Assembly (NCBI GenBank): GCA_963754315.1
Contig: CAVWFS010000019.1
Coordinates: 768,001-832,000, forward strand
Length of the DNA: 64,000 nt
Direction of reading: 5' to 3'
From: an uncultured Candidatus Rokubacteria bacterium
GTDB lineage: Bacteria; Methylomirabilota; Methylomirabilia; Rokubacteriales; CSP1-6
A program made the position numbers and the translations under genes. The notes under the pieces are model-generated. The model saw only the letters and a list, made by a program, of their open reading frames with translations, was not told where the DNA came from and did no database searches. Below, in pieces: positions 1 to 64,000 of this stretch (positions are counted from its first letter, which is position 1; every line of letters begins with the position of its first letter).

Positions 1-773
1 ATGCGTGCTTCCGGACGAGCCTGGTGGCCACGATCGAAGCGGCCGATGTGATATGGCAAGAAGCCGCCGCCGTGCACGAGGACGACGTCGAGCGTCGTGA
101 AGCGATCGAGCGTACCCCCTAGAATGAGGCTGGCGGCGGCCAGCGTCGTCTCGAAGGGGTAGCCGACGAGATTGTGCAGATAGTGGCGACCATAGCGCTC
201 GACGGCCTCGAGCAGGAAGGGATGCAGGACGACGGGGACGGCGAGCTCGGCGGCCGCCCGCCAGAACGGGTCGAAGGCTCGATCACCAAGGTGACGACCG
301 AGCGCATTGGGATCGATCATGGCCCCGCGCAGTCCGAAGGACGTCACCGCCACCCGCAGCTCGTCGGCGGCGCGCTGCGGGTCCTGGAGCGGCACCGTGG
401 CCAGCCCCGCATGAGAGCCCCCCTTCTCGGCAAGGGAAACGGCCAGCGCCTCATTCTGCAGGCGGCTCCACGCGGCGGCCTGGGCGGGCGGGAGCGCGTA
501 GCCAGCCACGTCCATGAGCGGGCCGAAAACCGCCGTGTCGATGCCCTGGGCGTCGAGGAAGGCGAGGTGACGTTCGAGCGAGTAGAGCGCGGGCAGCAGA
601 GGGCGGGTCGGCGACTCGGTTCCAATCTGCAACCGCGGATGCTCCGCGTCGTCGAGAACACGCACGCCATAGTGGCCGGGGGAGCGGCGGACTGTCTCGA
701 TGGCACCAGGTGACAGCACGTGGATGTGCACATCGACGACCACGGCACCGACAGGGTTCGAGGCCCGACTCAT
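1..773 (-). CDS. Amidohydrolase_2 family protein (ACMSD-like metal-dependent decarboxylase/hydrolase), runs off the window start
   Basis: Not in the ORF track. Manual translation from ATG at 773: MSRASNPVGAVVVDVHIH...LATVPLQDP...VPVVLHP...HNLVGYPFETT...VHGGGFLPY, with DxHxH, LHP and HGGG motifs. Confidence 0.85.
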   Translation of the reverse strand, partial: MSRASNPVGAVVVDVHIHVLSPGAIETVRRSPGHYGVRVLDDAEHPRLQIGTESPTRPLLPALYSLERHLAFLDAQGIDTAVFGPLMDVAGYALPPAQAAAWSRLQNEALAVSLAEKGGSHAGLATVPLQDPQRAADELRVAVTSFGLRGAMIDPNALGRHLGDRAFDPFWRAAAELAVPVVLHPFLLEAVERYGRHYLHNLVGYPFETTLAAASLILGGTLDRFTTLDVVLVHGGGFLPYHIGRFDRGHQARPEAR

Positions 774-779
774 GTCACC

Positions 780-893
780 GCATTGTGCGCGGCGCTGGAC
801 GCGCCCTTCGTCACCGCCGACCAGCGTCTGACCCGCGCCCTGCGTGGAATCGGCGCCGGTAGTATCTACCTCGGTACCCTCTCCCGAGCCTGA
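780..893 (+). pseudogene. C-terminal remnant of a PIN-domain (VapC-like) protein
   Basis: Translates ALCAALDAPFVTADQRLTRAL...*, like the PIN C-terminal ALAxxLDAPLVTADxRL motif; no N-terminal part or start. Confidence 0.5.
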
Positions 894-926
894 GCGCAGT
901 CGGGCCGTTGAGGTTGGCGAGAGCCA

Positions 927-1562
927 CTATTCGAGGATCTCCACCTTGACCGGTGTGCAGCGGTAGGCGTTGCAGGGCGCCAGCGCGTCGAGGGGGCAGT
1001 TGGAGAAGCCGACGATGCAGTCCATCTCGGCACGGAACTCGATGTAGTCTCCCGGCTTCGACACCGGCGCCCCGATGACCCAGCGCCCGCGCGCGCAGTC
1101 GTGGTGGTAGTTCATGAAGAGGTCCATGGTGTCGGGGATGTCCTCGGGGAGGATCCCGTAGGGCGCGACAGCATTCGCGATGTTCTCGTGGCAGCCGTCG
1201 CGCGGACCAAGTCCATAGGACTCGTAGAGAAACCGGTTGCACATGCGGTTGTGGGTATCGTGAACCCCCTTCGGCTCCGGTGTCTCCTTGACGATCGTCA
1301 TCAGGGGGCGGCAGATCGTCGACATGAGCGTGTCGCCCTCGACGAGCTTGTCGCGCGGTACATACTCCGCCCCTGGCGTGGGGAGGTACCGCGTGCGCGA
1401 GTAAGACGTCGACAGCTTTTCGCGGGGGTTGGCGGCATTGAACACCGCCATGTCGACGACCTGCTGGCCTTCGAGATCGGTCACCCGCAGATGCTGCCCG
1501 TGGCGGATGGTCAGCGCGAATCCCTGCTTGGGCGGGATGACCTGCTCGAGCACGACACGCAT
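927..1562 (-). CDS. DUF1989 / urea carboxylase-associated family protein
   Basis: LRVTDLEGQQVVD, HDxxxxxC, GCHEN, SKPGDYIEFRAEMD, SNCP motifs. Confidence 0.85.
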   Translation of the reverse strand: MRVVLEQVIPPKQGFALTIRHGQHLRVTDLEGQQVVDMAVFNAANPREKLSTSYSRTRYLPTPGAEYVPRDKLVEGDTLMSTICRPLMTIVKETPEPKGVHDTHNRMCNRFLYESYGLGPRDGCHENIANAVAPYGILPEDIPDTMDLFMNYHHDCARGRWVIGAPVSKPGDYIEFRAEMDCIVGFSNCPLDALAPCNAYRCTPVKVEILE

Positions 1563-1578
1563 CGGACGGCGCCCGATC

Positions 1579-2379
1579 TCAGTCGAGGAGGGCTTTGCGC
1601 TGCCCGCCGTCGAGGGTGATGATCGCTCCGTTCATGAAGCTCGCGCGCTCCGAGGCCACGAACACGGCCACGTTGGCGACCTCCTCCGGCGTGCAGATGC
1701 GGCCAAGGGGGATGCTCAGCTCCGCCCGCTTCTGCGCCTCGTCGACGGGGATCCGACGGATGCGGGCGATACCCGAGATGAGCCCGTCCCAGCGCTCGGT
1801 GGCCACCGGGCCGGGGTTGATCGCGTTGATGCAGATGTTCTGACGGCCATACTGCTCGGCGAGGGCAACGGTGACGGCGAGGTCGGCGGCATTGGCTGCG
1901 CTCGGCGTCAGCTCGATGCCAATGGGCTTCACGCCGTCGTTGCCGACGATATTCACGATTCGCCCGCCGCCCTGCTTGAGCATCTGAGGAATGACGGCCT
2001 TCATGCAGCGAACGTATCCCATGAATTTGAGCTGGAGGGCTTTCTGCCAGTCCTCTTCACTGAGGTCGAGGAGCAGGCCGCCGGGCGCGGCCCCCGCATT
2101 GTTCACCAGGATATCGATGCGTCCGAAGCGCGCCACGGCGGCATCGACGATCTTCTGGACATCTGCCTGCCGCGTGAGGTCGCCGGCCACCCCGAACACA
2201 TCGCTTCCGGTTTCCTTGGCGAGCGAGGCCGCCGTCTCGTCGAGCTCGCTCTGGGTGCGCGCACAGATCGCCACCTTGGCGCCCTCGTGGGCCAGGCCTC
2301 GCGCCACGGCCTTCCCGATCCCCTTGCTGCCACCGGTAACGAGCGCCACTTTGCCCTTCAGAGCCGAGATCCATGGCAT
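1579..2379 (-). CDS. Short-chain dehydrogenase/reductase
   Basis: TGGSKGIG, NNAG, NPGPVAT, DGG motifs; start position uncertain. Confidence 0.9.
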   Translation of the reverse strand: MPWISALKGKVALVTGGSKGIGKAVARGLAHEGAKVAICARTQSELDETAASLAKETGSDVFGVAGDLTRQADVQKIVDAAVARFGRIDILVNNAGAAPGGLLLDLSEEDWQKALQLKFMGYVRCMKAVIPQMLKQGGGRIVNIVGNDGVKPIGIELTPSAANAADLAVTVALAEQYGRQNICINAINPGPVATERWDGLISGIARIRRIPVDEAQKRAELSIPLGRICTPEEVANVAVFVASERASFMNGAIITLDGGQRKALLD

Positions 2380-2409
2380 TGGCTCCTTTGTCGCTGTGGC
2401 CGCGTTGGC

Positions 2410-2438
2410 AACCTAGACAAGCGACCACCGATTGTCAA
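2410..2438 (-). promoter_or_regulatory. Putative sigma70 promoter of the SDR gene
   Basis: Minus strand TTGACA-N17-TAGGTT. Confidence 0.5.
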
Positions 2439-2447
2439 TCGTCCCTC

Positions 2448-3446
2448 TCAGCGTTGTAACAGAGGGAGCACTTCACGTCCGAACATCTCGACGGTGCGCT
2501 GCGGGTCGGCGGCGAGGCTCACGGTGAACATCAGCTGCGTCGCGCCCGCGGCGATGGCCGCGCGTGTCTGCTCAACGCAGTCTGCCGGAGTTCCGGCCAC
2601 CGCCAGGCGTCCACGCAAGTAGTCGAAGAGGCCGAGCCGCTTCACCAGGGTCGGGTCCATGGCCCGCTGCTTGGTGGTGTAGGTCGCGCGCAGCTGTCGC
2701 ATCGCCGGCACCAATTCCGGAGGAACGCCCCGCCCCGGAGGATCGGGCCCGAGGACGTAGGCCGCGACGAAGCCAAGGATGTTTCCGAGCTTCTCGAAGG
2801 CGGTTTCCCGCCGTTCGCTCACATCAAGACAGGCTACGTACCAGAGATCGATCTCGCGGATCAGTCTGCCACCCTCGCGTGCTCCCTCGTGCACGAGGGC
2901 CGCCACCCGACTGACGTGCTCGTGCTGCAACCCATGGTTCACGAACGCGCCATCGGCAGCGACCCCCACCGTGCGAAGAGCGCCCGGGCCGGACGCGGCG
3001 GCATACACCGGAATGTGTCGGCCCAGCCCGGGTAGGTGCGCGGCTTCGCCCTGCCACGACGCGGGCTCCCCGCGCAGCACCGATCGCAAGAACGTGACGC
3101 CCTCGCGCAGGGCGCTCACGCCGGATGGAGCGGCGCCGACGTTGGCGACCCCACTGTGCCCAGCGCCAACCCCAAGGATCGAGCGTCCACCCGAGACCAG
3201 ATCGACCGACGCCGCCGCCGAGGCGGTAATCGACGGGTGCCGGGTCACGAGGTTGGTCACACAGGTGGCCAGCCGGATACGCGAGGTGGCCGACGCCGCC
3301 AGGGTCATGGCCACCCACGGGTCCATGGCGTTGCCGGGCGTGTCGGCGATGCCGATCAGGTCGAAGCCGAGATCCTCGCCGAGGCGCGCCATGCGCACCG
3401 TGTACTCGGGGGTGTAGGGCCAGAAGAAGAAGCCGACCTTGGCCAC
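2448..3446 (-). CDS. LLM-class (luciferase-like) flavin-dependent oxidoreductase
   Basis: DPWV...TSRIRL..CVTN..TRHP, SGGRSILGVGAG, GTPADC. Confidence 0.9.
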   Translation of the reverse strand: MAKVGFFFWPYTPEYTVRMARLGEDLGFDLIGIADTPGNAMDPWVAMTLAASATSRIRLATCVTNLVTRHPSITASAAASVDLVSGGRSILGVGAGHSGVANVGAAPSGVSALREGVTFLRSVLRGEPASWQGEAAHLPGLGRHIPVYAAASGPGALRTVGVAADGAFVNHGLQHEHVSRVAALVHEGAREGGRLIREIDLWYVACLDVSERRETAFEKLGNILGFVAAYVLGPDPPGRGVPPELVPAMRQLRATYTTKQRAMDPTLVKRLGLFDYLRGRLAVAGTPADCVEQTRAAIAAGATQLMFTVSLAADPQRTVEMFGREVLPLLQR

Positions 3447-3448
3447 GG

Positions 3449-4684
3449 TTAAGGTTTGGCCGGCGGATAATCGCGGCTATACGCCGGTTGCTTCAGAAAC
3501 TCCGCTGGCGGATAGGTCCAGAACTGCGACACCATCGGATAGGTGTGGATCACGGTGTTCACGAGCTTGCCGCCCACCTTGTCGACCCGCAGGATATAGA
3601 CGTTCTCAGTAGGGTTGCCGTACTCGTCGAGCTTGATCGGGCCGCGTGGGTCGGGAGTGGTCTCGATGGCCCGCCGGATGGCGGTGACGAACTTCTCTCG
3701 GTCCTCGACCTGGCCTCCTAGCGATTTCGCCGCCTCCGTGACCCAGCGTCCCGAGCTGTACATGACCGCGTGAAAATAGGCTGGTGTTCGCCCGAACTTG
3801 GCCTCGGCCAGCTTCATGAAAGTCTGATTGGCAGGATTCTGAAGAGTCGGGCTCCACAGGAGAGCGCTGACCACGCCTACCGCCTCGTCGCCCATGCCCC
3901 GCAGCGCGCTTTCGTCGGTCATGACCCCGGTGCCGATGAGGGGCAGTCGGCCCTTGAGCCCGGACTCGCCGTACTGCTTGACGAAGCGCACGGCCTGTCC
4001 GGCCACGAAGACGGCGCACACAGCATCGACGTCCTTGGGGATCTGCGCCAGGTACGGCCCGAAATCGAGGGCGTTGAGGGGCACCCAGACCCTCTGCACC
4101 ACGCGGCCGCCGTTGTCCTCGAACACACGCTGAAAGCCGCCGATCTGCTCGTGCCCGAAGGGATTGTCCATCGCCACCACCGCCACCCGGCGGTACTTGA
4201 GCGTCTTCGCAGCGTAGTCGCCGAGCGGATGCATGATCTGGCTTGCCGCGAAATTCGATCGCAGGATCCACTTGGCGATCTTCCGCTTGGTGAGGTCGTC
4301 GGGACTGGTCAGGAACAGGGTCGGCAGCTGGTCGCGCTCGATCAAGGGGACCAGCCCGTAGCCGATGTGGGAGAGGAGGACCCCCGTGAGGACGTTGACC
4401 CGGTCTTGGGTCACCAGCTTGCGATACTTGGCCACCGCGGTCGTCGGGATGCCTTCCGTATCGTCATCGAACAGCTCGATCTTGCGCCCTGCCACCTGAT
4501 AATTCGTCTGTTCGAACGAGAGTTTGAGACCGTCGAGCATGTCCTTGCCGGCCTGAGCGAAGATTCCGGTGAGCGGACCGAGGAAACCCACGCGGATCGT
4601 CTCCTGAGCGGGCGCGGGGGACGTGACGAACAGCGCGAGAGGGAGCACGAACGCCAAGGGGAGCGTGAAGCGGAGCGATCTCAT
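3449..4684 (-). CDS. Branched-chain amino acid-type ABC transporter substrate-binding protein
   Basis: Signal peptide; IRVGFLGPLTGIFA, GRKIEL..DDTEG; Peripla_BP_6-like. Confidence 0.9.
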   Translation of the reverse strand: MRSLRFTLPLAFVLPLALFVTSPAPAQETIRVGFLGPLTGIFAQAGKDMLDGLKLSFEQTNYQVAGRKIELFDDDTEGIPTTAVAKYRKLVTQDRVNVLTGVLLSHIGYGLVPLIERDQLPTLFLTSPDDLTKRKIAKWILRSNFAASQIMHPLGDYAAKTLKYRRVAVVAMDNPFGHEQIGGFQRVFEDNGGRVVQRVWVPLNALDFGPYLAQIPKDVDAVCAVFVAGQAVRFVKQYGESGLKGRLPLIGTGVMTDESALRGMGDEAVGVVSALLWSPTLQNPANQTFMKLAEAKFGRTPAYFHAVMYSSGRWVTEAAKSLGGQVEDREKFVTAIRRAIETTPDPRGPIKLDEYGNPTENVYILRVDKVGGKLVNTVIHTYPMVSQFWTYPPAEFLKQPAYSRDYPPAKP

Positions 4685-4795
4685 GCGAGCCTCCTTGCTG
4701 GTGGGCGACGACCGAACGGCGCCTTACGCTACCTGCTCGCCTCGCCCAGGGTCAAGGGCGGTCCTGCTCGGGGGAAGTGTGGTATTCCTCGCGTC

Positions 4796-5638
4796 ATGAC
4801 AAATGTGGGTTTGGTTGGACTCGGGCTGCTGGGGCATGCGCTCGCCACACGCTTGCGCGCGGCGGGGCACACGGTGATCGGGTATGACGTGTTACCGGAG
4901 CGGCGAGACGCCCTGGTGGCGCTGGGGGGCGTCGCGACCTCCGCCGCGGCCGAGGTCGCGACGCGCACCGAGGCCGTCTGCATCGTGCTGCCCTCCTTGG
5001 CCGTGGTGGAAGAGGTCATCACCACCCTGGATGCGGCGCGCGTGGTGATCCAAATGAGCACGATCTCCCCAGGTCTCACGGAACGCCTCGCGCGGTTGAC
5101 CGGGGAGCGAGGGCAAGCCTTCCTCGATTGTCCAGTGAGCGGGACGGCGGGCATGGTGGCGCGCGGCGACGGCGTCATTTTCGTGGGGGGAGAACACGCG
5201 ATCTACGAGCGCTGGCGACCCATACTGGAGGCTATGTTGCCGCGGGTGGTCCATGTGGGGCAGGCGGGCCAGGCCATGACCCTCAAGCTCGTGGCCAATC
5301 TGCTCGTTGGCGTGCACAGCGCCGCCGCCGCCGAGGCTCTGGCCATGGCGCGCCGGGCCGGGCTCGATATGAGCATCGCCTTTGATGTCCTGACCTCGGG
5401 CGCGGCCGGGTCGCGAATGCTGGAAGTGCGCGGCCCAATGATGATCCGCGACGAGTTTCCGCCCCAGATGAAGCTCGACCTCTTCATGAAAGACCTTCAC
5501 CTCATCCAGGCGGCGGCCCGTGAGGTCGGCGCCGCAACTCCTCTCACTGATGTGGCTGAACGTCTGTACGCGGCAGTTCACGATCGTGGGCACGGCGGCC
5601 AAGATCTCGCCGCCGTCGTGAAGGCGTTGGATCCATGA
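4796..5638 (+). CDS. NAD(P)-dependent oxidoreductase, 3-hydroxyisobutyrate dehydrogenase family
   Basis: VGLVGLGLLG, DCPVSG, KLVAN, KDL motifs; ATG at 4796 inside ORF 3770..5638. Confidence 0.9.
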   Translation: MTNVGLVGLGLLGHALATRLRAAGHTVIGYDVLPERRDALVALGGVATSAAAEVATRTEAVCIVLPSLAVVEEVITTLDAARVVIQMSTISPGLTERLARLTGERGQAFLDCPVSGTAGMVARGDGVIFVGGEHAIYERWRPILEAMLPRVVHVGQAGQAMTLKLVANLLVGVHSAAAAEALAMARRAGLDMSIAFDVLTSGAAGSRMLEVRGPMMIRDEFPPQMKLDLFMKDLHLIQAAAREVGAATPLTDVAERLYAAVHDRGHGGQDLAAVVKALDP

Positions 5639-5997
5639 GCAAGGTGCTGGTCAAGAGCGCGTGGGGATCTGACGATCCGACCAAGGCCGCCTTCGCCTTT
5701 CTGCATGGCAACGCGCTGGCCGAAGCCGGTCACGAAGTTCAGATCTTTCTGCTCGGCGAGGCCGTCTCCTTGATGCGAGCACCAGTCGCGAACGCCGTGG
5801 TGCCCGTCGGCTGGCCGCCCTTGGCGGAGACCTTACAAACGACGGTAACGCTTGGCATTCCCATTCACGTCTGAGGCGCATGCTCCAGGGCCCGGGGGGT
5901 CCTCGAGTCAGACCTGTCAGGAAAGAACGCCGCCTTCGCCAACCCCTCGATCCTGGTAGGCCTGATCGAGTGGGCCGACAAACTCCTCACGGAGTGA
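5635..5997 (+). CDS. DsrE/DsrF-like selenoprotein, Sec80 in a UxxC motif (120 aa)
   Basis: The 79-aa ORF continues in frame past TGA 5872-5874 as ...PIHV-U-GACSRARGV...WADKLLTE*, completing the DsrE fold; SECIS-like hairpin downstream; start overlaps upstream stop (ATGA). Confidence 0.85.
5882..5908 (+). promoter_or_regulatory. Putative bacterial SECIS element
   Basis: GCTC-C-AGGGCCC-[GGG]-GGGTCCT-C-GAGT hairpin; first loop G is 20 nt after the UGA. Confidence 0.65.
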
Positions 5998-6041
5998 CGA
6001 GCGACCGTGAGCGTCGGCTCAATGACGGTGCCCCGCCTATG

Positions 6042-6470
6042 TCAGGAGCAGCAATCTCCGTCGGCCCCGCCGGCGATCTTACGGGGCTCCACCAGCTCGA
6101 GCCGGGTATCGTCGGGCCCGCGCAGGAAGGCGATGCGGCCGCCGTTCGGGTTCTGAATGGGCCCTTCGAGCAACGCCGCGCCCAGCCCCTGTAGGCGGGC
6201 GATGTCGGCCTCGATGTCCGTCGAGTCGAAGCCGAAGTGCTCGAGGCCATGGTGGGGGTTGGCGTCTCCCGGCCCCAGCTTCTCGCCGGTGCGTGCCCCC
6301 GAGATGTTCACGGCGAGGCCCCCACCTTCGCTCATGCAGCGTACGAAGCGATCGCCGAACACGCGAGTCTCGTCGTTGACGATGGTGAAGTTGAAGGCCC
6401 GCACGTACCACTCGGCGGTCTGGCGGGGGTCGGGGGATTTCAGATGGATGTGATTGATCCGGTACGGCAT
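6042..6470 (-). CDS. VOC (glyoxalase/bleomycin resistance) family protein
   Basis: INHIHLKS, GLEHFGF, FLRGPDDTRLELVE. Confidence 0.88.
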   Translation of the reverse strand: MPYRINHIHLKSPDPRQTAEWYVRAFNFTIVNDETRVFGDRFVRCMSEGGGLAVNISGARTGEKLGPGDANPHHGLEHFGFDSTDIEADIARLQGLGAALLEGPIQNPNGGRIAFLRGPDDTRLELVEPRKIAGGADGDCCS

Positions 6471-6472
6471 GG

Positions 6473-7204
6473 TCACCTCGTGATGGCAGACGACTGGATG
6501 CGCTGCACGCCGATTCCTTGCATGTCGGTCCACGCCTTGGCCAGAGAACCTCCGGCGTCGATGCCCCGGCAGGCGTCCTCGATGACAAGGGCCGCGAAGC
6601 CCGCCTTGCGCGCGTCGATGGCCGACCACGCCACGCAGAAGTCGGTGGCGAGACCGGCGACGAACACCCGTTGCAGTCCGCGTTCGCGCAAATACCCGAC
6701 GAGGCCGGTGGGCGTCTTGCTGTCGGCCTCGAAGAAGGCAGAATACGAGTCCACCCCCTTGCGATATCCCTTCCGGATGATCAGCTGGGCGTGCGGAATC
6801 CTGAGCCCCGGATGCAAGTCCGCGTCGGGTGTGCCCTGCACGCAGTGATCGGGCCATAGCACCTGGGTGCCGTAGGCGAGCTGCGCGGTCTCGAAGGGCT
6901 TCTTTCCGGGATGCGACGACGCGAAGGAGACGTGGCCAGGGGTGTGCCAGTCCTGCGTGAGGACCACGTGATCGAACATGGGGGCGAGCCGGTTGATGAC
7001 CGGCACCACCTGATCACCCTCCTTGACAGGGAGCGTTCCCCCCGGCACGAAGCAGTTCTGGACGTCCACCACCAGAAACACGTCCTGAGGGGTCAGGGTG
7101 ATTCTCGGTCCACTTTGTGCGAACGCGACCGAGGCGCGGGCGGCGAGGTCGGCCATCGCAACACCTCCGAGCACGAGCGTGAGAAATTGTCGACGAGTGG
7201 ACAT
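6473..7204 (-). CDS. pncA: Nicotinamidase/pyrazinamidase with Tat-like signal peptide
   Basis: VVDVQN, QDWH, WPDHCVQGT, RKG...DSYSAF, GLATDFCV; N-terminal STRRQFL. Confidence 0.9.
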   Translation of the reverse strand: MSTRRQFLTLVLGGVAMADLAARASVAFAQSGPRITLTPQDVFLVVDVQNCFVPGGTLPVKEGDQVVPVINRLAPMFDHVVLTQDWHTPGHVSFASSHPGKKPFETAQLAYGTQVLWPDHCVQGTPDADLHPGLRIPHAQLIIRKGYRKGVDSYSAFFEADSKTPTGLVGYLRERGLQRVFVAGLATDFCVAWSAIDARKAGFAALVIEDACRGIDAGGSLAKAWTDMQGIGVQRIQSSAITR

Positions 7205-7235
7205 CGATAGCTCCTCCTCGTGGCGCCGACAGACG

Positions 7236-8276
7236 CTAGAAGACGAACACGCCTTTGCCGGTGGTCTGGGTGTCGAAGAGGCGATAGGCTCCGACGGCAT
7301 CCTCGAGCTTGAAACGATGAGTCAAGAGCTTCTTGAGGGGCACCGTGCGCCGGGCGACGAAGCGCGCGCATTCCTCCTGTCCGGTGGCGCTGAACGTCCA
7401 CGAGGCATGGATGGTGAGCTGGCGCCGCAGCATATGCTGGCTGATGTCGAAGGTGGCGGTTCCGCCCTCCCCGACGAAGCAGACTCGTCCCCAGGTTCCC
7501 GCGCTCCGGACGGCGGCCACCCGCGCCTCGGCCTGCCCGGTGCAGTCCATCGTCGTCTCGGCACCCTCACCGCCAGTGAGATCGTGGATCGCTTTCACCG
7601 GATCGGCGTCCTTCGGGTTCACGAGCGCGTCGGCCCCGAGCTCCTTGGCCAGCGCCAGACGCTCGGGCGAGATATCGACGGCAATGACCCGCGCGCCCAT
7701 TGCCACGCCGAGCATGGTCGCGCTCAGTCCTACCGGTCCCTGACCGTACACGGCGAGCGTGTCCCGGCCGGAGACGTCCAGGCGCTTGAGAGCGCCGTAG
7801 GCCGTTCCCGTTCCGCACGAGACGGCTGCTCCCTCTTCGAAGGTCAGCTCGTCCGGCAGGGGAACCATGGTGCTGGCTGGCGCCTTCATGTACTGGGCGT
7901 GAGCACCGTGGCCGGTGACCCCGTACACCGTGATGCCGGCGCGGCAGAGCTGCGACCAACCTACACGGCAGTGGCGGCAGCGCCCGCACCCCTTGTAGTG
8001 ATGGTTCATGACCCGCTCGCCGACAGCGAGGCCGTTGACGCCTGCCCCCACCGCGCTGACCACGCCGCAGGGCTCGTGTCCGGCGATAACAGGACCGCCG
8101 GCGCCGCCAAGCCCGAGAGCAGAGGCGGCGTTGCTGGTGGCGCGGTAGGCGTGCAGATCGCTCCCGCACATCCCCGATGCTTTGATGGCGATGACGGCCT
8201 CGCCCGGCCCTGGCGCCGGATCCGGAAAATCACGAAGCTCCAAGGTGCGATTACCGAGAAAGACGACACCGCGCAT
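7236..8276 (-). CDS. Zinc-binding alcohol dehydrogenase
   Basis: GMCGSDLH, GHEPCG, CGRCRHCRVGWSQLC, GQGPVG. Confidence 0.92.
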   Translation of the reverse strand: MRGVVFLGNRTLELRDFPDPAPGPGEAVIAIKASGMCGSDLHAYRATSNAASALGLGGAGGPVIAGHEPCGVVSAVGAGVNGLAVGERVMNHHYKGCGRCRHCRVGWSQLCRAGITVYGVTGHGAHAQYMKAPASTMVPLPDELTFEEGAAVSCGTGTAYGALKRLDVSGRDTLAVYGQGPVGLSATMLGVAMGARVIAVDISPERLALAKELGADALVNPKDADPVKAIHDLTGGEGAETTMDCTGQAEARVAAVRSAGTWGRVCFVGEGGTATFDISQHMLRRQLTIHASWTFSATGQEECARFVARRTVPLKKLLTHRFKLEDAVGAYRLFDTQTTGKGVFVF

Positions 8277-8277
8277 C

Positions 8278-9240
8278 CTAGTAGCCCTTTCGCTTGTCGA
8301 TCAGTGCGAGCAGCGGCTCGCCCGTCTGCAGGCGCCGGAGATTCTCGACGAAGGTGTCGATGGCGCGCCCGGCCCGGCGCGGCGATCCCCCTGCCGTGTG
8401 GGGCGTCACGATCACGCGGGGATGGGTCCAGAAAGGGTGACTCGCGGGGAGGGGCTCGGGGTCGGTCACGTCGAGGCCAGCCCCCCAGATCAACCCCTCG
8501 TCGATCGCCTTCAACAGATCCTCGCCGTACACGATGGCGCCCCGCGTGACGTTGATGAGAATGGCGTGCCGCCGCATCTGGCGAAAGAGATCGCGGGTGA
8601 AGAGATGATGCGTTGCCTTGGTGAGAGGGAGCCCGATCACCACCACGTCCGACTCGCTCAGAAGTTGCGGGAGCCGGTCGGGTTTCCAGATGGCCTCCAC
8701 GCCGGGCTCGGGCGGTACGTCTTCGATGTCCACCGCCAGCACGCGCAGGCCGAAGCCGAGGGCGCGCCGGGCCACCGCGCGACCGGTGCCCCCGAAGCCA
8801 ACGATGCCCATGGTCTGCTCGTAGAGTTCACGCTGGGCGAGCCGGATGGATTCGCGCAGATCGAAGTCGGGCTTGCGGATGACCGTGTGCAGCCCGCGGG
8901 TGAGGGCAAGGAGCAACGCGAAGGCGTGCTCGGCCAGATGGATGCCGACCTCGCCCTTCTCGCTGGTGAGAATCACGTCACTCTCCACCAACTCTGGGGT
9001 GAGGATGGCGTCGACTCCCGCTCCCAGCGAATGGTAGTAGCGAAGACGACGGTTCAGCGCGAAGATGTCGTTGCTCACGCGCCCGAGCAAGGCCTCGGCA
9101 TCAACGATCTGCTCGCGCTGGCGGGCCGGGTCCTTGGCTTCCACGAGGGCGGCGGCGGGGCCGGCCGCTTTGAGGATTCGGGCCCGCTGTTCGTCGGTGA
9201 GAGACGGTGCGATCAGGTTGGGTGTATAGAGAATTTTCAT
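8278..9240 (-). CDS. D-2-hydroxyacid dehydrogenase family protein
   Basis: GIVGFGGTG, INVTRG, LDVTDPEPLP, TPHTAG. Confidence 0.9.
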   Translation of the reverse strand: MKILYTPNLIAPSLTDEQRARILKAAGPAAALVEAKDPARQREQIVDAEALLGRVSNDIFALNRRLRYYHSLGAGVDAILTPELVESDVILTSEKGEVGIHLAEHAFALLLALTRGLHTVIRKPDFDLRESIRLAQRELYEQTMGIVGFGGTGRAVARRALGFGLRVLAVDIEDVPPEPGVEAIWKPDRLPQLLSESDVVVIGLPLTKATHHLFTRDLFRQMRRHAILINVTRGAIVYGEDLLKAIDEGLIWGAGLDVTDPEPLPASHPFWTHPRVIVTPHTAGGSPRRAGRAIDTFVENLRRLQTGEPLLALIDKRKGY

Positions 9241-9269
9241 GGGGCGTTTAGTGTAGCAGCGGGAGGCAG

Positions 9270-10424
9270 ATGATGGAACCGCCAGCGAAGCCTGGCCGGA
9301 TGCCATACCTGGACGGGCTTCGCGGCCTGGCCATCGTGGCCATGGTCGTCAACCACACTGGTCGCTGGTGGATCGACCGCTCCTTCGGCTGGCCGCGCTA
9401 TCACCTGATCTACATCACCACCACGGTGGCCGCGCCGATCTTCCTCTTCCTGGTGGGCTTCTGCCAGGCCATCGCCCACTACAACGCCACCGTGCGCAGA
9501 GGGCAGAGCTTCGCGACGGTAGCGCCCCGCTACCTCCGGCGGGGAGTGGAGGTCATCCTGGCCGGCTATCTCCTGAACCTCATCGTGTTCTGTGACTTCT
9601 GGCGGGCGCTTGAGGCCATAGCGGTGGGCTCCCCGGGTCTAGGAGGGCTTTGCATCGATCCGCCATGGCAGCTCGGGGTGCTGCAGACCATCGGGTTCAG
9701 CATCATTGCGCTCGTACCGGCTTTGGCCGTGGTAGGACGTCGCTGGGGTCGCGTCCTGATCGTCGTCGTTTCGGTGGCGCTGTACGTGCTCTTCAGTGTG
9801 CTCGCCACGCCTCTCAATCACTGGTTGCCCCACCATCCCTTGGTCGCGCAACTCGTCTTCGCCGACTTTCCCCCGTGGCCCTGGACAACTCTGGTCTGCA
9901 TCTCGGCGGTCTTCGGCTGGAACTTCTGTGTCGCCAACCAGCGCGGTCCGCATGCCCTCACCCGCTATTTCGCCCTCATGGCCGGAGCCGGCGTCCTCTG
10001 CCTCCTCACCTTCGTCGCCTACGATACCTGGACCCACACGCCGGTCCGTTTCGGATTCATGCGCGATTTCATCGTCAACAAGCACTGGACGCCGCGCGGA
10101 ATCTCGCTCTTGTGGATTGGCACCGTGCTGTTTCTCTCGACACCGGTCGCCTACTACCTGATGGACGTCCGGGGGTGGGCGCCGCGCTGGCTGGTCGACC
10201 TGGGGCAAACGGCCATGGTGCTCTACTTCGTCCATCAGGTCATCGTGTTCACGATCGTGAAGCGCTGGATGGGGGTCGCGTTCGATTCGTGGCTGTACTA
10301 CGGGATCGCCAACGCCGCCCTCATGGTTCTCCTGCTCTACCTCGGGCGAGCGTGGCTCATCATCCGGCCGCGCCTCAGGCGCCGTCCCTCCTCCGACCGC
10401 GAACTGGCCCGCTCTCCAGCGTGA
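9270..10424 (+). CDS. Membrane acyltransferase-like protein (DUF1624/HGSNAT-like)
   Basis: LDGLRGLAIVAMVVNH, APIFLFLVG, GVLQTIG; many TM helices. Confidence 0.75.
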   Translation: MMEPPAKPGRMPYLDGLRGLAIVAMVVNHTGRWWIDRSFGWPRYHLIYITTTVAAPIFLFLVGFCQAIAHYNATVRRGQSFATVAPRYLRRGVEVILAGYLLNLIVFCDFWRALEAIAVGSPGLGGLCIDPPWQLGVLQTIGFSIIALVPALAVVGRRWGRVLIVVVSVALYVLFSVLATPLNHWLPHHPLVAQLVFADFPPWPWTTLVCISAVFGWNFCVANQRGPHALTRYFALMAGAGVLCLLTFVAYDTWTHTPVRFGFMRDFIVNKHWTPRGISLLWIGTVLFLSTPVAYYLMDVRGWAPRWLVDLGQTAMVLYFVHQVIVFTIVKRWMGVAFDSWLYYGIANAALMVLLLYLGRAWLIIRPRLRRRPSSDRELARSPA

Positions 10425-10436
10425 ATCGCAAGGCCC

Positions 10437-10466
10437 TTGACGCCCGCGGCACCGCCCCGTTACGAT
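10437..10466 (+). promoter_or_regulatory. Putative sigma70 promoter of the pqq operon
   Basis: TTGACG-N18-TACGAT upstream of pqqA. Confidence 0.5.
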
Positions 10467-10511
10467 GTGCGCAAGTACCCGGCCCGGGTGCTCTTCATTG
10501 GAGGTGAGGTT

Positions 10512-10610
10512 ATGGCTTGGGAAGCGCCGGACTTCATTGAAGTCAGGATGGACGCCGAGATCAATTCCTACCAAGACGACTTCGACCGGGAGCAGGACGA
10601 CCGCTTCTGA
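10512..10610 (+). CDS. pqqA: PQQ precursor peptide PqqA (32 aa)
   Basis: MAWEAPDFIEVRMDAEINSYQDDFDREQDDRF; W-x-x-P leader, ExxxY core, GGAGGT RBS, directly upstream of pqqB. Confidence 0.92.
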   Translation: MAWEAPDFIEVRMDAEINSYQDDFDREQDDRF

Positions 10611-10615
10611 TGACA

Positions 10616-10642
10616 CGGGGGGCCCTCGGGCGGCCCCCCATC
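10616..10642. repeat. Hairpin between pqqA and pqqB; truncated copy of the palindromic element family
   Basis: GGGGGGCC-CTCGGGC-GGCCCCCC-AT; reverse complement starts ATGGGGGGCC like the other copies. Confidence 0.55.
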
Positions 10643-10665
10643 TGCAGTAACAGCGGGGCCCGACC

Positions 10666-11586
10666 GTGCGCGTTCGCGTCCTGGGCTCGGCAGCTGGTGG
10701 AGGTTTTCCACAGTGGAACTGCGGCTGTCCTAACTGTCGCGGTCTCCGTGCTGGAACCTTGCGAGCCGCGCCGCGCACCCAAGAATCCGTCGCGCTGAGT
10801 CCTGACGGGAAGGCCTGGTTTCTCCTCAACGCCTCGCCCGAGATTCGCCAGCAGATCGAGGGCTTCCCAGAGCTGCATCCTCGTGGTCCGCGGCACTGTC
10901 CCATCGAGGCCATCGTGCTCACCAACGGCGATCTCGACCACACCTTGGGCCTGCTCTCCTTGCGCGAGTCCCATCCGCTCGTCGTCTATGCCACCGCGAG
11001 CGTCCAACGCGGCTTTACCGAGGGCAACGTCCTCTACCGGACCCTTCAGCGATTTCCCGGCCAGATCACGTGGCGTGTCCTTGCCCTCGGGCGCGAAGTC
11101 GAACTGGCGGGTGCAGACGGTCCGGGGTACGGTCTGTACGTGGAAGCCGTGACGGTACCGGGCAAACCTCCCGTTCATCTCGAGGGGCTCTTCCCTCCCG
11201 GTCCCGAGGACAACATCGGGCTCAAGATTCGGGCAGAGTCAACGAGAACCCGCCTGGCCTATTTCCCGGCCGCAGGGCGCATCACGCCCGCGGTCGCTGC
11301 CGCCCTCGAGGCCGCCGCTTGCCTGTTCTTCGACGGGACATTCTGGTCGAGCGACGAGCTGCCCGCCCTGGGCCTGGGAAGCAAGCGCGCCGAGGACATG
11401 GCGCACCTGCCGGTGGGCGGGACGGAGGGCAGCCTCGTGGCGCTGGCCGGGTTGCGCGCGGCCCGTCGAATCTACATTCACCTCAACAACACGAACCCAC
11501 TCCTGCGCGACGATTCTCCCGAGCGAAGGGCCGCGGAGGAGGCCGGTTGGGAGATCGCCTACGATGCCATGGAACTGACGCTGTGA
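10666..11586 (+). CDS. pqqB: PQQ biosynthesis protein PqqB
   Basis: LGSAAGGGFPQWNCGCPNC, RTQES, LNASP, HLNNTNP. Confidence 0.96.
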   Translation: MRVRVLGSAAGGGFPQWNCGCPNCRGLRAGTLRAAPRTQESVALSPDGKAWFLLNASPEIRQQIEGFPELHPRGPRHCPIEAIVLTNGDLDHTLGLLSLRESHPLVVYATASVQRGFTEGNVLYRTLQRFPGQITWRVLALGREVELAGADGPGYGLYVEAVTVPGKPPVHLEGLFPPGPEDNIGLKIRAESTRTRLAYFPAAGRITPAVAAALEAAACLFFDGTFWSSDELPALGLGSKRAEDMAHLPVGGTEGSLVALAGLRAARRIYIHLNNTNPLLRDDSPERRAAEEAGWEIAYDAMELTL

Positions 11587-12323
11587 CGGGGAAAACGGTG
11601 CGAGCGCCGCTCGCCCAGGAGGATTTCATCGGATGGATCCGCCGCGAGGGCGAGCAGCGCTACCATGATCACCATCGTTACCACGTGCTGATGCACGAGG
11701 GCGCTCTCACCAAGCTTCAGCTCCAGCAGTGGGTACTGAACCGCTACTACTATCAGACCCGGATCCCCATCAAGGACGCCGTCATCGTGGCCAAGTCCGA
11801 GGACCCGGACTTCCGTCGGATGTGGGTGCGTCGCATCCGTGATCACGACGGTGACGAGGCCGGCCAGGGCGGGCTCGAGCTGTGGTTGCGGCTGGCGGAG
11901 GGCGTGGGGCTCGATCGCGAGGAGGTGGCCAGCTGCCGCTCCGTCCTGCCCGGGGTGCGCTTCGCCTGCGACGCCTATGTCGAGCTTGTCCGCGAACGCA
12001 GTTTGCTGGAAGCCGTGGCCTCGTCGCTGACCGAGTTTTTCGCTCCCGACCTGATGTCCAAGCGTGTGCTGGCCTGGGAGAAGCACTACCCATGGGTGAG
12101 CCCCGACATGCTCGCCTACTTCCGCTCGCGCGTGCCGCGTGCCCGCCGCGATTCCGAGGAGGCCATCGAGTTCGTGGTGCGCCACGCCACCACCTATGCG
12201 CTTCAGGAGCGCTGCGTGGCTGCCCTCATCCGCAAGACGGAGATCCTCTGGCACCTCCTGGACTGCACCTATGCCGCCTATATCGAGCCGGGCTGGGGTG
12301 TGGTCGGGCCCCGTGCCACGTGA
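11583..12323 (+). CDS. pqqC: Pyrroloquinoline-quinone synthase PqqC
   Basis: RYHDHH, WVLNRYYYQTRIPIKD, RIRDHDG, VRFACDAY, SSLTE; GTG overlaps the pqqB stop. Confidence 0.95.
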   Translation: MTGKTVRAPLAQEDFIGWIRREGEQRYHDHHRYHVLMHEGALTKLQLQQWVLNRYYYQTRIPIKDAVIVAKSEDPDFRRMWVRRIRDHDGDEAGQGGLELWLRLAEGVGLDREEVASCRSVLPGVRFACDAYVELVRERSLLEAVASSLTEFFAPDLMSKRVLAWEKHYPWVSPDMLAYFRSRVPRARRDSEEAIEFVVRHATTYALQERCVAALIRKTEILWHLLDCTYAAYIEPGWGVVGPRAT

Positions 12324-12598
12324 TTTCGCCCGAGAGTCGGCTCCGGCTGGCAGCCAAGGCGCGCTTGCGTTTCGACCGCAAATCGTCGCGCTACATGCTG
12401 CTCTATCCAGAGCGCGGTCTGGTCCTCAACCCTACCGCGGCCGACGTTCTCCAGCTGTGCACGGGGGAGCGCACGGTGGGCGCCATCGTGGACGAGCTGG
12501 CCCGCAAGTACGGTCAGGAGCCACCCGCGGTGGAGCGTCAGGTCATGGACTTTCTGCGGACGATGGCCGACCGAGGCCTCGTGCAGACCGCGCCGTGA
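12320..12598 (+). CDS. pqqD: PqqA-binding chaperone PqqD
   Basis: RLRFDR...LLYPERGLVLNPTA..VLQLCTGERTV..IVDEL. Confidence 0.93.
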   Translation: MISPESRLRLAAKARLRFDRKSSRYMLLYPERGLVLNPTAADVLQLCTGERTVGAIVDELARKYGQEPPAVERQVMDFLRTMADRGLVQTAP

Positions 12599-13719
12599 GC
12601 GAACCGTATCGTCCGTACACCTTGGTGGCCGAGCTGACCTACCGCTGCCCGCTTCGCTGTGTGTATTGTTCCAACCCGCTGGACTATGCGAGCCACCAGC
12701 CCGAGGTGGACACCGTGACCTGGCTGCGTGTCTTCGACGAGGCCGAAGACCTGGGAGTGGTCCAGCTCAACCTCAGTGGAGGTGAACCGCTCGTCCGCGA
12801 CGATCTGGAGGTCCTGGTGGAGCGAGCGCGCCGCCTCGATCTCTACACCAACCTCATCACCAGTGGCATTCCCCTCACGCGCGACCGGCTGGAGCGTCTG
12901 CGCGATCTCGGGCTCGACAATGTGCAGATCTCCATCCAGGACGTGACGGCAGCCGCGTCCGATCGGATCGCGGGCACACGATCCTTCGAGCGCAAGCTGC
13001 AGGCGGCCGCCTGGGTCAAGGAGCTGGGGTTCCCCCTCACCCTCAACACCGTCCTTCATCGGGAGAACCTTGCCCAGACGGCCGCAGTCATCGCGCTCGC
13101 CGAGCGTCTCGGCGCCGATCGTCTGGAGCTGGCCAACACGCAGTATCTCGGCTGGGCGCTGGCCAACCGGGAGGGGCTCCTGCCCACCCGTGAGCAGCTC
13201 GAGCGCGCACGGGGGGTTGCGGCGGACGCGCGTCGCCGGCTGCGGGGCCGCATGGAAGTGCTCTTCGTCACTCCCGACTACTTCTCCGATCTACCGAAAG
13301 CCTGCGTGGACGGCTGGGGACGGCGGTTCATCGTGGTGAGCCCCGACGGCCTCGCCCTCCCCTGCCATGCGGCCCACACCATGCCCGATCTGAGCTTCGA
13401 GAACGTGAAGGATCGCTCGCTCGGCGATATCTGGCGCGACTCGCCGGGCTTCAACGCCTTCCGCGGCGAGGCCTGGATGCCCGAACCGTGCCGGAGCTGT
13501 GATCGGCGTGGCATCGACTTCGGCGGCTGCCGCTGTCAGGCCTTCCACCTGACCGGGCGCGCCACAGCCACCGATCCTGCGTGTCACCTCTCGCCTGACC
13601 ATGGCCTCATCGAGCACGCTCGCACCGTTGCCGCCGAGGGTGTCCCCGCACCGTTCGTGTATCGGACGGCCAAGGCTGGGGAGGCACCATCGTCCGGGCC
13701 TCGGGGCACCACACCTTGA
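12595..13719 (+). CDS. pqqE: Radical SAM peptide cyclase PqqE
   Basis: AELTYRCPLRCVYCSNP, SGGEP, SPASM cysteines, DFGGCRCQAF. Confidence 0.96.
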   Translation: MSEPYRPYTLVAELTYRCPLRCVYCSNPLDYASHQPEVDTVTWLRVFDEAEDLGVVQLNLSGGEPLVRDDLEVLVERARRLDLYTNLITSGIPLTRDRLERLRDLGLDNVQISIQDVTAAASDRIAGTRSFERKLQAAAWVKELGFPLTLNTVLHRENLAQTAAVIALAERLGADRLELANTQYLGWALANREGLLPTREQLERARGVAADARRRLRGRMEVLFVTPDYFSDLPKACVDGWGRRFIVVSPDGLALPCHAAHTMPDLSFENVKDRSLGDIWRDSPGFNAFRGEAWMPEPCRSCDRRGIDFGGCRCQAFHLTGRATATDPACHLSPDHGLIEHARTVAAEGVPAPFVYRTAKAGEAPSSGPRGTTP

Positions 13720-13745
13720 CAAACCGGGATGACGAGACGTATCGT
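13716..13745 (+). promoter_or_regulatory. Putative sigma70 promoter for the PQQ dehydrogenase, overlapping the pqqE stop
   Basis: TTGACA-N18-TATCGT. Confidence 0.4.
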
Positions 13746-13815
13746 CCGGCCCGCGTAGGCCTTGCGTGGTCGGAAAATCACCAATAGTGATCGATCCTCA
13801 AAGGGGAGGCTCACC

Positions 13816-15012
13816 ATGCGGCGTATCGTCGTGACATCGCTCGCGGTGGCACTCGTAGTCGGGCTCGCGCTCGCTCAACTGGCTCCCGCCCAGCAGCCTC
13901 CACCGGCGTGGAAGCAGGGCCAGCCGGCCGAAATGGCCAACTCACCGCTCGCCCCCGTTCCTCTGCCGCCGGCGCCGACCCCGGCCAACCAGATCAAGGT
14001 CGACCAAATCAAGCTGCCGCCCGGCTTCACGATCAGCGTCTGGGCCGACGGAATCCCGAATGCCCGGGAGATGGCCTGGGGCTCGAAGGGCACCTTGTTC
14101 CTGGGCAGCAGGGTCGCAGGCAACGTCTACGCGGTAGTCGACCGGGGCGGCCGACGCGAAGTCAAGGTCATCGCCAAAGGACTGACCCAGCCGAGCGGAG
14201 TGGCCTTCCGGGACGGGGCGCTCTACGTGGCCGAGATTCCTCGCCTTCTGAAGTTCGAGAACATCGAGGCCAACCTGGACAATCCGCCCGCGCCCAAAGT
14301 CGTGTACACGTATCCGCCGGACGCGCATCATAACTGGCGCTATCTAGCCTTTGGGCCGGATGGAAAGCTCTACTTCAACATGGGGGCGCCCTGCAACATC
14401 TGCATTCCGCCAGCCACCCATGCCAACATCTCGCGTGTCAACCCCGACGGGTCTGGTTTTGAGTACTTCGCCTATGGTGTCCGCAACAGCGTCGGCTTCG
14501 ACTTCCACCCCGTGACCAAGGAGCTGTACTTCACGAACCATGGGCGTGACTGGATGGGCGACGATGTGCCCAACGACACCTTGCATCACGCCCCACGGGC
14601 CGGTCTGCACTTCGGTTACCCCTACTGCCACCAGGGCGACATTCTCGACCCCGACTTCGGGGTCGGTCGCTCGTGCAGCGAATTCGCTCCTCCGTTGCTC
14701 AAGCTTGGACCGCACGTGGCGGGCATGGGCATCAAGTTCTACACGGGGAGCATGTTTCCGGCGCAGTATCGCAACGTCGCCTTCGTGGCGCTCAAAGGCT
14801 CCTGGAACCGCACCCAGAAGAGCGGCTACAAGGTGATGACAGTCGATCTCAAGCCCGGCATGGCCCCGAAGTATGAGACCTTTGCCGATGGGTTCACGGA
14901 CGGGACCACGGTGTTCGGCCGGCCGACATACATCGAGTGGATGCCCGACGGCTCGATGCTCCTATCCGACGACTACCTCGGCGCTATCTTCCGCATCGCC
15001 TACCAGCGCTGA
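13816..15012 (+). CDS. Exported PQQ-dependent sugar dehydrogenase (glucose/sorbosone dehydrogenase family)
   Basis: Signal peptide; LPPGFTISVWA, FGPDGKLY..GAPCN, GVRNSVG, GSWNR, GRP...SDD. Confidence 0.88.
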   Translation: MRRIVVTSLAVALVVGLALAQLAPAQQPPPAWKQGQPAEMANSPLAPVPLPPAPTPANQIKVDQIKLPPGFTISVWADGIPNAREMAWGSKGTLFLGSRVAGNVYAVVDRGGRREVKVIAKGLTQPSGVAFRDGALYVAEIPRLLKFENIEANLDNPPAPKVVYTYPPDAHHNWRYLAFGPDGKLYFNMGAPCNICIPPATHANISRVNPDGSGFEYFAYGVRNSVGFDFHPVTKELYFTNHGRDWMGDDVPNDTLHHAPRAGLHFGYPYCHQGDILDPDFGVGRSCSEFAPPLLKLGPHVAGMGIKFYTGSMFPAQYRNVAFVALKGSWNRTQKSGYKVMTVDLKPGMAPKYETFADGFTDGTTVFGRPTYIEWMPDGSMLLSDDYLGAIFRIAYQR

Positions 15013-15105
15013 TTCCGGTCTTCCTGTAGCGGTCCCGGCGGGATGGTTCCGGCCGGGGCCGCACGGGAAGCCGCTCAGTCTTCCCTGCTTTCATTCACGG
15101 AAATC

Positions 15106-15717
15106 ATGAGACGTGTGGTGGCGCGTCGCCGGCGGGTAGCCGTTGCGACTCTCGTCGTGGCCCTCGGGGCGGCAAGCGCGAACGTTTCCGGCGCCGATCT
15201 GAATGCCGCGCGAAAGAAGGCAGAGCCCTGCGGGGCGTGCCACGGGGCCGATGGCAATGGCGCCACCCCCGGTACGCCTTCCCTGGCTGGGATGCCCACC
15301 TTCTACACGCACTGGCAGCTGATCATGTATCGGGATGGACGTCGCCGCGACCCGCAGATGTCACCCTTTGCCGTTAACCTCAGCGACGCGGACATGGCCG
15401 ATCTCGCCGCCTATTACGCCGCCCAGCCTCCACGGGCCCGACCCGCTCGGATCGACGCGGCGCGAGCGGCAGCCGGACAGCCCATCGCCCAGCAGCAAAA
15501 CTGCACCTCGTGCCACGGGCCCCGGCTCATGGGCCAGCAGGGGGTCCCCCGGCTGGCGGGACAGGATTTCGACTACCTCCTCAAGCGGCTGCGCGGGTAC
15601 AAGTCCAAGACCACCAGCGATCTGGACGGGATGATGACGATGGTGGCCCAGCCGCTGACCGAGGCGGACATCGAGAATCTCGTGCATTTCATGGCCAGCC
15701 TCGCTACCGCGCCCTGA
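15106..15717 (+). CDS. Di-heme cytochrome c4-like protein
   Basis: Signal peptide; CGACH and CTSCH heme motifs, PxLAG repeats. Confidence 0.9.
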   Translation: MRRVVARRRRVAVATLVVALGAASANVSGADLNAARKKAEPCGACHGADGNGATPGTPSLAGMPTFYTHWQLIMYRDGRRRDPQMSPFAVNLSDADMADLAAYYAAQPPRARPARIDAARAAAGQPIAQQQNCTSCHGPRLMGQQGVPRLAGQDFDYLLKRLRGYKSKTTSDLDGMMTMVAQPLTEADIENLVHFMASLATAP

Positions 15718-15748
15718 GGGCGCAGAACTCGGCAGGCCCTCTGCCGGA

Positions 15749-16444
15749 TCAGGACACGCCAAGATAGCGCGACTTCACCTCTTCGTTGGCCAGCAGTTCG
15801 GCCGGGGTGGAGGAGTGCACGACGCGGCCCCGGCTGATGACGTGCACCCGATCGGCCACCGCCAGTCCCAGAGCCAGGTTCTGTTCCACAAGCAGGATCG
15901 GGAGGCCCTGCCGCTTCAGCTCTCCGATGACCTGGCCGACCTGGCGCACCAGCAACGGCGCCAGTCCCTCCGTGGGCTCGTCCATGAGGATCAGCTCCGG
16001 ATTCGTCATGAGGGCGCGGCCGATGGCCAGCATCTGCTGCTCACCTCCCGAGAGCGTGTTGCCGCCGTGACCCTCGCGCTCGCGCAAGCGGGGGAACAAC
16101 TCGTACACGCTCTCGAGAGTCCAGCGTCCCGAACGACCCGTACGTGCCACGAGCAGATTCTCCCGGACGGAGAGTGAAGGGAAGATACGGCGCCCCTGGG
16201 GAACCAGAGCCATCCCGCGCTCGACTGCCCGGAAAGGAGGCCAGCGCGTGATGTCGTCGCCTTTGAAGCACACCCGGCCGCGGCGAGGTGGGGTGAACCC
16301 GATGATCGAGCGGACGAGCGTGGTCTTCCCTACGCCGTTACGTCCCAGGATAGTCAGCACCTCACCAGAGTTCAGCGTGAGAGATATTCCCTGCAGCACG
16401 TGGCTGGTGCCGTAGTACGTATGGACGTCCTCGACCTCAAGCAC
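15749..16444 (-). CDS. livF: Branched-chain amino acid ABC transporter ATP-binding protein
   Basis: GRNGVGKTT, LSGGEQQMLAIGRAL, DEPTEGLAP, VEQN. Confidence 0.92.
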   Translation of the reverse strand: MLEVEDVHTYYGTSHVLQGISLTLNSGEVLTILGRNGVGKTTLVRSIIGFTPPRRGRVCFKGDDITRWPPFRAVERGMALVPQGRRIFPSLSVRENLLVARTGRSGRWTLESVYELFPRLREREGHGGNTLSGGEQQMLAIGRALMTNPELILMDEPTEGLAPLLVRQVGQVIGELKRQGLPILLVEQNLALGLAVADRVHVISRGRVVHSSTPAELLANEEVKSRYLGVS

Positions 16445-17195
16445 CGAGATAAATCTCGCGGACCTGGGGATTCGCCTTGATCTCGTCCCGCAACCCGTCG
16501 GCGATGACCCGCCCGAAGTGCAGCACGGTCACGTGCTGGCTGACCTCGAGGGCGATATCCATGTCGTGCTCGATCATGAGTACCGTGATGCCAGGATCCA
16601 GCCCCTTCAGCAGGTCGGCCATCAGGCGCGACTCGGCGGGCGAGAGCCCCGCTGTCGGCTCGTCCAGCAGGAGCACGCGCGGCTGCCCGGCCAGGGCCAG
16701 CGCGATCTCTAGCTGACGCTGCTCGCCGTGGGAGAGGTTCTTGACCATCGCCGTGGAGGTATGGCCGAGGCCCACCATCTCGAGGACGTCATGCGAGCGC
16801 TCGTGGAGGGCGGGCAGGGAGGCCAGGGGCCGCCACATCGCGAACTTGGCGGGGGTGAGCGCCTGCACGGCGAGCAGGCAGTTTTCCATCACGGAGAGGT
16901 CGGGAAACAGGTTGGTGACCTGAAAGGTCCGCGTGAGCCCGAGGGCAGCCCGGCGATGAGCGGGCGCGTCAGTGACATCGCGGCCGAACAGCAAGATCGA
17001 GCCCGACGTCACCGCAAGGGCGCCGCTGATCAGGTTGAAGAGCGTGGTCTTGCCTGCTCCGTTCGGCCCGATGAGCGCGCGGCGCTCGCCTCGTTGCACG
17101 GCGAGGGTCACCCCGTCAACAGCTCGCAAGCCGCCGAACGCCCTGGAAACCCCGCGCAACTCGAGCGCCAGCATACGTTGCGAAGGCGGTGTCAT
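16437..17195 (-). CDS. livG: Branched-chain amino acid ABC transporter ATP-binding protein
   Basis: FGGLRAV, GPNGAGKTT, RTFQ, IEHDM. Confidence 0.92.
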   Translation of the reverse strand: MTPPSQRMLALELRGVSRAFGGLRAVDGVTLAVQRGERRALIGPNGAGKTTLFNLISGALAVTSGSILLFGRDVTDAPAHRRAALGLTRTFQVTNLFPDLSVMENCLLAVQALTPAKFAMWRPLASLPALHERSHDVLEMVGLGHTSTAMVKNLSHGEQRQLEIALALAGQPRVLLLDEPTAGLSPAESRLMADLLKGLDPGITVLMIEHDMDIALEVSQHVTVLHFGRVIADGLRDEIKANPQVREIYLGA

Positions 17196-17270
17196 GCGAG
17201 GTCGAGTGCGGCCCGCAAACCCTCCTCGATTCGAGCCAAGACCTCAAGGGGAAGTGCGCGGACACGCACT

Positions 17271-18185
17271 TCAGCGGCCCCGGAGGGCGCCCACGATGCC
17301 GCGGGGGGCGAAGAGGGTCACCCCGATGTAGACGGCACCGAGGATAAGCAGCCAGCGCTTGGTGTAGACGCTCACGAAGTTCTTGAGGAAGACGATGACG
17401 GCAGCGCCAAGAGCAGGTCCGGCCAGGGTGCCGGGCCCCCCAAGGGCGACCATGAGGAGCGTCTCCACCGAGGTCAGGAGCTGCACGTCGGTGGGGGCCA
17501 CGAAGCCGTTGAAATAGGCCCACAGCACGCCCGCGAACCCGGCCACCGTCCCCGACAGCACGAAGGCCACGTACTTGTGAAGCCACACGTTGTAGCCGAG
17601 AGCGCGCATGCGGGACTCGCTCTCCCGGATGCCCTTGAGGCCAAGGCCGAAGGGAGAGCTCACCAGCAATCCGAGGAGGGCCCAGGCCACGGTGGCGGCC
17701 ACCAGGGCGAGATAGAAGAAGGGCACCGGAGAGGAGAAGTCGAGGGCGCCCAGCGCGGGGCGGGGAACGCCGGAGACACCATTGTCGCCCTTGGTGAGGG
17801 ACGTCCACCGAAAGGCGAGGCCCCATACGACCATCCCGAGGGCAAGCGTGATCATCAGGAAGTATGTCCCCGTCGCACGGATGGCCACCAGCCCAAAGAC
17901 GGCGGCGGCGACGGCGGCGAGCGCCACACCCGTCAGCACACATCCAGCGAAACCGACCCCACGCTCGGTGGTGAGGAGCGCGACGGCATAGGCCCCTACC
18001 CCGAAGTACGCGGAGTGCCCAAGGGAGGGAAGCCCGGTATAGCCCAGGAGCACGTCGAGGCTCATGGCCAGGATCGCCACGATCAGGGTCTGGGTCAGCA
18101 ACGTCAGCGGATAGGAAGGCAACCCCGGCGCCGAGATGGCAAGAATCGCGACGATGAGGGTGCCCAGGAGCGCCTTGTGTCTCAT
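17271..18185 (-). CDS. livM: Branched-chain amino acid ABC transporter permease
   Basis: GYTGLPSLGHSAYFGVGAY, LTKGDNG, IRESE. Confidence 0.9.
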   Translation of the reverse strand: MRHKALLGTLIVAILAISAPGLPSYPLTLLTQTLIVAILAMSLDVLLGYTGLPSLGHSAYFGVGAYAVALLTTERGVGFAGCVLTGVALAAVAAAVFGLVAIRATGTYFLMITLALGMVVWGLAFRWTSLTKGDNGVSGVPRPALGALDFSSPVPFFYLALVAATVAWALLGLLVSSPFGLGLKGIRESESRMRALGYNVWLHKYVAFVLSGTVAGFAGVLWAYFNGFVAPTDVQLLTSVETLLMVALGGPGTLAGPALGAAVIVFLKNFVSVYTKRWLLILGAVYIGVTLFAPRGIVGALRGR

Positions 18186-19042
18186 GCTCGACCGAAAAGC
18201 CCGGTCGGCCTGAGCGCGAGGATCACGGCCATCGGCGCGAACAGGGTGAAGTAGGACAGCTCGGGAAAGAGCGCCTTGCCGAAGTTGTCGAGGAGCCCGA
18301 CCAGCAGGCTCCCTGCCATAGCTCCCGGCAAGCTCCCCAGGCCCCCGACGATCACCACGACGAAGGCATATGGCAGCATCTCGAAGTCCGCCCCGGGATA
18401 GACGCCGAGGAAGCCTCCTCCGATCACCCCGCCCAGGGCGGCCAGGGCGGCTCCCAGTCCGAAGATGCCGAGCGATACTGTGGGCACTCGAATGCCCACC
18501 CCCTGGGCCATCTCGGCGTCGTCGACGGCCGCGCGGATCATGGCACCCACCCGGGTCCGATCGAGGAGCAGCCAGAGCCCGATGCCGATCGCGACCGCCA
18601 CCACCACCATGAAGATCCGATACACGGGGAAAACAAAGGCCCCCGCGCGGAGGACGCCGCTGAGCACGGAGGGAGTCGGGATCGTGTAGGGGTCGCCGCC
18701 CCAAATCAGCAGCGCCAGGTCCTGGAAGATGAGAGCGAAGCCGATCGTCATCAGGACCTGCCCGAGCGTCTTGCCCTTGAGCCGACGGAGAAAGAGCCGT
18801 TCCATGCCCATCCCGATGAGCGCGATGGCCACCGCCCCGACGGCCAGGGCCAGCCAGAAGCTCGCCGTCTTCCACACCACGGACAGCCCGACGTACCCGC
18901 CCAACATGAAGTATGAGCCGTGCGACAGATTGACGATCCGCATGACGCCGAAGATCAGGGAGAGACCGCTCGCGAGCAGGAAGAGCAGCGCCCCGTAGGA
19001 GATGCCGTTGAATGCCTGCGTGACCCAGAACTCGATGGTCAC
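18182..19042 (-). CDS. livH: Branched-chain amino acid ABC transporter permease
   Basis: GLSLIFGVMRIVNLSHG, VVIVGGLGS, LRPTGLFG; GTG start inferred. Confidence 0.9.
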   Translation of the reverse strand: MTIEFWVTQAFNGISYGALLFLLASGLSLIFGVMRIVNLSHGSYFMLGGYVGLSVVWKTASFWLALAVGAVAIALIGMGMERLFLRRLKGKTLGQVLMTIGFALIFQDLALLIWGGDPYTIPTPSVLSGVLRAGAFVFPVYRIFMVVVAVAIGIGLWLLLDRTRVGAMIRAAVDDAEMAQGVGIRVPTVSLGIFGLGAALAALGGVIGGGFLGVYPGADFEMLPYAFVVVIVGGLGSLPGAMAGSLLVGLLDNFGKALFPELSYFTLFAPMAVILALRPTGLFGRA

Positions 19043-19155
19043 CGGCGGAAATTCTACTATGGATGGCCAGGACCAGGGCCCGCCATGGGGCGTAATACTC
19101 CCGGAGTGGTGGGACATGCCGTATAGTGCGGGTGGCCGTGGCCAAGGAGGGGACC

Positions 19156-20028
19156 GTGAAGCTGCCCTCGGAGCGCTTCGATTACTCGCCGATCATCAGC
19201 CGGCGCCCCTGGCGGCTTCCCAAGGGCGCCCGCCTTGCGGTATGGACGATCGTGAACATCGAAGACTGGGACATCCAGCGGCCCATGGCCCGCCAGTACC
19301 TCACGGCGCCGCAAGGGGTGTCGACCGTCCCGGATGTGCCCAACTGGGCGTGGCACGACTACGGGATGCGGGTGGGGTTCTGGCGACTCCTGGAAGCGCT
19401 CGGCAAGCGCAAGCTGCGAGCAACCACCTCCATCAACGCCCGGGTGTGCCAGAGTTACGAGCCGGTGGCGCGCGCCATGCTAGACGCCGGTTGGGAGTTC
19501 ATGGGACACGGGGTCGTCCAGGGGGCGCTTCACCTGGTCCCGGACCAGCGCGCAACTATCCGCGAGTCGATGGAGATCATCCAGAAATTCACCGGCAAGA
19601 AACCCCGGGGGTGGCTCGGCCCGGGCCTCACGGAGACGTGGGACACGCTCGACCTCCTGGCCGAGGAGGGGATCGAGTACGTCTCCGACTGGGTCAACGA
19701 CGACCAGCCGTATGAGATCCGCACGACGGCGGGACCGCTCGTGTCCGTGCCCTATACCCTGGAGCTGAACGACATCCCGGTGATGGTCATCCAGCATCAT
19801 GCCTCCCAGGCATGGGTCCAGCGCTGCCGGGACCAGTTCGACCGCCTCTACGCCGAGGGGGCCCGGAACCCTCGGGTGATGGCGATCGCCGTCCACCCGT
19901 ACATTTCCGGTGTCCCGCATCGGATCAAGTACTTCGAGGGCGTCTACGATTACATGCGCAAGCACAAGGGGGTCTGGTTCACCACTGGCGAGGAGATCTA
20001 CGAGTGGTGGAAGACGACCCGACTCTAG
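19156..20028 (+). CDS. Polysaccharide deacetylase family protein (PuuE/allantoinase-like)
   Basis: YSPIISR, DYGMRVGFWR, GWLGPGL, DDQPY, PYTLELND, HPYISG; AAGGAGG RBS. Confidence 0.85.
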   Translation: MKLPSERFDYSPIISRRPWRLPKGARLAVWTIVNIEDWDIQRPMARQYLTAPQGVSTVPDVPNWAWHDYGMRVGFWRLLEALGKRKLRATTSINARVCQSYEPVARAMLDAGWEFMGHGVVQGALHLVPDQRATIRESMEIIQKFTGKKPRGWLGPGLTETWDTLDLLAEEGIEYVSDWVNDDQPYEIRTTAGPLVSVPYTLELNDIPVMVIQHHASQAWVQRCRDQFDRLYAEGARNPRVMAIAVHPYISGVPHRIKYFEGVYDYMRKHKGVWFTTGEEIYEWWKTTRL

Positions 20029-20070
20029 CCACCCTTTACTCCCCACGTCCGTCCCACGGGAGGTCCAATC

Positions 20071-20544
20071 ATGAACGGCGCTCGCTTCGGCCAGCCGGCA
20101 CCCGATTTCGCACTTCCCGCCACGAGCCAACCCGAGATCACGCTGTCGTCTTTCAAGGGCAAGTCCGACGTCGTTCTCGTCTTCTATTGCTACGACTGGG
20201 GCACCATCTGAACGCCGGAGCTCACCGACCTGGTCAAGGTCGAGCCGCGCATCCGAGAGCGCGGGGCCACGGTGCTGGCCATCAGCGCTGATAGCACGCT
20301 ATCGCACGCGGCCTGGCACAAGGCGCACAACTTTCCCTTCCCGCTCCTGAGCGACATTCACCGGACGGTAATCCGCGCGTACGGTGTGCTGGACGAGGCA
20401 CGCAACGTGGCCTGGCGTTCGACGTTCATCGTGGACCGTGACGGCGTCCTGCGCTGGGGTCAGGCGGGCGACCGGCACATGGTACGGGACGGCGCGGAGA
20501 TCCTTCGCGTGCTCGGTATCATCGCGAGCGTCAGGGGCGCGTAG
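20071..20544 (+). CDS. Selenocysteine-containing peroxiredoxin (AhpC/TSA, AhpE/BCP-like), Sec47 (157 aa)
   Basis: ATG 20071 after GGGAGG; APDFALP...VVLVFYCYDWGTI-U(TGA 20209-20211)-TPEL...VLAISAD...FPLLSD...YGV...RSTFIVDRDG is one continuous frame. Confidence 0.88.
20220..20245 (+). promoter_or_regulatory. Putative bacterial SECIS element
   Basis: GCT-CAC-CGACCT-[GGTCA]-AGGTCG-AGC hairpin; first loop G is 21 nt after the UGA. Confidence 0.7.
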
Positions 20545-20547
20545 TCC

Positions 20548-22131
20548 CTAGCCGCGCCTTTTGCGGCTCCGGAGATCGATCACGCCTGTCCGCTGACGCG
20601 GATCGTCTCCGCGCGGGAAGATCTGACCCTTCTGCACCTTCTGGGTTCCGGTAGTCGGCAGGCGGTCCACGAATAGCATCCAGCCCGGGGCCTTGAAGTA
20701 GGCGAGCCGAGCCAGACACCAGTCGAGGAGACGATCGGCCAGCGCAGCGTCACCAGAGACTCCCGGTACGGGAACGACGCAGGCCATGACCTCCTCCTCG
20801 CGGATCTCATCGGGCACCGCCAGCACCGCCACCTGCGCCACCGCCTCATGGGCCTGCAGGATTGCCTCGATTTCGGCGGCAGCAATGTTCTCACCCGAGC
20901 GGCGAATGATGTTCTTCTTGCGATCGACGAAGACCAACATGCCGTCGGCCATCTGCCGGACGACATCACCGGTGTGAAACCAACCACCTCGCCACGCTTC
21001 TTCCGTAGCCTCCGGGTTCTTGAGATAGCCTGAGAAGAAACCGCGGCGAGGATCGGGCCCGGCGCACCGTACGATGAGCTCGCCTTCGCTGCCGTGCGGC
21101 ACCGTGCGGTCATCATCGTCAACGACGCGTGCCTCCAGCTCGCCGCGGGGCCGTCCGAAGGCACGGGAGTGAATCTGGCGGGGCTCGACGTTGTCAGCAT
21201 AGAGGCGCCCGGTCTCGGTCATCCCCCACACCTCGATCAGCGGGAACCCGAAGCGCTTCTCGAACTGCGCGTGCAGCTCCGGTTCCACGCCGGCCCCGAG
21301 GCCGAACCTCACGTGATGCGCACGCTCCTCGGGCCGTGGCGGCTGTTTCAACAGAAGGGGAGGCATCACACCGAGATAGTGGATGACGGTGGCCCGCGCG
21401 GCCGCGACGTCCTGCCACCAGCGTCCCGGACTGAACCGCTCGGGCATGGCCAGGCAATTCGCGGTCAGGATGCACATGGTCGCGGTGATCCCCTGGCTGT
21501 TCACGTGATAGAGCGGGAGGGGATTGAGGACGCGTTCGGCTCCATGCTCGAATCGGACCAGGCCGCCGAGGTCGCGATACCAGGCCGCGGAGTTCAGGTA
21601 GTAGTAGTTGGTCAGAATGCATCCCTTCGGCCGGCCGGTTGTCCCCGACGTGTAAAGGAGGCTGCACTCGGTATCGAATCCCGGTGCCTCCTCTCGCGGC
21701 GCCGTCTCGGGTTTCGGCAGCCTGTCGGGGAGGCTCGCCGCATCGACGATGGGCAGCGGTTTCGAGCGCTCTCGCGCGACGACCTCGAGATCGGCCACGC
21801 GCGTGGCCAAGCACACGACGAGGTCGGCCTCCGAGTGATCCATCTGGTACACCATCTCGTCCCGCTGGTAGTCAGGGTTGATGGGCACGATCCCGCAGCC
21901 CAGGCCGTTCAGGGCGAGATAGTGAAAAAAGAACTCAGGGCGGTTTTCGAGGAGCAGGGCGACTCGATGGCCGTGCCCGTAGCCGGCGGCGGCATACCGT
22001 TCGCGCAGCTCCAGCACCTGTCCGCGGGTCTGGGCGTAGGTGTACTCGATGCCATCCGGGAAGTAGGCGCGGCCGGGCGCGGGCGGAGCGCAGAAGAAGG
22101 CGTTATCGGGCCGCTGGGCGGCCGTGGTCAT
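20548..22131 (-). CDS. AMP-binding acyl-CoA ligase (CaiC-like)
   Basis: YTSGTTGRPKG, WGMTET, WFHTGD, RRSGENI, TGTQK. Confidence 0.9.
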   Translation of the reverse strand: MTTAAQRPDNAFFCAPPAPGRAYFPDGIEYTYAQTRGQVLELRERYAAAGYGHGHRVALLLENRPEFFFHYLALNGLGCGIVPINPDYQRDEMVYQMDHSEADLVVCLATRVADLEVVARERSKPLPIVDAASLPDRLPKPETAPREEAPGFDTECSLLYTSGTTGRPKGCILTNYYYLNSAAWYRDLGGLVRFEHGAERVLNPLPLYHVNSQGITATMCILTANCLAMPERFSPGRWWQDVAAARATVIHYLGVMPPLLLKQPPRPEERAHHVRFGLGAGVEPELHAQFEKRFGFPLIEVWGMTETGRLYADNVEPRQIHSRAFGRPRGELEARVVDDDDRTVPHGSEGELIVRCAGPDPRRGFFSGYLKNPEATEEAWRGGWFHTGDVVRQMADGMLVFVDRKKNIIRRSGENIAAAEIEAILQAHEAVAQVAVLAVPDEIREEEVMACVVPVPGVSGDAALADRLLDWCLARLAYFKAPGWMLFVDRLPTTGTQKVQKGQIFPRGDDPRQRTGVIDLRSRKRRG

Positions 22132-22151
22132 GAAGGCTCCGAATACGGTGG

Positions 22152-24153
22152 TCAGCGACTCGCCTCCGAAGGGCTATCACCATCGAACGCCAGGATGGCA
22201 TCGATGAAGCGCGCCCCGAACTGTTCGGATTTCCACACGCCAACGCCTTTGACCGCCAGAAACGCCGCAGGCGTGGCCGGCCGCAGCCGAGCGAGCTCAC
22301 GCAGGGTCAGGTCGCTGAAGATTATGTAGGGCGGGACCTTGCGCTCGTCGGCCAACTCGCGCCGCACCTGGCGAAGCACCTCGAACAGGTTGTTTGTCTA
22401 TATGGGGGGCCTCGAAAGGGCCCCCCAGGCCCCCCATACGTTCGGGGCGCCCCGGGATACCCGGGGCACCCCTCTGGATCCCGCCAGCTTCCCGGGCCTC
22501 GAAAGGGCCCCCGCATGGGCCCCGCGTACCGGGCCTGACCCTCCGGGCCTCGAAGGGCCGCCGGGGTGCTCCTCTGTCAGACGCGGTGACGACCGAATCG
22601 GCACGTCGGCGGTGGCGCATCACGCGGCTGAGGGGTCCGGCGGGCGTCTCGCCCCGGAGGACCTGGGCGCCACGCTTCGTCAGGGCGACGGTGGGGTACT
22701 CGCCAGGTGTGCGCGCGAGGAGCCCTTGACCGACGAGCTGATCGATCCAGGCACGCGCGTCGCGCTTGGCGACATCGCCAAGGGCACGGTACGAATCGCT
22801 GCGGTCGTGTTCGAGAGCACGGATGCGGTCGGTCGAGGCGCCGGTGAGCACGTCGGCCACGTGGGCGGCGCCAAAACGTCCCCGCAGCTCGGCCACCGCA
22901 CGGAGAATCGTGGTGACGATCTCCTGCGCGCCGTCAACCGAGGCCACCTCGCCCAGACAGACATCGCATCGACCGCAGCTCGGCGCTGGGTACTCCTGAC
23001 CAAAGTACATAGCCAGCGCGCGATGGCGGCAGACGGCGTTCCGACAGAAGGCGAAGATTTCACCGAGCTTGCGCACAGCCCCGGGTGCCGTCGCCGCCTC
23101 GGTCTCCAGCAGTGACTTCCAGGCTGCGTAGTCCGCGCCGCTCCAGAGCAGTAGGCACTCCGCTTCCAATCCGTCGCGGCCGGCGCGCCCGGCCTCCTGT
23201 TGGTAGTGCTCGAGTGATTTCGGCATGCCCGTGTGGACGACGTAGCGCACGTTGGAGCGATCGATGCCCATGCCAAAGGCGACCGTGGCGACCACGATGT
23301 CCACACGCTCCCTGACGAAGGCGTCCTGGTTGGCACGACGTACGTGGTCAGGAAGACCTGCGTGGTACGGGACCGCACGCAGACCACGTCCGACAAGGGC
23401 GGCGCCCAGCTCATCGACCTCCGAACGGCGAATGCAATACACGATACCCGCTTGATCGCGGTGGCGATCGATGGCGGCGAGGACCTGGCGCAACCGGTCG
23501 GCACGCGATTGCACACGATAGACCAGGTTGGGTCGGTCGACCGGGCCGACGAGTGTCGCGGGGCGCGTCAGGCGCAGCTCGCTGACGATGTCGGCCTGCA
23601 CCTCTCGGGTGGCGGTGGCGGTGTAGGCATGGACGGCCGTACCCGGAAAGCTTTCCTTCAGTCCGCGGAGCTGACGGTATTCGGGACGAAAGTCGTGACC
23701 CCACTGGCTGATGCAATGAGCTTCATCGATCGCGAAGAACGTCGGACGAGCCAACCGGAGCCTTTCCAAGAAGCCGGGCATCGTCAGCCGCTCTGGCGCG
23801 ATGTACAGAAGGGTGAGGCGGCCCGCCGCCAGCTCTCGATCGATCGCGGCACGTTCGGCCGGGGTCTGGCTGCTGTTCAAATAGGCGGCGCGGACTCCGT
23901 TCTGACGGAGAGCATCGACTTGGTCCTTCATGAGTGCAATGAGTGGGGACACCACGACCGCGAGATGGTCGAGATGCACGGCCGGCGCCTGGTAGCAGAT
24001 CGACTTTCCGCCACCCGTGGGCAGCACCACCAGCGAGTCTCGGCCCATGAGGACGGCACGTACGGCACGCTCCTGGAGCGGGAGGAAGGCGGAGTAGCCC
24101 CAGACGCGTCGGAGACTCTCCAGGACGGCAGCAACCTCGGCTGGCTCTGGCAC
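22152..24153 (-). CDS. recQ: DNA helicase RecQ (helicase, RQC, HRDC), with a +1 frameshift near 22392 and a palindromic element in the linker
   Basis: PTGGGKS, DEAHCISQWGHDFRPEY, QEAGRAGRDG, CxxCDxC; HRDC (LFEVLR...VPPYIIFSD) is in the adjacent frame. Confidence 0.92.
22402..22560 (+). repeat. Full palindromic element (22402-22475) plus two partial hairpin copies inside recQ
   Basis: ATGGGGGGCCTCGAAAGGGCCCCCC...CGTTCGGGGCGCCCCGGGATACCCGGGGCACCCCTCT; GGGCCTCGAA(A)GGGCC recurs near 22494 and 22545. Confidence 0.8.
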
Positions 24154-24198
24154 AGCTCGATGGTAGTCGAGGCTTCCTTCAGAAGAAACACGTGCACA

Positions 24199-24870
24199 AT
24201 GAGAGACATGGTGAGCATCGAGCCGTTCGAGTTCGTTCCGGACGGGGGACCGGCCGTGTACGGCTTCCTGCACCGTCCTGCGAAACCTGGAGGGGACGGC
24301 ATCATCCTCACGCATGGCGCCGGCTCAGACTCGGATGCTCCATTGCTGGTCGCGCTCGCTTCGGCATTCGCCGAGCGGAGTGTCGCCGCTCTCCGGTGCG
24401 ACTTGCCCTACCGGCAAGCGAGACGCCGCGGGCCGCCCTCACCGGCCACTGCCGAGCGCGATCGCGAGGGCATCCGTCAGGCTATTCGTGCCCTGCGCGG
24501 GATCGTCCGAGGAGCGATCTTCGTCGGCGGGCACTCCTATGGGGGCCGCCAGTGCAGCATGGTACTCGCCGAGGCGCCTGGCCTCGCCGAGGCTCTTCTG
24601 CTGCTTTCCTATCCCCTGCACCCGCCGGGTCGGCCTGCCGATCGCCGCTGCGCGCACCTGCCAAGCCTCCGAGTGCCGACTCTCTTCGTTCACGGAACGA
24701 CCGATCCGTTCGGGACCATCGAAGAGATCGAGGCGGGCCGCGCGCTGATCCCTGCCCGCACGGCGCTCCTCACGGTGAGAGCTGGGCACGATCTGGGTCA
24801 GGCTCGCGCCCGCGCCCCGCTGCCGGTCCTCGCCGAGCAGGTCGTCTCGAGCTTCCTCGAGGTTGTGTAG
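24199..24870 (+). CDS. Alpha/beta hydrolase (KANL3/Tex30-like)
   Basis: THGAGS, GGHSYGGR, SYPLHPPG, GTTDPFG, GH. Confidence 0.85.
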   Translation: MRDMVSIEPFEFVPDGGPAVYGFLHRPAKPGGDGIILTHGAGSDSDAPLLVALASAFAERSVAALRCDLPYRQARRRGPPSPATAERDREGIRQAIRALRGIVRGAIFVGGHSYGGRQCSMVLAEAPGLAEALLLLSYPLHPPGRPADRRCAHLPSLRVPTLFVHGTTDPFGTIEEIEAGRALIPARTALLTVRAGHDLGQARARAPLPVLAEQVVSSFLEVV

Positions 24871-24883
24871 TTCCAGTTCTCGG

Positions 24884-25531
24884 CTACCGCGATGCGGCGT
24901 TGATGCTGCTGTGGACCTTGGGTGAGTAGCCTGCGCGCAGAGCGTTGACTGTCGAGCGGGGAGTGAGCACGGCTACCCAACCGTGGCAACCGCGTACGGT
25001 AGGCTCGGCATACCCGGTCAGCGACCAGGCCCACAGCGCGCCGCCCCACACGAGATGGGGTGTCGGATGGTCAGGCCGAATCACGAAGACGCCGTCGGCA
25101 AGCTCGTCGAGGGCGGCGACAAAGACGTGCTGGGTACCATCGGGAAGCAGACGGTCCCGATGCATGACGCGATCGATGGAAGTGATCGGTGGCTCCCGGT
25201 CGCATCCGAGCGTCGGATTCCCCTTCAGCCAGGCCGCCTTGAATCGCCGATAGTCGGCGCGGCGGCACTCTGCACAGGGGCGGTGGCCCGCTGCCAGCGC
25301 GGTGGCTTCGTCCAGGAAGAACAGCTCGGTGTAGCGTCCCGGAGTCATGGGGGTTCGCCGACGGGCCTTGAAGGCAAGCACGCAGGTGACCCAGGCTCGA
25401 TAGCTTCCGACATGACGGCGGACGAGGCGGCGACTGCTGTCGTGCAGGCGCCCGCGGTTGCCCATGAGTGTTCCGCGGGCTGACGTCGCCACGATGTCGC
25501 CCTGGGGCGTGACCCGATTCTGCAGTGGCAC
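24884..25531 (-). CDS. Conserved hypothetical protein with an Ada-like metal-binding motif
   Basis: PLQNRVTP, GNRG.LH, YTELFFLDEATALAAGHRPCAECRR. Confidence 0.7.
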   Translation of the reverse strand: MPLQNRVTPQGDIVATSARGTLMGNRGRLHDSSRRLVRRHVGSYRAWVTCVLAFKARRRTPMTPGRYTELFFLDEATALAAGHRPCAECRRADYRRFKAAWLKGNPTLGCDREPPITSIDRVMHRDRLLPDGTQHVFVAALDELADGVFVIRPDHPTPHLVWGGALWAWSLTGYAEPTVRGCHGWVAVLTPRSTVNALRAGYSPKVHSSINAASR

Positions 25532-25617
25532 CCGTCTGACATACCATGAGGGGGGCCGTGCTATCGTGCGAAGTATGGGCCCGGTACCCGGGCGCCGGCA
25601 GAAGGAGGACAAGCTCC

Positions 25618-26076
25618 GTGAGCGAACCCGCCTGTGTGTTCTGTCCGGTGGTGGAGGCCCTCGCGAGCAACGAAACGTATCAGCCCGCTGGCTCCACCTC
25701 CGTGTATCGTCGGATCAAGGTCCTTCCGGCCTCCATCGCCATTCTCGGCAACGACCAGTTCTATCCCGGTTACTCGCTGGTGATCGCCAAGTCTCACGCC
25801 ACCGAGCTCTACCAGCTGCCCGAGCGAGAAAGCACCCAGTACTTCGAGGACATGCTGAAGGTGGCCAAGGCGATGGCGGCCGCCTTCACCCCCAACAAGA
25901 TGAACTACGAGCTGCTGGGAAACACGGTGGCGCACCTGCACTGGCATCTCTTCCCTCGCTACACGTGGGATCCCAACCCCACCCGGCCGACCTGGGAGCA
26001 CGCCCACGCGCCGAAGAGCCTGAGCCCGGGCGAGTATGCGAAAACCATCGCCGCTATCCGCCAACACCTTGCCTGA
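25618..26076 (+). CDS. HIT family hydrolase
   Basis: CVFC and histidine triad HLHWH (LLGNTVAHLHWHLFPR). Confidence 0.9.
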   Translation: MSEPACVFCPVVEALASNETYQPAGSTSVYRRIKVLPASIAILGNDQFYPGYSLVIAKSHATELYQLPERESTQYFEDMLKVAKAMAAAFTPNKMNYELLGNTVAHLHWHLFPRYTWDPNPTRPTWEHAHAPKSLSPGEYAKTIAAIRQHLA

Positions 26077-26143
26077 CGAGCGATTGCTGGGAGGCCCCTT
26101 CACCGAGCTGGCATCAGTCACCTGATTTCTCGAGGAGGACACT

Positions 26144-26623
26144 ATGGGAGCCCGTGCCGAGCAACTAGCCAACACGTTCGAGCAAGCGTGTCGTGACTTC
26201 AACGTCCTCGTGGAGCGTCTCACCGACGCGGAGTGGAAGAAGATCACCGCCGCCGATAAGTGGCCGGTCGGCGTGGTCGCCCATCACGTGGCCCAGGGGC
26301 ACGCCGGTATCATGGGCATTCTGCAAGCGGTCGCCAAGGGACAGTCCATGCCCAACGTCACCATGGACATGATCCACGACATGAACGCGAAACACGCCAA
26401 GGAGCATGCCAACACGACCAAAGTGGTGACGCTCGAGCTGCTGCAGACCAACGGCGCCAAGGCAGCGGAGGCCGTGCGGGGGCTGAGCGACGCCGATCTC
26501 GACCGCAGCGGCACCGTGCTGACCGGCATGCCTCCCATGTCGGCCGCACAAGTCATCGAGCGAATTCTCATCAACCACGTGAACGAGCACATGGGTAGCA
26601 TCCGCGCCACTGTCGGGCGTTAA
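26144..26623 (+). CDS. DinB family protein
   Basis: WPVGVVAHH and C-terminal HxxEH; AGGAGG RBS. Confidence 0.75.
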   Translation: MGARAEQLANTFEQACRDFNVLVERLTDAEWKKITAADKWPVGVVAHHVAQGHAGIMGILQAVAKGQSMPNVTMDMIHDMNAKHAKEHANTTKVVTLELLQTNGAKAAEAVRGLSDADLDRSGTVLTGMPPMSAAQVIERILINHVNEHMGSIRATVGR

Positions 26624-26639
26624 CGCGATCGAGGACTCG

Positions 26640-26673
26640 CGGGCGTCGGGGACGCCCCGGTCCCCGACGCCCG
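26640..26673. terminator. Hairpin between convergent genes (possible bidirectional terminator)
   Basis: 14-bp perfect stem CGGGCGTCGGGGAC/GTCCCCGACGCCCG with 6-nt loop. Confidence 0.6.
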
Positions 26674-26676
26674 TCG

Positions 26677-27702
26677 TTAACGGGTGCCCGCGTACTCCTT
26701 ACGGTGGAAATAGTTGGCGTTGTAGAACTGCAGCACGAGGTCGCGATAGACGGCTGGGGGGTAGCGCGGCGGGTTGTCGAGACCGACGCAACTGGGAAGA
26801 CACTCGATGACCGAGTCGACGTTGGGGCTGAAGAAGAACGCGATCGAGTAGCGGTCCTTCCCCGAATCGTTCACCACGCCGTGGGGCGTCGACAGGAACC
26901 GATCGTTCGACCACCGCTTCATCATGTTGCCAAGGTTGACGAGGAATGTGCCCGGAATGAGCGGGGGAGCCAGCCACTCACCGCTGGGCAGGCACACCGC
27001 CAGGCCCGGGACGTCCATCCGGGCCAGGATGGTGATGAACGAGTTGTCCGTGTGGGGCCCCTGCCCGAACTGCTCGTCGTCGTCCACGTCCTGAGGCGGA
27101 TAGTGCAGGAAGCGTAGATTGATGTGCGCCTCGTTCGCGAAGAACGGTGCGAAGTAGTCGGTCGGCATGTCGAGGGCACGGGCCAGCACGGGGAGCATCT
27201 GCTGTCCCACTCTCTCCAAGGTCTTGAAGTAGCCGACCATCGCCGACCGCATCCCGGGATGTCCCTCGGGCCACTGGTTGCGCCCGCGTAGAGGAGTGCC
27301 ACCCACCACGTCCGGGTGATCGGCGCCGCGATCGTGACTGATGAAGAAGCTCTCGTTGAAGTTGGGGCGGGTGGCCTTGTGGACGGTCGAGGCTCCCTGG
27401 ATACTCTGGTTCGGCGCCAGGTAGCCGATGTTGTTCTCGTTCAGCGCGAGCCGCTGTTTCGTCTCCAGGGGCAGCGCGTGGAACTCGCGCGACGCTGCGA
27501 AGGCGGCGTCGACGACCTGCGGGGCCACCCCGTGGCCCGCGAGATAGAAGAAGCCGACCCGTTCGCTTGCGCATCGCACCTCGCGCGCCACCGCGTCCAG
27601 GCCGCCCGGCTCGCGCTTGAAGGCAGGCGCGAAATCGATCACGGGAATAGCCTTGGTCGCCTCCTCGAGGTTCGTGACCGCCTTGGCCTTGAAAAGGTTC
27701 AT
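26677..27702 (-). CDS. Isopenicillin N synthase-family 2OG-Fe(II) oxygenase
   Basis: IPVIDF, GFFYLAGHG, LRFLHYP, HTD, STPH, RYS. Confidence 0.9.
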   Translation of the reverse strand: MNLFKAKAVTNLEEATKAIPVIDFAPAFKREPGGLDAVAREVRCASERVGFFYLAGHGVAPQVVDAAFAASREFHALPLETKQRLALNENNIGYLAPNQSIQGASTVHKATRPNFNESFFISHDRGADHPDVVGGTPLRGRNQWPEGHPGMRSAMVGYFKTLERVGQQMLPVLARALDMPTDYFAPFFANEAHINLRFLHYPPQDVDDDEQFGQGPHTDNSFITILARMDVPGLAVCLPSGEWLAPPLIPGTFLVNLGNMMKRWSNDRFLSTPHGVVNDSGKDRYSIAFFFSPNVDSVIECLPSCVGLDNPPRYPPAVYRDLVLQFYNANYFHRKEYAGTR

Positions 27703-27749
27703 GCGCCGATGGTAGCGCCCGCGCCTGACGAAAGCCAGGGTCCGATCCG

Positions 27750-28997
27750 CTAGGGCATCGCCGCGATCAGATCGACCTCGACCAGCGCGCCAGGGACCAG
27801 CAGCCCGGTGGTCCCCACCGTGGTGCGGGGTGGGGGCGTCGGAAAGAACTCCTTCCACACCTCGTCGAAGTCGTTGAAGCAGTCGAGATCCACCATGAAC
27901 ACCTGAGCCTTGACCACGTTAGCCAACGACGTCCCGGCCGCTTCGAACGTCCTGGCATAGTTGTCCAGGATATAGCGGGTCTGTCGCTTGATATCCGAGC
28001 CGTAGAACGGAAACGCGGGATCCGTGCGGGCTTCGGCGGGGATGCCCGTCTTGAAATCGCTGGCGAGATGCCCAGCCGTGAACACCAGGTTGTCCACGCG
28101 CACGGCCGGTGTGTAGTGGGCGAGGGGCTGCGGAATACTGGAAACGGCGATGGGGTGCCGCGGCGCCGACGGGAGGGCGGCAATGAGGTCGATCTCCACA
28201 AGTGTGTCCCGCACGAGCAGCCCGGTGGTCCCCACCGTCGTCCGCGGCGGGGGGGTCGGGAAGAACTCCCTCCACACCTCGTCAAAGCCATTGAAGTCCA
28301 TCAGATCCGTCAGGAACACCTGACCTTTCACCACGTTCGCCAGGGAGGTACCCGCGGCGGCAAGGGTCTTGGCGAGATTGTTCAAGATATAGCGCGTCTG
28401 CTTCTTGATAGCGGATCCGTAGTACGGGAACGCGGGATCGACGCGAGCCTCCGGCGGCACCCCACGCTCGAAATCGCTCGCCAGCTGCCCCGCCGCGAAC
28501 ACCAGGTTACCCACCCGCACCGCCTCGGCGTAGTGAGCGAGCGGCCGGGGAGCGGAAGACATCACGCGCTCGGCGGGGCTGCTCGGCATACTGGCGATGA
28601 GGTCGATCTCCACGAGCGTGTCCCGCACCAGCAGCCCGGTGGTCCCCACCGTCGTCCGCGGCGGGGGGGTCGGGAAGAACTCTCTCCACACTTCGTCGAA
28701 GCCATTGAAGTTCATGAGGTCAGTGTGAAAAACCTGGGCCTTGACCACATGCTCCAGGGACGTGCCCGCCGCCTGAAACGTCAGCGCCAGGTTCTTTAGG
28801 ACATAGCGCGTCTGCTTCTTGATAGCGGATCCGTAGTACGGAAAGGCTGGATCGACCAGGGCTTCACGGGGCACGCCTGTCCGGTAGTCGCTGGCGATCT
28901 GGCCCGCGGCAAACACCAATGGCGCGGCGCGGGCAGCCGGGGTGTAGTGGGCCAGCGGCTTGGGGATATCGGGCACGTCGATGCGTTCTCTCGGCAC
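27750..28997 (-). CDS. Triple-domain Rid (RidA/YjgF/UK114) family protein
   Basis: Three ~138-aa repeats, each with PLAHY, AGxxASD, QTRY, VVKxQVF, PPPRTTV, LVE(I/V)D. Confidence 0.9.
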   Translation of the reverse strand: MPRERIDVPDIPKPLAHYTPAARAAPLVFAAGQIASDYRTGVPREALVDPAFPYYGSAIKKQTRYVLKNLALTFQAAGTSLEHVVKAQVFHTDLMNFNGFDEVWREFFPTPPPRTTVGTTGLLVRDTLVEIDLIASMPSSPAERVMSSAPRPLAHYAEAVRVGNLVFAAGQLASDFERGVPPEARVDPAFPYYGSAIKKQTRYILNNLAKTLAAAGTSLANVVKGQVFLTDLMDFNGFDEVWREFFPTPPPRTTVGTTGLLVRDTLVEIDLIAALPSAPRHPIAVSSIPQPLAHYTPAVRVDNLVFTAGHLASDFKTGIPAEARTDPAFPFYGSDIKRQTRYILDNYARTFEAAGTSLANVVKAQVFMVDLDCFNDFDEVWKEFFPTPPPRTTVGTTGLLVPGALVEVDLIAAMP

Positions 28998-29094
28998 GAT
29001 GCTTCTCCCTCATGCTCGGCGATCTGGGCGGCTTATGACGCCCTGGTGGGTCTTCACGCAGCCGTCTTCAAATAGGCGGCGCACGCGTGACGAG

Positions 29095-30333
<1,239 letters not shown>

Positions 30334-30365
30334 CTAGTCCGCGCCGGGTCTGGGCCTCCCGCTCG

Positions 30366-31190
30366 TCACGGGCGCGTGATCTCCGGCGGCACGATGGTGA
30401 GGCGAAACCGATACGGAGTTCCGGCGTCACCGAGCGCGACCTCGTTCGTCCAGTCCTTGAGCTCCACGCAACCCGCCCGCTCACGGCCACCGATGGTGAC
30501 ACCGTTGACGAGCGTCCCGAGACGGCTGCCGCGGTCGATGAGAAAGTACCGCTGGCCCAAGCGGACGAGGGCGCAGTGATTCAACGAGATCTGGTACGGT
30601 TCCTGGTCTCTCAGCCCTAGCTCGTTGCGCGAGAGCGGATCGAGGCCATCCGTTTTTCGGCCAATGCGAAAGGGGAAGCGCTTCACGGAGACACACGCTT
30701 CCGGCAGGCTCCCGGTGGCTTCAGGCGTGAGTCCTTCGAGATACAGGACAGGCGCGGAGAGGATGCTGGCGGGAGAGGGGTGGAGCACGGTTTCGCCGAA
30801 TGACATCAGCGCGTTAGCAGAATCGCTGTCGAGCCCAGACTGCCGGGCCAGCTCGATGGCCAGCGCGTCGAGGATGCGGATTCGTTCACACAGCATGGCC
30901 ACCAGTGGAATCATCGAATCCGGATCCGAGCGCCACACGCGAAGGAATGCCTCGCGGTCGAGAACACGAACGTCCACATCTTCGAGGGCCCGCACGCTGG
31001 CCGAGCGGGAGCGCTCGGTGATCAGCGCCATCTCGCCGAAGATGTCGCCGGGGCCTAGAATCGACAGGCGCTGTTCGGGTGGTCCGGCTCTGTAGATCTC
31101 CACGAACCCCGCGTTGATGATGTAGGCATCCGAGGTGAACTCGCCCTCGGCGATGATGACGTCGCCCTTCTGGTAGCTGGAGCGCCTCAC
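30366..31190 (-). CDS. cNMP-binding domain plus FHA domain protein
   Basis: GDIFGEMAL...RSASVRA (cNMP); FRIGR...ISLNH...DRGSRLGTLVNG (FHA); start uncertain. Confidence 0.8.
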   Translation of the reverse strand: MRRSSYQKGDVIIAEGEFTSDAYIINAGFVEIYRAGPPEQRLSILGPGDIFGEMALITERSRSASVRALEDVDVRVLDREAFLRVWRSDPDSMIPLVAMLCERIRILDALAIELARQSGLDSDSANALMSFGETVLHPSPASILSAPVLYLEGLTPEATGSLPEACVSVKRFPFRIGRKTDGLDPLSRNELGLRDQEPYQISLNHCALVRLGQRYFLIDRGSRLGTLVNGVTIGGRERAGCVELKDWTNEVALGDAGTPYRFRLTIVPPEITRP

Positions 31191-31357
31191 GTGCGCCTTC
31201 TTTCTAACATGGGGTCCCGAAAATCGCCCCTGGCCAGTCAGGGCACAGCGACTTTGTCCCTGCCAGATACCCCCAGTCCCTGAGAGCCACCCCAATGGGC
31301 CTTTCCAAGTTCGACAGTACCCAACCCTTATCGGCCGTAGAAAGGTTGCCCTGGCGC

Positions 31358-31433
31358 TTGACAGTCCCCTCGAGAGCCGCTATATGATGTTTAGAGAGTT
31401 ATAAAATATTAGTCGTAGACACTAAATAGGAGG
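31358..31433 (+). promoter_or_regulatory. hsp20 promoter, putative operator and RBS
   Basis: TTGACA-N17-TATATG (TATGAT at N19); inverted repeat TTAGT-N7-ACTAA at 31409-31425; AGGAGG; locally AT-rich. Confidence 0.65.
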
Positions 31434-31443
31434 TAGAAGAATC

Positions 31444-31926
31444 ATGTTGCATGTCACCCGGTTCGCCCCTTTGACCCCGATGTTCCAGCTGCGCCGCGAT
31501 ATCGATGATCTTTTCGGCCGTGTTTTCGGGCAGATGTCCGGAGGCTCCCAGGGATCCTCGGGGGACTGGAACGCCTGGACTCCCGCGGTCGAGGGTTCTG
31601 AGGACGAGCGGCACTACGTGATCCGAATTGCGCTTCCAGGCATTGATCCGAAGGATGTCGACGTGACGATGGCCGACAGCCAACTGACGATCAAGGGGCA
31701 GCGCAAGCGCGATGCGGAGACCAAACAGGAGAGTTATTTCGCGCGGGAGTTGTCCTACGGCGCGTTCGAGCGCAGCTTCACCCTTCCCGAGGGTGTCGAC
31801 GTGACGAAGATCAGTGCCCGCTACAGCAACGGCATGCTCGAAGTGACGGTGCCCAAGCCTGTCGCCGAAGCGCCACGGAAGGTGGCGATCGAGGTGGAGG
31901 GGGCCTCGCAGAAGGTACTGTCCTGA
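31444..31926 (+). CDS. Hsp20/alpha-crystallin small heat shock protein
   Basis: LPGIDPKDV, LTIKG, YGAFERSFTLP, YSNGMLEVTVPK, RKVAI. Confidence 0.95.
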   Translation: MLHVTRFAPLTPMFQLRRDIDDLFGRVFGQMSGGSQGSSGDWNAWTPAVEGSEDERHYVIRIALPGIDPKDVDVTMADSQLTIKGQRKRDAETKQESYFARELSYGAFERSFTLPEGVDVTKISARYSNGMLEVTVPKPVAEAPRKVAIEVEGASQKVLS

Positions 31927-31966
31927 TCTCGCAGAGCGCACTCTCCAACTAGGCTGACCCACACAG

Positions 31967-31998
31967 CAGGAGTGCCCCGGCAAGCCGGGGCACTCCTG
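31967..31998. terminator. Hairpin terminator between convergent hsp20 and rid genes
   Basis: 14-bp perfect stem CAGGAGTGCCCCGG/CCGGGGCACTCCTG, CAAG loop. Confidence 0.7.
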
Positions 31999-32010
31999 TA
32001 GTACATCGAA

Positions 32011-32454
32011 CTAGCCGCCCGTTTGGATGACGGCGTCCGCGTCGATCTCGATCAGGCCGCCGTCAGGAATGAGCTGGGCCACCCGGACGAGCGTACTTGC
32101 CGGGTACGTGCCCTCCCGGAAGAAGCGCGCCCGCACTTCGTGAACGTCCTTGAGGGACTGCTGATCGAGCTGGGTGACATAGACCCGGACGCGCACGATG
32201 TCCTCCATGGTGCCGCCCTCGCGCTGAAGGATCGCCTGAATGCTCGAAAGCACCCGCTCAGTCTGCTCACGCATGGTGCGCCCGACCACCTTGCCCGTGT
32301 CGTCGGTGCCGACCTTGCCTGAAATATAGAGCAAAGCACAGCCCGGGAGGTCGATACGGACGGCGTCCGAGAACACCGCAGGGACCCCGGTGCCCTTGAG
32401 GGCCTCGATGCCACGCGCCTTGTCCTTCGCGAGGTTGATAGTTGTCCGTTTCAT
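32011..32454 (-). CDS. Single-domain Rid family protein
   Basis: LYISG, EQT, DIVRVRVY, PASTLV, IEIDA; no Arg at the PxR position. Confidence 0.85.
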   Translation of the reverse strand: MKRTTINLAKDKARGIEALKGTGVPAVFSDAVRIDLPGCALLYISGKVGTDDTGKVVGRTMREQTERVLSSIQAILQREGGTMEDIVRVRVYVTQLDQQSLKDVHEVRARFFREGTYPASTLVRVAQLIPDGGLIEIDADAVIQTGG

Positions 32455-32481
32455 CGTGCCGGCCAGTATACCTGTGAGTCG

Positions 32482-34075
32482 TCAGTCGCGGGCCGCGTCG
32501 TGCGCGAGCGATCGAATAGCCTCCAGACGTGCGCGCACGGCGGGGTCGGTCGCGAGGTCCTCCAGCGGTCGGGGGAGGCGGTATGTCCAGTTTGCCTCGG
32601 TGACCGTGCCTGGCGCGTTGATGCGTTCCGCGGTGCCCAGGATTTCTTGGGGCAGCGCGAGGGTGAGCGCTGAGCCCGCGCGTAGCAGCAGGCCGAGTAG
32701 CGCTAGGCTCCGCCCGGCGGCATCCACCGTAGGATCGGCGCCGGCCAGGGCCGCTAGTTGCCCGCGGTCGGCCGGCGAAAGGTCCTCCCACCACGAAGTG
32801 ATCGGCTTCGTGTCATGGGTGCTCAACGATGCCACACTGAGCGCAGGGAAGTTCCGAGGATCGCGAAGGCCCTGCGGGACGTCCTTCTCCCACGGAATCA
32901 CGCGATAGCCGGGGATACCAAGCTCGACCATGGTCGTCCGCACCCACGGGGGAATCAGGCCGAGGTCCTCGGCGATCACATGAACAGCGCCGGCCGCCTC
33001 GGCCAGCATCGTGCGCAGAACGCGCGCGCCTCGATCCAGCTGAGCCGACTCGACACCGGGCTCGAAGCGGCCCGCAGCCATTATGCGGCTTGACCCACAT
33101 GCGGAAGTACCCCACCACATGGTCAAGCCGGAAGCGATCATAGAGGCGCGAGGCGTGGCGGGTGCGGGCTCGAATCCAGCCGAGGTCATCGGCATCCATG
33201 ACCGGCCAGTTGTAGCCCGGCAGCCCCCAGTCCTGCCCTTCCTTCGAAAAGTCGTCGGGCGGCGCCCCCAGCGAAACGTCGCGCATGAACTGTCGTGGCC
33301 GCGCCCACACATCCGCGCTCTCCTCGCCGACCACGAAGGGTAGGTCTCCCATCAGCTCCACGCCAGCGGCCCGCATCCCTGCCCGGGCCCGATCCCATTG
33401 CTCGTGCGCAATCCACTGCAAGTATTGATGACGCAGGACGCTCCGGCCAAGCTCATCAAGGGAACCTTCGGCGGCAGGGGCGCGGCCGAGCGCCAGCACC
33501 TCGTCTGCTCGGTCGCGTTCGGGAGATGGCCAGGTTGTCCAGCCATAGCCGTGGTGGCGCTCGCGGAGGGCGACATACAGGGCAAGGTCGGGCGCCCAGT
33601 ACTCCTCCTGTTTCACGAAGGCGCGCAGGGCGTGCGCACGCTCCGTACCCTTCGCCCACTCCCCCTCGAGGAACCGCTCGAAGGCGCGGCCAAGCACCCG
33701 TCGCTTGAGCGACCTCACCGTGTGATACTCGACGTGCGGCGTCCGCCGGAGGCGCTCGAGGGTAGCCGCTCCCTCCTCCCCCAACACGTCAGTAATGTCG
33801 CGCCGCTCCAGATCCGGAACGCCGGCGATGGAAATGTAGATTGGATCGATGCCGAAGGCTGTCCGCGCGCCGTACGGGCTCGTCTCGCCGTCGGCCAGTT
33901 CGTAGGGCGGAAGGATCTGGAGCAGACGGTGACCGGCCGCGCGGATCCAGGTGGCGCAGGCGGGCAGCGCCTCGATGTCCCCGATGCCCCAATCGTGAGC
34001 TGTCCGGAGGGCAAAGAGGGGGATGGTGACCCCCGCCCGGCGAGAACTCGGCCCCGGATCGCGAGATGAAGTCAC
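32482..34075 (-). CDS. malQ: 4-alpha-glucanotransferase (amylomaltase), frameshifted near 33079
   Basis: WGIGD, SPY, GDLPF, GAPPD, GQDWGLP, RLDHVVG, then AEDLG, THDT, RINAPG, NW in the next frame. Confidence 0.9.
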
Positions 34076-34560
34076 TCGCGGATCGTGACAGGGACGGACA
34101 CCACGTCGTGAGGGGAAGGAACGAACTCGAGAAACCCACGGTTCACCGAGGTCGGCACCAGAAAGACGAGATCACAGGAGGCGGGCCGGTTCCCCACCAG
34201 GTAGATCAGTCCGCAGCGATTGGCCACCGCTGCCCCACCGCGCAGAGATCCGGTATCGTCAGCCGGCGTGTACGAGGCGCCTTCGTGCGTCATAAGGCGA
34301 AAGACCGCGGGCCGAAGAAAGGTTCGATCGCTGCTCGTCCCCCCGGGGTTGGCCACGGTCACTGGAAGGACCACGTAGTACATTCCGGTCGGCACAAAGC
34401 GCGGTTCGAGGCTGAGGGCCTTGCCTTCGGTCACCCTCACGGCGAGACGGTTACGCTCCGGCGTGTCCATGTCACCGGACGGCTGGGCCTGCACGGGCCG
34501 GGGGGCTACAATGCTCGCCACCGCCAGCGCTATCAAGATCATCCCTTGCCAGAGCGTCAT
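34072..34560 (-). CDS. Exported hypothetical protein (DUF4352-like)
   Basis: Signal peptide; YYVVLPVTVAN, FRL...G..Y, LVFLVP. Confidence 0.55.
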   Translation of the reverse strand: MTLWQGMILIALAVASIVAPRPVQAQPSGDMDTPERNRLAVRVTEGKALSLEPRFVPTGMYYVVLPVTVANPGGTSSDRTFLRPAVFRLMTHEGASYTPADDTGSLRGGAAVANRCGLIYLVGNRPASCDLVFLVPTSVNRGFLEFVPSPHDVVSVPVTIRE

Positions 34561-34654
34561 TGGGGCCTCCTGAACGAGTATCGCATGCTCATTGAGCGGC
34601 GCCGGCAGACACCCGGATACTCCATCACCTGGAGCTGGAGTAAGCTAGAGTGAC

Positions 34655-35698
34655 TTGCGAACCGCGTCGCCGCTTGAAGTGCTCATCCGCCGGATCCCTA
34701 AGGCGGAATTGCACATGCACCTCGAGGGATCGCTCGAGCCTGAGCTGATGTTCGAGCTGGCCGCCCGCAACGGCGTGTCACTTCGCTACAGCAGCGTGGA
34801 AGAGCTCCGCCGCGCGTACGAGTTCGAGAACCTGGAAGATTTTCTCGATCTCTACTACCAGGGAGCCCGGGTGCTGCGCACGGTGCGCGATTTTCATGAC
34901 CTGACTGCTGCCTACTTCCGACGCGCGGTCGAGGCCAACATCCGCCACGCGGAAATCTTCTTCGATCCGCAGACACACACCACCCGCGGCATCGCCTTAC
35001 CAGCGGTGGTGGAGGGCATCAGCGCGGCCATGCGGGAGGCCGAGCACACGCATGGCATCTCCTCGGGCTTGATCCCGTGTTTCCTGCGCGACGCGGCACC
35101 CGCCGCTGCCATGACCACTCTGGGGGAGGTTCTCGCCCTCGGCGATCGGATCGTGGCGGTGGGGCTCGACTCGGCCGAGCGGGGCAATCCCCCCGCGGCG
35201 TTTGCCGCCGTGTTCGCCCGCGCACGCGCGGCTGGCTTGCGGACGGTGGCCCACGCCGGCGAGGAGGGACCGCCCGCCTACATTCGCGAAGCGCTCGAGC
35301 TCTTGCAGGTCTCGCGCATCGACCACGGAGTCCGCTGCGAGGAGGACACGGCCCTCGTGTCGGAGCTGGCGGCCAAGCGTACCCCTCTAACGGTCTGCCC
35401 TCTCTCCAATGTCAAGCTTCGCGTGTTCCCCTCGCTGGAACGCCACAATCTCCGGCGCCTGCTCACCCAGGGACTCTGCGTGACCATCAACTCCGACGAC
35501 CCTGCCTACTTCGGCGGCTACGTGAACGAGAATTTCCTGGGCGCCCAGCGAGCGCTGAGCCTCACTGGGGACGAGGTGTATCGCCTCGCTCGAAACTCGT
35601 TCGAAGCAAGCTTCCTGGACGAGACGCGAAAACAGCGCCTCATCGACGAGCTCGAGACGGCCATGGCTACCCATCGCGAGGACAATGTCTCCGCGTGA
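34655..35698 (+). CDS. add: Adenosine/adenine deaminase
   Basis: PKAELHMHLEG, HAGEEG, RIDHG, CPLSN, NSDDP. Confidence 0.93.
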   Translation: MRTASPLEVLIRRIPKAELHMHLEGSLEPELMFELAARNGVSLRYSSVEELRRAYEFENLEDFLDLYYQGARVLRTVRDFHDLTAAYFRRAVEANIRHAEIFFDPQTHTTRGIALPAVVEGISAAMREAEHTHGISSGLIPCFLRDAAPAAAMTTLGEVLALGDRIVAVGLDSAERGNPPAAFAAVFARARAAGLRTVAHAGEEGPPAYIREALELLQVSRIDHGVRCEEDTALVSELAAKRTPLTVCPLSNVKLRVFPSLERHNLRRLLTQGLCVTINSDDPAYFGGYVNENFLGAQRALSLTGDEVYRLARNSFEASFLDETRKQRLIDELETAMATHREDNVSA

Positions 35699-35723
35699 CA
35701 CGAACCATGTCAGACTATGTGAA

Positions 35724-35972
35724 AATTCGAGGGGCGTCACGGGTCCCCCGGGACGGCCCGAGCGTTGGGGGGTTTGGGGGGCCTGTTCGGGGCCCCCACG
35801 TGGAGCGTGAATTCGAGGGGCGTCACGGGTCCCCCGGGACGTCCCGAGCGTTGGGGGGTTTGGGGGGCCTGTTCGGGGCCCCCACGTGGAGCGTGAATTC
35901 GAGGGGCGTCACGGGTCCCCCGGGACGTCCCGAGCGTTGGGGGGTTTGGGGGGCCTGTTCGGGGCCCCCCAT
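35724..35972 (-). repeat. Three tandem 86-bp units, each a copy of the palindromic element
   Basis: Units start at 35724, 35810, 35896; near-identical (one substitution in unit 1); reverse complement matches the copies at 22402 and 45968. Confidence 0.9.
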
Positions 35973-35991
35973 ATTCAACAGGAGGAACACA

Positions 35992-36396
35992 ATGCCCACA
36001 GGTGCTCGGAAGTGGAGACTCTGTGCCGTACTCGCCTCGATGATCGTGGTCGTGGGCGGATGCGCCGCCATGCGCAAATCGGAGGTCGACACCCAGGAAC
36101 AGCTGCTATCGGCGGCCGGCTTTCAGATGAAGCTGGCTGACAGCCCCCAGAAGCTCACGCACCTGCAGACGTTGACCTCCCAGAAACTGGTGCCGCACAC
36201 GCGGGACGGCAAGGTGTACTACGTGTACGCCGATCCCGAGTTCTGCAAGTGCATGTTCGTTGGCAACGACGCCGCGTACCAGAAATACCAGGACCTCGCC
36301 CTCAAAGAGAAGCTCTCGCAGGAACGCCTGAACGCGGCCGCCATGAACGAGAACGCCGCGATGAACTGGGGCATGTGGGGACCTTACTGGTGGTGA
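35992..36396 (+). CDS. Hypothetical lipoprotein
   Basis: AGGAGG RBS; VVGGC lipobox; EQLLSAAGF...YVYADP..CxCMFVG...NWGMWGP. Confidence 0.75.
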   Translation: MPTGARKWRLCAVLASMIVVVGGCAAMRKSEVDTQEQLLSAAGFQMKLADSPQKLTHLQTLTSQKLVPHTRDGKVYYVYADPEFCKCMFVGNDAAYQKYQDLALKEKLSQERLNAAAMNENAAMNWGMWGPYWW

Positions 36397-36786
36397 GGAA
36401 GATCGCACGTAGCGGGAGCGGCCCTGCTGAGCCTCGTGGTGTTGCTCGGCGCCTGTGCAAGCGCCGCGCGGCAGGACGCCAGCGAGATCGAACCGCTGCT
36501 GTTGGCGGCCGGCTTCAAGAAGCGCGTCGCCGACACGCCGGAGAAGCTCGCCCACCTTCGAGCATTACCGGCCCTCAAGATGGTGCCCCAGCAGTACAAG
36601 GACTCCTACCTCTATGTCCTCGCCGATCCAGAGGGCTGTCGCTGCATGTATGTGGGCAACGAGCAGGCCTTCGAGCAATACGAAGCCCTAGCCATTCGGC
36701 ACACCATGGCCCGGGACAGCATCCAGCGCGCCGGCGGAGAGGCGACGCTGAACTGGGATGCGTGGGGACCGTCCTTCTGGCCGTAA
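36393..36786 (+). CDS. Hypothetical lipoprotein, paralog of the upstream gene (probable +1 indel near 36408)
   Basis: LLGAC lipobox; EPLLLAAGF...YVLADP..CRCMYVG...NWDAWGP; start inferred. Confidence 0.65.
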
Positions 36787-36953
36787 GCGCGCACGACGAG
36801 TACCATCTCAGATTCCACAAACCACCGGCGCCTAGGGGGTACTGACGCCGCGGCCGGAAAGTATCTGGGCTACGCTGGGGAGCGCCCCGAATACCCGAGA
36901 CGCTCCCCACCAATCGCGCTCACCGCTGACGTAAAACCGTCTGGGCCGACTGC

Positions 36954-38417
36954 TTACTTGGCTTTGGCGGCCCACTCCGGGTGGTACTCAATTCCGATCT
37001 GCTTCATCTCGTCTAGCTTCTCGCCCCAGAAGGCCTTCTGCTTGTCGCGGCCGCGCCGCTCGGTCACCTTGTCCCACTCCTTGGCGGCCGCTTCCAGGGC
37101 GTCCTTGGGCGATTTCCGCTTCGCCAGAGCCTCCGTGATCTCGAAGGAGAGCTTCCGCTGGTACTCGTCGGCGGCGGGGATCACGGGGTCGGGTACCACC
37201 AAGGGGAACGTCTTCTCGATGGCGTCAAGGTACTCCCCGGCTCCCGGGAAGTCCTTTCGGAACTTCTCCGAACGGAAATGCGAGATCCGCCACGGATCCA
37301 TGATCGTCTTGGGATCCATCACGATCTTCAGGCTCTGATCAGGCAGCGAGATGAACTCCAACACTTTCATGGTGGCCTCTTTCTTGCCGGAGTACTTGGA
37401 GACCGCCATGGCCCGGCCGGGGGTGATCGCCGGGCGGTGGATAATCTTGCCGTCGATCTCGGCGCCGGGGACAAGCCCAAAACCCGCCTTGCCGACGATG
37501 AGGGACTCCTTCGCGTTTCCTACGCGCTTGCCGGTGCTCGTCCACGAGTAGAGGAGCGGGACCTCCCCCTTGATCAGCATCGTCTTCGGTTCCTCCGACT
37601 CGAAGAGGAGGACGCCGGGCGGATAGTACGGCATGGTCCGAACCATCTCCTCCAGGGCTCGGAGGCCAGCCGCCGTGTTGATGAGCGGCTTCATCTCCGG
37701 GTCGAAGTACTGGCCGCCGTAGGAGAAGAAACGCTGTCGCCACCAGTAGTACGAGTAGCCGCTGCCGCTCGGCTTGTAGGAGGCCCCCGCCCCGAACAGC
37801 TTGCTCGCGGAGCCGTCCCAGCCCCACCCGTTGAAGAACTCGGCCTGGTCGTCCCACTGCTTCCACGTCTTCGGCGCCGCCAGGTCATAGGCGTACTTGG
37901 CCTTGAACTTGGTGCGGTTGTCCGGACGCTCGAAGGCCGTCTTGTTCCAGAACAGGATGTGGACATCACCGTCGTAGGGCATGCTCACCATCTTGCCGTT
38001 GTGGCGCAGCATGAGCTTCTTGTACACGTCGGCGATGTCGTCCATGTAGAACTCGAGCTTCAGCTTCTGGATCCAGGGTTCCAGCGGCTCGAAGTGGCGG
38101 CCGTAGTCGGGCATGTTGGAGGGTCCGAACATCACGAGGTCCCACGGGCTCTGGCCGCCATTGAATTCCAGCAGGGTCTTGGCCACGAAGGCGTCGGCCG
38201 GGATCACCTCCGTCTCGATCTTGATCCCCAGCTTGTCGTAGAGATCCTTCTCCACCAGGCTGAGCGAGTACTTGACGTACTCCGCGTTGACCACGGCCCG
38301 GATGGTGGTCCCCTCGTAGGGTCGGGCCGCACCCACGTCCCGGACGGGCAGGATTCCGGACGTCACCAGGCCCAGGAGAACGACTGCCACGAACGACACG
38401 AGCGCGAACCTCTTCAT
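36954..38417 (-). CDS. Carbohydrate ABC transporter substrate-binding protein
   Basis: Signal peptide; MPYDGD, PKTWKQW, SPKDALE; next to two permeases. Confidence 0.85.
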   Translation of the reverse strand: MKRFALVSFVAVVLLGLVTSGILPVRDVGAARPYEGTTIRAVVNAEYVKYSLSLVEKDLYDKLGIKIETEVIPADAFVAKTLLEFNGGQSPWDLVMFGPSNMPDYGRHFEPLEPWIQKLKLEFYMDDIADVYKKLMLRHNGKMVSMPYDGDVHILFWNKTAFERPDNRTKFKAKYAYDLAAPKTWKQWDDQAEFFNGWGWDGSASKLFGAGASYKPSGSGYSYYWWRQRFFSYGGQYFDPEMKPLINTAAGLRALEEMVRTMPYYPPGVLLFESEEPKTMLIKGEVPLLYSWTSTGKRVGNAKESLIVGKAGFGLVPGAEIDGKIIHRPAITPGRAMAVSKYSGKKEATMKVLEFISLPDQSLKIVMDPKTIMDPWRISHFRSEKFRKDFPGAGEYLDAIEKTFPLVVPDPVIPAADEYQRKLSFEITEALAKRKSPKDALEAAAKEWDKVTERRGRDKQKAFWGEKLDEMKQIGIEYHPEWAAKAK

Positions 38418-38443
38418 CAAGAACCTCCTTGGCTGACAGCGGA

Positions 38444-39327
38444 TCATCCCTTGGTACCGCCTAGAGCGAGTCCCTTGACCAGGTAGCGCTGCAGGAGAAA
38501 GGCGACCGCGAAGGCGGGGATGACCCCCAGCACGACCGAGGCCGCGGCCTCGCCGTAGAAGGCGTCGGTACCGCCGGTGGTGAAGGACGTCACCAGCACC
38601 ATCATGGTCTTGGTCTCGATACCGGTCAAAACAATGGCAAACAGGAATTCGTTCCAGGTGGCGATGAAGGCGAACAGCGCCACCACCGCCAGCCCCGGCG
38701 CCACGATGGGGACGACCACCTGACCAGCGCCCCCAGCCGCGAGCAGCCGTCGATCTGGGCCGCTTCCTCGATTTCTACGGGAAAGTCGCGCAAGAATCCC
38801 ACCATCAGCCAGACGGCGAAAGGAATGTAGGTGACCGTGTAGAGGATGATGAGCCCCAGGTAGCTGTTGGTGAGGCCGATGGCCCGGTACATCAGATAGA
38901 TGGGAATGATCAGAGCAATGGCCGGGAGCATGCGCAGCACGAGGAGGAAGACACTGAGGAAGCCGCCCCCGAAACGCCAGCGCGCGATGCTGTAGGCGGT
39001 GGGCAGACTGACCACCAGCGCGGCGATCATGCTGAGCGACGCGATGACCAGGCTGTTGGAGAAATACCGCAGGCCGTTGGAGTTGGTGAACAGCCGCACA
39101 TAATGCGCGAGGGAGGGCTGGTCGGGAATCCACACCGGAGGATAGGCAAAGAAGTCGTCGTTGCCCTTCAGGGACGTGGTGACGATCCAGAAGAACGGAC
39201 CGAGGAAAAAGACGAGGGCGAGAGCCAGGGCGCCGTAGGTCAACGCGTTCCCGATCCAGCGCTGCACCCGGTAGCGCTTCGCGCGGCGCGGCCGAACGCC
39301 CGCGGTCTCGACGGCAACAACGCTCAT
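38444..39327 (-). CDS. Carbohydrate ABC transporter permease (MalG-like), frameshifted near 38724
   Basis: EEAAQIDG EAA motif; WNEF and LQRYLVKG in the adjacent frame. Confidence 0.88.
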
Positions 39328-40229
39328 GCCGCCCGTGCCTCTCGGGCGCGCGAGACGCGGAGGAAGATGACCGTGAGGATGAGCACGCCGAAGATGATCA
39401 CGTACGAGAGGGCAGACGCATAGCTCATCCGGAAGTCCTTGAAGCCGGACAGGTAGGTGTTGAAGGCCACCGTTTCGGTGGCCCCTCCCGGCCCGCCGAA
39501 GGTCATGATGAAGATGAGTCCGAAAAGCTTGGTGAGGTCGATCATGCGGATCATTACGGCCACTGCCATGGTGAACTTGAGCAGAGGCAGGGTAATCCAC
39601 CAGAAGCTCTGCCAGGGAGAGGCCCCGTCCGCCTTGGCCGCCTGGTACAGCTCCTGGGGAATCGCCTGCAGGCCAGCCAGCATGACCAGCATCATGAACG
39701 GTGTGTTGTGCCAGACGTCGACCAGGATGACCGTGAACATGGCCAGCAGGGGGCTGGAGAACCAGTCGAAGTAGACATCGAGGATACCAAGCTCACGCCC
39801 CAGGTTGTTGATGGCGCCGTACTTCACCCCGAACATCATGCGCCAGGCCATGCCCGCCATCACCGGCGACACCATGGGCGGGATGGCCAGGAGGGCGGTC
39901 AGGATCGGACGCGCGCGGATGGGACGATTGAGAAGGAGGGCGATGCCGAGCCCCAGCAACAGCTCAACTACCAGGGCGGGCCCGATGATGGCGCCGGTGG
40001 TCCAGATCGAGCTCCGGAAGCGCTCATCCCGGAACAGCGCCTCGGAGTAATTGTCCAGGCCCACGAACTCGGCCCCGGGTCCCACCGACAGATCGTAGTT
40101 CTGCAGGGAGAGAACAAAGGAGAAGGCCAGCGGAAACACGATGACGATGGCGATGAGGATCAAGGAGGGCGAGGCAAAGGCAAGCGGTTCCCACTGCTTT
40201 CGCTTCAGGGCTAGAGCGGCCGTCCGCAT
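39324..40229 (-). CDS. Carbohydrate ABC transporter permease (MalF-like)
   Basis: FVGLDNY, DVWHNTPF, AGLQAIP...AAKADGA, GGPG. Confidence 0.9.
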   Translation of the reverse strand: MRTAALALKRKQWEPLAFASPSLILIAIVIVFPLAFSFVLSLQNYDLSVGPGAEFVGLDNYSEALFRDERFRSSIWTTGAIIGPALVVELLLGLGIALLLNRPIRARPILTALLAIPPMVSPVMAGMAWRMMFGVKYGAINNLGRELGILDVYFDWFSSPLLAMFTVILVDVWHNTPFMMLVMLAGLQAIPQELYQAAKADGASPWQSFWWITLPLLKFTMAVAVMIRMIDLTKLFGLIFIMTFGGPGGATETVAFNTYLSGFKDFRMSYASALSYVIIFGVLILTVIFLRVSRAREARAA

Positions 40230-40359
40230 CGACCCTCCTCGTGATCCGCACTGGCGAAAATCCGGCGTTGGTGCCAGGAGCAGACCACACGACGACGAGA
40301 CCTGTCAAGGCGACGGGAAGATTGACAGCGCCCGAACTCTCGGGCCAGTGTCTATCGAC

Positions 40360-42763
40360 GTGACCACGCGGACGATCGGCGCGCGCATCCTCCGTCACGA
40401 AGATCCTCGCCTGCTGCGCGGACACGGTTGCTTCGTGGACGACGTCTCCCTAGCCGGACTGCTGCACGCGGCCTGCGTGCGGAGCCCACACGCGCGGGCC
40501 CGCATCGTCGCCATCGACGCCTCCCGTGCTCGACGGCTCTCCGGTGTTCATCTGATTCTCACCGCTCCCGACCTCGGGACGATGAACGGAGCCCGGACCG
40601 CTTCTCATCCCCCATCCCGCGCTCACCGCTCCCCGTACCCAGCGCCCCCTCGCGCACGACGAGGTCCGCTTCGTCGGCGAGGCGGTGGCGTTCATCGTGG
40701 CCGATACCCGCTACCGCGCCGAGGATGCGGCCGCTCTCATCGAGGTCGAGTACGCGCCGCGGCCTGCGGTCGTCGATGTCGAAACGGCGCTCCACGAGGA
40801 CAGTCCCCGCGTTCACGCGGACGTGCCCGCCAACCGAGCCGCCCGCTTTCCTCAGACGGTCGGGGACCCTGAGCGCGCATGGCGGGAAGCAGCGCGGATC
40901 CTCCGCGAGCGTCTCGTCATCGAACGAAGCTGCGGCAGTCCCCTCGAAGGCCGCGGTGTGGTGGCCGAATACGACCTGCGCACTGGTGTCCTCCGGGTGT
41001 GGGCATCGACCCAGGCGCCCCTCACGATCCGCAATGGCCTCGCGCACATGTTTGGCCTTCCGGAGTTCAACGTCGAGGTCATCGCCCCCGACATCGGCGG
41101 GGGGTTCGGCACCAAGATCATGCTCTTCTATCCGGAAGAGATCCTCGTGCCCTTCGCGGCGATGCGACTGGGGCGACCGGTGAAGTGGACGGAAGACCGG
41201 CGCGAGCATCTGATCGCCGCCAACCAGGAACGCGGTCAGATCCATCACGTGGAGGTGGCGGTCGATGGCGAGGGGCGCATTCTCGCCCTGCGCGACCGTT
41301 TTTTGCACGACACGGGGGCATATACCCCCTACGGCATCGTGGTCCCTATCGTGACCGCCGCCCAGCTCCCCGGCCCCTACCGGCTGCGCAACTATCACGT
41401 CGAGTTCGAGGTGGTCTACACGAACACGGTGAGTGTCAGCCCCTATCGCGGAGCCGGACGCCCCCACGGGGCCTTTGTGATGGAACGCGTCATGGGTCTC
41501 ATCGCGCGCGAGTTCGGCCTGGAGCCGGCCGAGGTGCGTCGCCGTAACCTCATTCAGCCTCACGAGTTTCCCTGGGACGTTGGGCTCACGTTCCAGGACG
41601 GCAGTCCGACCCGGTATGACAGCGGGGACTACCCGGCAGGACTCGAGATGGCCCTCGACATGATCGGGCTCCCAGCCTTTCGCGCACATCAAGCCGAGGC
41701 CCGCCGCGAGGGCCGTCATCTCGGACTCGGCCTGGCCTGCTATGTCGAGGGCACCGGCATCGGCCCCTACGAGGGCGCGCACGTCCGTGTGGAGCCGAGC
41801 GGACGAGTCTTCGTCGCCACCGGTCTCACCACACAGGGTCAGGGCCACTACACCACCTTTGCCCAGATCGCGGCCAGCACCCTGGGTTGCGACCCGAGTC
41901 AAGTGACAGTCGTCACGGGCGACACCCGCAAGTTCAACTGGGGAGCGGGAACATTCGCGAGCCGGGCCCTGGTGACAAGCGGGAACGCTATCCACGCGGC
42001 CGCTCAGAAGGTGCGGGACAAGGTTCTCCGGTTGGCCGCGAGCCTGCTCGAGGCCTCGCCCCACGACCTCGAGCTCGAGGATGGATGGGTGCGCGTCAAG
42101 GGCGCGCCGGACAAAGCGCTGACCTTGGGCGCGCTCGCCACTGTGGCCAATCCCATCCGCTACGCCTACGGCCAGCGGTCTTCCGAGACCGCGCTCCGCC
42201 TGGTCAAGGCGCGCGGGGCCGCCGTCCTGGCCTCCGGCGAGGAGCCCGGCCTCGAGGCCACCGGATATTTCGCGCCCTCCCAGTCCACCTTCGCCAGCGG
42301 CTGCCACGCATGCATCGTGGAAGTCGACGTGGAGACAGGTCAGCTCCAGCTGCTGCGCTACGTCGTTCAGCACGATTGCGGTGTCATGGTGAATCCCACC
42401 ATCGTGGAGGGCCAGATCCGCGGTGGCGTGGCTCAGGGCATCGGCGGTGCGTTCTACGAGAAGATCGTCTACGACGACGGCGGCCAGCCCCTCACCGCCA
42501 GCTACATGGACTTCCTGATGCCGACGGCCATGGAGATTCCGAGCATCGAGATCGGCCACCTGGAGACGCCGTCTCCGCTCAACCCACTCGGGATCAAGGG
42601 CGTCGGCGAGGCGGGTGCCATACCGGGTCCGGCGCTGGTGGCAGAGGCGATCGAAGACGCCCTGGCCCCGTTCGCGCGTCCGCATCCGGGAAATGCCTCT
42701 CAATCCCAGCCGCCTGCGCGCGCTCATCAGGCAAGCGCGCGGGGAGAAGGAACGCAGCCATGA
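40360..42763 (+). CDS. Xanthine dehydrogenase-family molybdopterin-binding large subunit (CoxL/CutL-like), frameshifts near 40590 and 42672
   Basis: RHEDPRLLRG, RSPHARA, GGGFG, PYRGAGRP, GQGHYT, GTFASR, GIKGVGEAG. Confidence 0.9.
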
Positions 42764-43729
42764 ACTTCAAGCTGGTGATGCTTCCGAACCAGACCACTGT
42801 CACCCGCCAGTGGGCCGCCCGCATCGCCGACGCGGGGACGGGCGCGCGCGTGGTGGTGGCGGAAACGCGCGGGGACGCTGCCCGAGAGATCGTCGATGCC
42901 GAGGCGGCCTTCGGAACCCTGCCCGCCGATCTGCTGGCTACCGCGCGTGCTCTACGCTGGCTCCAGGCTCCGCAGGCGGCACCACCGCCCGGCTACTACT
43001 ACGCCGAGCTGATCGCCCATCCCGTTGTCGTGACAAATTTCCGCGAGATCTACAACGACCATATCGCGGCTCACATCATGGCCTTCGTCCTCGCCTTCGC
43101 CCGTGACTTCCATCGCTACCTTCCCCAGCAGCTCCGGCGCGAGTGGCGTCCGGCGCCGCTCGACACGCGTGTGCTCCATCTACCGGAGACGACCGCGTTG
43201 ATCCTGGGAGTAGGCGGCATCGGCGCCGAGACGGCGCGACTCGCGGCCGCCTTCGGCATGCGCGTCATCGGGGTCGACGCGCGGCGGCCGGCGCCGCCGC
43301 CCGGGGTGACCGAGTGGCACCGGCCCGAGGCGCTGGACACGTTGCTGCCCCGTGCCGACTTCGTCATCATGACCGTGCCCCACACGCCGGAGACGGAAGG
43401 GATGATGAACCGGGCACGTCTGCGCCGCATGAAGCCCTCCGCCTTCCTCATCAACATCGGCCGCGGCATGACCGTGAAGCTCGACGACCTGGTGGACGCC
43501 TTGCGTGCGGGGGAACTGGCGGGGGCGGGGCTCGATGTGTTCGAAGCAGGAACCCCTCCCGGCGGACCATCCACTGTGGACCATGCCGGGTGTCCTGATC
43601 ACACCCCACACCGCCGGGTTCGGACCCTACCTCGACGAGCGGCGCTTCGCGATCCTCCTCGAGAATTGCCGTCACTTCGCGGCCGGTGAGCCGCTGCGCA
43701 ACGTGGTCGACAAGCGCCGCTGGTTCTGA
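42760..43729 (+). CDS. D-2-hydroxyacid dehydrogenase family protein, frameshifted near 43549
   Basis: GVGGIG, INIGRG, LDVFE then QEPLP...TPHTAG...NVVDKRRWF in the adjacent frame. Confidence 0.88.
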
Positions 43730-43799
43730 GGCGTCGAGGGGCACCAAGCCCCAGCTGTGCCGTATACGATTACGGCATTCATGCTGGTACAATCAGGGC

Positions 43800-44003
43800 A
43801 TGGCCACCCAGAAGGTCACCGTGCATCTCGACCGCGATCTCCTGCGCCGAGCCCAGGCCCGCACCGGCCAGGGAGTCTCGGCCACCATCCGGCACGGTCT
43901 CGAGCTGGTGGCCGCCCGTCAGGCCTACGAGCGCCTGCGTGCGCTTCGGGGGAAGGTGACCTTCTCCCTCGATCTCCAGGCGCTCCGCCAAGACCGTCGT
44001 TGA
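43800..44003 (+). CDS. vapB: Putative VapB antitoxin
   Basis: 67 aa, KVTVHLDRDLL...LRALRGKV; overlaps the start of the PIN gene. Confidence 0.7.
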   Translation: MATQKVTVHLDRDLLRRAQARTGQGVSATIRHGLELVAARQAYERLRALRGKVTFSLDLQALRQDRR

Positions 44004-44392
44004 TTGCCCTCGACACCAGCTCGTTGATTGCCTACCTCTCGGGGGCCGAAGGGCCGGACGTGGAAGCCACCGGCATCGCGCTCGAACACCAGCAGGCGAT
44101 TCTGCCCCCCGTCGTGCTTTCCGAGCTCCTGAGCGATCCCGAGCTGGACAGGCGGGTGAAGGAGCTCTTCGTCCACCTTCCCTTGCTCGAAATCCTAGAC
44201 GGCTACTGGGAGCGAGCCGGGCTCCTCCGCGCCCGAGCGCTCGCGCACGGGCGCCGAGCGCGTTTGGCCGATACCCTCATCGCCCAGTCCTGTCTCGATC
44301 ATGAGGTGGAGCTCGTGACGCGTGACCGTGACTTCCAGTTCTTCGTCAAGGCGGGCGGCTTGAAGCTGTTCGGAGCTCGAGTCCGGAGGTAG
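44000..44392 (+). CDS. vapC: PIN-domain toxin VapC
   Basis: IALDTS, VLSEL, LADTLIAQSC, LVTRDRDF. Confidence 0.88.
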   Translation: MIALDTSSLIAYLSGAEGPDVEATGIALEHQQAILPPVVLSELLSDPELDRRVKELFVHLPLLEILDGYWERAGLLRARALAHGRRARLADTLIAQSCLDHEVELVTRDRDFQFFVKAGGLKLFGARVRR

Positions 44393-44395
44393 ATC

Positions 44396-44935
44396 ATGCT
44401 CAGGAAGATTCGTCGCATCGTGACCGGCCACAACGCGCAGGGAAAGTCGGTGATCGTCTCCGACGCGCCGTCGCCGCACGTCCTCGCCCTCCTCAACGAT
44501 CCGCCATTCGGATTGACCGACCTCTGGGTCACCTCGAGCTCGCCGGCTGATAACTCCGGCCACGCCGACGGCGCCGCTCGATCGACCATCACCCTGGAGC
44601 CGCCCCAAGGGGGAACGATCTTCCGGGTGGTTGAGTTTCCTCCTGACCAGGCGACCGTCGGCAAGCTTGACCGCAAGAAGCTCTTCGAGGCCATGCACGC
44701 CGGCGAGGCTATGGACCACGAGGGCGCCCGGCATCCGGGGATGCACAAGACGACCACAGTGGACTACGCCATCGTGCTCTCCGGCGAGATCTACGCGATG
44801 ATGGACGAGGGCGAGACCTTGATGAAAGCGGGAGACTGCCTGGTACAACGGGGAACGAACCACGCCTGGAGCAACCGCAGCCAGGCGCCGTGCCTGGTTG
44901 CCTTCGTCCTCGTTTCAGCGAGCCCCCTGGCCTAG
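44396..44935 (+). CDS. Cupin domain protein
   Basis: RRIVTGH, MHKTTTVDY, GDCLVQRGTNHAWSN. Confidence 0.88.
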   Translation: MLRKIRRIVTGHNAQGKSVIVSDAPSPHVLALLNDPPFGLTDLWVTSSSPADNSGHADGAARSTITLEPPQGGTIFRVVEFPPDQATVGKLDRKKLFEAMHAGEAMDHEGARHPGMHKTTTVDYAIVLSGEIYAMMDEGETLMKAGDCLVQRGTNHAWSNRSQAPCLVAFVLVSASPLA

Positions 44936-44947
44936 CGTCCTGTCGCA

Positions 44948-45012
44948 GGCGCCCCGGTGGACCCGGGGCGCCGTGAACATCGGGGGTTAGGGGGATGAAG
45001 TTGGCCCCCCAT
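44948..45012 (-). repeat. Palindromic element copy
   Basis: Reverse complement ATGGGGGGCCAACTTCATCCCCCTAACCCCCGATGTTCACGGCGCCCCGGGTCCACCGGGGCGCC. Confidence 0.75.
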
Positions 45013-45019
45013 CGCTCAA

Positions 45020-45949
45020 TCAATCGAACGCTTTGCGGAGGGCGCCCGCCACCTCGTCGAGGGCGGCCTTGGCAGAGTCAAGAATTCGCGTCATGCGGAA
45101 GAACCCGTGGAACATGCCCGGATAGCGAACGTGGTTGACGGCGACTCCCGCATCGCGCAACCGCGCGGCATAGGCCTCACCCTCATCCCGCAGGGGATCG
45201 CAGCCGGCCGTGATCACAAGAGCCGGCGGCAGCCCGCCCAGGTTCGTCGCGCGTAACGGCGAAGCATAGGGATCCTGTCCCTGCTCTTCGCGGGCGAGGT
45301 AGTGGCCAAAGAACCAGCGCATACCCTCCCGCGTCAGCACATAGCCGGTGGCGTTTTCGAGATAGGACGGCGTGTCCAAGTTGACGTCGGTCACCGGATA
45401 GACCAGAGCCTGGAAAACAGGCACTGGCGTACGCCGATCGCGCGCCATGAGGGAGACCACGGTGGCGAGGTTCCCGCCGGCGCTGTCGCCCCCGACCGCC
45501 ACCCGCCGTGGATCGATCCCAAGTCGAGACGCGTTGGCCGTCACCCACCGAAGGCCGGCATACGCATCCTCGACGGCCACCGGGTAACGGTGCTCCGGGG
45601 CTAGCCGGTAGTCAACGCTGGCGACCACGCAGCGGGCCGCATTGGTGAGCGATCGACAGATGCCGTCGTGAGTCTCGAGATCGCCGATCACCCAGCCGCC
45701 GCCGTGATAGAAGACGAGCGCCGGATGTGGCGCCGAGCCCGCTGGCGCATAGACGCGGACGGTGATCTCGCCGCCGGCGACAGGCACTTGATGATCGGCC
45801 ACGGCGGTTACGTCTTCCACCGGACCGAGGGCGGCCGTACGACTGCGCATGCTCTCTCTCGCCTCGGCCGGCGTGGACTGCTCCACCGGCTTGAGGTTGA
45901 GGGCAGCCATGGCATCGACAACCTTCTGCGCTTGAGGATCGAGCGGCAT
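45020..45949 (-). CDS. HSL-family esterase/lipase (alpha/beta hydrolase)
   Basis: HGGGW, YRLAPE, GDSAGG, DPLRDEG, HGF. Confidence 0.93.
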   Translation of the reverse strand: MPLDPQAQKVVDAMAALNLKPVEQSTPAEARESMRSRTAALGPVEDVTAVADHQVPVAGGEITVRVYAPAGSAPHPALVFYHGGGWVIGDLETHDGICRSLTNAARCVVASVDYRLAPEHRYPVAVEDAYAGLRWVTANASRLGIDPRRVAVGGDSAGGNLATVVSLMARDRRTPVPVFQALVYPVTDVNLDTPSYLENATGYVLTREGMRWFFGHYLAREEQGQDPYASPLRATNLGGLPPALVITAGCDPLRDEGEAYAARLRDAGVAVNHVRYPGMFHGFFRMTRILDSAKAALDEVAGALRKAFD

Positions 45950-45967
45950 GGTGGCCTCCTATGGGAG

Positions 45968-46039
45968 ATGGGGGGTCCGAACTTCACCCCCCAAACCCCC
46001 CACGTTCGGGGCGCCCCGGGGGACCCGGGGCGCCCCTCT
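45968..46039 (+). repeat. Palindromic element copy
   Basis: ATGGGGGGTCCGAACTTCACCCCCCAAACCCCCCACGTTCGGGGCGCCCCGGGGGACCCGGGGCGCCCCTCT. Confidence 0.8.
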
Positions 46040-46134
46040 GTAACAGTCGCACTTCTATAACAGTCGCACCTCTATAGCAGTCCCACCTCTATAACAGCCA
46101 CACCTCTAAACAGGCGCCCCTCTAACAGTGGCCA
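46035..46134 (+). repeat. Degenerate tandem array of six 16-17 bp units (consensus CCTCTATAACAGTCGCA)
   Basis: Units start at 46035, 46052, 46069, 46086, 46103, 46119. Confidence 0.85.
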
Positions 46135-46246
46135 GGTTACAAGAGGAGGCTGATTTTACGTCATCGGCGGTGGTGAAGCCTAGTGCGATGGCGCGGTGGT
46201 GCTGGCGCTTGCCGGGCGCGGGGTGGGCCGTTACTCTTTACGGTCA

Positions 46247-47239
46247 ATGCGACACCTACGGCTCGGCCGGACCGGGTTGTCGGTTTCTCGGCTTTGTCTC
46301 GGCACCATGACCTTTGGGCTGCAGTGCGACGAGCCCACTTCGATCGGCATCCTGGACCGGGCGGCGGCCGGCGGCATCACGTTCCTGGACACCTCTGACG
46401 TCTATCCGCTGGGCGGCAGTCTGCAGACGGTCGGCCGCACGGAGGAGATCCTTGGACGGTGGCTCGCCGACAGGCGCCACGACTTCGTGGTCGCCACCAA
46501 ATGCTTCGGAGCCACCAGTGCTCGTCCGTGGGATCGTGGCAACTCCCGCAAGCACATCCTCGACGCCATCGAGGGTTCGCTGCGCCGGCTGCGCACCGAC
46601 TATGTGGACCTCTACCAGCTCCATCATCCCGATCCCCACACGCCTCTCGAGGAGTCGCTGCGGGCATTGGACGACATCGTCCGGGCGGGGAAGGCTCGCT
46701 ATATCGGCTGCTCCAACTTCCACGCGTATCAGGTAGCGCGCGCCCTCGGCAAGAGCGAGACGCACGGGCTGGCATCGTTCGCCTCCGTGCAGCCGCGCTA
46801 CAACCTGCTGTTCCGACAGATCGAGCGCGAGCTGCTCCCTCTCTGCCAGGAAGAGGGCATCGGTGTGATTCCGTACAACCCGCTGGCAGGAGGGTTCCTC
46901 TCCGGCAAGCATCGGGCGGAGACGGGGCCCACGGCGGGAACTCGCTTCACCCTGGGCAACGCGGCCCAACGTTACCAGGAGCGATACTGGCACGAGCGCG
47001 AGTTTGCAACCGTCGCTGCCCTCAGCCCTCTCGCCGCTGAGGCCGGTATATCAGTGGTTCAGATGGCCGTGGGGTGGGTCCTGGCGCACCCATCGGTTAC
47101 TGCCCCCATCATCGGGGCGAGCCGGCCTGACCAGCTCGACGAAGTGCTTGCGGCCGTCGACAAGGGGATCCCGACCGACCTTAAGACGCGGCTGGACGAG
47201 CTGACCCTCGAGTACCGCTGGGGCGACGATCCCCGCTGA
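46247..47239 (+). CDS. Aldo/keto reductase
   Basis: LGRTGLSVSRLCLGTM, DTSDVY, ATK, SLRRLRTDYVDLYQLH, YIGCSN, PIIGAS. Confidence 0.93.
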   Translation: MRHLRLGRTGLSVSRLCLGTMTFGLQCDEPTSIGILDRAAAGGITFLDTSDVYPLGGSLQTVGRTEEILGRWLADRRHDFVVATKCFGATSARPWDRGNSRKHILDAIEGSLRRLRTDYVDLYQLHHPDPHTPLEESLRALDDIVRAGKARYIGCSNFHAYQVARALGKSETHGLASFASVQPRYNLLFRQIERELLPLCQEEGIGVIPYNPLAGGFLSGKHRAETGPTAGTRFTLGNAAQRYQERYWHEREFATVAALSPLAAEAGISVVQMAVGWVLAHPSVTAPIIGASRPDQLDEVLAAVDKGIPTDLKTRLDELTLEYRWGDDPR

Positions 47240-47281
47240 AATCTCGCCGCGAATCGAGCCCGCGCCTGGGACGATGGGCGG

Positions 47282-48097
47282 GTGCAGCTCTTCGACCGGA
47301 AGTTCGGCGCCCAATTTCTCGCCGGAGTGCCCTCCCAACCGGGTGTCTACCGTCTGTACGACGAGGCCGGAGCCCTCCTCTATGTCGGCAAGGCTCGCGA
47401 CCTCCGGCGCCGGCTGGCGCAGTACCGAACAACTCGACGAACCAAGAAGGATCGCAAGCGCCGACGGCTGGTGAGGTCGGCCGCGCGGATCGTCTGGGAG
47501 GCCTGCGCATCGGAGCTGGACGCCGCGCTCGACGAGATCCGGCTGATCCAGACGCTGCGTCCGCGAGAGAACGTTGCCGGCGCCTTTTCGTTCCTTTACC
47601 CGTTCATCGGGATCCGCCTCGATGGCCAGGAAACCGACTTCTGCCTCACGACTTCTCCCGAAGCGTTCCCGTCATTCGACCTGTACGGGGCCTTTCGCTC
47701 GCGCGAGGTGACGGGCGAGGCGTTCTTCTCGTTGATGCGGCTGTTACGCTTCATCGGACATCCGAACTACCCACGCCGCAAGATGCGGAGCCGAATAGCC
47801 CCACACTCGTACGTGGTGGGATTTCGTCGTCTGCCGGCGTCATGGCCTGCTCTGTGGAGCCGTGTGCTCCGAGGGGCTTCCCGCGAAGGGCTCGAGCAAC
47901 TCTCGCTGACCCTCCTCGAGCACGCGGGAGCCCGCGCCCGGAGCACCGAAATCCAGGCCGACTTGCGGGCCGTCGCGCGCTTTTTCGACGAGGAGGCTTC
48001 GGCCCTGGCCGCTGCTATCGTCGCGGCGGGCTACTCGCGCTATCCCGTGCCCCAGCAGGAGCGCGATGTACTCTTCCTTCATTTTCGGGGCCGGTAG
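47282..48097 (+). CDS. GIY-YIG nuclease domain protein (UvrC N-terminal-like)
   Basis: PSQPGVYRL...LLYVGKARDLRRRLAQY...AALDEIRLIQTLRPREN. Confidence 0.8.
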   Translation: MQLFDRKFGAQFLAGVPSQPGVYRLYDEAGALLYVGKARDLRRRLAQYRTTRRTKKDRKRRRLVRSAARIVWEACASELDAALDEIRLIQTLRPRENVAGAFSFLYPFIGIRLDGQETDFCLTTSPEAFPSFDLYGAFRSREVTGEAFFSLMRLLRFIGHPNYPRRKMRSRIAPHSYVVGFRRLPASWPALWSRVLRGASREGLEQLSLTLLEHAGARARSTEIQADLRAVARFFDEEASALAAAIVAAGYSRYPVPQQERDVLFLHFRGR

Positions 48098-48098
48098 T

Positions 48099-49080
48099 TC
48101 ATACGACCTCGAACTTCTGGAATGTGTGACAGTCGGCAGGAACATGCCCGCGGCTCACGGAAAACGTCCAGGTGACCTCGCTGACATACACGGCGCCACG
48201 CGAGTCCACAGCCAGGCCGTGCGGCGCCGCGAAGCTGCCGGGCGCGCAGGCGTCGGCACTGCCCCAGCGGGCCAGGACCTGTCCCGTCCTTGTCGTAAAC
48301 GCTCACCCGACCGTAGCGCGCCTCGTGGATCGGCCCGTGGCGCTGGGAAGTCTGACCCTGGTGCCACCACAACTCCGAGACGTAGGCCCGTCCCTTTGCG
48401 TCAAAGACAAGATGGGTCGGCCGCTGGGTGTCGGTCCACTCGCTCAGATACTCACCATCCGGGCTGAAGATCTGGATGCGGTCGTTCTCACGGTCGCATA
48501 CGAAGATGCGTCCATCGGCAGCGGCCGCGATGCCGTGCGGGAGGTGGAACTGACCTGGACCAGTGCCCGAGACTCCCCAGGACTGCTTCAGCTCACCGGT
48601 CGGGGAGAAGCGATGCACTCGGCAATTGCCATAGCCGTCGGAGATGTAGAGGTCTCCTTTGGGGCCGATGGCCAGATTGGTGGGGCGATTGAAAGGGCCC
48701 GCCGGCCTCGGAATTTTGATCGAGTCCTTGCCGTCGTAGCCGGTATCCGAAGGCGTGTTCATGGTACCCAAGGTCATCAAGAGCTTTCCGTCCGGCGTGA
48801 ACTTGCGCACGGTGTGGTTGCCGTCGTCCGTGCAATAGACCATGTTGTCGGGTCCGACCGTGATGCCGTGGGTTCGGTAGGTGAACTCGCCCTCGCCCCA
48901 GGAGCGCAGGAACTTCCCCTCGGGGCTGTAGACGATGATCGGATGATCACCACGGCAAATCAAGAAGACGCGATCCTCCGAGTCGACCGCCACCCCGGCC
49001 ACATCACGATGCACGTAGTCGCGCGGGAGCTGCTCCCACCCTTCGATCACCTGGTATTTCAACGCACTCGTCAGTGCCAT
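48099..49080 (-). CDS. NHL-repeat protein (peptidyl-alpha-hydroxyglycine amidating lyase-like), +1 frameshift near 48284
   Basis: FNRPTNLA, SDGYGNCRVHRF, GQFHLPHGI, CDRENDRIQIF; final repeat FAAPHGLAVDSRGAVYVSE in the adjacent frame. Confidence 0.85.
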
Positions 49081-49099
49081 GCTCACCCTCCTCAGCGAA

Positions 49100-49993
49100 T
49101 CACAATTTAACCTGAACGCCGGCCAGCTGCTCCAAGACCTTGATAATCGCGCTTCCGTCTTCCTTGTTGAGCCCGGCCGCGCGCGCCATCTGGTAGACCT
49201 GTTGACTGATGTTGGCAAGGAGGAGAGGCATCCCCAGTTGCTTGGCAAACGCCGTCTCCAGCTCCTGATCCTTGTACGAGATGTCCACCGTTCCTCCCGG
49301 GGCAAAATCTCGGGCCATGATCCGGGGCACCCGTGTCTCGAAGGCGAAGCTCGTACCCGTGCTCACCCGCACGACATCATAGATCGTCTGCGGATCGAGC
49401 CCCGCCTTCACCCCGAGGACGAGCGCCTCCGCCACCGCCACCGTGTTGACCTGGACCAGCATGTTGTTGACCAGCTTCATGGCCAGCCCCTGGCCGATGC
49501 CGCCCACGTGGAAGATGTTCTTGCCCATTGCCTGGAAGAGGTCGCGGCAGGCTTCGACCGCGTCCCGCGCCCCTCCCGCGATGATCGACAGCTCGCCCGA
49601 GGCGGCACGTCCCGTTCCCCCGCTGACGGGAGCGTCGAGCATGGCCACACCCCGCGTGGCCAACCGGTCGTGCAGTCGACGCGCGGCAAAGGGGTCGATG
49701 GTGCTCATGCAAATCACGATGTGCCCGGCGCTGGCACCGGCCACGATGCCCCGGTCGCCGGCGATGACCGACTCCGCTTGCGAAGTCGTCTCGACCATGC
49801 AGATGGTCCGCCCGGCCGCCTGAGCCACCTGCTCCGGCGAATCGGCCGCCACGGCCCCTCGCTCGCGCAGGGCCGACAGCTTGGTCGAATCGACGTCGTG
49901 CACGACCAGCGAGAACCCGTGCCGGGCGAGATTCAGGGCCATCGGCCGGCCCATGTTTCCAAGCCCGATGAAGCCTACCTTCGCAGCTGGCAT
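49100..49993 (-). CDS. 3-hydroxyisobutyrate dehydrogenase-family oxidoreductase
   Basis: GFIGLGNMG, DAPVSGG, KLVNN, KD. Confidence 0.92.
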   Translation of the reverse strand: MPAAKVGFIGLGNMGRPMALNLARHGFSLVVHDVDSTKLSALRERGAVAADSPEQVAQAAGRTICMVETTSQAESVIAGDRGIVAGASAGHIVICMSTIDPFAARRLHDRLATRGVAMLDAPVSGGTGRAASGELSIIAGGARDAVEACRDLFQAMGKNIFHVGGIGQGLAMKLVNNMLVQVNTVAVAEALVLGVKAGLDPQTIYDVVRVSTGTSFAFETRVPRIMARDFAPGGTVDISYKDQELETAFAKQLGMPLLLANISQQVYQMARAAGLNKEDGSAIIKVLEQLAGVQVKL

Positions 49994-50010
49994 CGCGTTG
50001 TCCTTTCAAA

Positions 50011-50497
50011 GTCGGGGGGAGCGGCGCCGCTCCCCCCGACACCCCCCACCGGTTAGCCGCGCCGCCCGTCCCGCTCACCCTCCGGATCCCGCCACCTCAC
50101 GAGCGGCGCCGCTCCCCCCGACACCCCCCACCGGTTAGCCGCGCCGCCCGTCCCGCTCACCCTCCGGATCCCGCCACCTCACGAGCGGCGCCGCTCCCCC
50201 CGACACCCCCCACCGGTTAGCCGCGCCGCCCGTCCCGCTCACCCTCCGGATCCCGCCACCTCACGAGCGGCGCCGCTCCCCCCGACACCCCCCACCGGTT
50301 AGCCGCGCCGCCCGTCCCGCTCACCCTCCGGATCCCGCCACCTCACGAGCGGCGCCGCTCCCCCCGACACCCCCCACCGGTTAGCCGCGCCGCCCGTCCC
50401 GCTCACCCTCCGGATCCCGCCACCTCACGAGCGGCGCCGCTCCCCCCGACACCCCCCACCGGTTAGCCGCGCCGCCCGTCCCGCTCACCCTCCGGAT
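50011..50497. repeat. Tandem array of about 5.8 identical 82-bp units anchored on a perfect 30-bp palindrome
   Basis: Units start at 50019, 50101, 50183, 50265, 50347, 50429; GTCGGGGGGAGCGGC|GCCGCTCCCCCCGAC at 50011-50040. Confidence 0.95.
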
Positions 50498-51261
50498 TAC
50501 AATCCGCCGGTCACGTCGATGGTGACGCCGGTCACGAAGTCTGCGTCGCTCGAAGCGAGGAAGCAGATCACGCGGGCCTGGTCCTTGGCCTCGGCAACGC
50601 GGCGGAGGGGCGTGCGCTCGACTTCCTGAGCCTGCTCGTCTGCCGTTCGCTGCTCCCAGCGCGGGCGGATACGCTCCGTCAAGGTCAAGCTGGGAGCGAT
50701 GGCGTTCACGGTGATGCCGAACGGCCCTAGCTCGTGGGCCAGCTTACGGGTGAAGGCGATGATGCCGCCCTTGGCCGCCGCGTAGGCGCTGCTGCTCGAG
50801 GCGCTGAGCCCGCGTCCGGCGATGGACGAGAGGTTCACGATCTTGCCGCTTCGCTGATGCTTCATGAGTGGGACCACCGCGTGACAGAAGAGAAACGTGC
50901 CATCGAGGTTGAACGTGATCAGGCGCTGCCAGTCGGCCAGCGAGAGCTCGTCCACCGTGGCCGCCGACCGCGCGATGATGGTGCTGCCCCCCACCGCATT
51001 CACGAGAATGTCGATGCGCCCCAGCTCACGCGCCACCTTCGCCACGATATCGGCGACCTGCGTCTGGTCGAGCGCGTCGCCGCCAAAGGCGTGGGCACGG
51101 CCTCCCGCTCCCTGCAACGTCTGAGTGAGCGACGCCAGACGCCCGGCATCTGTGTCCACCGCGGCGATGATCCCGCCCTCGGCCGCAATGATCTCGGCCG
51201 TGGCGCGGCCGATCCCGCTGGCGGCGGCCGTGATGAGCGCCACCTTGTCTCGAAATCGCAT
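50497..51261 (-). CDS. Short-chain dehydrogenase/reductase
   Basis: TAAASGIG, NLSS, YAAAKGG, DVTGG. Confidence 0.9.
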   Translation of the reverse strand: MRFRDKVALITAAASGIGRATAEIIAAEGGIIAAVDTDAGRLASLTQTLQGAGGRAHAFGGDALDQTQVADIVAKVARELGRIDILVNAVGGSTIIARSAATVDELSLADWQRLITFNLDGTFLFCHAVVPLMKHQRSGKIVNLSSIAGRGLSASSSSAYAAAKGGIIAFTRKLAHELGPFGITVNAIAPSLTLTERIRPRWEQRTADEQAQEVERTPLRRVAEAKDQARVICFLASSDADFVTGVTIDVTGGL

Positions 51262-51280
51262 GGTCCTCCCTCTCTCTCTA

Positions 51281-53227
51281 TCAGTGACCGTCGCCGTGCG
51301 CGCACGTTCCGTGAGGCATCGGCCGGGCCACGTCCAGGGCCGGGTTGCGGTCGAAGAAACCAACCGGCTTGAGCATGAACCCGATGCAGGTGACCGGCAT
51401 CACCGGCCAGTCTTCGGGACGCACGACGTGATGGGCACCGAAGGTGTACCACACCACCACGTCGGTGTCCTCGAGCGGCCCGTCGTCCTGGACGTACGAG
51501 GGAAGCCCGGCGCCACCCGGGTGCTGATTCGGATAGTCGCCCGCCGCGTACCTCTCCCTCGGATCGTAGCGGGTAACCCAGAGATGCTTGGTCATGAAGG
51601 CTGCGCGCTTGGTGACAGAAGCCTCCCGCCCGGCGAAGGGAAGCACGTTTTCTCCGGGCATCAGCTTGTAGCCAACGGGCTGGCCGAGCCGGTTCCGCAC
51701 CGAGGGATTGACGATCTTCCAGAAGCGCCCGGCGAGCGGATCAATGAGACGCTGGGCCCGTGACTCGCGATCCAGCAAGGTGGCCTCGGTATGGAAGGCA
51801 TTGTGATGCGGATTCTCGGGGCCGGGCGGGTCGGCCACCGTGTTGACCTCGAAGACCGAGTTCCCGAGCCCGTCCACCATCGTGTCGAGCCGCACGTTGA
51901 AGAAGTGCTGGTGGATGGGTCCGTACACCTGGGGCGCCACCAGCTCGCCCCACCGGGGTTGCTCCCCTGGCATGACGGCGCCGTTCGAGATGATCCCGGT
52001 GAGCTTCACCTCGAGCTGGATGGTCCCATCCTGATAGAAATACCAGTAGAAGCCGTACTCGTAGTTGCCAACGGTGGCGATGAACGAAACCACCAGCCGG
52101 CGGGAGCGTCGCACCTCGGTGTACCCTGTCCGCCAGTCGTGGTGCTTCCAGAGGATGCCGTCGTCCTCCTCGTGCAGGCAGATGACATTCTTCAAGGTCA
52201 GCGGCGCGCCCTGGCTATCGTTGACGACGGCGTCCAGATAGCGAATCTCCCCCAGGCAGTCGCAACCCAGTTCCAGCGAGTTGGCGAGGTAGCCGATTCC
52301 GTACTCGCCCACGTCGAAGGCGTTGCGGTGAAAGAAGGTCGGCCGTGGATCGCCGTAGGGCACGACCATGTCGACCACGGACGCGCGATAGAGGATCGGC
52401 CTCGCCCGGCCCTGATCGTGATACGTCACTGTGTGGAGCACCAACCCCTCACGCGGGGTGAAGCCCAGACGCATCTGCCATTTCTGCCAGGACAGCTCGT
52501 GGCCGTGAAGTTCGAAGCTCGGCCCCTCCTCCTGGTGAATGGTGAGGGGTCTCAGGCCCGGACGCGTTCCGGCGACCTCCGGAGAGTAGTTCGCATCCTC
52601 GGGCGGCAAGGGCACCACACCGTAGTCCTCCACGTCGACGACGGTCATGGTGTGCAAGTCAACCACGGTGATGAGGTTGGCCACCGGCCGCGCGTAGCCG
52701 TTATCGTTTGGGCTCCGTCGGACCCAGGTCAACGCACGGACCAGGCGTCGCCCCTCCTCGCCCTTGATGCCGAAGTTTCCGGCCGACCACGGATCGACCA
52801 TGGCCAGGCTAAAGTCGGTGAGGCCCCGCTTGCGCATGGCCTCCTGCCAGCGGGGATCGGCGCGCACGGCAGCTTCCGCCTCGAAGAACTCGTCGAAGAC
52901 GATGGACGGCTGCGCACCCGGGACATGCTCCCAGGCCAGCACCTGCTCACGGGTCAAGGAGACAATGGCCTCGTAAGTCTTCCCGACCGCGGAGTCGATG
53001 AGCACGATGAAGGCCGCACGCTCCAGAGGGTGATCGGGCTGGTGGCTGAGGACGATTTCCTTGGCAGGCTCCTGCAGAGCGATGGAAATGACGCGCGGGC
53101 GGGGGCCCACGGGGCGCTGTCTCCGGAGAATGTCCCAGGCCAAGCTGATCTCGTCAGCGCCGAGTGGATCCAGTGGATGAGCAACGTCCCGGCGAGCCTC
53201 AGTGATGGCACTCATCGTCCTCTCCAT
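51281..53227 (-). CDS. Copper-containing primary amine oxidase (TPQ)
   Basis: HPLDPL, TVGNYEY (TPQ consensus), HQH, HH..RPEDWPVMP, FFDRNPALD. Confidence 0.95.
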   Translation of the reverse strand: MERTMSAITEARRDVAHPLDPLGADEISLAWDILRRQRPVGPRPRVISIALQEPAKEIVLSHQPDHPLERAAFIVLIDSAVGKTYEAIVSLTREQVLAWEHVPGAQPSIVFDEFFEAEAAVRADPRWQEAMRKRGLTDFSLAMVDPWSAGNFGIKGEEGRRLVRALTWVRRSPNDNGYARPVANLITVVDLHTMTVVDVEDYGVVPLPPEDANYSPEVAGTRPGLRPLTIHQEEGPSFELHGHELSWQKWQMRLGFTPREGLVLHTVTYHDQGRARPILYRASVVDMVVPYGDPRPTFFHRNAFDVGEYGIGYLANSLELGCDCLGEIRYLDAVVNDSQGAPLTLKNVICLHEEDDGILWKHHDWRTGYTEVRRSRRLVVSFIATVGNYEYGFYWYFYQDGTIQLEVKLTGIISNGAVMPGEQPRWGELVAPQVYGPIHQHFFNVRLDTMVDGLGNSVFEVNTVADPPGPENPHHNAFHTEATLLDRESRAQRLIDPLAGRFWKIVNPSVRNRLGQPVGYKLMPGENVLPFAGREASVTKRAAFMTKHLWVTRYDPRERYAAGDYPNQHPGGAGLPSYVQDDGPLEDTDVVVWYTFGAHHVVRPEDWPVMPVTCIGFMLKPVGFFDRNPALDVARPMPHGTCAHGDGH

Positions 53228-53265
53228 GCTCGCGTTCGATCATGATCTGGTTACCCCAACCCTTC

Positions 53266-54933
53266 TCAGACCGCAGCGCCGGCGGCGCGGAAGGCTTTGG
53301 CGATGATCGCTTGCGCTTCGTCCTGGATGCGGCGCAGATGGCTCTCGCCCTTGAAGCTCTCGGCGTAGATCTTGTACACAGCTTCCGTCCCCGACGGACG
53401 GGCAGCGAACCATCCGTGCTCGGTGACGACCTTGACGCCCCCGATGGGAAGCTGGTCGCCGGGGGCCGCTGTCAGCACGTCCTGCACCGGCGCTCCTGCC
53501 AACTCCTTGATGCGGAGATCGGCGCCCGTGAGCTTGGCGAGCGCCGCCTTCTCTTCGGGGGTCGCCTGGGCGTCGATGCGCTCGTAGGCGGGATCGCCGA
53601 ACTCGCGCGTGAGGTCCCGATACCACTCACCCGGCTCGCGGCCGGTGCGGGCCGTCATCTCGGCGGCGAGCAGACCCAGGATCAGTCCGTCCTTGTCGGT
53701 GGTCCACACCGTCCCGTCGCGACGCAGGAACGCGCCCCCGGCACTCTCTTCGCCTCCAAAGCCCAGCGAGCCGTCGAGCAAGCCGTCGACAAAGTACTTG
53801 AAGCCGACCGGAACCTCCAGAAGCCGGCGACCCAGCCGAGCTGCCACTCGATCGATCATGCTGCTACTCACGACGGTCTTGCCCACGGCCACCGTCGGCT
53901 TCCACCCCGGACGATGACGGAAGAGATAGTCGATGGCCACCGCCAGGTAGTGGTTGGGGTTCATGAGCCCGGCGGCGCGGCTCACGATCCCGTGCCGGTC
54001 GGCGTCGGTGTCGTTGGCGAAAGCGAGATCGAACTGATCGCGCAAGCCGATGAGGCGCGCCATCGCGTACCGCGACGAGGGGTCCATCCGGATCTCGCCG
54101 TCCCAGTCCACGGTCATGAACCGGAAGGTGGGATCCACCACATGGTTGACCACCTCCAGGCCGAACCCGTAGCGCTCCCCGATCGGCTCCCAGTAGTCCA
54201 CGCTGGCCCCGCCGAGCGGGTCGACTCCAATCTTCAGGGTCGTGCCCCTCAGCGCATCCATGTCGAGCACGCTTCCAAGGGCGCCGACGTAGGTGTTCAG
54301 ATAGTCAAAGGGGTGCATGGTGGCCAGTCGCCGGGCCCGGTCGTAGGGGACCCGGTCCACACCCCGCAATCCGTCCGCGAGCAACGAGTTGGCCGTGTTC
54401 TCGATCCACGTCGTGACACTCGTGTCAGCGGGGCCGCCAGAGGGCGGATTGTACTTGAAGCCGCCATACTCGGGGGGATTGTGGGAGGGTGTGATGACGA
54501 TGCCGTCCGCCAGGCCCGTCGTGCGCCGGCGATTGTAAGTGAGGATGGCCTCCGAGATCACCGGGGTCGGTGTCGCGCCATCCTTGACATCGAGCATCAC
54601 CTCGACCCCATGGGCCGCCAGCACCTCGAGGGCGCTGGCCCGAGCCGGTTCGGACAGCGCGTGCGTGTCCCAGCCCAGGAAGAGCGGTCCGTCGATCCTC
54701 TGATCCTTCCGGTAGAGACAGATTGCTTGGGTGATGGCGAGAATGTGCCCTTCGTTGAAGCCGACCTTCAGCGAAGAGCCTCGGTGGCCAGAAGTCCCGA
54801 AGGTCACGCGCTGCTCTCGCACGGAGGGATCCGGGCGCTCGGTGTAATACGCCGTGACCAGCTTCGGCACATTGACCAGGAGAGCGAGAGGAGCCGGCTT
54901 CCCGGCCAGCGGGTGGACGGTCGGAGCACTCAT
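53266..54933 (-). CDS. pgm: Phosphoglucomutase
   Basis: [33 protein letters not shown]. Confidence 0.96.
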
Positions 54934-55024
54934 GCCTCACTCCATACGCAGTCGTGCGCACTGGACGTCGATGCGGCTCGCGTTCCGTGGGGCAAACGGA
55001 TGCATACCGGCCCCACGATAGCTG

Positions 55025-56069
55025 TCACTCGCCCCGGGAGCAAGGGAGCGAAGATGCTCCCCCTCCCTCCTCTCGGGCGTGTGTGTGCCAGACGAGCTCC
55101 GCCCCATGCGGATGGGCGACGGCCAGGAACTCGTCCGACCGACGCCCATGCGCAAAGTGCGTACGGCCGAGCAGGAAGGAACCAGCACGGCGAGATGGCA
55201 CCAGGGCCGCAATCTCGGGAACCACGCCGGAGCCTTCATTCGACACCCACACGATGTCCCGCCGCTCGGATGCCGCGGCCATCACACGGGCAAAGGCCGC
55301 CCGCCGTTCCGGAGTCACATAGCTGAGAACCGCGGAGTGAACGACCACCAGTTGTCCATCCGCGGGTGCCTCGTCCAGCAGGGCTGGAAGGTCGTCGAGC
55401 AGGTCTCCCGCACGGACGAGAGGCGGCTCGGTTCTGGCCAGCTCGAGCGCCGCCTGCAGCCGCTGGCGGCGCTCATGGTGATCCGGCCACACGGACGCCA
55501 GCAACCAGCGAACTGCGTCATCGTCGCGCACGTCGATCGGACGGAGATCGAGACCACAGCGCCAGACAATCCTCGGAACGGCCGGGGGGAGCGGAGTGGG
55601 ACCAGCCAGCGCGCACTTCACGTGCACGCGCGACGAGGCTAGCCCAATCCGAGTCGATCCAAAATCGTAGTAGAACTGGTCGAGGAGCAGACACAGCCCG
55701 GCGCTTGCTCCGACCTCGACGAGGACCAGCGGTCCGGACGGCAGAGCGGGAAGCAACACGGCGCAGCGCCCAACCTCGTTCGTCTGCGTCCGCCGCGATC
55801 GCATCAGCCCGCCAACCTCGCCGCCGTACCGCCTCAAGAACGCCCTCAGCTCGGGACCAGTGCGCGGCATGCGGTCCGGACCGGTTAGGAACTGGATGGA
55901 CGCAAAGAAGAGATTCGGCTGGATGACGGGCATGTCGGCGAGGAAGCTGACCACGTCGTCGTCCGCGGCGACGGCGAGCGCGAGCCGGTAGTAGGCCTCC
56001 GAGTAGCCCTTGCACTCCAGCTCGGCAAACCGTCGATACGTGAGGACGATGTCAGTAGGAGTCGTTCAT
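55025..56069 (-). CDS. DUF2332 family protein (probable +1 indel just after the ATG)
   Basis: YRRFAELEC..YS..Y, TQTNEVGR, EVGASAGL, HPHG; frame open to about 56065, ATG at 56069 is one base out. Confidence 0.75.
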
Positions 56070-56151
56070 CGGTTGCGTGAGCTCGAGGCTAGGGCCTACT
56101 ATCCATTTCCACCGACGAAATGCCGAAGACGGGCAGGAATGGAGAAGAGCG

Positions 56152-57096
56152 ATGAAGAATCTTATCGTGGGCGTACACGTCGCCGGCACCAACGTGACCA
56201 AGCTCATCGATGGCATCACGGCGGCCGAACGGGCGGGCATTCAGTGCGCATGGATGACGTGTGGCGGTGTCGCTCCCGATCCATTGGTGGTCTTCGCGGC
56301 CGCTGCGCTGCGGACAACCCGCATCCTGCTCGGGACCTCCATCATCCCGACTTTCCCCCGCCATCCCCTGGCGCTCGTCCAGGGCGCCGTCGCGCTGGAC
56401 GCCCTGGCCCCAGGCCGCCTCCGGCTTGGCGTCGGTCCGAGCCACAAGCCGTCGATCGAGGGCACGTGGGGCATTCCGTTCGAGCGGCCGCAGGAGCACT
56501 TGCGGGAGTATCTCACCATTCTTCGGACCGCCCTGAACGGCGGGAAGGTGGACTTCGATGGCAAGCGCCTGAAGGGCCACGCTCAGCTTCCGGGCCCCAC
56601 CCGGGTAACGGTGATGGCGTCGGCCCTGCGGGCCATTGGCTTTCGCACCTGCGGCGAGCTGGCCGACGGCGCGATCTCGTGGGTGTGCCCTTTGCCGTAC
56701 CTTCGCGACGTCGCCGTCCCGGCGCTCCGGGAAGGCGCCGCCAAGGCCGGCCGGGCGACGCCGCCCCTGATCGTCCACGTTCCCGTCGCGGTAACCGAGG
56801 ACACGGGCGCCGTCCGCAAAGGGGCAACCGAGCAGCTCGGCCGGTACCCGCGCGTCCCGTATTACTCGCAGATGTTCCAGGACGCCGGATTCCCGGAGGC
56901 CAAGGACGGCCAGCTGTCCGACCGCATGATCGACGCGCTGGTCGTCCACGGCAACGCCGCCCACGTTAAGGAGCGCTTGCGCCAGCTTCCGTCGTTCGGG
57001 GCCGATGAGCTGCTCGCCATGCCGATCCTGCCGTCGGGGGACGACCAGGCGCTCGCCCGCACGCTCGCGGCACTCGGCGAGCTGGCCGCCGAGTAG
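56152..57096 (+). CDS. LLM-class flavin/F420-dependent oxidoreductase
   Basis: LGTSIIPTFPRHP, GRLRLGVGPSH, GELADG. Confidence 0.9.
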   Translation: MKNLIVGVHVAGTNVTKLIDGITAAERAGIQCAWMTCGGVAPDPLVVFAAAALRTTRILLGTSIIPTFPRHPLALVQGAVALDALAPGRLRLGVGPSHKPSIEGTWGIPFERPQEHLREYLTILRTALNGGKVDFDGKRLKGHAQLPGPTRVTVMASALRAIGFRTCGELADGAISWVCPLPYLRDVAVPALREGAAKAGRATPPLIVHVPVAVTEDTGAVRKGATEQLGRYPRVPYYSQMFQDAGFPEAKDGQLSDRMIDALVVHGNAAHVKERLRQLPSFGADELLAMPILPSGDDQALARTLAALGELAAE

Positions 57097-57167
57097 CGCA
57101 GACCGCGCCGTGCTCAACGCTTGACCCCGACCGCCCCTGGATACAGACTGCCCTCGGGGGAGGCAGG

Positions 57168-57440
57168 ATGGCGCTCTTCAAGGCGGAGAAGAAGCCGCCC
57201 CGAGCGGGGGCAGCCGGCAAGTGGGATGTCGTCGTCAGCGAGGACATGTGCAAGGCGTGCGGTTTCTGCCTCGGCATCTGTCCCGTCCCCGTGTTCGAGT
57301 ACCGGAAGGTGCCCAACAAGCTCGGCTGGTTCCCCATGTACGTGAAGCACGAGGAAAACTGCATCGGCTGCATGCTGTGCTACCAGATCTGCCCCGATTT
57401 CTGCATCCAGGTCTCGGTGAAGGCCGGCGCGGCGCCATGA
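57168..57440 (+). CDS. 2[4Fe-4S] ferredoxin, delta subunit of 2-oxoacid:ferredoxin oxidoreductase
   Basis: CKACGFCLGICP and CIGCMLCYQICPDF. Confidence 0.9.
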   Translation: MALFKAEKKPPRAGAAGKWDVVVSEDMCKACGFCLGICPVPVFEYRKVPNKLGWFPMYVKHEENCIGCMLCYQICPDFCIQVSVKAGAAP

Positions 57441-58666
57441 TCGCCGTCGTGCACGAGGGCCTCGTGGCCCCCTGGACGGAGTGGGAGCGGCAGTGCCAGA
57501 ACGGGCGGCGCCTGCTGGAGGCAGGAACGTACGCGCTGACCGAAGGCGCCATCGCCGCCGGCTGTCGCGTGTTCGCTGGCTATCCGATCACGCCAGCCAC
57601 CGACATCGCCGAGTACATGTCAAAGCGGCTGCCCCAGGTCGGCGGCTACTACGTTCAGTGCGAGGACGAGTTGGCAGGCATGCACGCGTGCGCGGGGGCA
57701 AGCCTCGGCGGACTCAAGGCGATGACGGCCACCTCCGGTCCCGGCTACACGCTCATGCACGACGCCTATGGCTGGTCGATCACCAACGAGATCCCCCTCG
57801 TGGTGGTGGACGCCATGCGCGTGGGGCCCATCAGCGGGATCACCGGCGCTCCCGGGCAGGGCGAGTTCTACATCGCCCGCTACGCCTCCCACGGCGGCAA
57901 TTTCGAGACGATCGTCGTGTCGCCATCGTCCGTGCAGGAGGCGTTTTGGCTCACCATCGATGCCTTCAACCTGTCGGAGCGGTTCCGGACCCCGGTCACC
58001 ATCCTCACCGACCAGGTCGTTTCCGACATGTGGGAGGACCTCTTCATCCCGGCGGAGTATGAGTCGCTCGAGTTCGTCCTTCCGCGCAAGCACAACGTCA
58101 TGATGCCGTTCTATCCAGTAGGCTCCGCCGACATCGACGTGCCGCCGAACGTGATCGGCCACGGAAGCGGTGTGTGTGTATCGGCGTACACGCATACCGA
58201 AGAGGGTTACGACATCGAGGAGATGGAGGCCCAGTGGGCCCAGACGTACCGCCTCGTGAACAAGATCCGTCATCACATGGATCAGCTCGCCCGCTACGAA
58301 ACCCTCGGGCTGGAGGACGCGGAGGTTGTGGCGGTGGCCTACGGGGCCAACGCTCGCACGGTGAAGACGGGGGTGCGGGAGGCGCGGCGGCGCGGGGTGC
58401 GGGCCGGATTCATCCGCCCCATCACGCTCTGGCCCTTCCTCGACGAGCTGTTCGAGCGGGACTGCGCCTACGTGGTCTGCGAGCTGAACTATGACGGGCA
58501 ACTCGTGCGGGAAGTCCAGCGTGCGGCTCCCGACAAGCGCAAGGTCCACTTCATGGGCAAGAGCGCCGAGCTGCACACGGTGGCCGAGGTGGCGGCGGGC
58601 CTGGAAGGTGTGGCCCGCGCAGGTCGCGTGCCCGAGCTGCCTTACATATGGACGCAGATCCGCTGA
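57437..58666 (+). CDS. 2-oxoacid:ferredoxin oxidoreductase alpha subunit
   Basis: FAGYPITP, EDE, ATSGPG, TLWPF, ELNYDGQ. Confidence 0.92.
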   Translation: MIAVVHEGLVAPWTEWERQCQNGRRLLEAGTYALTEGAIAAGCRVFAGYPITPATDIAEYMSKRLPQVGGYYVQCEDELAGMHACAGASLGGLKAMTATSGPGYTLMHDAYGWSITNEIPLVVVDAMRVGPISGITGAPGQGEFYIARYASHGGNFETIVVSPSSVQEAFWLTIDAFNLSERFRTPVTILTDQVVSDMWEDLFIPAEYESLEFVLPRKHNVMMPFYPVGSADIDVPPNVIGHGSGVCVSAYTHTEEGYDIEEMEAQWAQTYRLVNKIRHHMDQLARYETLGLEDAEVVAVAYGANARTVKTGVREARRRGVRAGFIRPITLWPFLDELFERDCAYVVCELNYDGQLVREVQRAAPDKRKVHFMGKSAELHTVAEVAAGLEGVARAGRVPELPYIWTQIR

Positions 58667-58693
58667 GACGGACGCGTCGGGAGATCCCCTGAG

Positions 58694-59527
58694 ATGAACA
58701 AGCTGGCGGCGAAGTACCTCCGTCCCAGTCAGATCCCCACCAAAGCCTGCCATGGCTGCGGGATCGGGATGATCGAGAACTGGCTCTTGCAGGCCATCGA
58801 CGAGCTCGGCCTCAAACAGGAGGACGTCATCTTCGGGACCGGCATCGGCTGTGTGGGCCGGCAGACCTTCGCCACCTGGGGCGGCGACAATTTCGGCGCC
58901 ACCCATGGCCGCGCCCTCGCTGTCGCCACCGGCCTCAAGCTGGCCCAGCCCGACAAGACATATCTGATCGTGGTCGGCGACGGTGACGCGGCTTCCATCG
59001 GGACCTCTCACCTGATCCACGCCGCGCGCCGCAACCTCGGGGTCACGGTGATTTGCGAGGACAACATGGGCTACGAGTCCACCGGCGGCCAGTTCTCGCC
59101 GACCACACCCGCGGGCTACGTCACGAACTCGAGCCCCTACGGCATGGTCGAACCGGGCTTCGATCCCTGTGACGTCGTGAAGGCGGCCGGGGCCACTTTC
59201 GTGGCGGAAACGACGGCTACCCAGTGGCACCAGACGGTCAAGATCGTGAAGAAGGCCCTCCAGAACGACGGCTTCTCCTTCGTCCACGTCCGCTTCCCCT
59301 GTAACGAGAACTTCGGGGCCTACGCGCTGGGTACCCGGGACACCCTGAAGAACCTCGAGTGGATCTACGAGCACACGCAGGGTCGCAAGAGCGACGGCAG
59401 CGAAACCGATTTCGTGTGGGAGACCGGCATCAAGCACGATGCCTCCAACAGCCGGCCGGAGTTCTCCAAGGTCATGCGCGACATGAACGCGCGCGTGAAG
59501 GCAGACATGGAGGCGAAGAAGCGTTGA
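58694..59527 (+). CDS. 2-oxoacid:ferredoxin oxidoreductase beta (TPP-binding) subunit
   Basis: CHGCG, GIGC, HGRA, GDGD, TGGQFSPT. Confidence 0.92.
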   Translation: MNKLAAKYLRPSQIPTKACHGCGIGMIENWLLQAIDELGLKQEDVIFGTGIGCVGRQTFATWGGDNFGATHGRALAVATGLKLAQPDKTYLIVVGDGDAASIGTSHLIHAARRNLGVTVICEDNMGYESTGGQFSPTTPAGYVTNSSPYGMVEPGFDPCDVVKAAGATFVAETTATQWHQTVKIVKKALQNDGFSFVHVRFPCNENFGAYALGTRDTLKNLEWIYEHTQGRKSDGSETDFVWETGIKHDASNSRPEFSKVMRDMNARVKADMEAKKR

Positions 59528-60078
59528 CCGTCACCCCGACCAAGACGCGGACGGAGATCCTCATCTCCGGCTTCGGAGGCCAGGGTGTGGTCCGCATGGG
59601 CCAGATCCTGGGTCTCTGCGCCATCAATCAGGGCCATCGGGTGACGATGCTCAAGAGCCACGGCACCGAGACGCGCGGCGGCTATGTGCGGGCCCAGCTT
59701 GTGATCTCGCCCGAGGACGTCGACAGCCCCGTGGTCGAGCACGCGGACGTCTTCGTCGCTTTCTCCCAGCCGGCCTACCGGCGGTTCTACGACCACTGCG
59801 ATGGCAAGGTCCTGTACGACCCCGAGATGGTGGAGGACGTGCACGGCGACGCCCCCGAACGCCACGTGGCTGTGCCGGCCACCCAGCTCTCCAAGGAGAA
59901 GTTCGCGAACCAGCTCTTCGCGAACATGATCATGCTGGGCGCCCTCACCCGCATCGCCGCGCTCGACTACGAGGCCATGCGTCAGGCCATGCTCGCGGTG
60001 ATCCCGCGCTTTCACGAGCAGAACCTGGCCGCCCTCGAGCTCGGCCACACCCTTCCCGTCGTCAGCTCCCCCTCCTGA
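59524..60078 (+). CDS. 2-oxoacid:ferredoxin oxidoreductase gamma subunit
   Basis: SGFGGQGV, ETRGG, ANMIMLG, NLAALELG. Confidence 0.9.
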   Translation: MTVTPTKTRTEILISGFGGQGVVRMGQILGLCAINQGHRVTMLKSHGTETRGGYVRAQLVISPEDVDSPVVEHADVFVAFSQPAYRRFYDHCDGKVLYDPEMVEDVHGDAPERHVAVPATQLSKEKFANQLFANMIMLGALTRIAALDYEAMRQAMLAVIPRFHEQNLAALELGHTLPVVSSPS

Positions 60079-60085
60079 TCCCTGC

Positions 60086-61723
60086 ATGGTCGAGCCCGCG
60101 CGCGCGAGCGGCGGACGTCCCTGGGACAACGCGTGGCCGCCGCACCTGGCATACGGGCTCGACTACCCGGCCGTCCCCGCCTGGTGGCTCCTCGAGCGAA
60201 ACCTGCCAAGCTTCGCCGCGCGCATCGCACTACGCGAGGTGGACCCCGAGACGCTCGCGGAGGGACGTGTGCTCACGTACGAGCAGCTCGTGCGCGCCGC
60301 CCGCGGCATCGCCACCGGCCTACGCGGGCTCGGGGTGGGGCGGAACACGCGCGTCGGATACTGTCTGCCCAATGGCGCCCCGCTAATCCTCGGCTACTAC
60401 GCCACCTGGTGGGCGGGGGGGACCGTGGTGCCCACGAACCCCGGGGCCCGTCCCACCGAGGTCGAGCAACTGCTGGGGGACGCCGATGTCGCGCTCGTCG
60501 TCGGCCTCGCCCACGGGGCCGGCCAGGTGGCCGCCGAGCGGCTCCGCGTGCCCTTCGTGGACCTCGGCGCCTTCGCGGCCATGGAGCAGCTCGATCCTGC
60601 CTTACCAGCGCCGTCCGGCCCCGCCGACGACATCGCGGTGCTGCTCTACACGGGTGGTACCACCGGCACGCCAAAGGGGGCGATGCTCACCCACCGCAAC
60701 ATCGTCACCAACACCGTGCAGTTCGCGCAGTGGTACGCCTTCGTGCCGGGTGAGGAGACATCGATCGGCGCGATCCCGTTCTTCCATTCGGGAGGCATGT
60801 CAGGGGCGATGAACGTTCCCCTCTCGGCGGGGGCGACGCTCATTGTCTTTGCACGCTTCCGGGCCGCCAGTGTGGCACGGGCGGTCGGTCGCTACGGAGT
60901 CACGCGTCTGTTCGGGGTGCCGACGATGTACATCGCGCTGCTCGACGACACTGAGGGTCGCCGCACCGACTACTCCAGGCTCCGCGCCTGTCGTACCAAT
61001 GCGGCCCCCCTTCCGCCGAGCGTGAAGGCGGCCTTTGACGGGCTGGTGGGACGCGAAGTGCTCGTCGAGGGTTATGGCCTCACCGAGACGAGCCCGCTCA
61101 CGCACGCCAACCCCATCCATCGCGCCAAGCCCGGTTCCATCGGGATTCCGCTGCCGGACACCGATGCGCGGATTGTCGATCTCGTATCGGGGGCAGAGGT
61201 CGTGCCGGGTGAGGCGGGTGAGCTCCTCATTCGCGGACCGCAAGTCATGCGTGGTTACTGGCGTCGTCCGGACGAGACGGCGCGCACCATGGCCGACGGT
61301 TGGCTCCGCACGGGTGACGTCGCCACCATGGATGCCGACGGCTACTTCGCCATCGTCGACCGCGCCAAGGACATGATCAACACGGCCGGCTTCAAGGTGT
61401 GGCCGCGCGAGGTGGAGGAGGTCATCTATGGGCACGAGGCGGTGAAGCTGGCGGTGGTCGTGGGCATGCCTGACGACTACCGTGGTGAGGTCGTGAAGGC
61501 GTTCGTGGTGTTGAAGGAGGATCGGCGGCACCGCGTGAGCGCGGCGGAGATTCTCGAGTTCTGTCGCGCTCGCCTGTCCACGTACAAGGTCCCGCGCGTC
61601 CTCGAGTTCCGGACGGAGCTTCCCCTGAGCGGCGCCGGCAAGCTGCTGCGCCGCGCGCTCCGTGACGAGGCCCTGGCCGCTCCATCGCTGGTATCGATCC
61701 CCGATCAGGGAGGACGCGCATGA
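60086..61723 (+). CDS. Long-chain acyl-CoA ligase (AMP-binding)
   Basis: YTGGTTGTPKG, EGYGLTE, WLRTGD, GFKVWPREVEE, GKLLRR. Confidence 0.92.
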   Translation: MVEPARASGGRPWDNAWPPHLAYGLDYPAVPAWWLLERNLPSFAARIALREVDPETLAEGRVLTYEQLVRAARGIATGLRGLGVGRNTRVGYCLPNGAPLILGYYATWWAGGTVVPTNPGARPTEVEQLLGDADVALVVGLAHGAGQVAAERLRVPFVDLGAFAAMEQLDPALPAPSGPADDIAVLLYTGGTTGTPKGAMLTHRNIVTNTVQFAQWYAFVPGEETSIGAIPFFHSGGMSGAMNVPLSAGATLIVFARFRAASVARAVGRYGVTRLFGVPTMYIALLDDTEGRRTDYSRLRACRTNAAPLPPSVKAAFDGLVGREVLVEGYGLTETSPLTHANPIHRAKPGSIGIPLPDTDARIVDLVSGAEVVPGEAGELLIRGPQVMRGYWRRPDETARTMADGWLRTGDVATMDADGYFAIVDRAKDMINTAGFKVWPREVEEVIYGHEAVKLAVVVGMPDDYRGEVVKAFVVLKEDRRHRVSAAEILEFCRARLSTYKVPRVLEFRTELPLSGAGKLLRRALRDEALAAPSLVSIPDQGGRA

Positions 61724-62132
61724 AGACGCTTCTCCTCGTGCTGATCCTGGTCCTTGCCGGGCCCGCGGCCGGCCAGGAGAAGTATCCATCTCGCCCCGTT
61801 GACTTCATCGTGACATGGGGTACCGGTGGCGGCGCCGAGTCGTGTTCTGCTTCCTGGGCGCCTTCGCGCTCCGCAACGACATGGCCGACGTGTGGCTGAC
61901 CATGCTCTTCGGGGTGGCCGGCTTCGTCATGCGCCGCTGGGATCTGCCCATTCCGCCCCTCGTGATGGGTATCATCCTGGGACCGATGGCCGAGGGGTAC
62001 TTCCTCACCAGCATGGTGGCGAACGGCAACGACCTCAGCGTGTTCGTCACGCGTCCGGTCAGTGCCGTGGTGCTGGCGCTGGCGGCGGCCATGCTTGTGT
62101 GGCCCGTGGTCAAAGGCTCATGGCGGGGGTAG
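61720..62132 (+). pseudogene. Tripartite tricarboxylate transporter remnant: tctC 5' end joined out of frame to tctA 3' end
   Basis: MKTLLLVLILVLAGPAAGQEKYPSRPVDFIVTWGTGGGA to 61838, then VVFCFLGAFALRN...PLVMGIILGPMAE...FVTRP from 61839. Confidence 0.8.
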
Positions 62133-62223
62133 GATCTCCACACGACCTGATTACTCATGAACGAGGAGCCGGTGAAGCGAGCGACGGGCGCGGCATCGCC
62201 CCTTATCGGCCACGGAGGACGGG

Positions 62224-63627
62224 ATGACCTGCACCGATAGCAAAGGACTCGCGCTGTCGACGGCGTCGTCGGACGCCCTGGGAGCCTACGAGCGCGGCGT
62301 CGACCTGTTTCTGCGCTGGCGCGGCGCGCCCATGGATGCCCTGGAGACGGCCACGCAGTGCGACCCGAACTTCGCGCTCGCGTATTGCACGCGGGCTTAC
62401 ATCGCCTGGCGCATGGGGCGAGCGGACCTGGCCACGGCGGCCGGCCGGCAAGCCGCCGCGTTGATCGATGAGGCGCACCACGAGCGAGAACGTCTGCACG
62501 TTCGCGCCGTCGACGCCATGCAGCGCGGTGAGCAGGCCACCGCGTACGACCTCCTGGGGAAGATCGCCGCCGAGTACCCGACGGATCGCATGGCGGTCCG
62601 CATCGTCGGCCTCAATTGCATCACCCAGGGCAACTATCGGGGCGGCATCGACATCGCCCGCCGGAGCCTCGAAGCCAATCCGGGCGAACCACAGTACCAG
62701 ACCATGCTGGGCTTCTTCCTGGAGCAATCCGGCTACAACGACGAAGGGCTCGCCATGAGCCTGCGGTCCCTGGCCCAGGACCCGACGAGTCTCTACACCT
62801 ACCATGCGGTCGCCCACGCGTATCAGGCGCGGGGCGATTACCGCGACGCGCTGGAGACCTTCGAGCGAGCAGCCTCGCTGGAGCGCTACCCGCACATCCT
62901 CTGGCACCTCGCCGAGACGCAGGCCATTCTGGGCCACGAGCGCATGACCCGCGACTATTGGGCCTCTACCACGCCGCCCCTGCCGCTTTACGAGCGCATC
63001 GAGCTCCTGTGGCGTCTGGAAATCCTGCGCGGCACGCCGACGGACGATGCCGTCTGGCAAGACCTGGCCACCCAGGGCGAGAAGCTGCTCGTGCACGGAG
63101 ATTTCTTGACGACGTGGATGCATCACTGGCTCGGGGTCGCCTTCGCCCATGCCGGGAAATGGGACAAAGCCAACCAGCAGCTCGAGCGGCTGCGCCGTCT
63201 GCCGGAGGGCCGTGCTAGCGGCTACTGGTCAACCTTGGGGGCCTCCCTCCTGGAGGGCGAGCTGGCGATCATCCAGGGCGACTACGCGGCGGCCGCGCGG
63301 ATCATGGCGCCGGCGGTGGAACGTATCCATATGATGGGCGGCGGGAGTCGGGAACAGAAGGACATCTTCGTCGACGTGCTTCTGGAGCTGCACCGTCGGC
63401 TCGGAAACGTGGAGAAGGTCATCGACCTGGCGCAGCAGCGCCTGCTGGCCAATCCCCACCACCTCCAGTCGCTCGTGGCCCTCGCCTGGGCCTACGAACG
63501 GCAGGGCAACACTGCCCTCCAGCGGCATGCCTGCCGGCAGCTAGTCCAGCGAGCAGATGACGTCGGGCTAGCCCCGAACGCGCCCGAGCTGCTGGCCGCG
63601 CGGCAGGTGCTGCAGGCGCCTGCCTGA
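62224..63627 (+). CDS. Tetratricopeptide repeat protein (TTC38-like)
   Basis: DPNFALA, RERLHV, HAVAH, GGSREQ.D. Confidence 0.78.
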   Translation: MTCTDSKGLALSTASSDALGAYERGVDLFLRWRGAPMDALETATQCDPNFALAYCTRAYIAWRMGRADLATAAGRQAAALIDEAHHERERLHVRAVDAMQRGEQATAYDLLGKIAAEYPTDRMAVRIVGLNCITQGNYRGGIDIARRSLEANPGEPQYQTMLGFFLEQSGYNDEGLAMSLRSLAQDPTSLYTYHAVAHAYQARGDYRDALETFERAASLERYPHILWHLAETQAILGHERMTRDYWASTTPPLPLYERIELLWRLEILRGTPTDDAVWQDLATQGEKLLVHGDFLTTWMHHWLGVAFAHAGKWDKANQQLERLRRLPEGRASGYWSTLGASLLEGELAIIQGDYAAAARIMAPAVERIHMMGGGSREQKDIFVDVLLELHRRLGNVEKVIDLAQQRLLANPHHLQSLVALAWAYERQGNTALQRHACRQLVQRADDVGLAPNAPELLAARQVLQAPA

Positions 63628-63671
63628 TTCTCAGCGCGCCGCCAGGCGTCGGCTCGGTAAGATTGGCGTCG

Positions 63672-63887
63672 GTGAATGGCAAGCCCCAACCCAACCATGC
63701 CGTCTATCTGCGCGTGTTGCGTGGTATGACGCCAGAGCAGCGGCTGCAGGCGGCGTTCGAGCTGACGGCCTCGACGCGGGCCCTCTTCGCGTTCGGACTA
63801 CGCCGCCGATTCCCGGCCCTTGACGATGCGGCGTTCGCCCGACTGCTGCGCGAACGCCTAGATCTGTGTCACAACCGCAATTATTGA
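63672..63887 (+). CDS. Small hypothetical protein (possible antitoxin partner)
   Basis: YLRVLRGMTPEQRL..AFELT...GLRRRFP; overlaps the next ORF. Confidence 0.55.
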   Translation: MNGKPQPNHAVYLRVLRGMTPEQRLQAAFELTASTRALFAFGLRRRFPALDDAAFARLLRERLDLCHNRNY

Positions 63888-64000
63888 AGCACGTCGTCCA
63901 TCAGCTCGACGCGATGGGCATCGAGTACATGATCAGCGGCTCGATCGCCTCGAGCTTGCAGGGTGAGCCGCGTGCCAGCCACGACATCGACATCGTCGTG
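63866..64000 (+). CDS. Nucleotidyltransferase-fold protein, N-terminal part (runs off the window end)
   Basis: Manual translation: SQPQLLKHVVHQLDAMGIEYMISGSIASSLQGEPRASHDIDIVV, with GS...R.xxDxD motif. Confidence 0.7.
   Translation, partial: MSQPQLLKHVVHQLDAMGIEYMISGSIASSLQGEPRASHDIDIVV

Follow-up and report, generated by a model that had tools for sequence, protein, structure and literature searches.

The 64,000-nucleotide window (the whole stretch of DNA analysed) encodes, at 20071-20544 on the + strand, a 157-residue protein of the AhpE-like peroxiredoxin fold (Pfam AhpC-TSA), in which an in-frame TGA very likely inserts selenocysteine (Sec47) at the peroxidatic position and in which the catalytic motif has Cys40 in place of Pro and Gly44 in place of Thr/Ser. 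The same Cys-x6-Sec arrangement defines a strongly conserved clade in the Methylomirabilota. The best reading of its chemistry, which we hold tentatively and put somewhat short of an even chance, is that of a Sec peroxidase in which Cys40 would resolve Sec47 as an intramolecular selenenylsulfide.

A probable selenocysteine codon within the gene

Under translation table 11 the only open reading frame listed for this gene is its 90-residue tail (20272-20544), as the earlier note had remarked. With TGA read as Sec, the frame extends from ATG 20071 to TAG 20542-20544 with a single internal TGA (20209-20211), and it is preceded by a Shine-Dalgarno-like GGAGG (20059-20063, + strand) at a spacing of 7 nt. 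The product matches PF00578 (AhpC/TSA) with 125.7 bits, against a cut-off of 26. Its best sequence match in the PDB is Mycobacterium tuberculosis AhpE (FFPLAFTGICQGEL), with which the motif FYCYDWGTIUTPEL aligns without gaps, such that Cys40 (codon TGC, 20188-20190) corresponds to Pro38, Gly44 (20200-20202) to Thr42, Sec47 to Cys45, Glu50 to Glu48 and Arg116 (20416-20418), the distal catalytic Arg of peroxiredoxins, to Arg116. The sequence and this alignment bear out both the ribosome-binding site and the frame, crossing the TGA exactly at the peroxidatic position, that the earlier note had proposed.

The case for Sec had been made to depend on the presence of selABCD in the genome and of the TGA in independent sequence, and both were found. 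All four genes are present, with a tRNA-Sec (selC) and with selA, selB and selD each exceeding their cut-offs; over the part that was read, the SelD of this genome carries Cys rather than Sec. The TGA is carried by contigs from public runs of two different studies: that from DNA run X1, which may be the source sample, spans 20081-20363 with no differences, TGA included, and that from RNA-library run X15 spans 20083-20362 with three differences, none of them in the TGA. Assembly error as the origin of the TGA is ruled out by these two contigs.

The hairpin that the earlier note described after the TGA is located at 20226-20242 (+ strand; CGACCT-GGTCA-AGGTCG, with a 6-bp stem and a 5-nt loop), its first base 14 nt past the TGA and its loop 20 nt after it. 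Bacterial SECIS models call for a G in the loop and a set spacing from the UGA, and here the second loop base is an invariant G. Taken alone, the hairpin folds no better than shuffled sequences (z about -1.1). Comparison of related sequences indicates that this putative SECIS element is conserved: five of the six stem pairs are kept in 107/107 distinct segments and the sixth in 106/107, and synonymous divergence is 0.28 within the hairpin versus 0.45-0.46 on both flanks. At one stem pair we observed A-U 52 times, G-U 27 times, G-C 28 times and A-C never, where about 14 A-C would be expected were the two sides independent, a figure calculated by hand and inflated by the relatedness of the sequences.

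That the TGA is a true stop, in a pseudogene or split gene, or is decoded as Trp or Cys, is very improbable. Public gene calls do give 90-108-residue fragments or read-throughs with Trp at the TGA, and two database proteins (P0010 and P0140) have Leu at the site; but purifying selection acts on both halves of the gene, before and after the TGA, and the TGA and hairpin are kept down to approximately 58% identity. Nor does the rest of the genome favour such decoding, as TGA serves as an ordinary stop, ending selA, selD and trxB, five genes that we checked use TGG for Trp, and the sel machinery is complete. The recoding that the earlier note proposed is supported by the sel genes, the conserved TGA and the hairpin, from which we infer the insertion of Sec itself.

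In a search of this genome with the clade profile, 13 of 20 peroxiredoxin/thioredoxin-like genes were found to have an in-frame TGA at a catalytic position, which points to a very large selenoproteome. A high selenoprotein content has been reported for the Methylomirabilota (PMC13188914).

Conservation and distribution of the clade

Our first set drew on both genomes and metagenomes and comprised 128 loci (all 48 found, plus the best 80 of 323). The pattern C-x3-G-x2-TGA is present in all 125 that cover the site, the other three being partial, and 50 further loci, some of them from the same genomes, agree. Removal of duplicates and short segments left 136 distinct homologous segments, in every one of which Cys40, Gly44, TGA47, Glu50 and Arg116 are conserved, with Cys40 encoded by TGC in 113 and by TGT in 23. 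These data, together with the AhpE alignment, confirm the substitutions of Pro by Cys40 and of Thr/Ser by Gly44 with retention of the distal Arg, and support the view put forward in the earlier note of an unusual, conserved peroxiredoxin subtype. Its statement that Cys40 is the only Cys stands for the window protein, but not for the clade, where position 78 is Cys in 83, Ser in 50 and Ala in 3 of the 136 homologues. The residue two positions ahead of Sec is Gly (66), Ser (49), Asn (14), Arg (5) or Thr (2), so the hydroxyl lost with Thr/Ser has not been shifted there.

A profile search of the phylum (Methylomirabilota/Rokubacteria) found the gene in 111 of 251 genomes, as a single copy in each; within the family of the window's genome, 107 of 158 genomes carry it. 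All but one of the 111 genome matches have the internal TGA, the remaining one being a fragment that misses the site; occurrence beyond the phylum rests on one record with a Nitrospinota title. In public protein sets this gene of an abundant soil lineage is cut to a 90-residue fragment or misread.

We observed no form with Cys in place of Sec among the 120 best protein matches, most of which are 90-108-residue fragments, nor among the best 150 profile matches over 1.84 billion representatives. The latter matches include 144 domains with Cys at the catalytic column; when 28 thioredoxin-type domains (CxxC) and an unrelated case with Cys and Gly are set aside, 115 remain, of which 114 have Thr/Ser at -3 and 102 have Pro at -7. 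In a quick tree built from 86 rows, none of them a named AhpE, the clade comes out as monophyletic (SH-aLRT 100, with a stem branch of 0.69), and neither its sister group nor its deep placement is supported.

Predicted structure and proposed mechanism

An AlphaFold2 model made with Cys for Sec (pLDDT 88) has the peroxiredoxin fold, with AhpE nearest among known structures and with identities of 32-36% to the protein in the structural matches. In the model helix α2 begins after residue 47, and residues 41-50 have a mean pLDDT of 71, whereas in a canonical control model the helix begins two residues ahead of the Cys, with a pLDDT of 96. The late start and low pLDDT fit a predicted loosening of the active site loop; the low values may also reflect the narrower alignment (72% versus 35% column identity).

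In the mechanism that we favour, a cytoplasmic enzyme would use Sec47 to attack a hydroperoxide, with Arg116 retained, and Cys40 would then capture the selenenic acid to give the Cys40-Sec47 selenenylsulfide, a bond that would be reduced in turn by thioredoxin or a small thiol; trxA and trxB are both present in the genome. A selenol ionised without help would make Thr and Pro dispensable, and Gly44 would loosen the first turn of helix α2, such that Cys40 could reach Sec47. That peroxide is the substrate and thioredoxin the reductant is our inference. The case for Cys40 and Sec47 being close to each other draws on AhpE (PMC7231847, PMC4965862) and on the shielding role described for the peroxiredoxin Pro (bioRxiv 10.64898/2025.12.11.693838). 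Five positions of the resolving Cys are recognised in peroxiredoxins, that of Cys40 not being among those described in PMC4749874. In a Leishmania peroxiredoxin only Ser was reported to be able to stand in for Thr (PMC7231847), and Gly44 may therefore mean that peroxidase activity is weak.

A different residue, Cys78, is also a possible partner for Sec47, which would count against Cys40 as the resolver. Cys78 aligns five residues ahead of the α3 Cys of Xanthomonas BCP, which we take to be the resolving Cys of that enzyme; since it is present in only the 83 homologues noted above and absent from the window protein, however, it is too variable to be a universal partner.

The loss of both peroxide-positioning residues raises the prospect that Cys40 and Sec47 form a redox centre that acts on a non-peroxide substrate, in the manner of the deiodinases, with a disulfide, persulfide or sulfane sulfur, a sulfoxide, a halogenated or metalloid compound, or selenium itself as candidates. 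We regard this as a serious, if somewhat unlikely, alternative. The clade has extra invariant residues (Arg98, Arg111, Asn112, Trp129, Gly130, Gln131, Gly133, Arg135, Met137 and Arg146) that are absent in its canonical relatives and whose number suggests a specific ligand or partner surface. The long, fully supported stem branch points the same way, as does the presence in the genome of canonical Sec- and Cys-peroxiredoxins with Pro and Thr, and deiodinases provide a parallel in being re-reduced through a selenenylsulfide/disulfide cascade (PMC11592359).

It is also conceivable, although rather unlikely, that the protein acts as a 1-Sec peroxidase and that no bond forms between Cys40 and selenium during turnover. 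The SH of Cys40 would then take over from the Thr hydroxyl, donating a hydrogen bond or shuttling a proton, or would only protect against over-oxidation, and an external thiol (or Cys78, in homologues that have it) would do the recycling. The closest solved relative, AhpE, is itself of the 1-Cys type and relies on mycothiol/mycoredoxin or H2S for its reduction (PMC8113037), and a hydrogen bond links its Thr42 to the sulfur of Cys45 (PMC4965862), which an SH could also provide. A second group of Sec-peroxiredoxins (below), moreover, functions, if at all, without Cys at -7. Yet position 40 is never Ser or Thr in the 136 segments, though a hydroxyl would suit hydrogen bonding, whereas position 78, by contrast, swaps freely between Cys, Ser and Ala.

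Other Sec-peroxiredoxins in these genomes

Six Sec-peroxiredoxin genes are present in this genome, Pro being kept in two of the six and Thr in four. We found the second group in 12 of 81 family genomes; its member in this genome (C18:618044-618536, - strand; L185) has, in this assembly, a frameshift just before the motif, and genome G166 has the gene intact. In the 12 full-motif copies from other genomes, position -7 is Gly in 11 and Leu in one, and never Pro or Cys, and position -3 is Ala in four, Val in three, Ser in two and Asn, Gly or His in the remainder. As this group is without Pro, mostly without Thr/Ser and without Cys at -7, the loss of Pro and Thr needs no Cys partner. Such loss accompanies Sec in at least two groups, and Cys40 is specific to the C-x6-U clade; the loss may reflect a general relaxation allowed by selenium. 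A more ambitious proposal, which we consider unlikely, is that the Methylomirabilota dropped Pro and Thr more than once thanks to selenium and that the present clade then gained a C-x6-U centre, irreversible to sulfur, for a non-peroxide substrate.

The second group (L185, L190-L202) has the motif FYGADF-x-P-[TV]-U, a distal Arg and apparent signal peptides, and often adjoins a TlpA/ResA-like CxxC gene. Two further paralogues in the window's genome (L186, C15:46646-47116, - strand; L187, C19:617828-618229, + strand) have Sec, with Ile for Pro and with Thr kept, and also have apparent signal peptides; a UxxC TlpA-like gene comes after the C19 copy. At L193, L195 and L197, Sec-peroxiredoxins occur in tandem pairs, with the motif of one copy shorter by one residue (FYVGESPTU).

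Gene neighbourhood

The PuuE-like polysaccharide-deacetylase-family gene (PF01522; 19126-20028, + strand), which the earlier note placed in an apparent operon with the selenoprotein gene, ends 42 nt upstream of the selenoprotein gene and scores 133 bits with TIGR03212, below its cut-off of 424.6. As a pointer to function it is not supported: among 131 loci flanked by 400 nt or more, only 7 have such a gene upstream, and these are all close relatives. The two genes may be co-transcribed in this genus, but the PuuE-like gene is not a partner in general. The remaining neighbours differ by lineage, and the downstream gene, for an AMP-binding enzyme, is convergent. Downstream of the gene in one lineage (L008, L012, L015 and related loci) come genes for a MoxR AAA ATPase, a DUF58 protein and a transglutaminase-like protein.

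Elsewhere in the window, a gene of the glucose/sorbosone dehydrogenase family and one for a dihaem cytochrome c stand in one row (11070-15717) with genes that, from a look at their sequences, we take to be PqqC/D/E-like; branched-chain-amino-acid-type ABC transporter genes (15749-19126, - strand) are divergent from the PuuE-like gene; and a protein encoded at 27750-28997 (- strand) consists of three tandem repeats, which are presumably RidA/YjgF-like.

Comparison with known families

Peroxiredoxins are taken to be defined by the motif Pro-x3-Thr/Ser-x2-Cys. Pxxx(T/S)xxC is reported in 99.3% of peroxiredoxin sequences, and the AhpE form as PxAF(T/S)xxC (PMC5302317); the window protein instead has CYDWGTIU. 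It shares with the superfamily the AhpC/TSA fold, the predicted Sec at the peroxidatic position and the distal Arg, but differs in having Cys at -7 and Gly at -3 throughout the clade. Because these two defining features fail, we do not class it as a canonical peroxiredoxin, as AhpE or as PrxU. AhpE itself (Rv2238c; PDB 1XXU, 4X0X and 5ID2), a 1-Cys enzyme, has Cys45, Pro38 and Thr42 where the clade has Sec, Cys and Gly. The known Sec-peroxiredoxins (PF00578, TxxU; PrxU, NF040737) have in common with the clade a peroxidatic Sec, an in-frame UGA and a downstream hairpin, but are described with a highly conserved PxxxTxxU (PMC13188914), as opposed to CxxxGxxU, and the window protein scores 80.7 bits with NF040737, below the cut-off of 270.

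Table 1 of a 2026 review of 119 prokaryotic selenoprotein families (PMC13188914) lists TxxU, UxxC/UxxU, UxxS and CxxU peroxiredoxin-like forms, and we did not find C-x6-U among the families in that table. A description of the clade was likewise not found in the titles and abstracts of the papers that literature searches listed, a body of text that mostly excludes subscription journals; BSepDB may file such sequences as 'Prx'.

Iodothyronine deiodinases share with the clade a Sec in a thioredoxin/peroxiredoxin-like fold and, with their own selenenylsulfide re-reduction (PMC11592359), are a precedent for non-peroxide chemistry. The clade is most likely similar in action to the atypical 2-Cys peroxiredoxins (PrxQ/BCP, Tpx and Prx5), with which it would share intramolecular resolution. 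Their resolving Cys is described in helix α2, α3 or α5 (PMC4749874), whereas the candidate Cys here is seven residues ahead of Sec, at the Pro position. If Cys40 does resolve Sec47, it would add a sixth to the recognised resolving positions, with a redox motif that the current selenoprotein catalogue lacks. A widespread, single-copy and strongly conserved clade minus two motif residues is a natural experiment on the role of each. Since no Cys form was found in the matches above and a second Sec group has the same loss, it becomes possible to test directly why some enzymes retain selenium, a U47C variant being predicted to be inactive unless Thr and Pro are restored.
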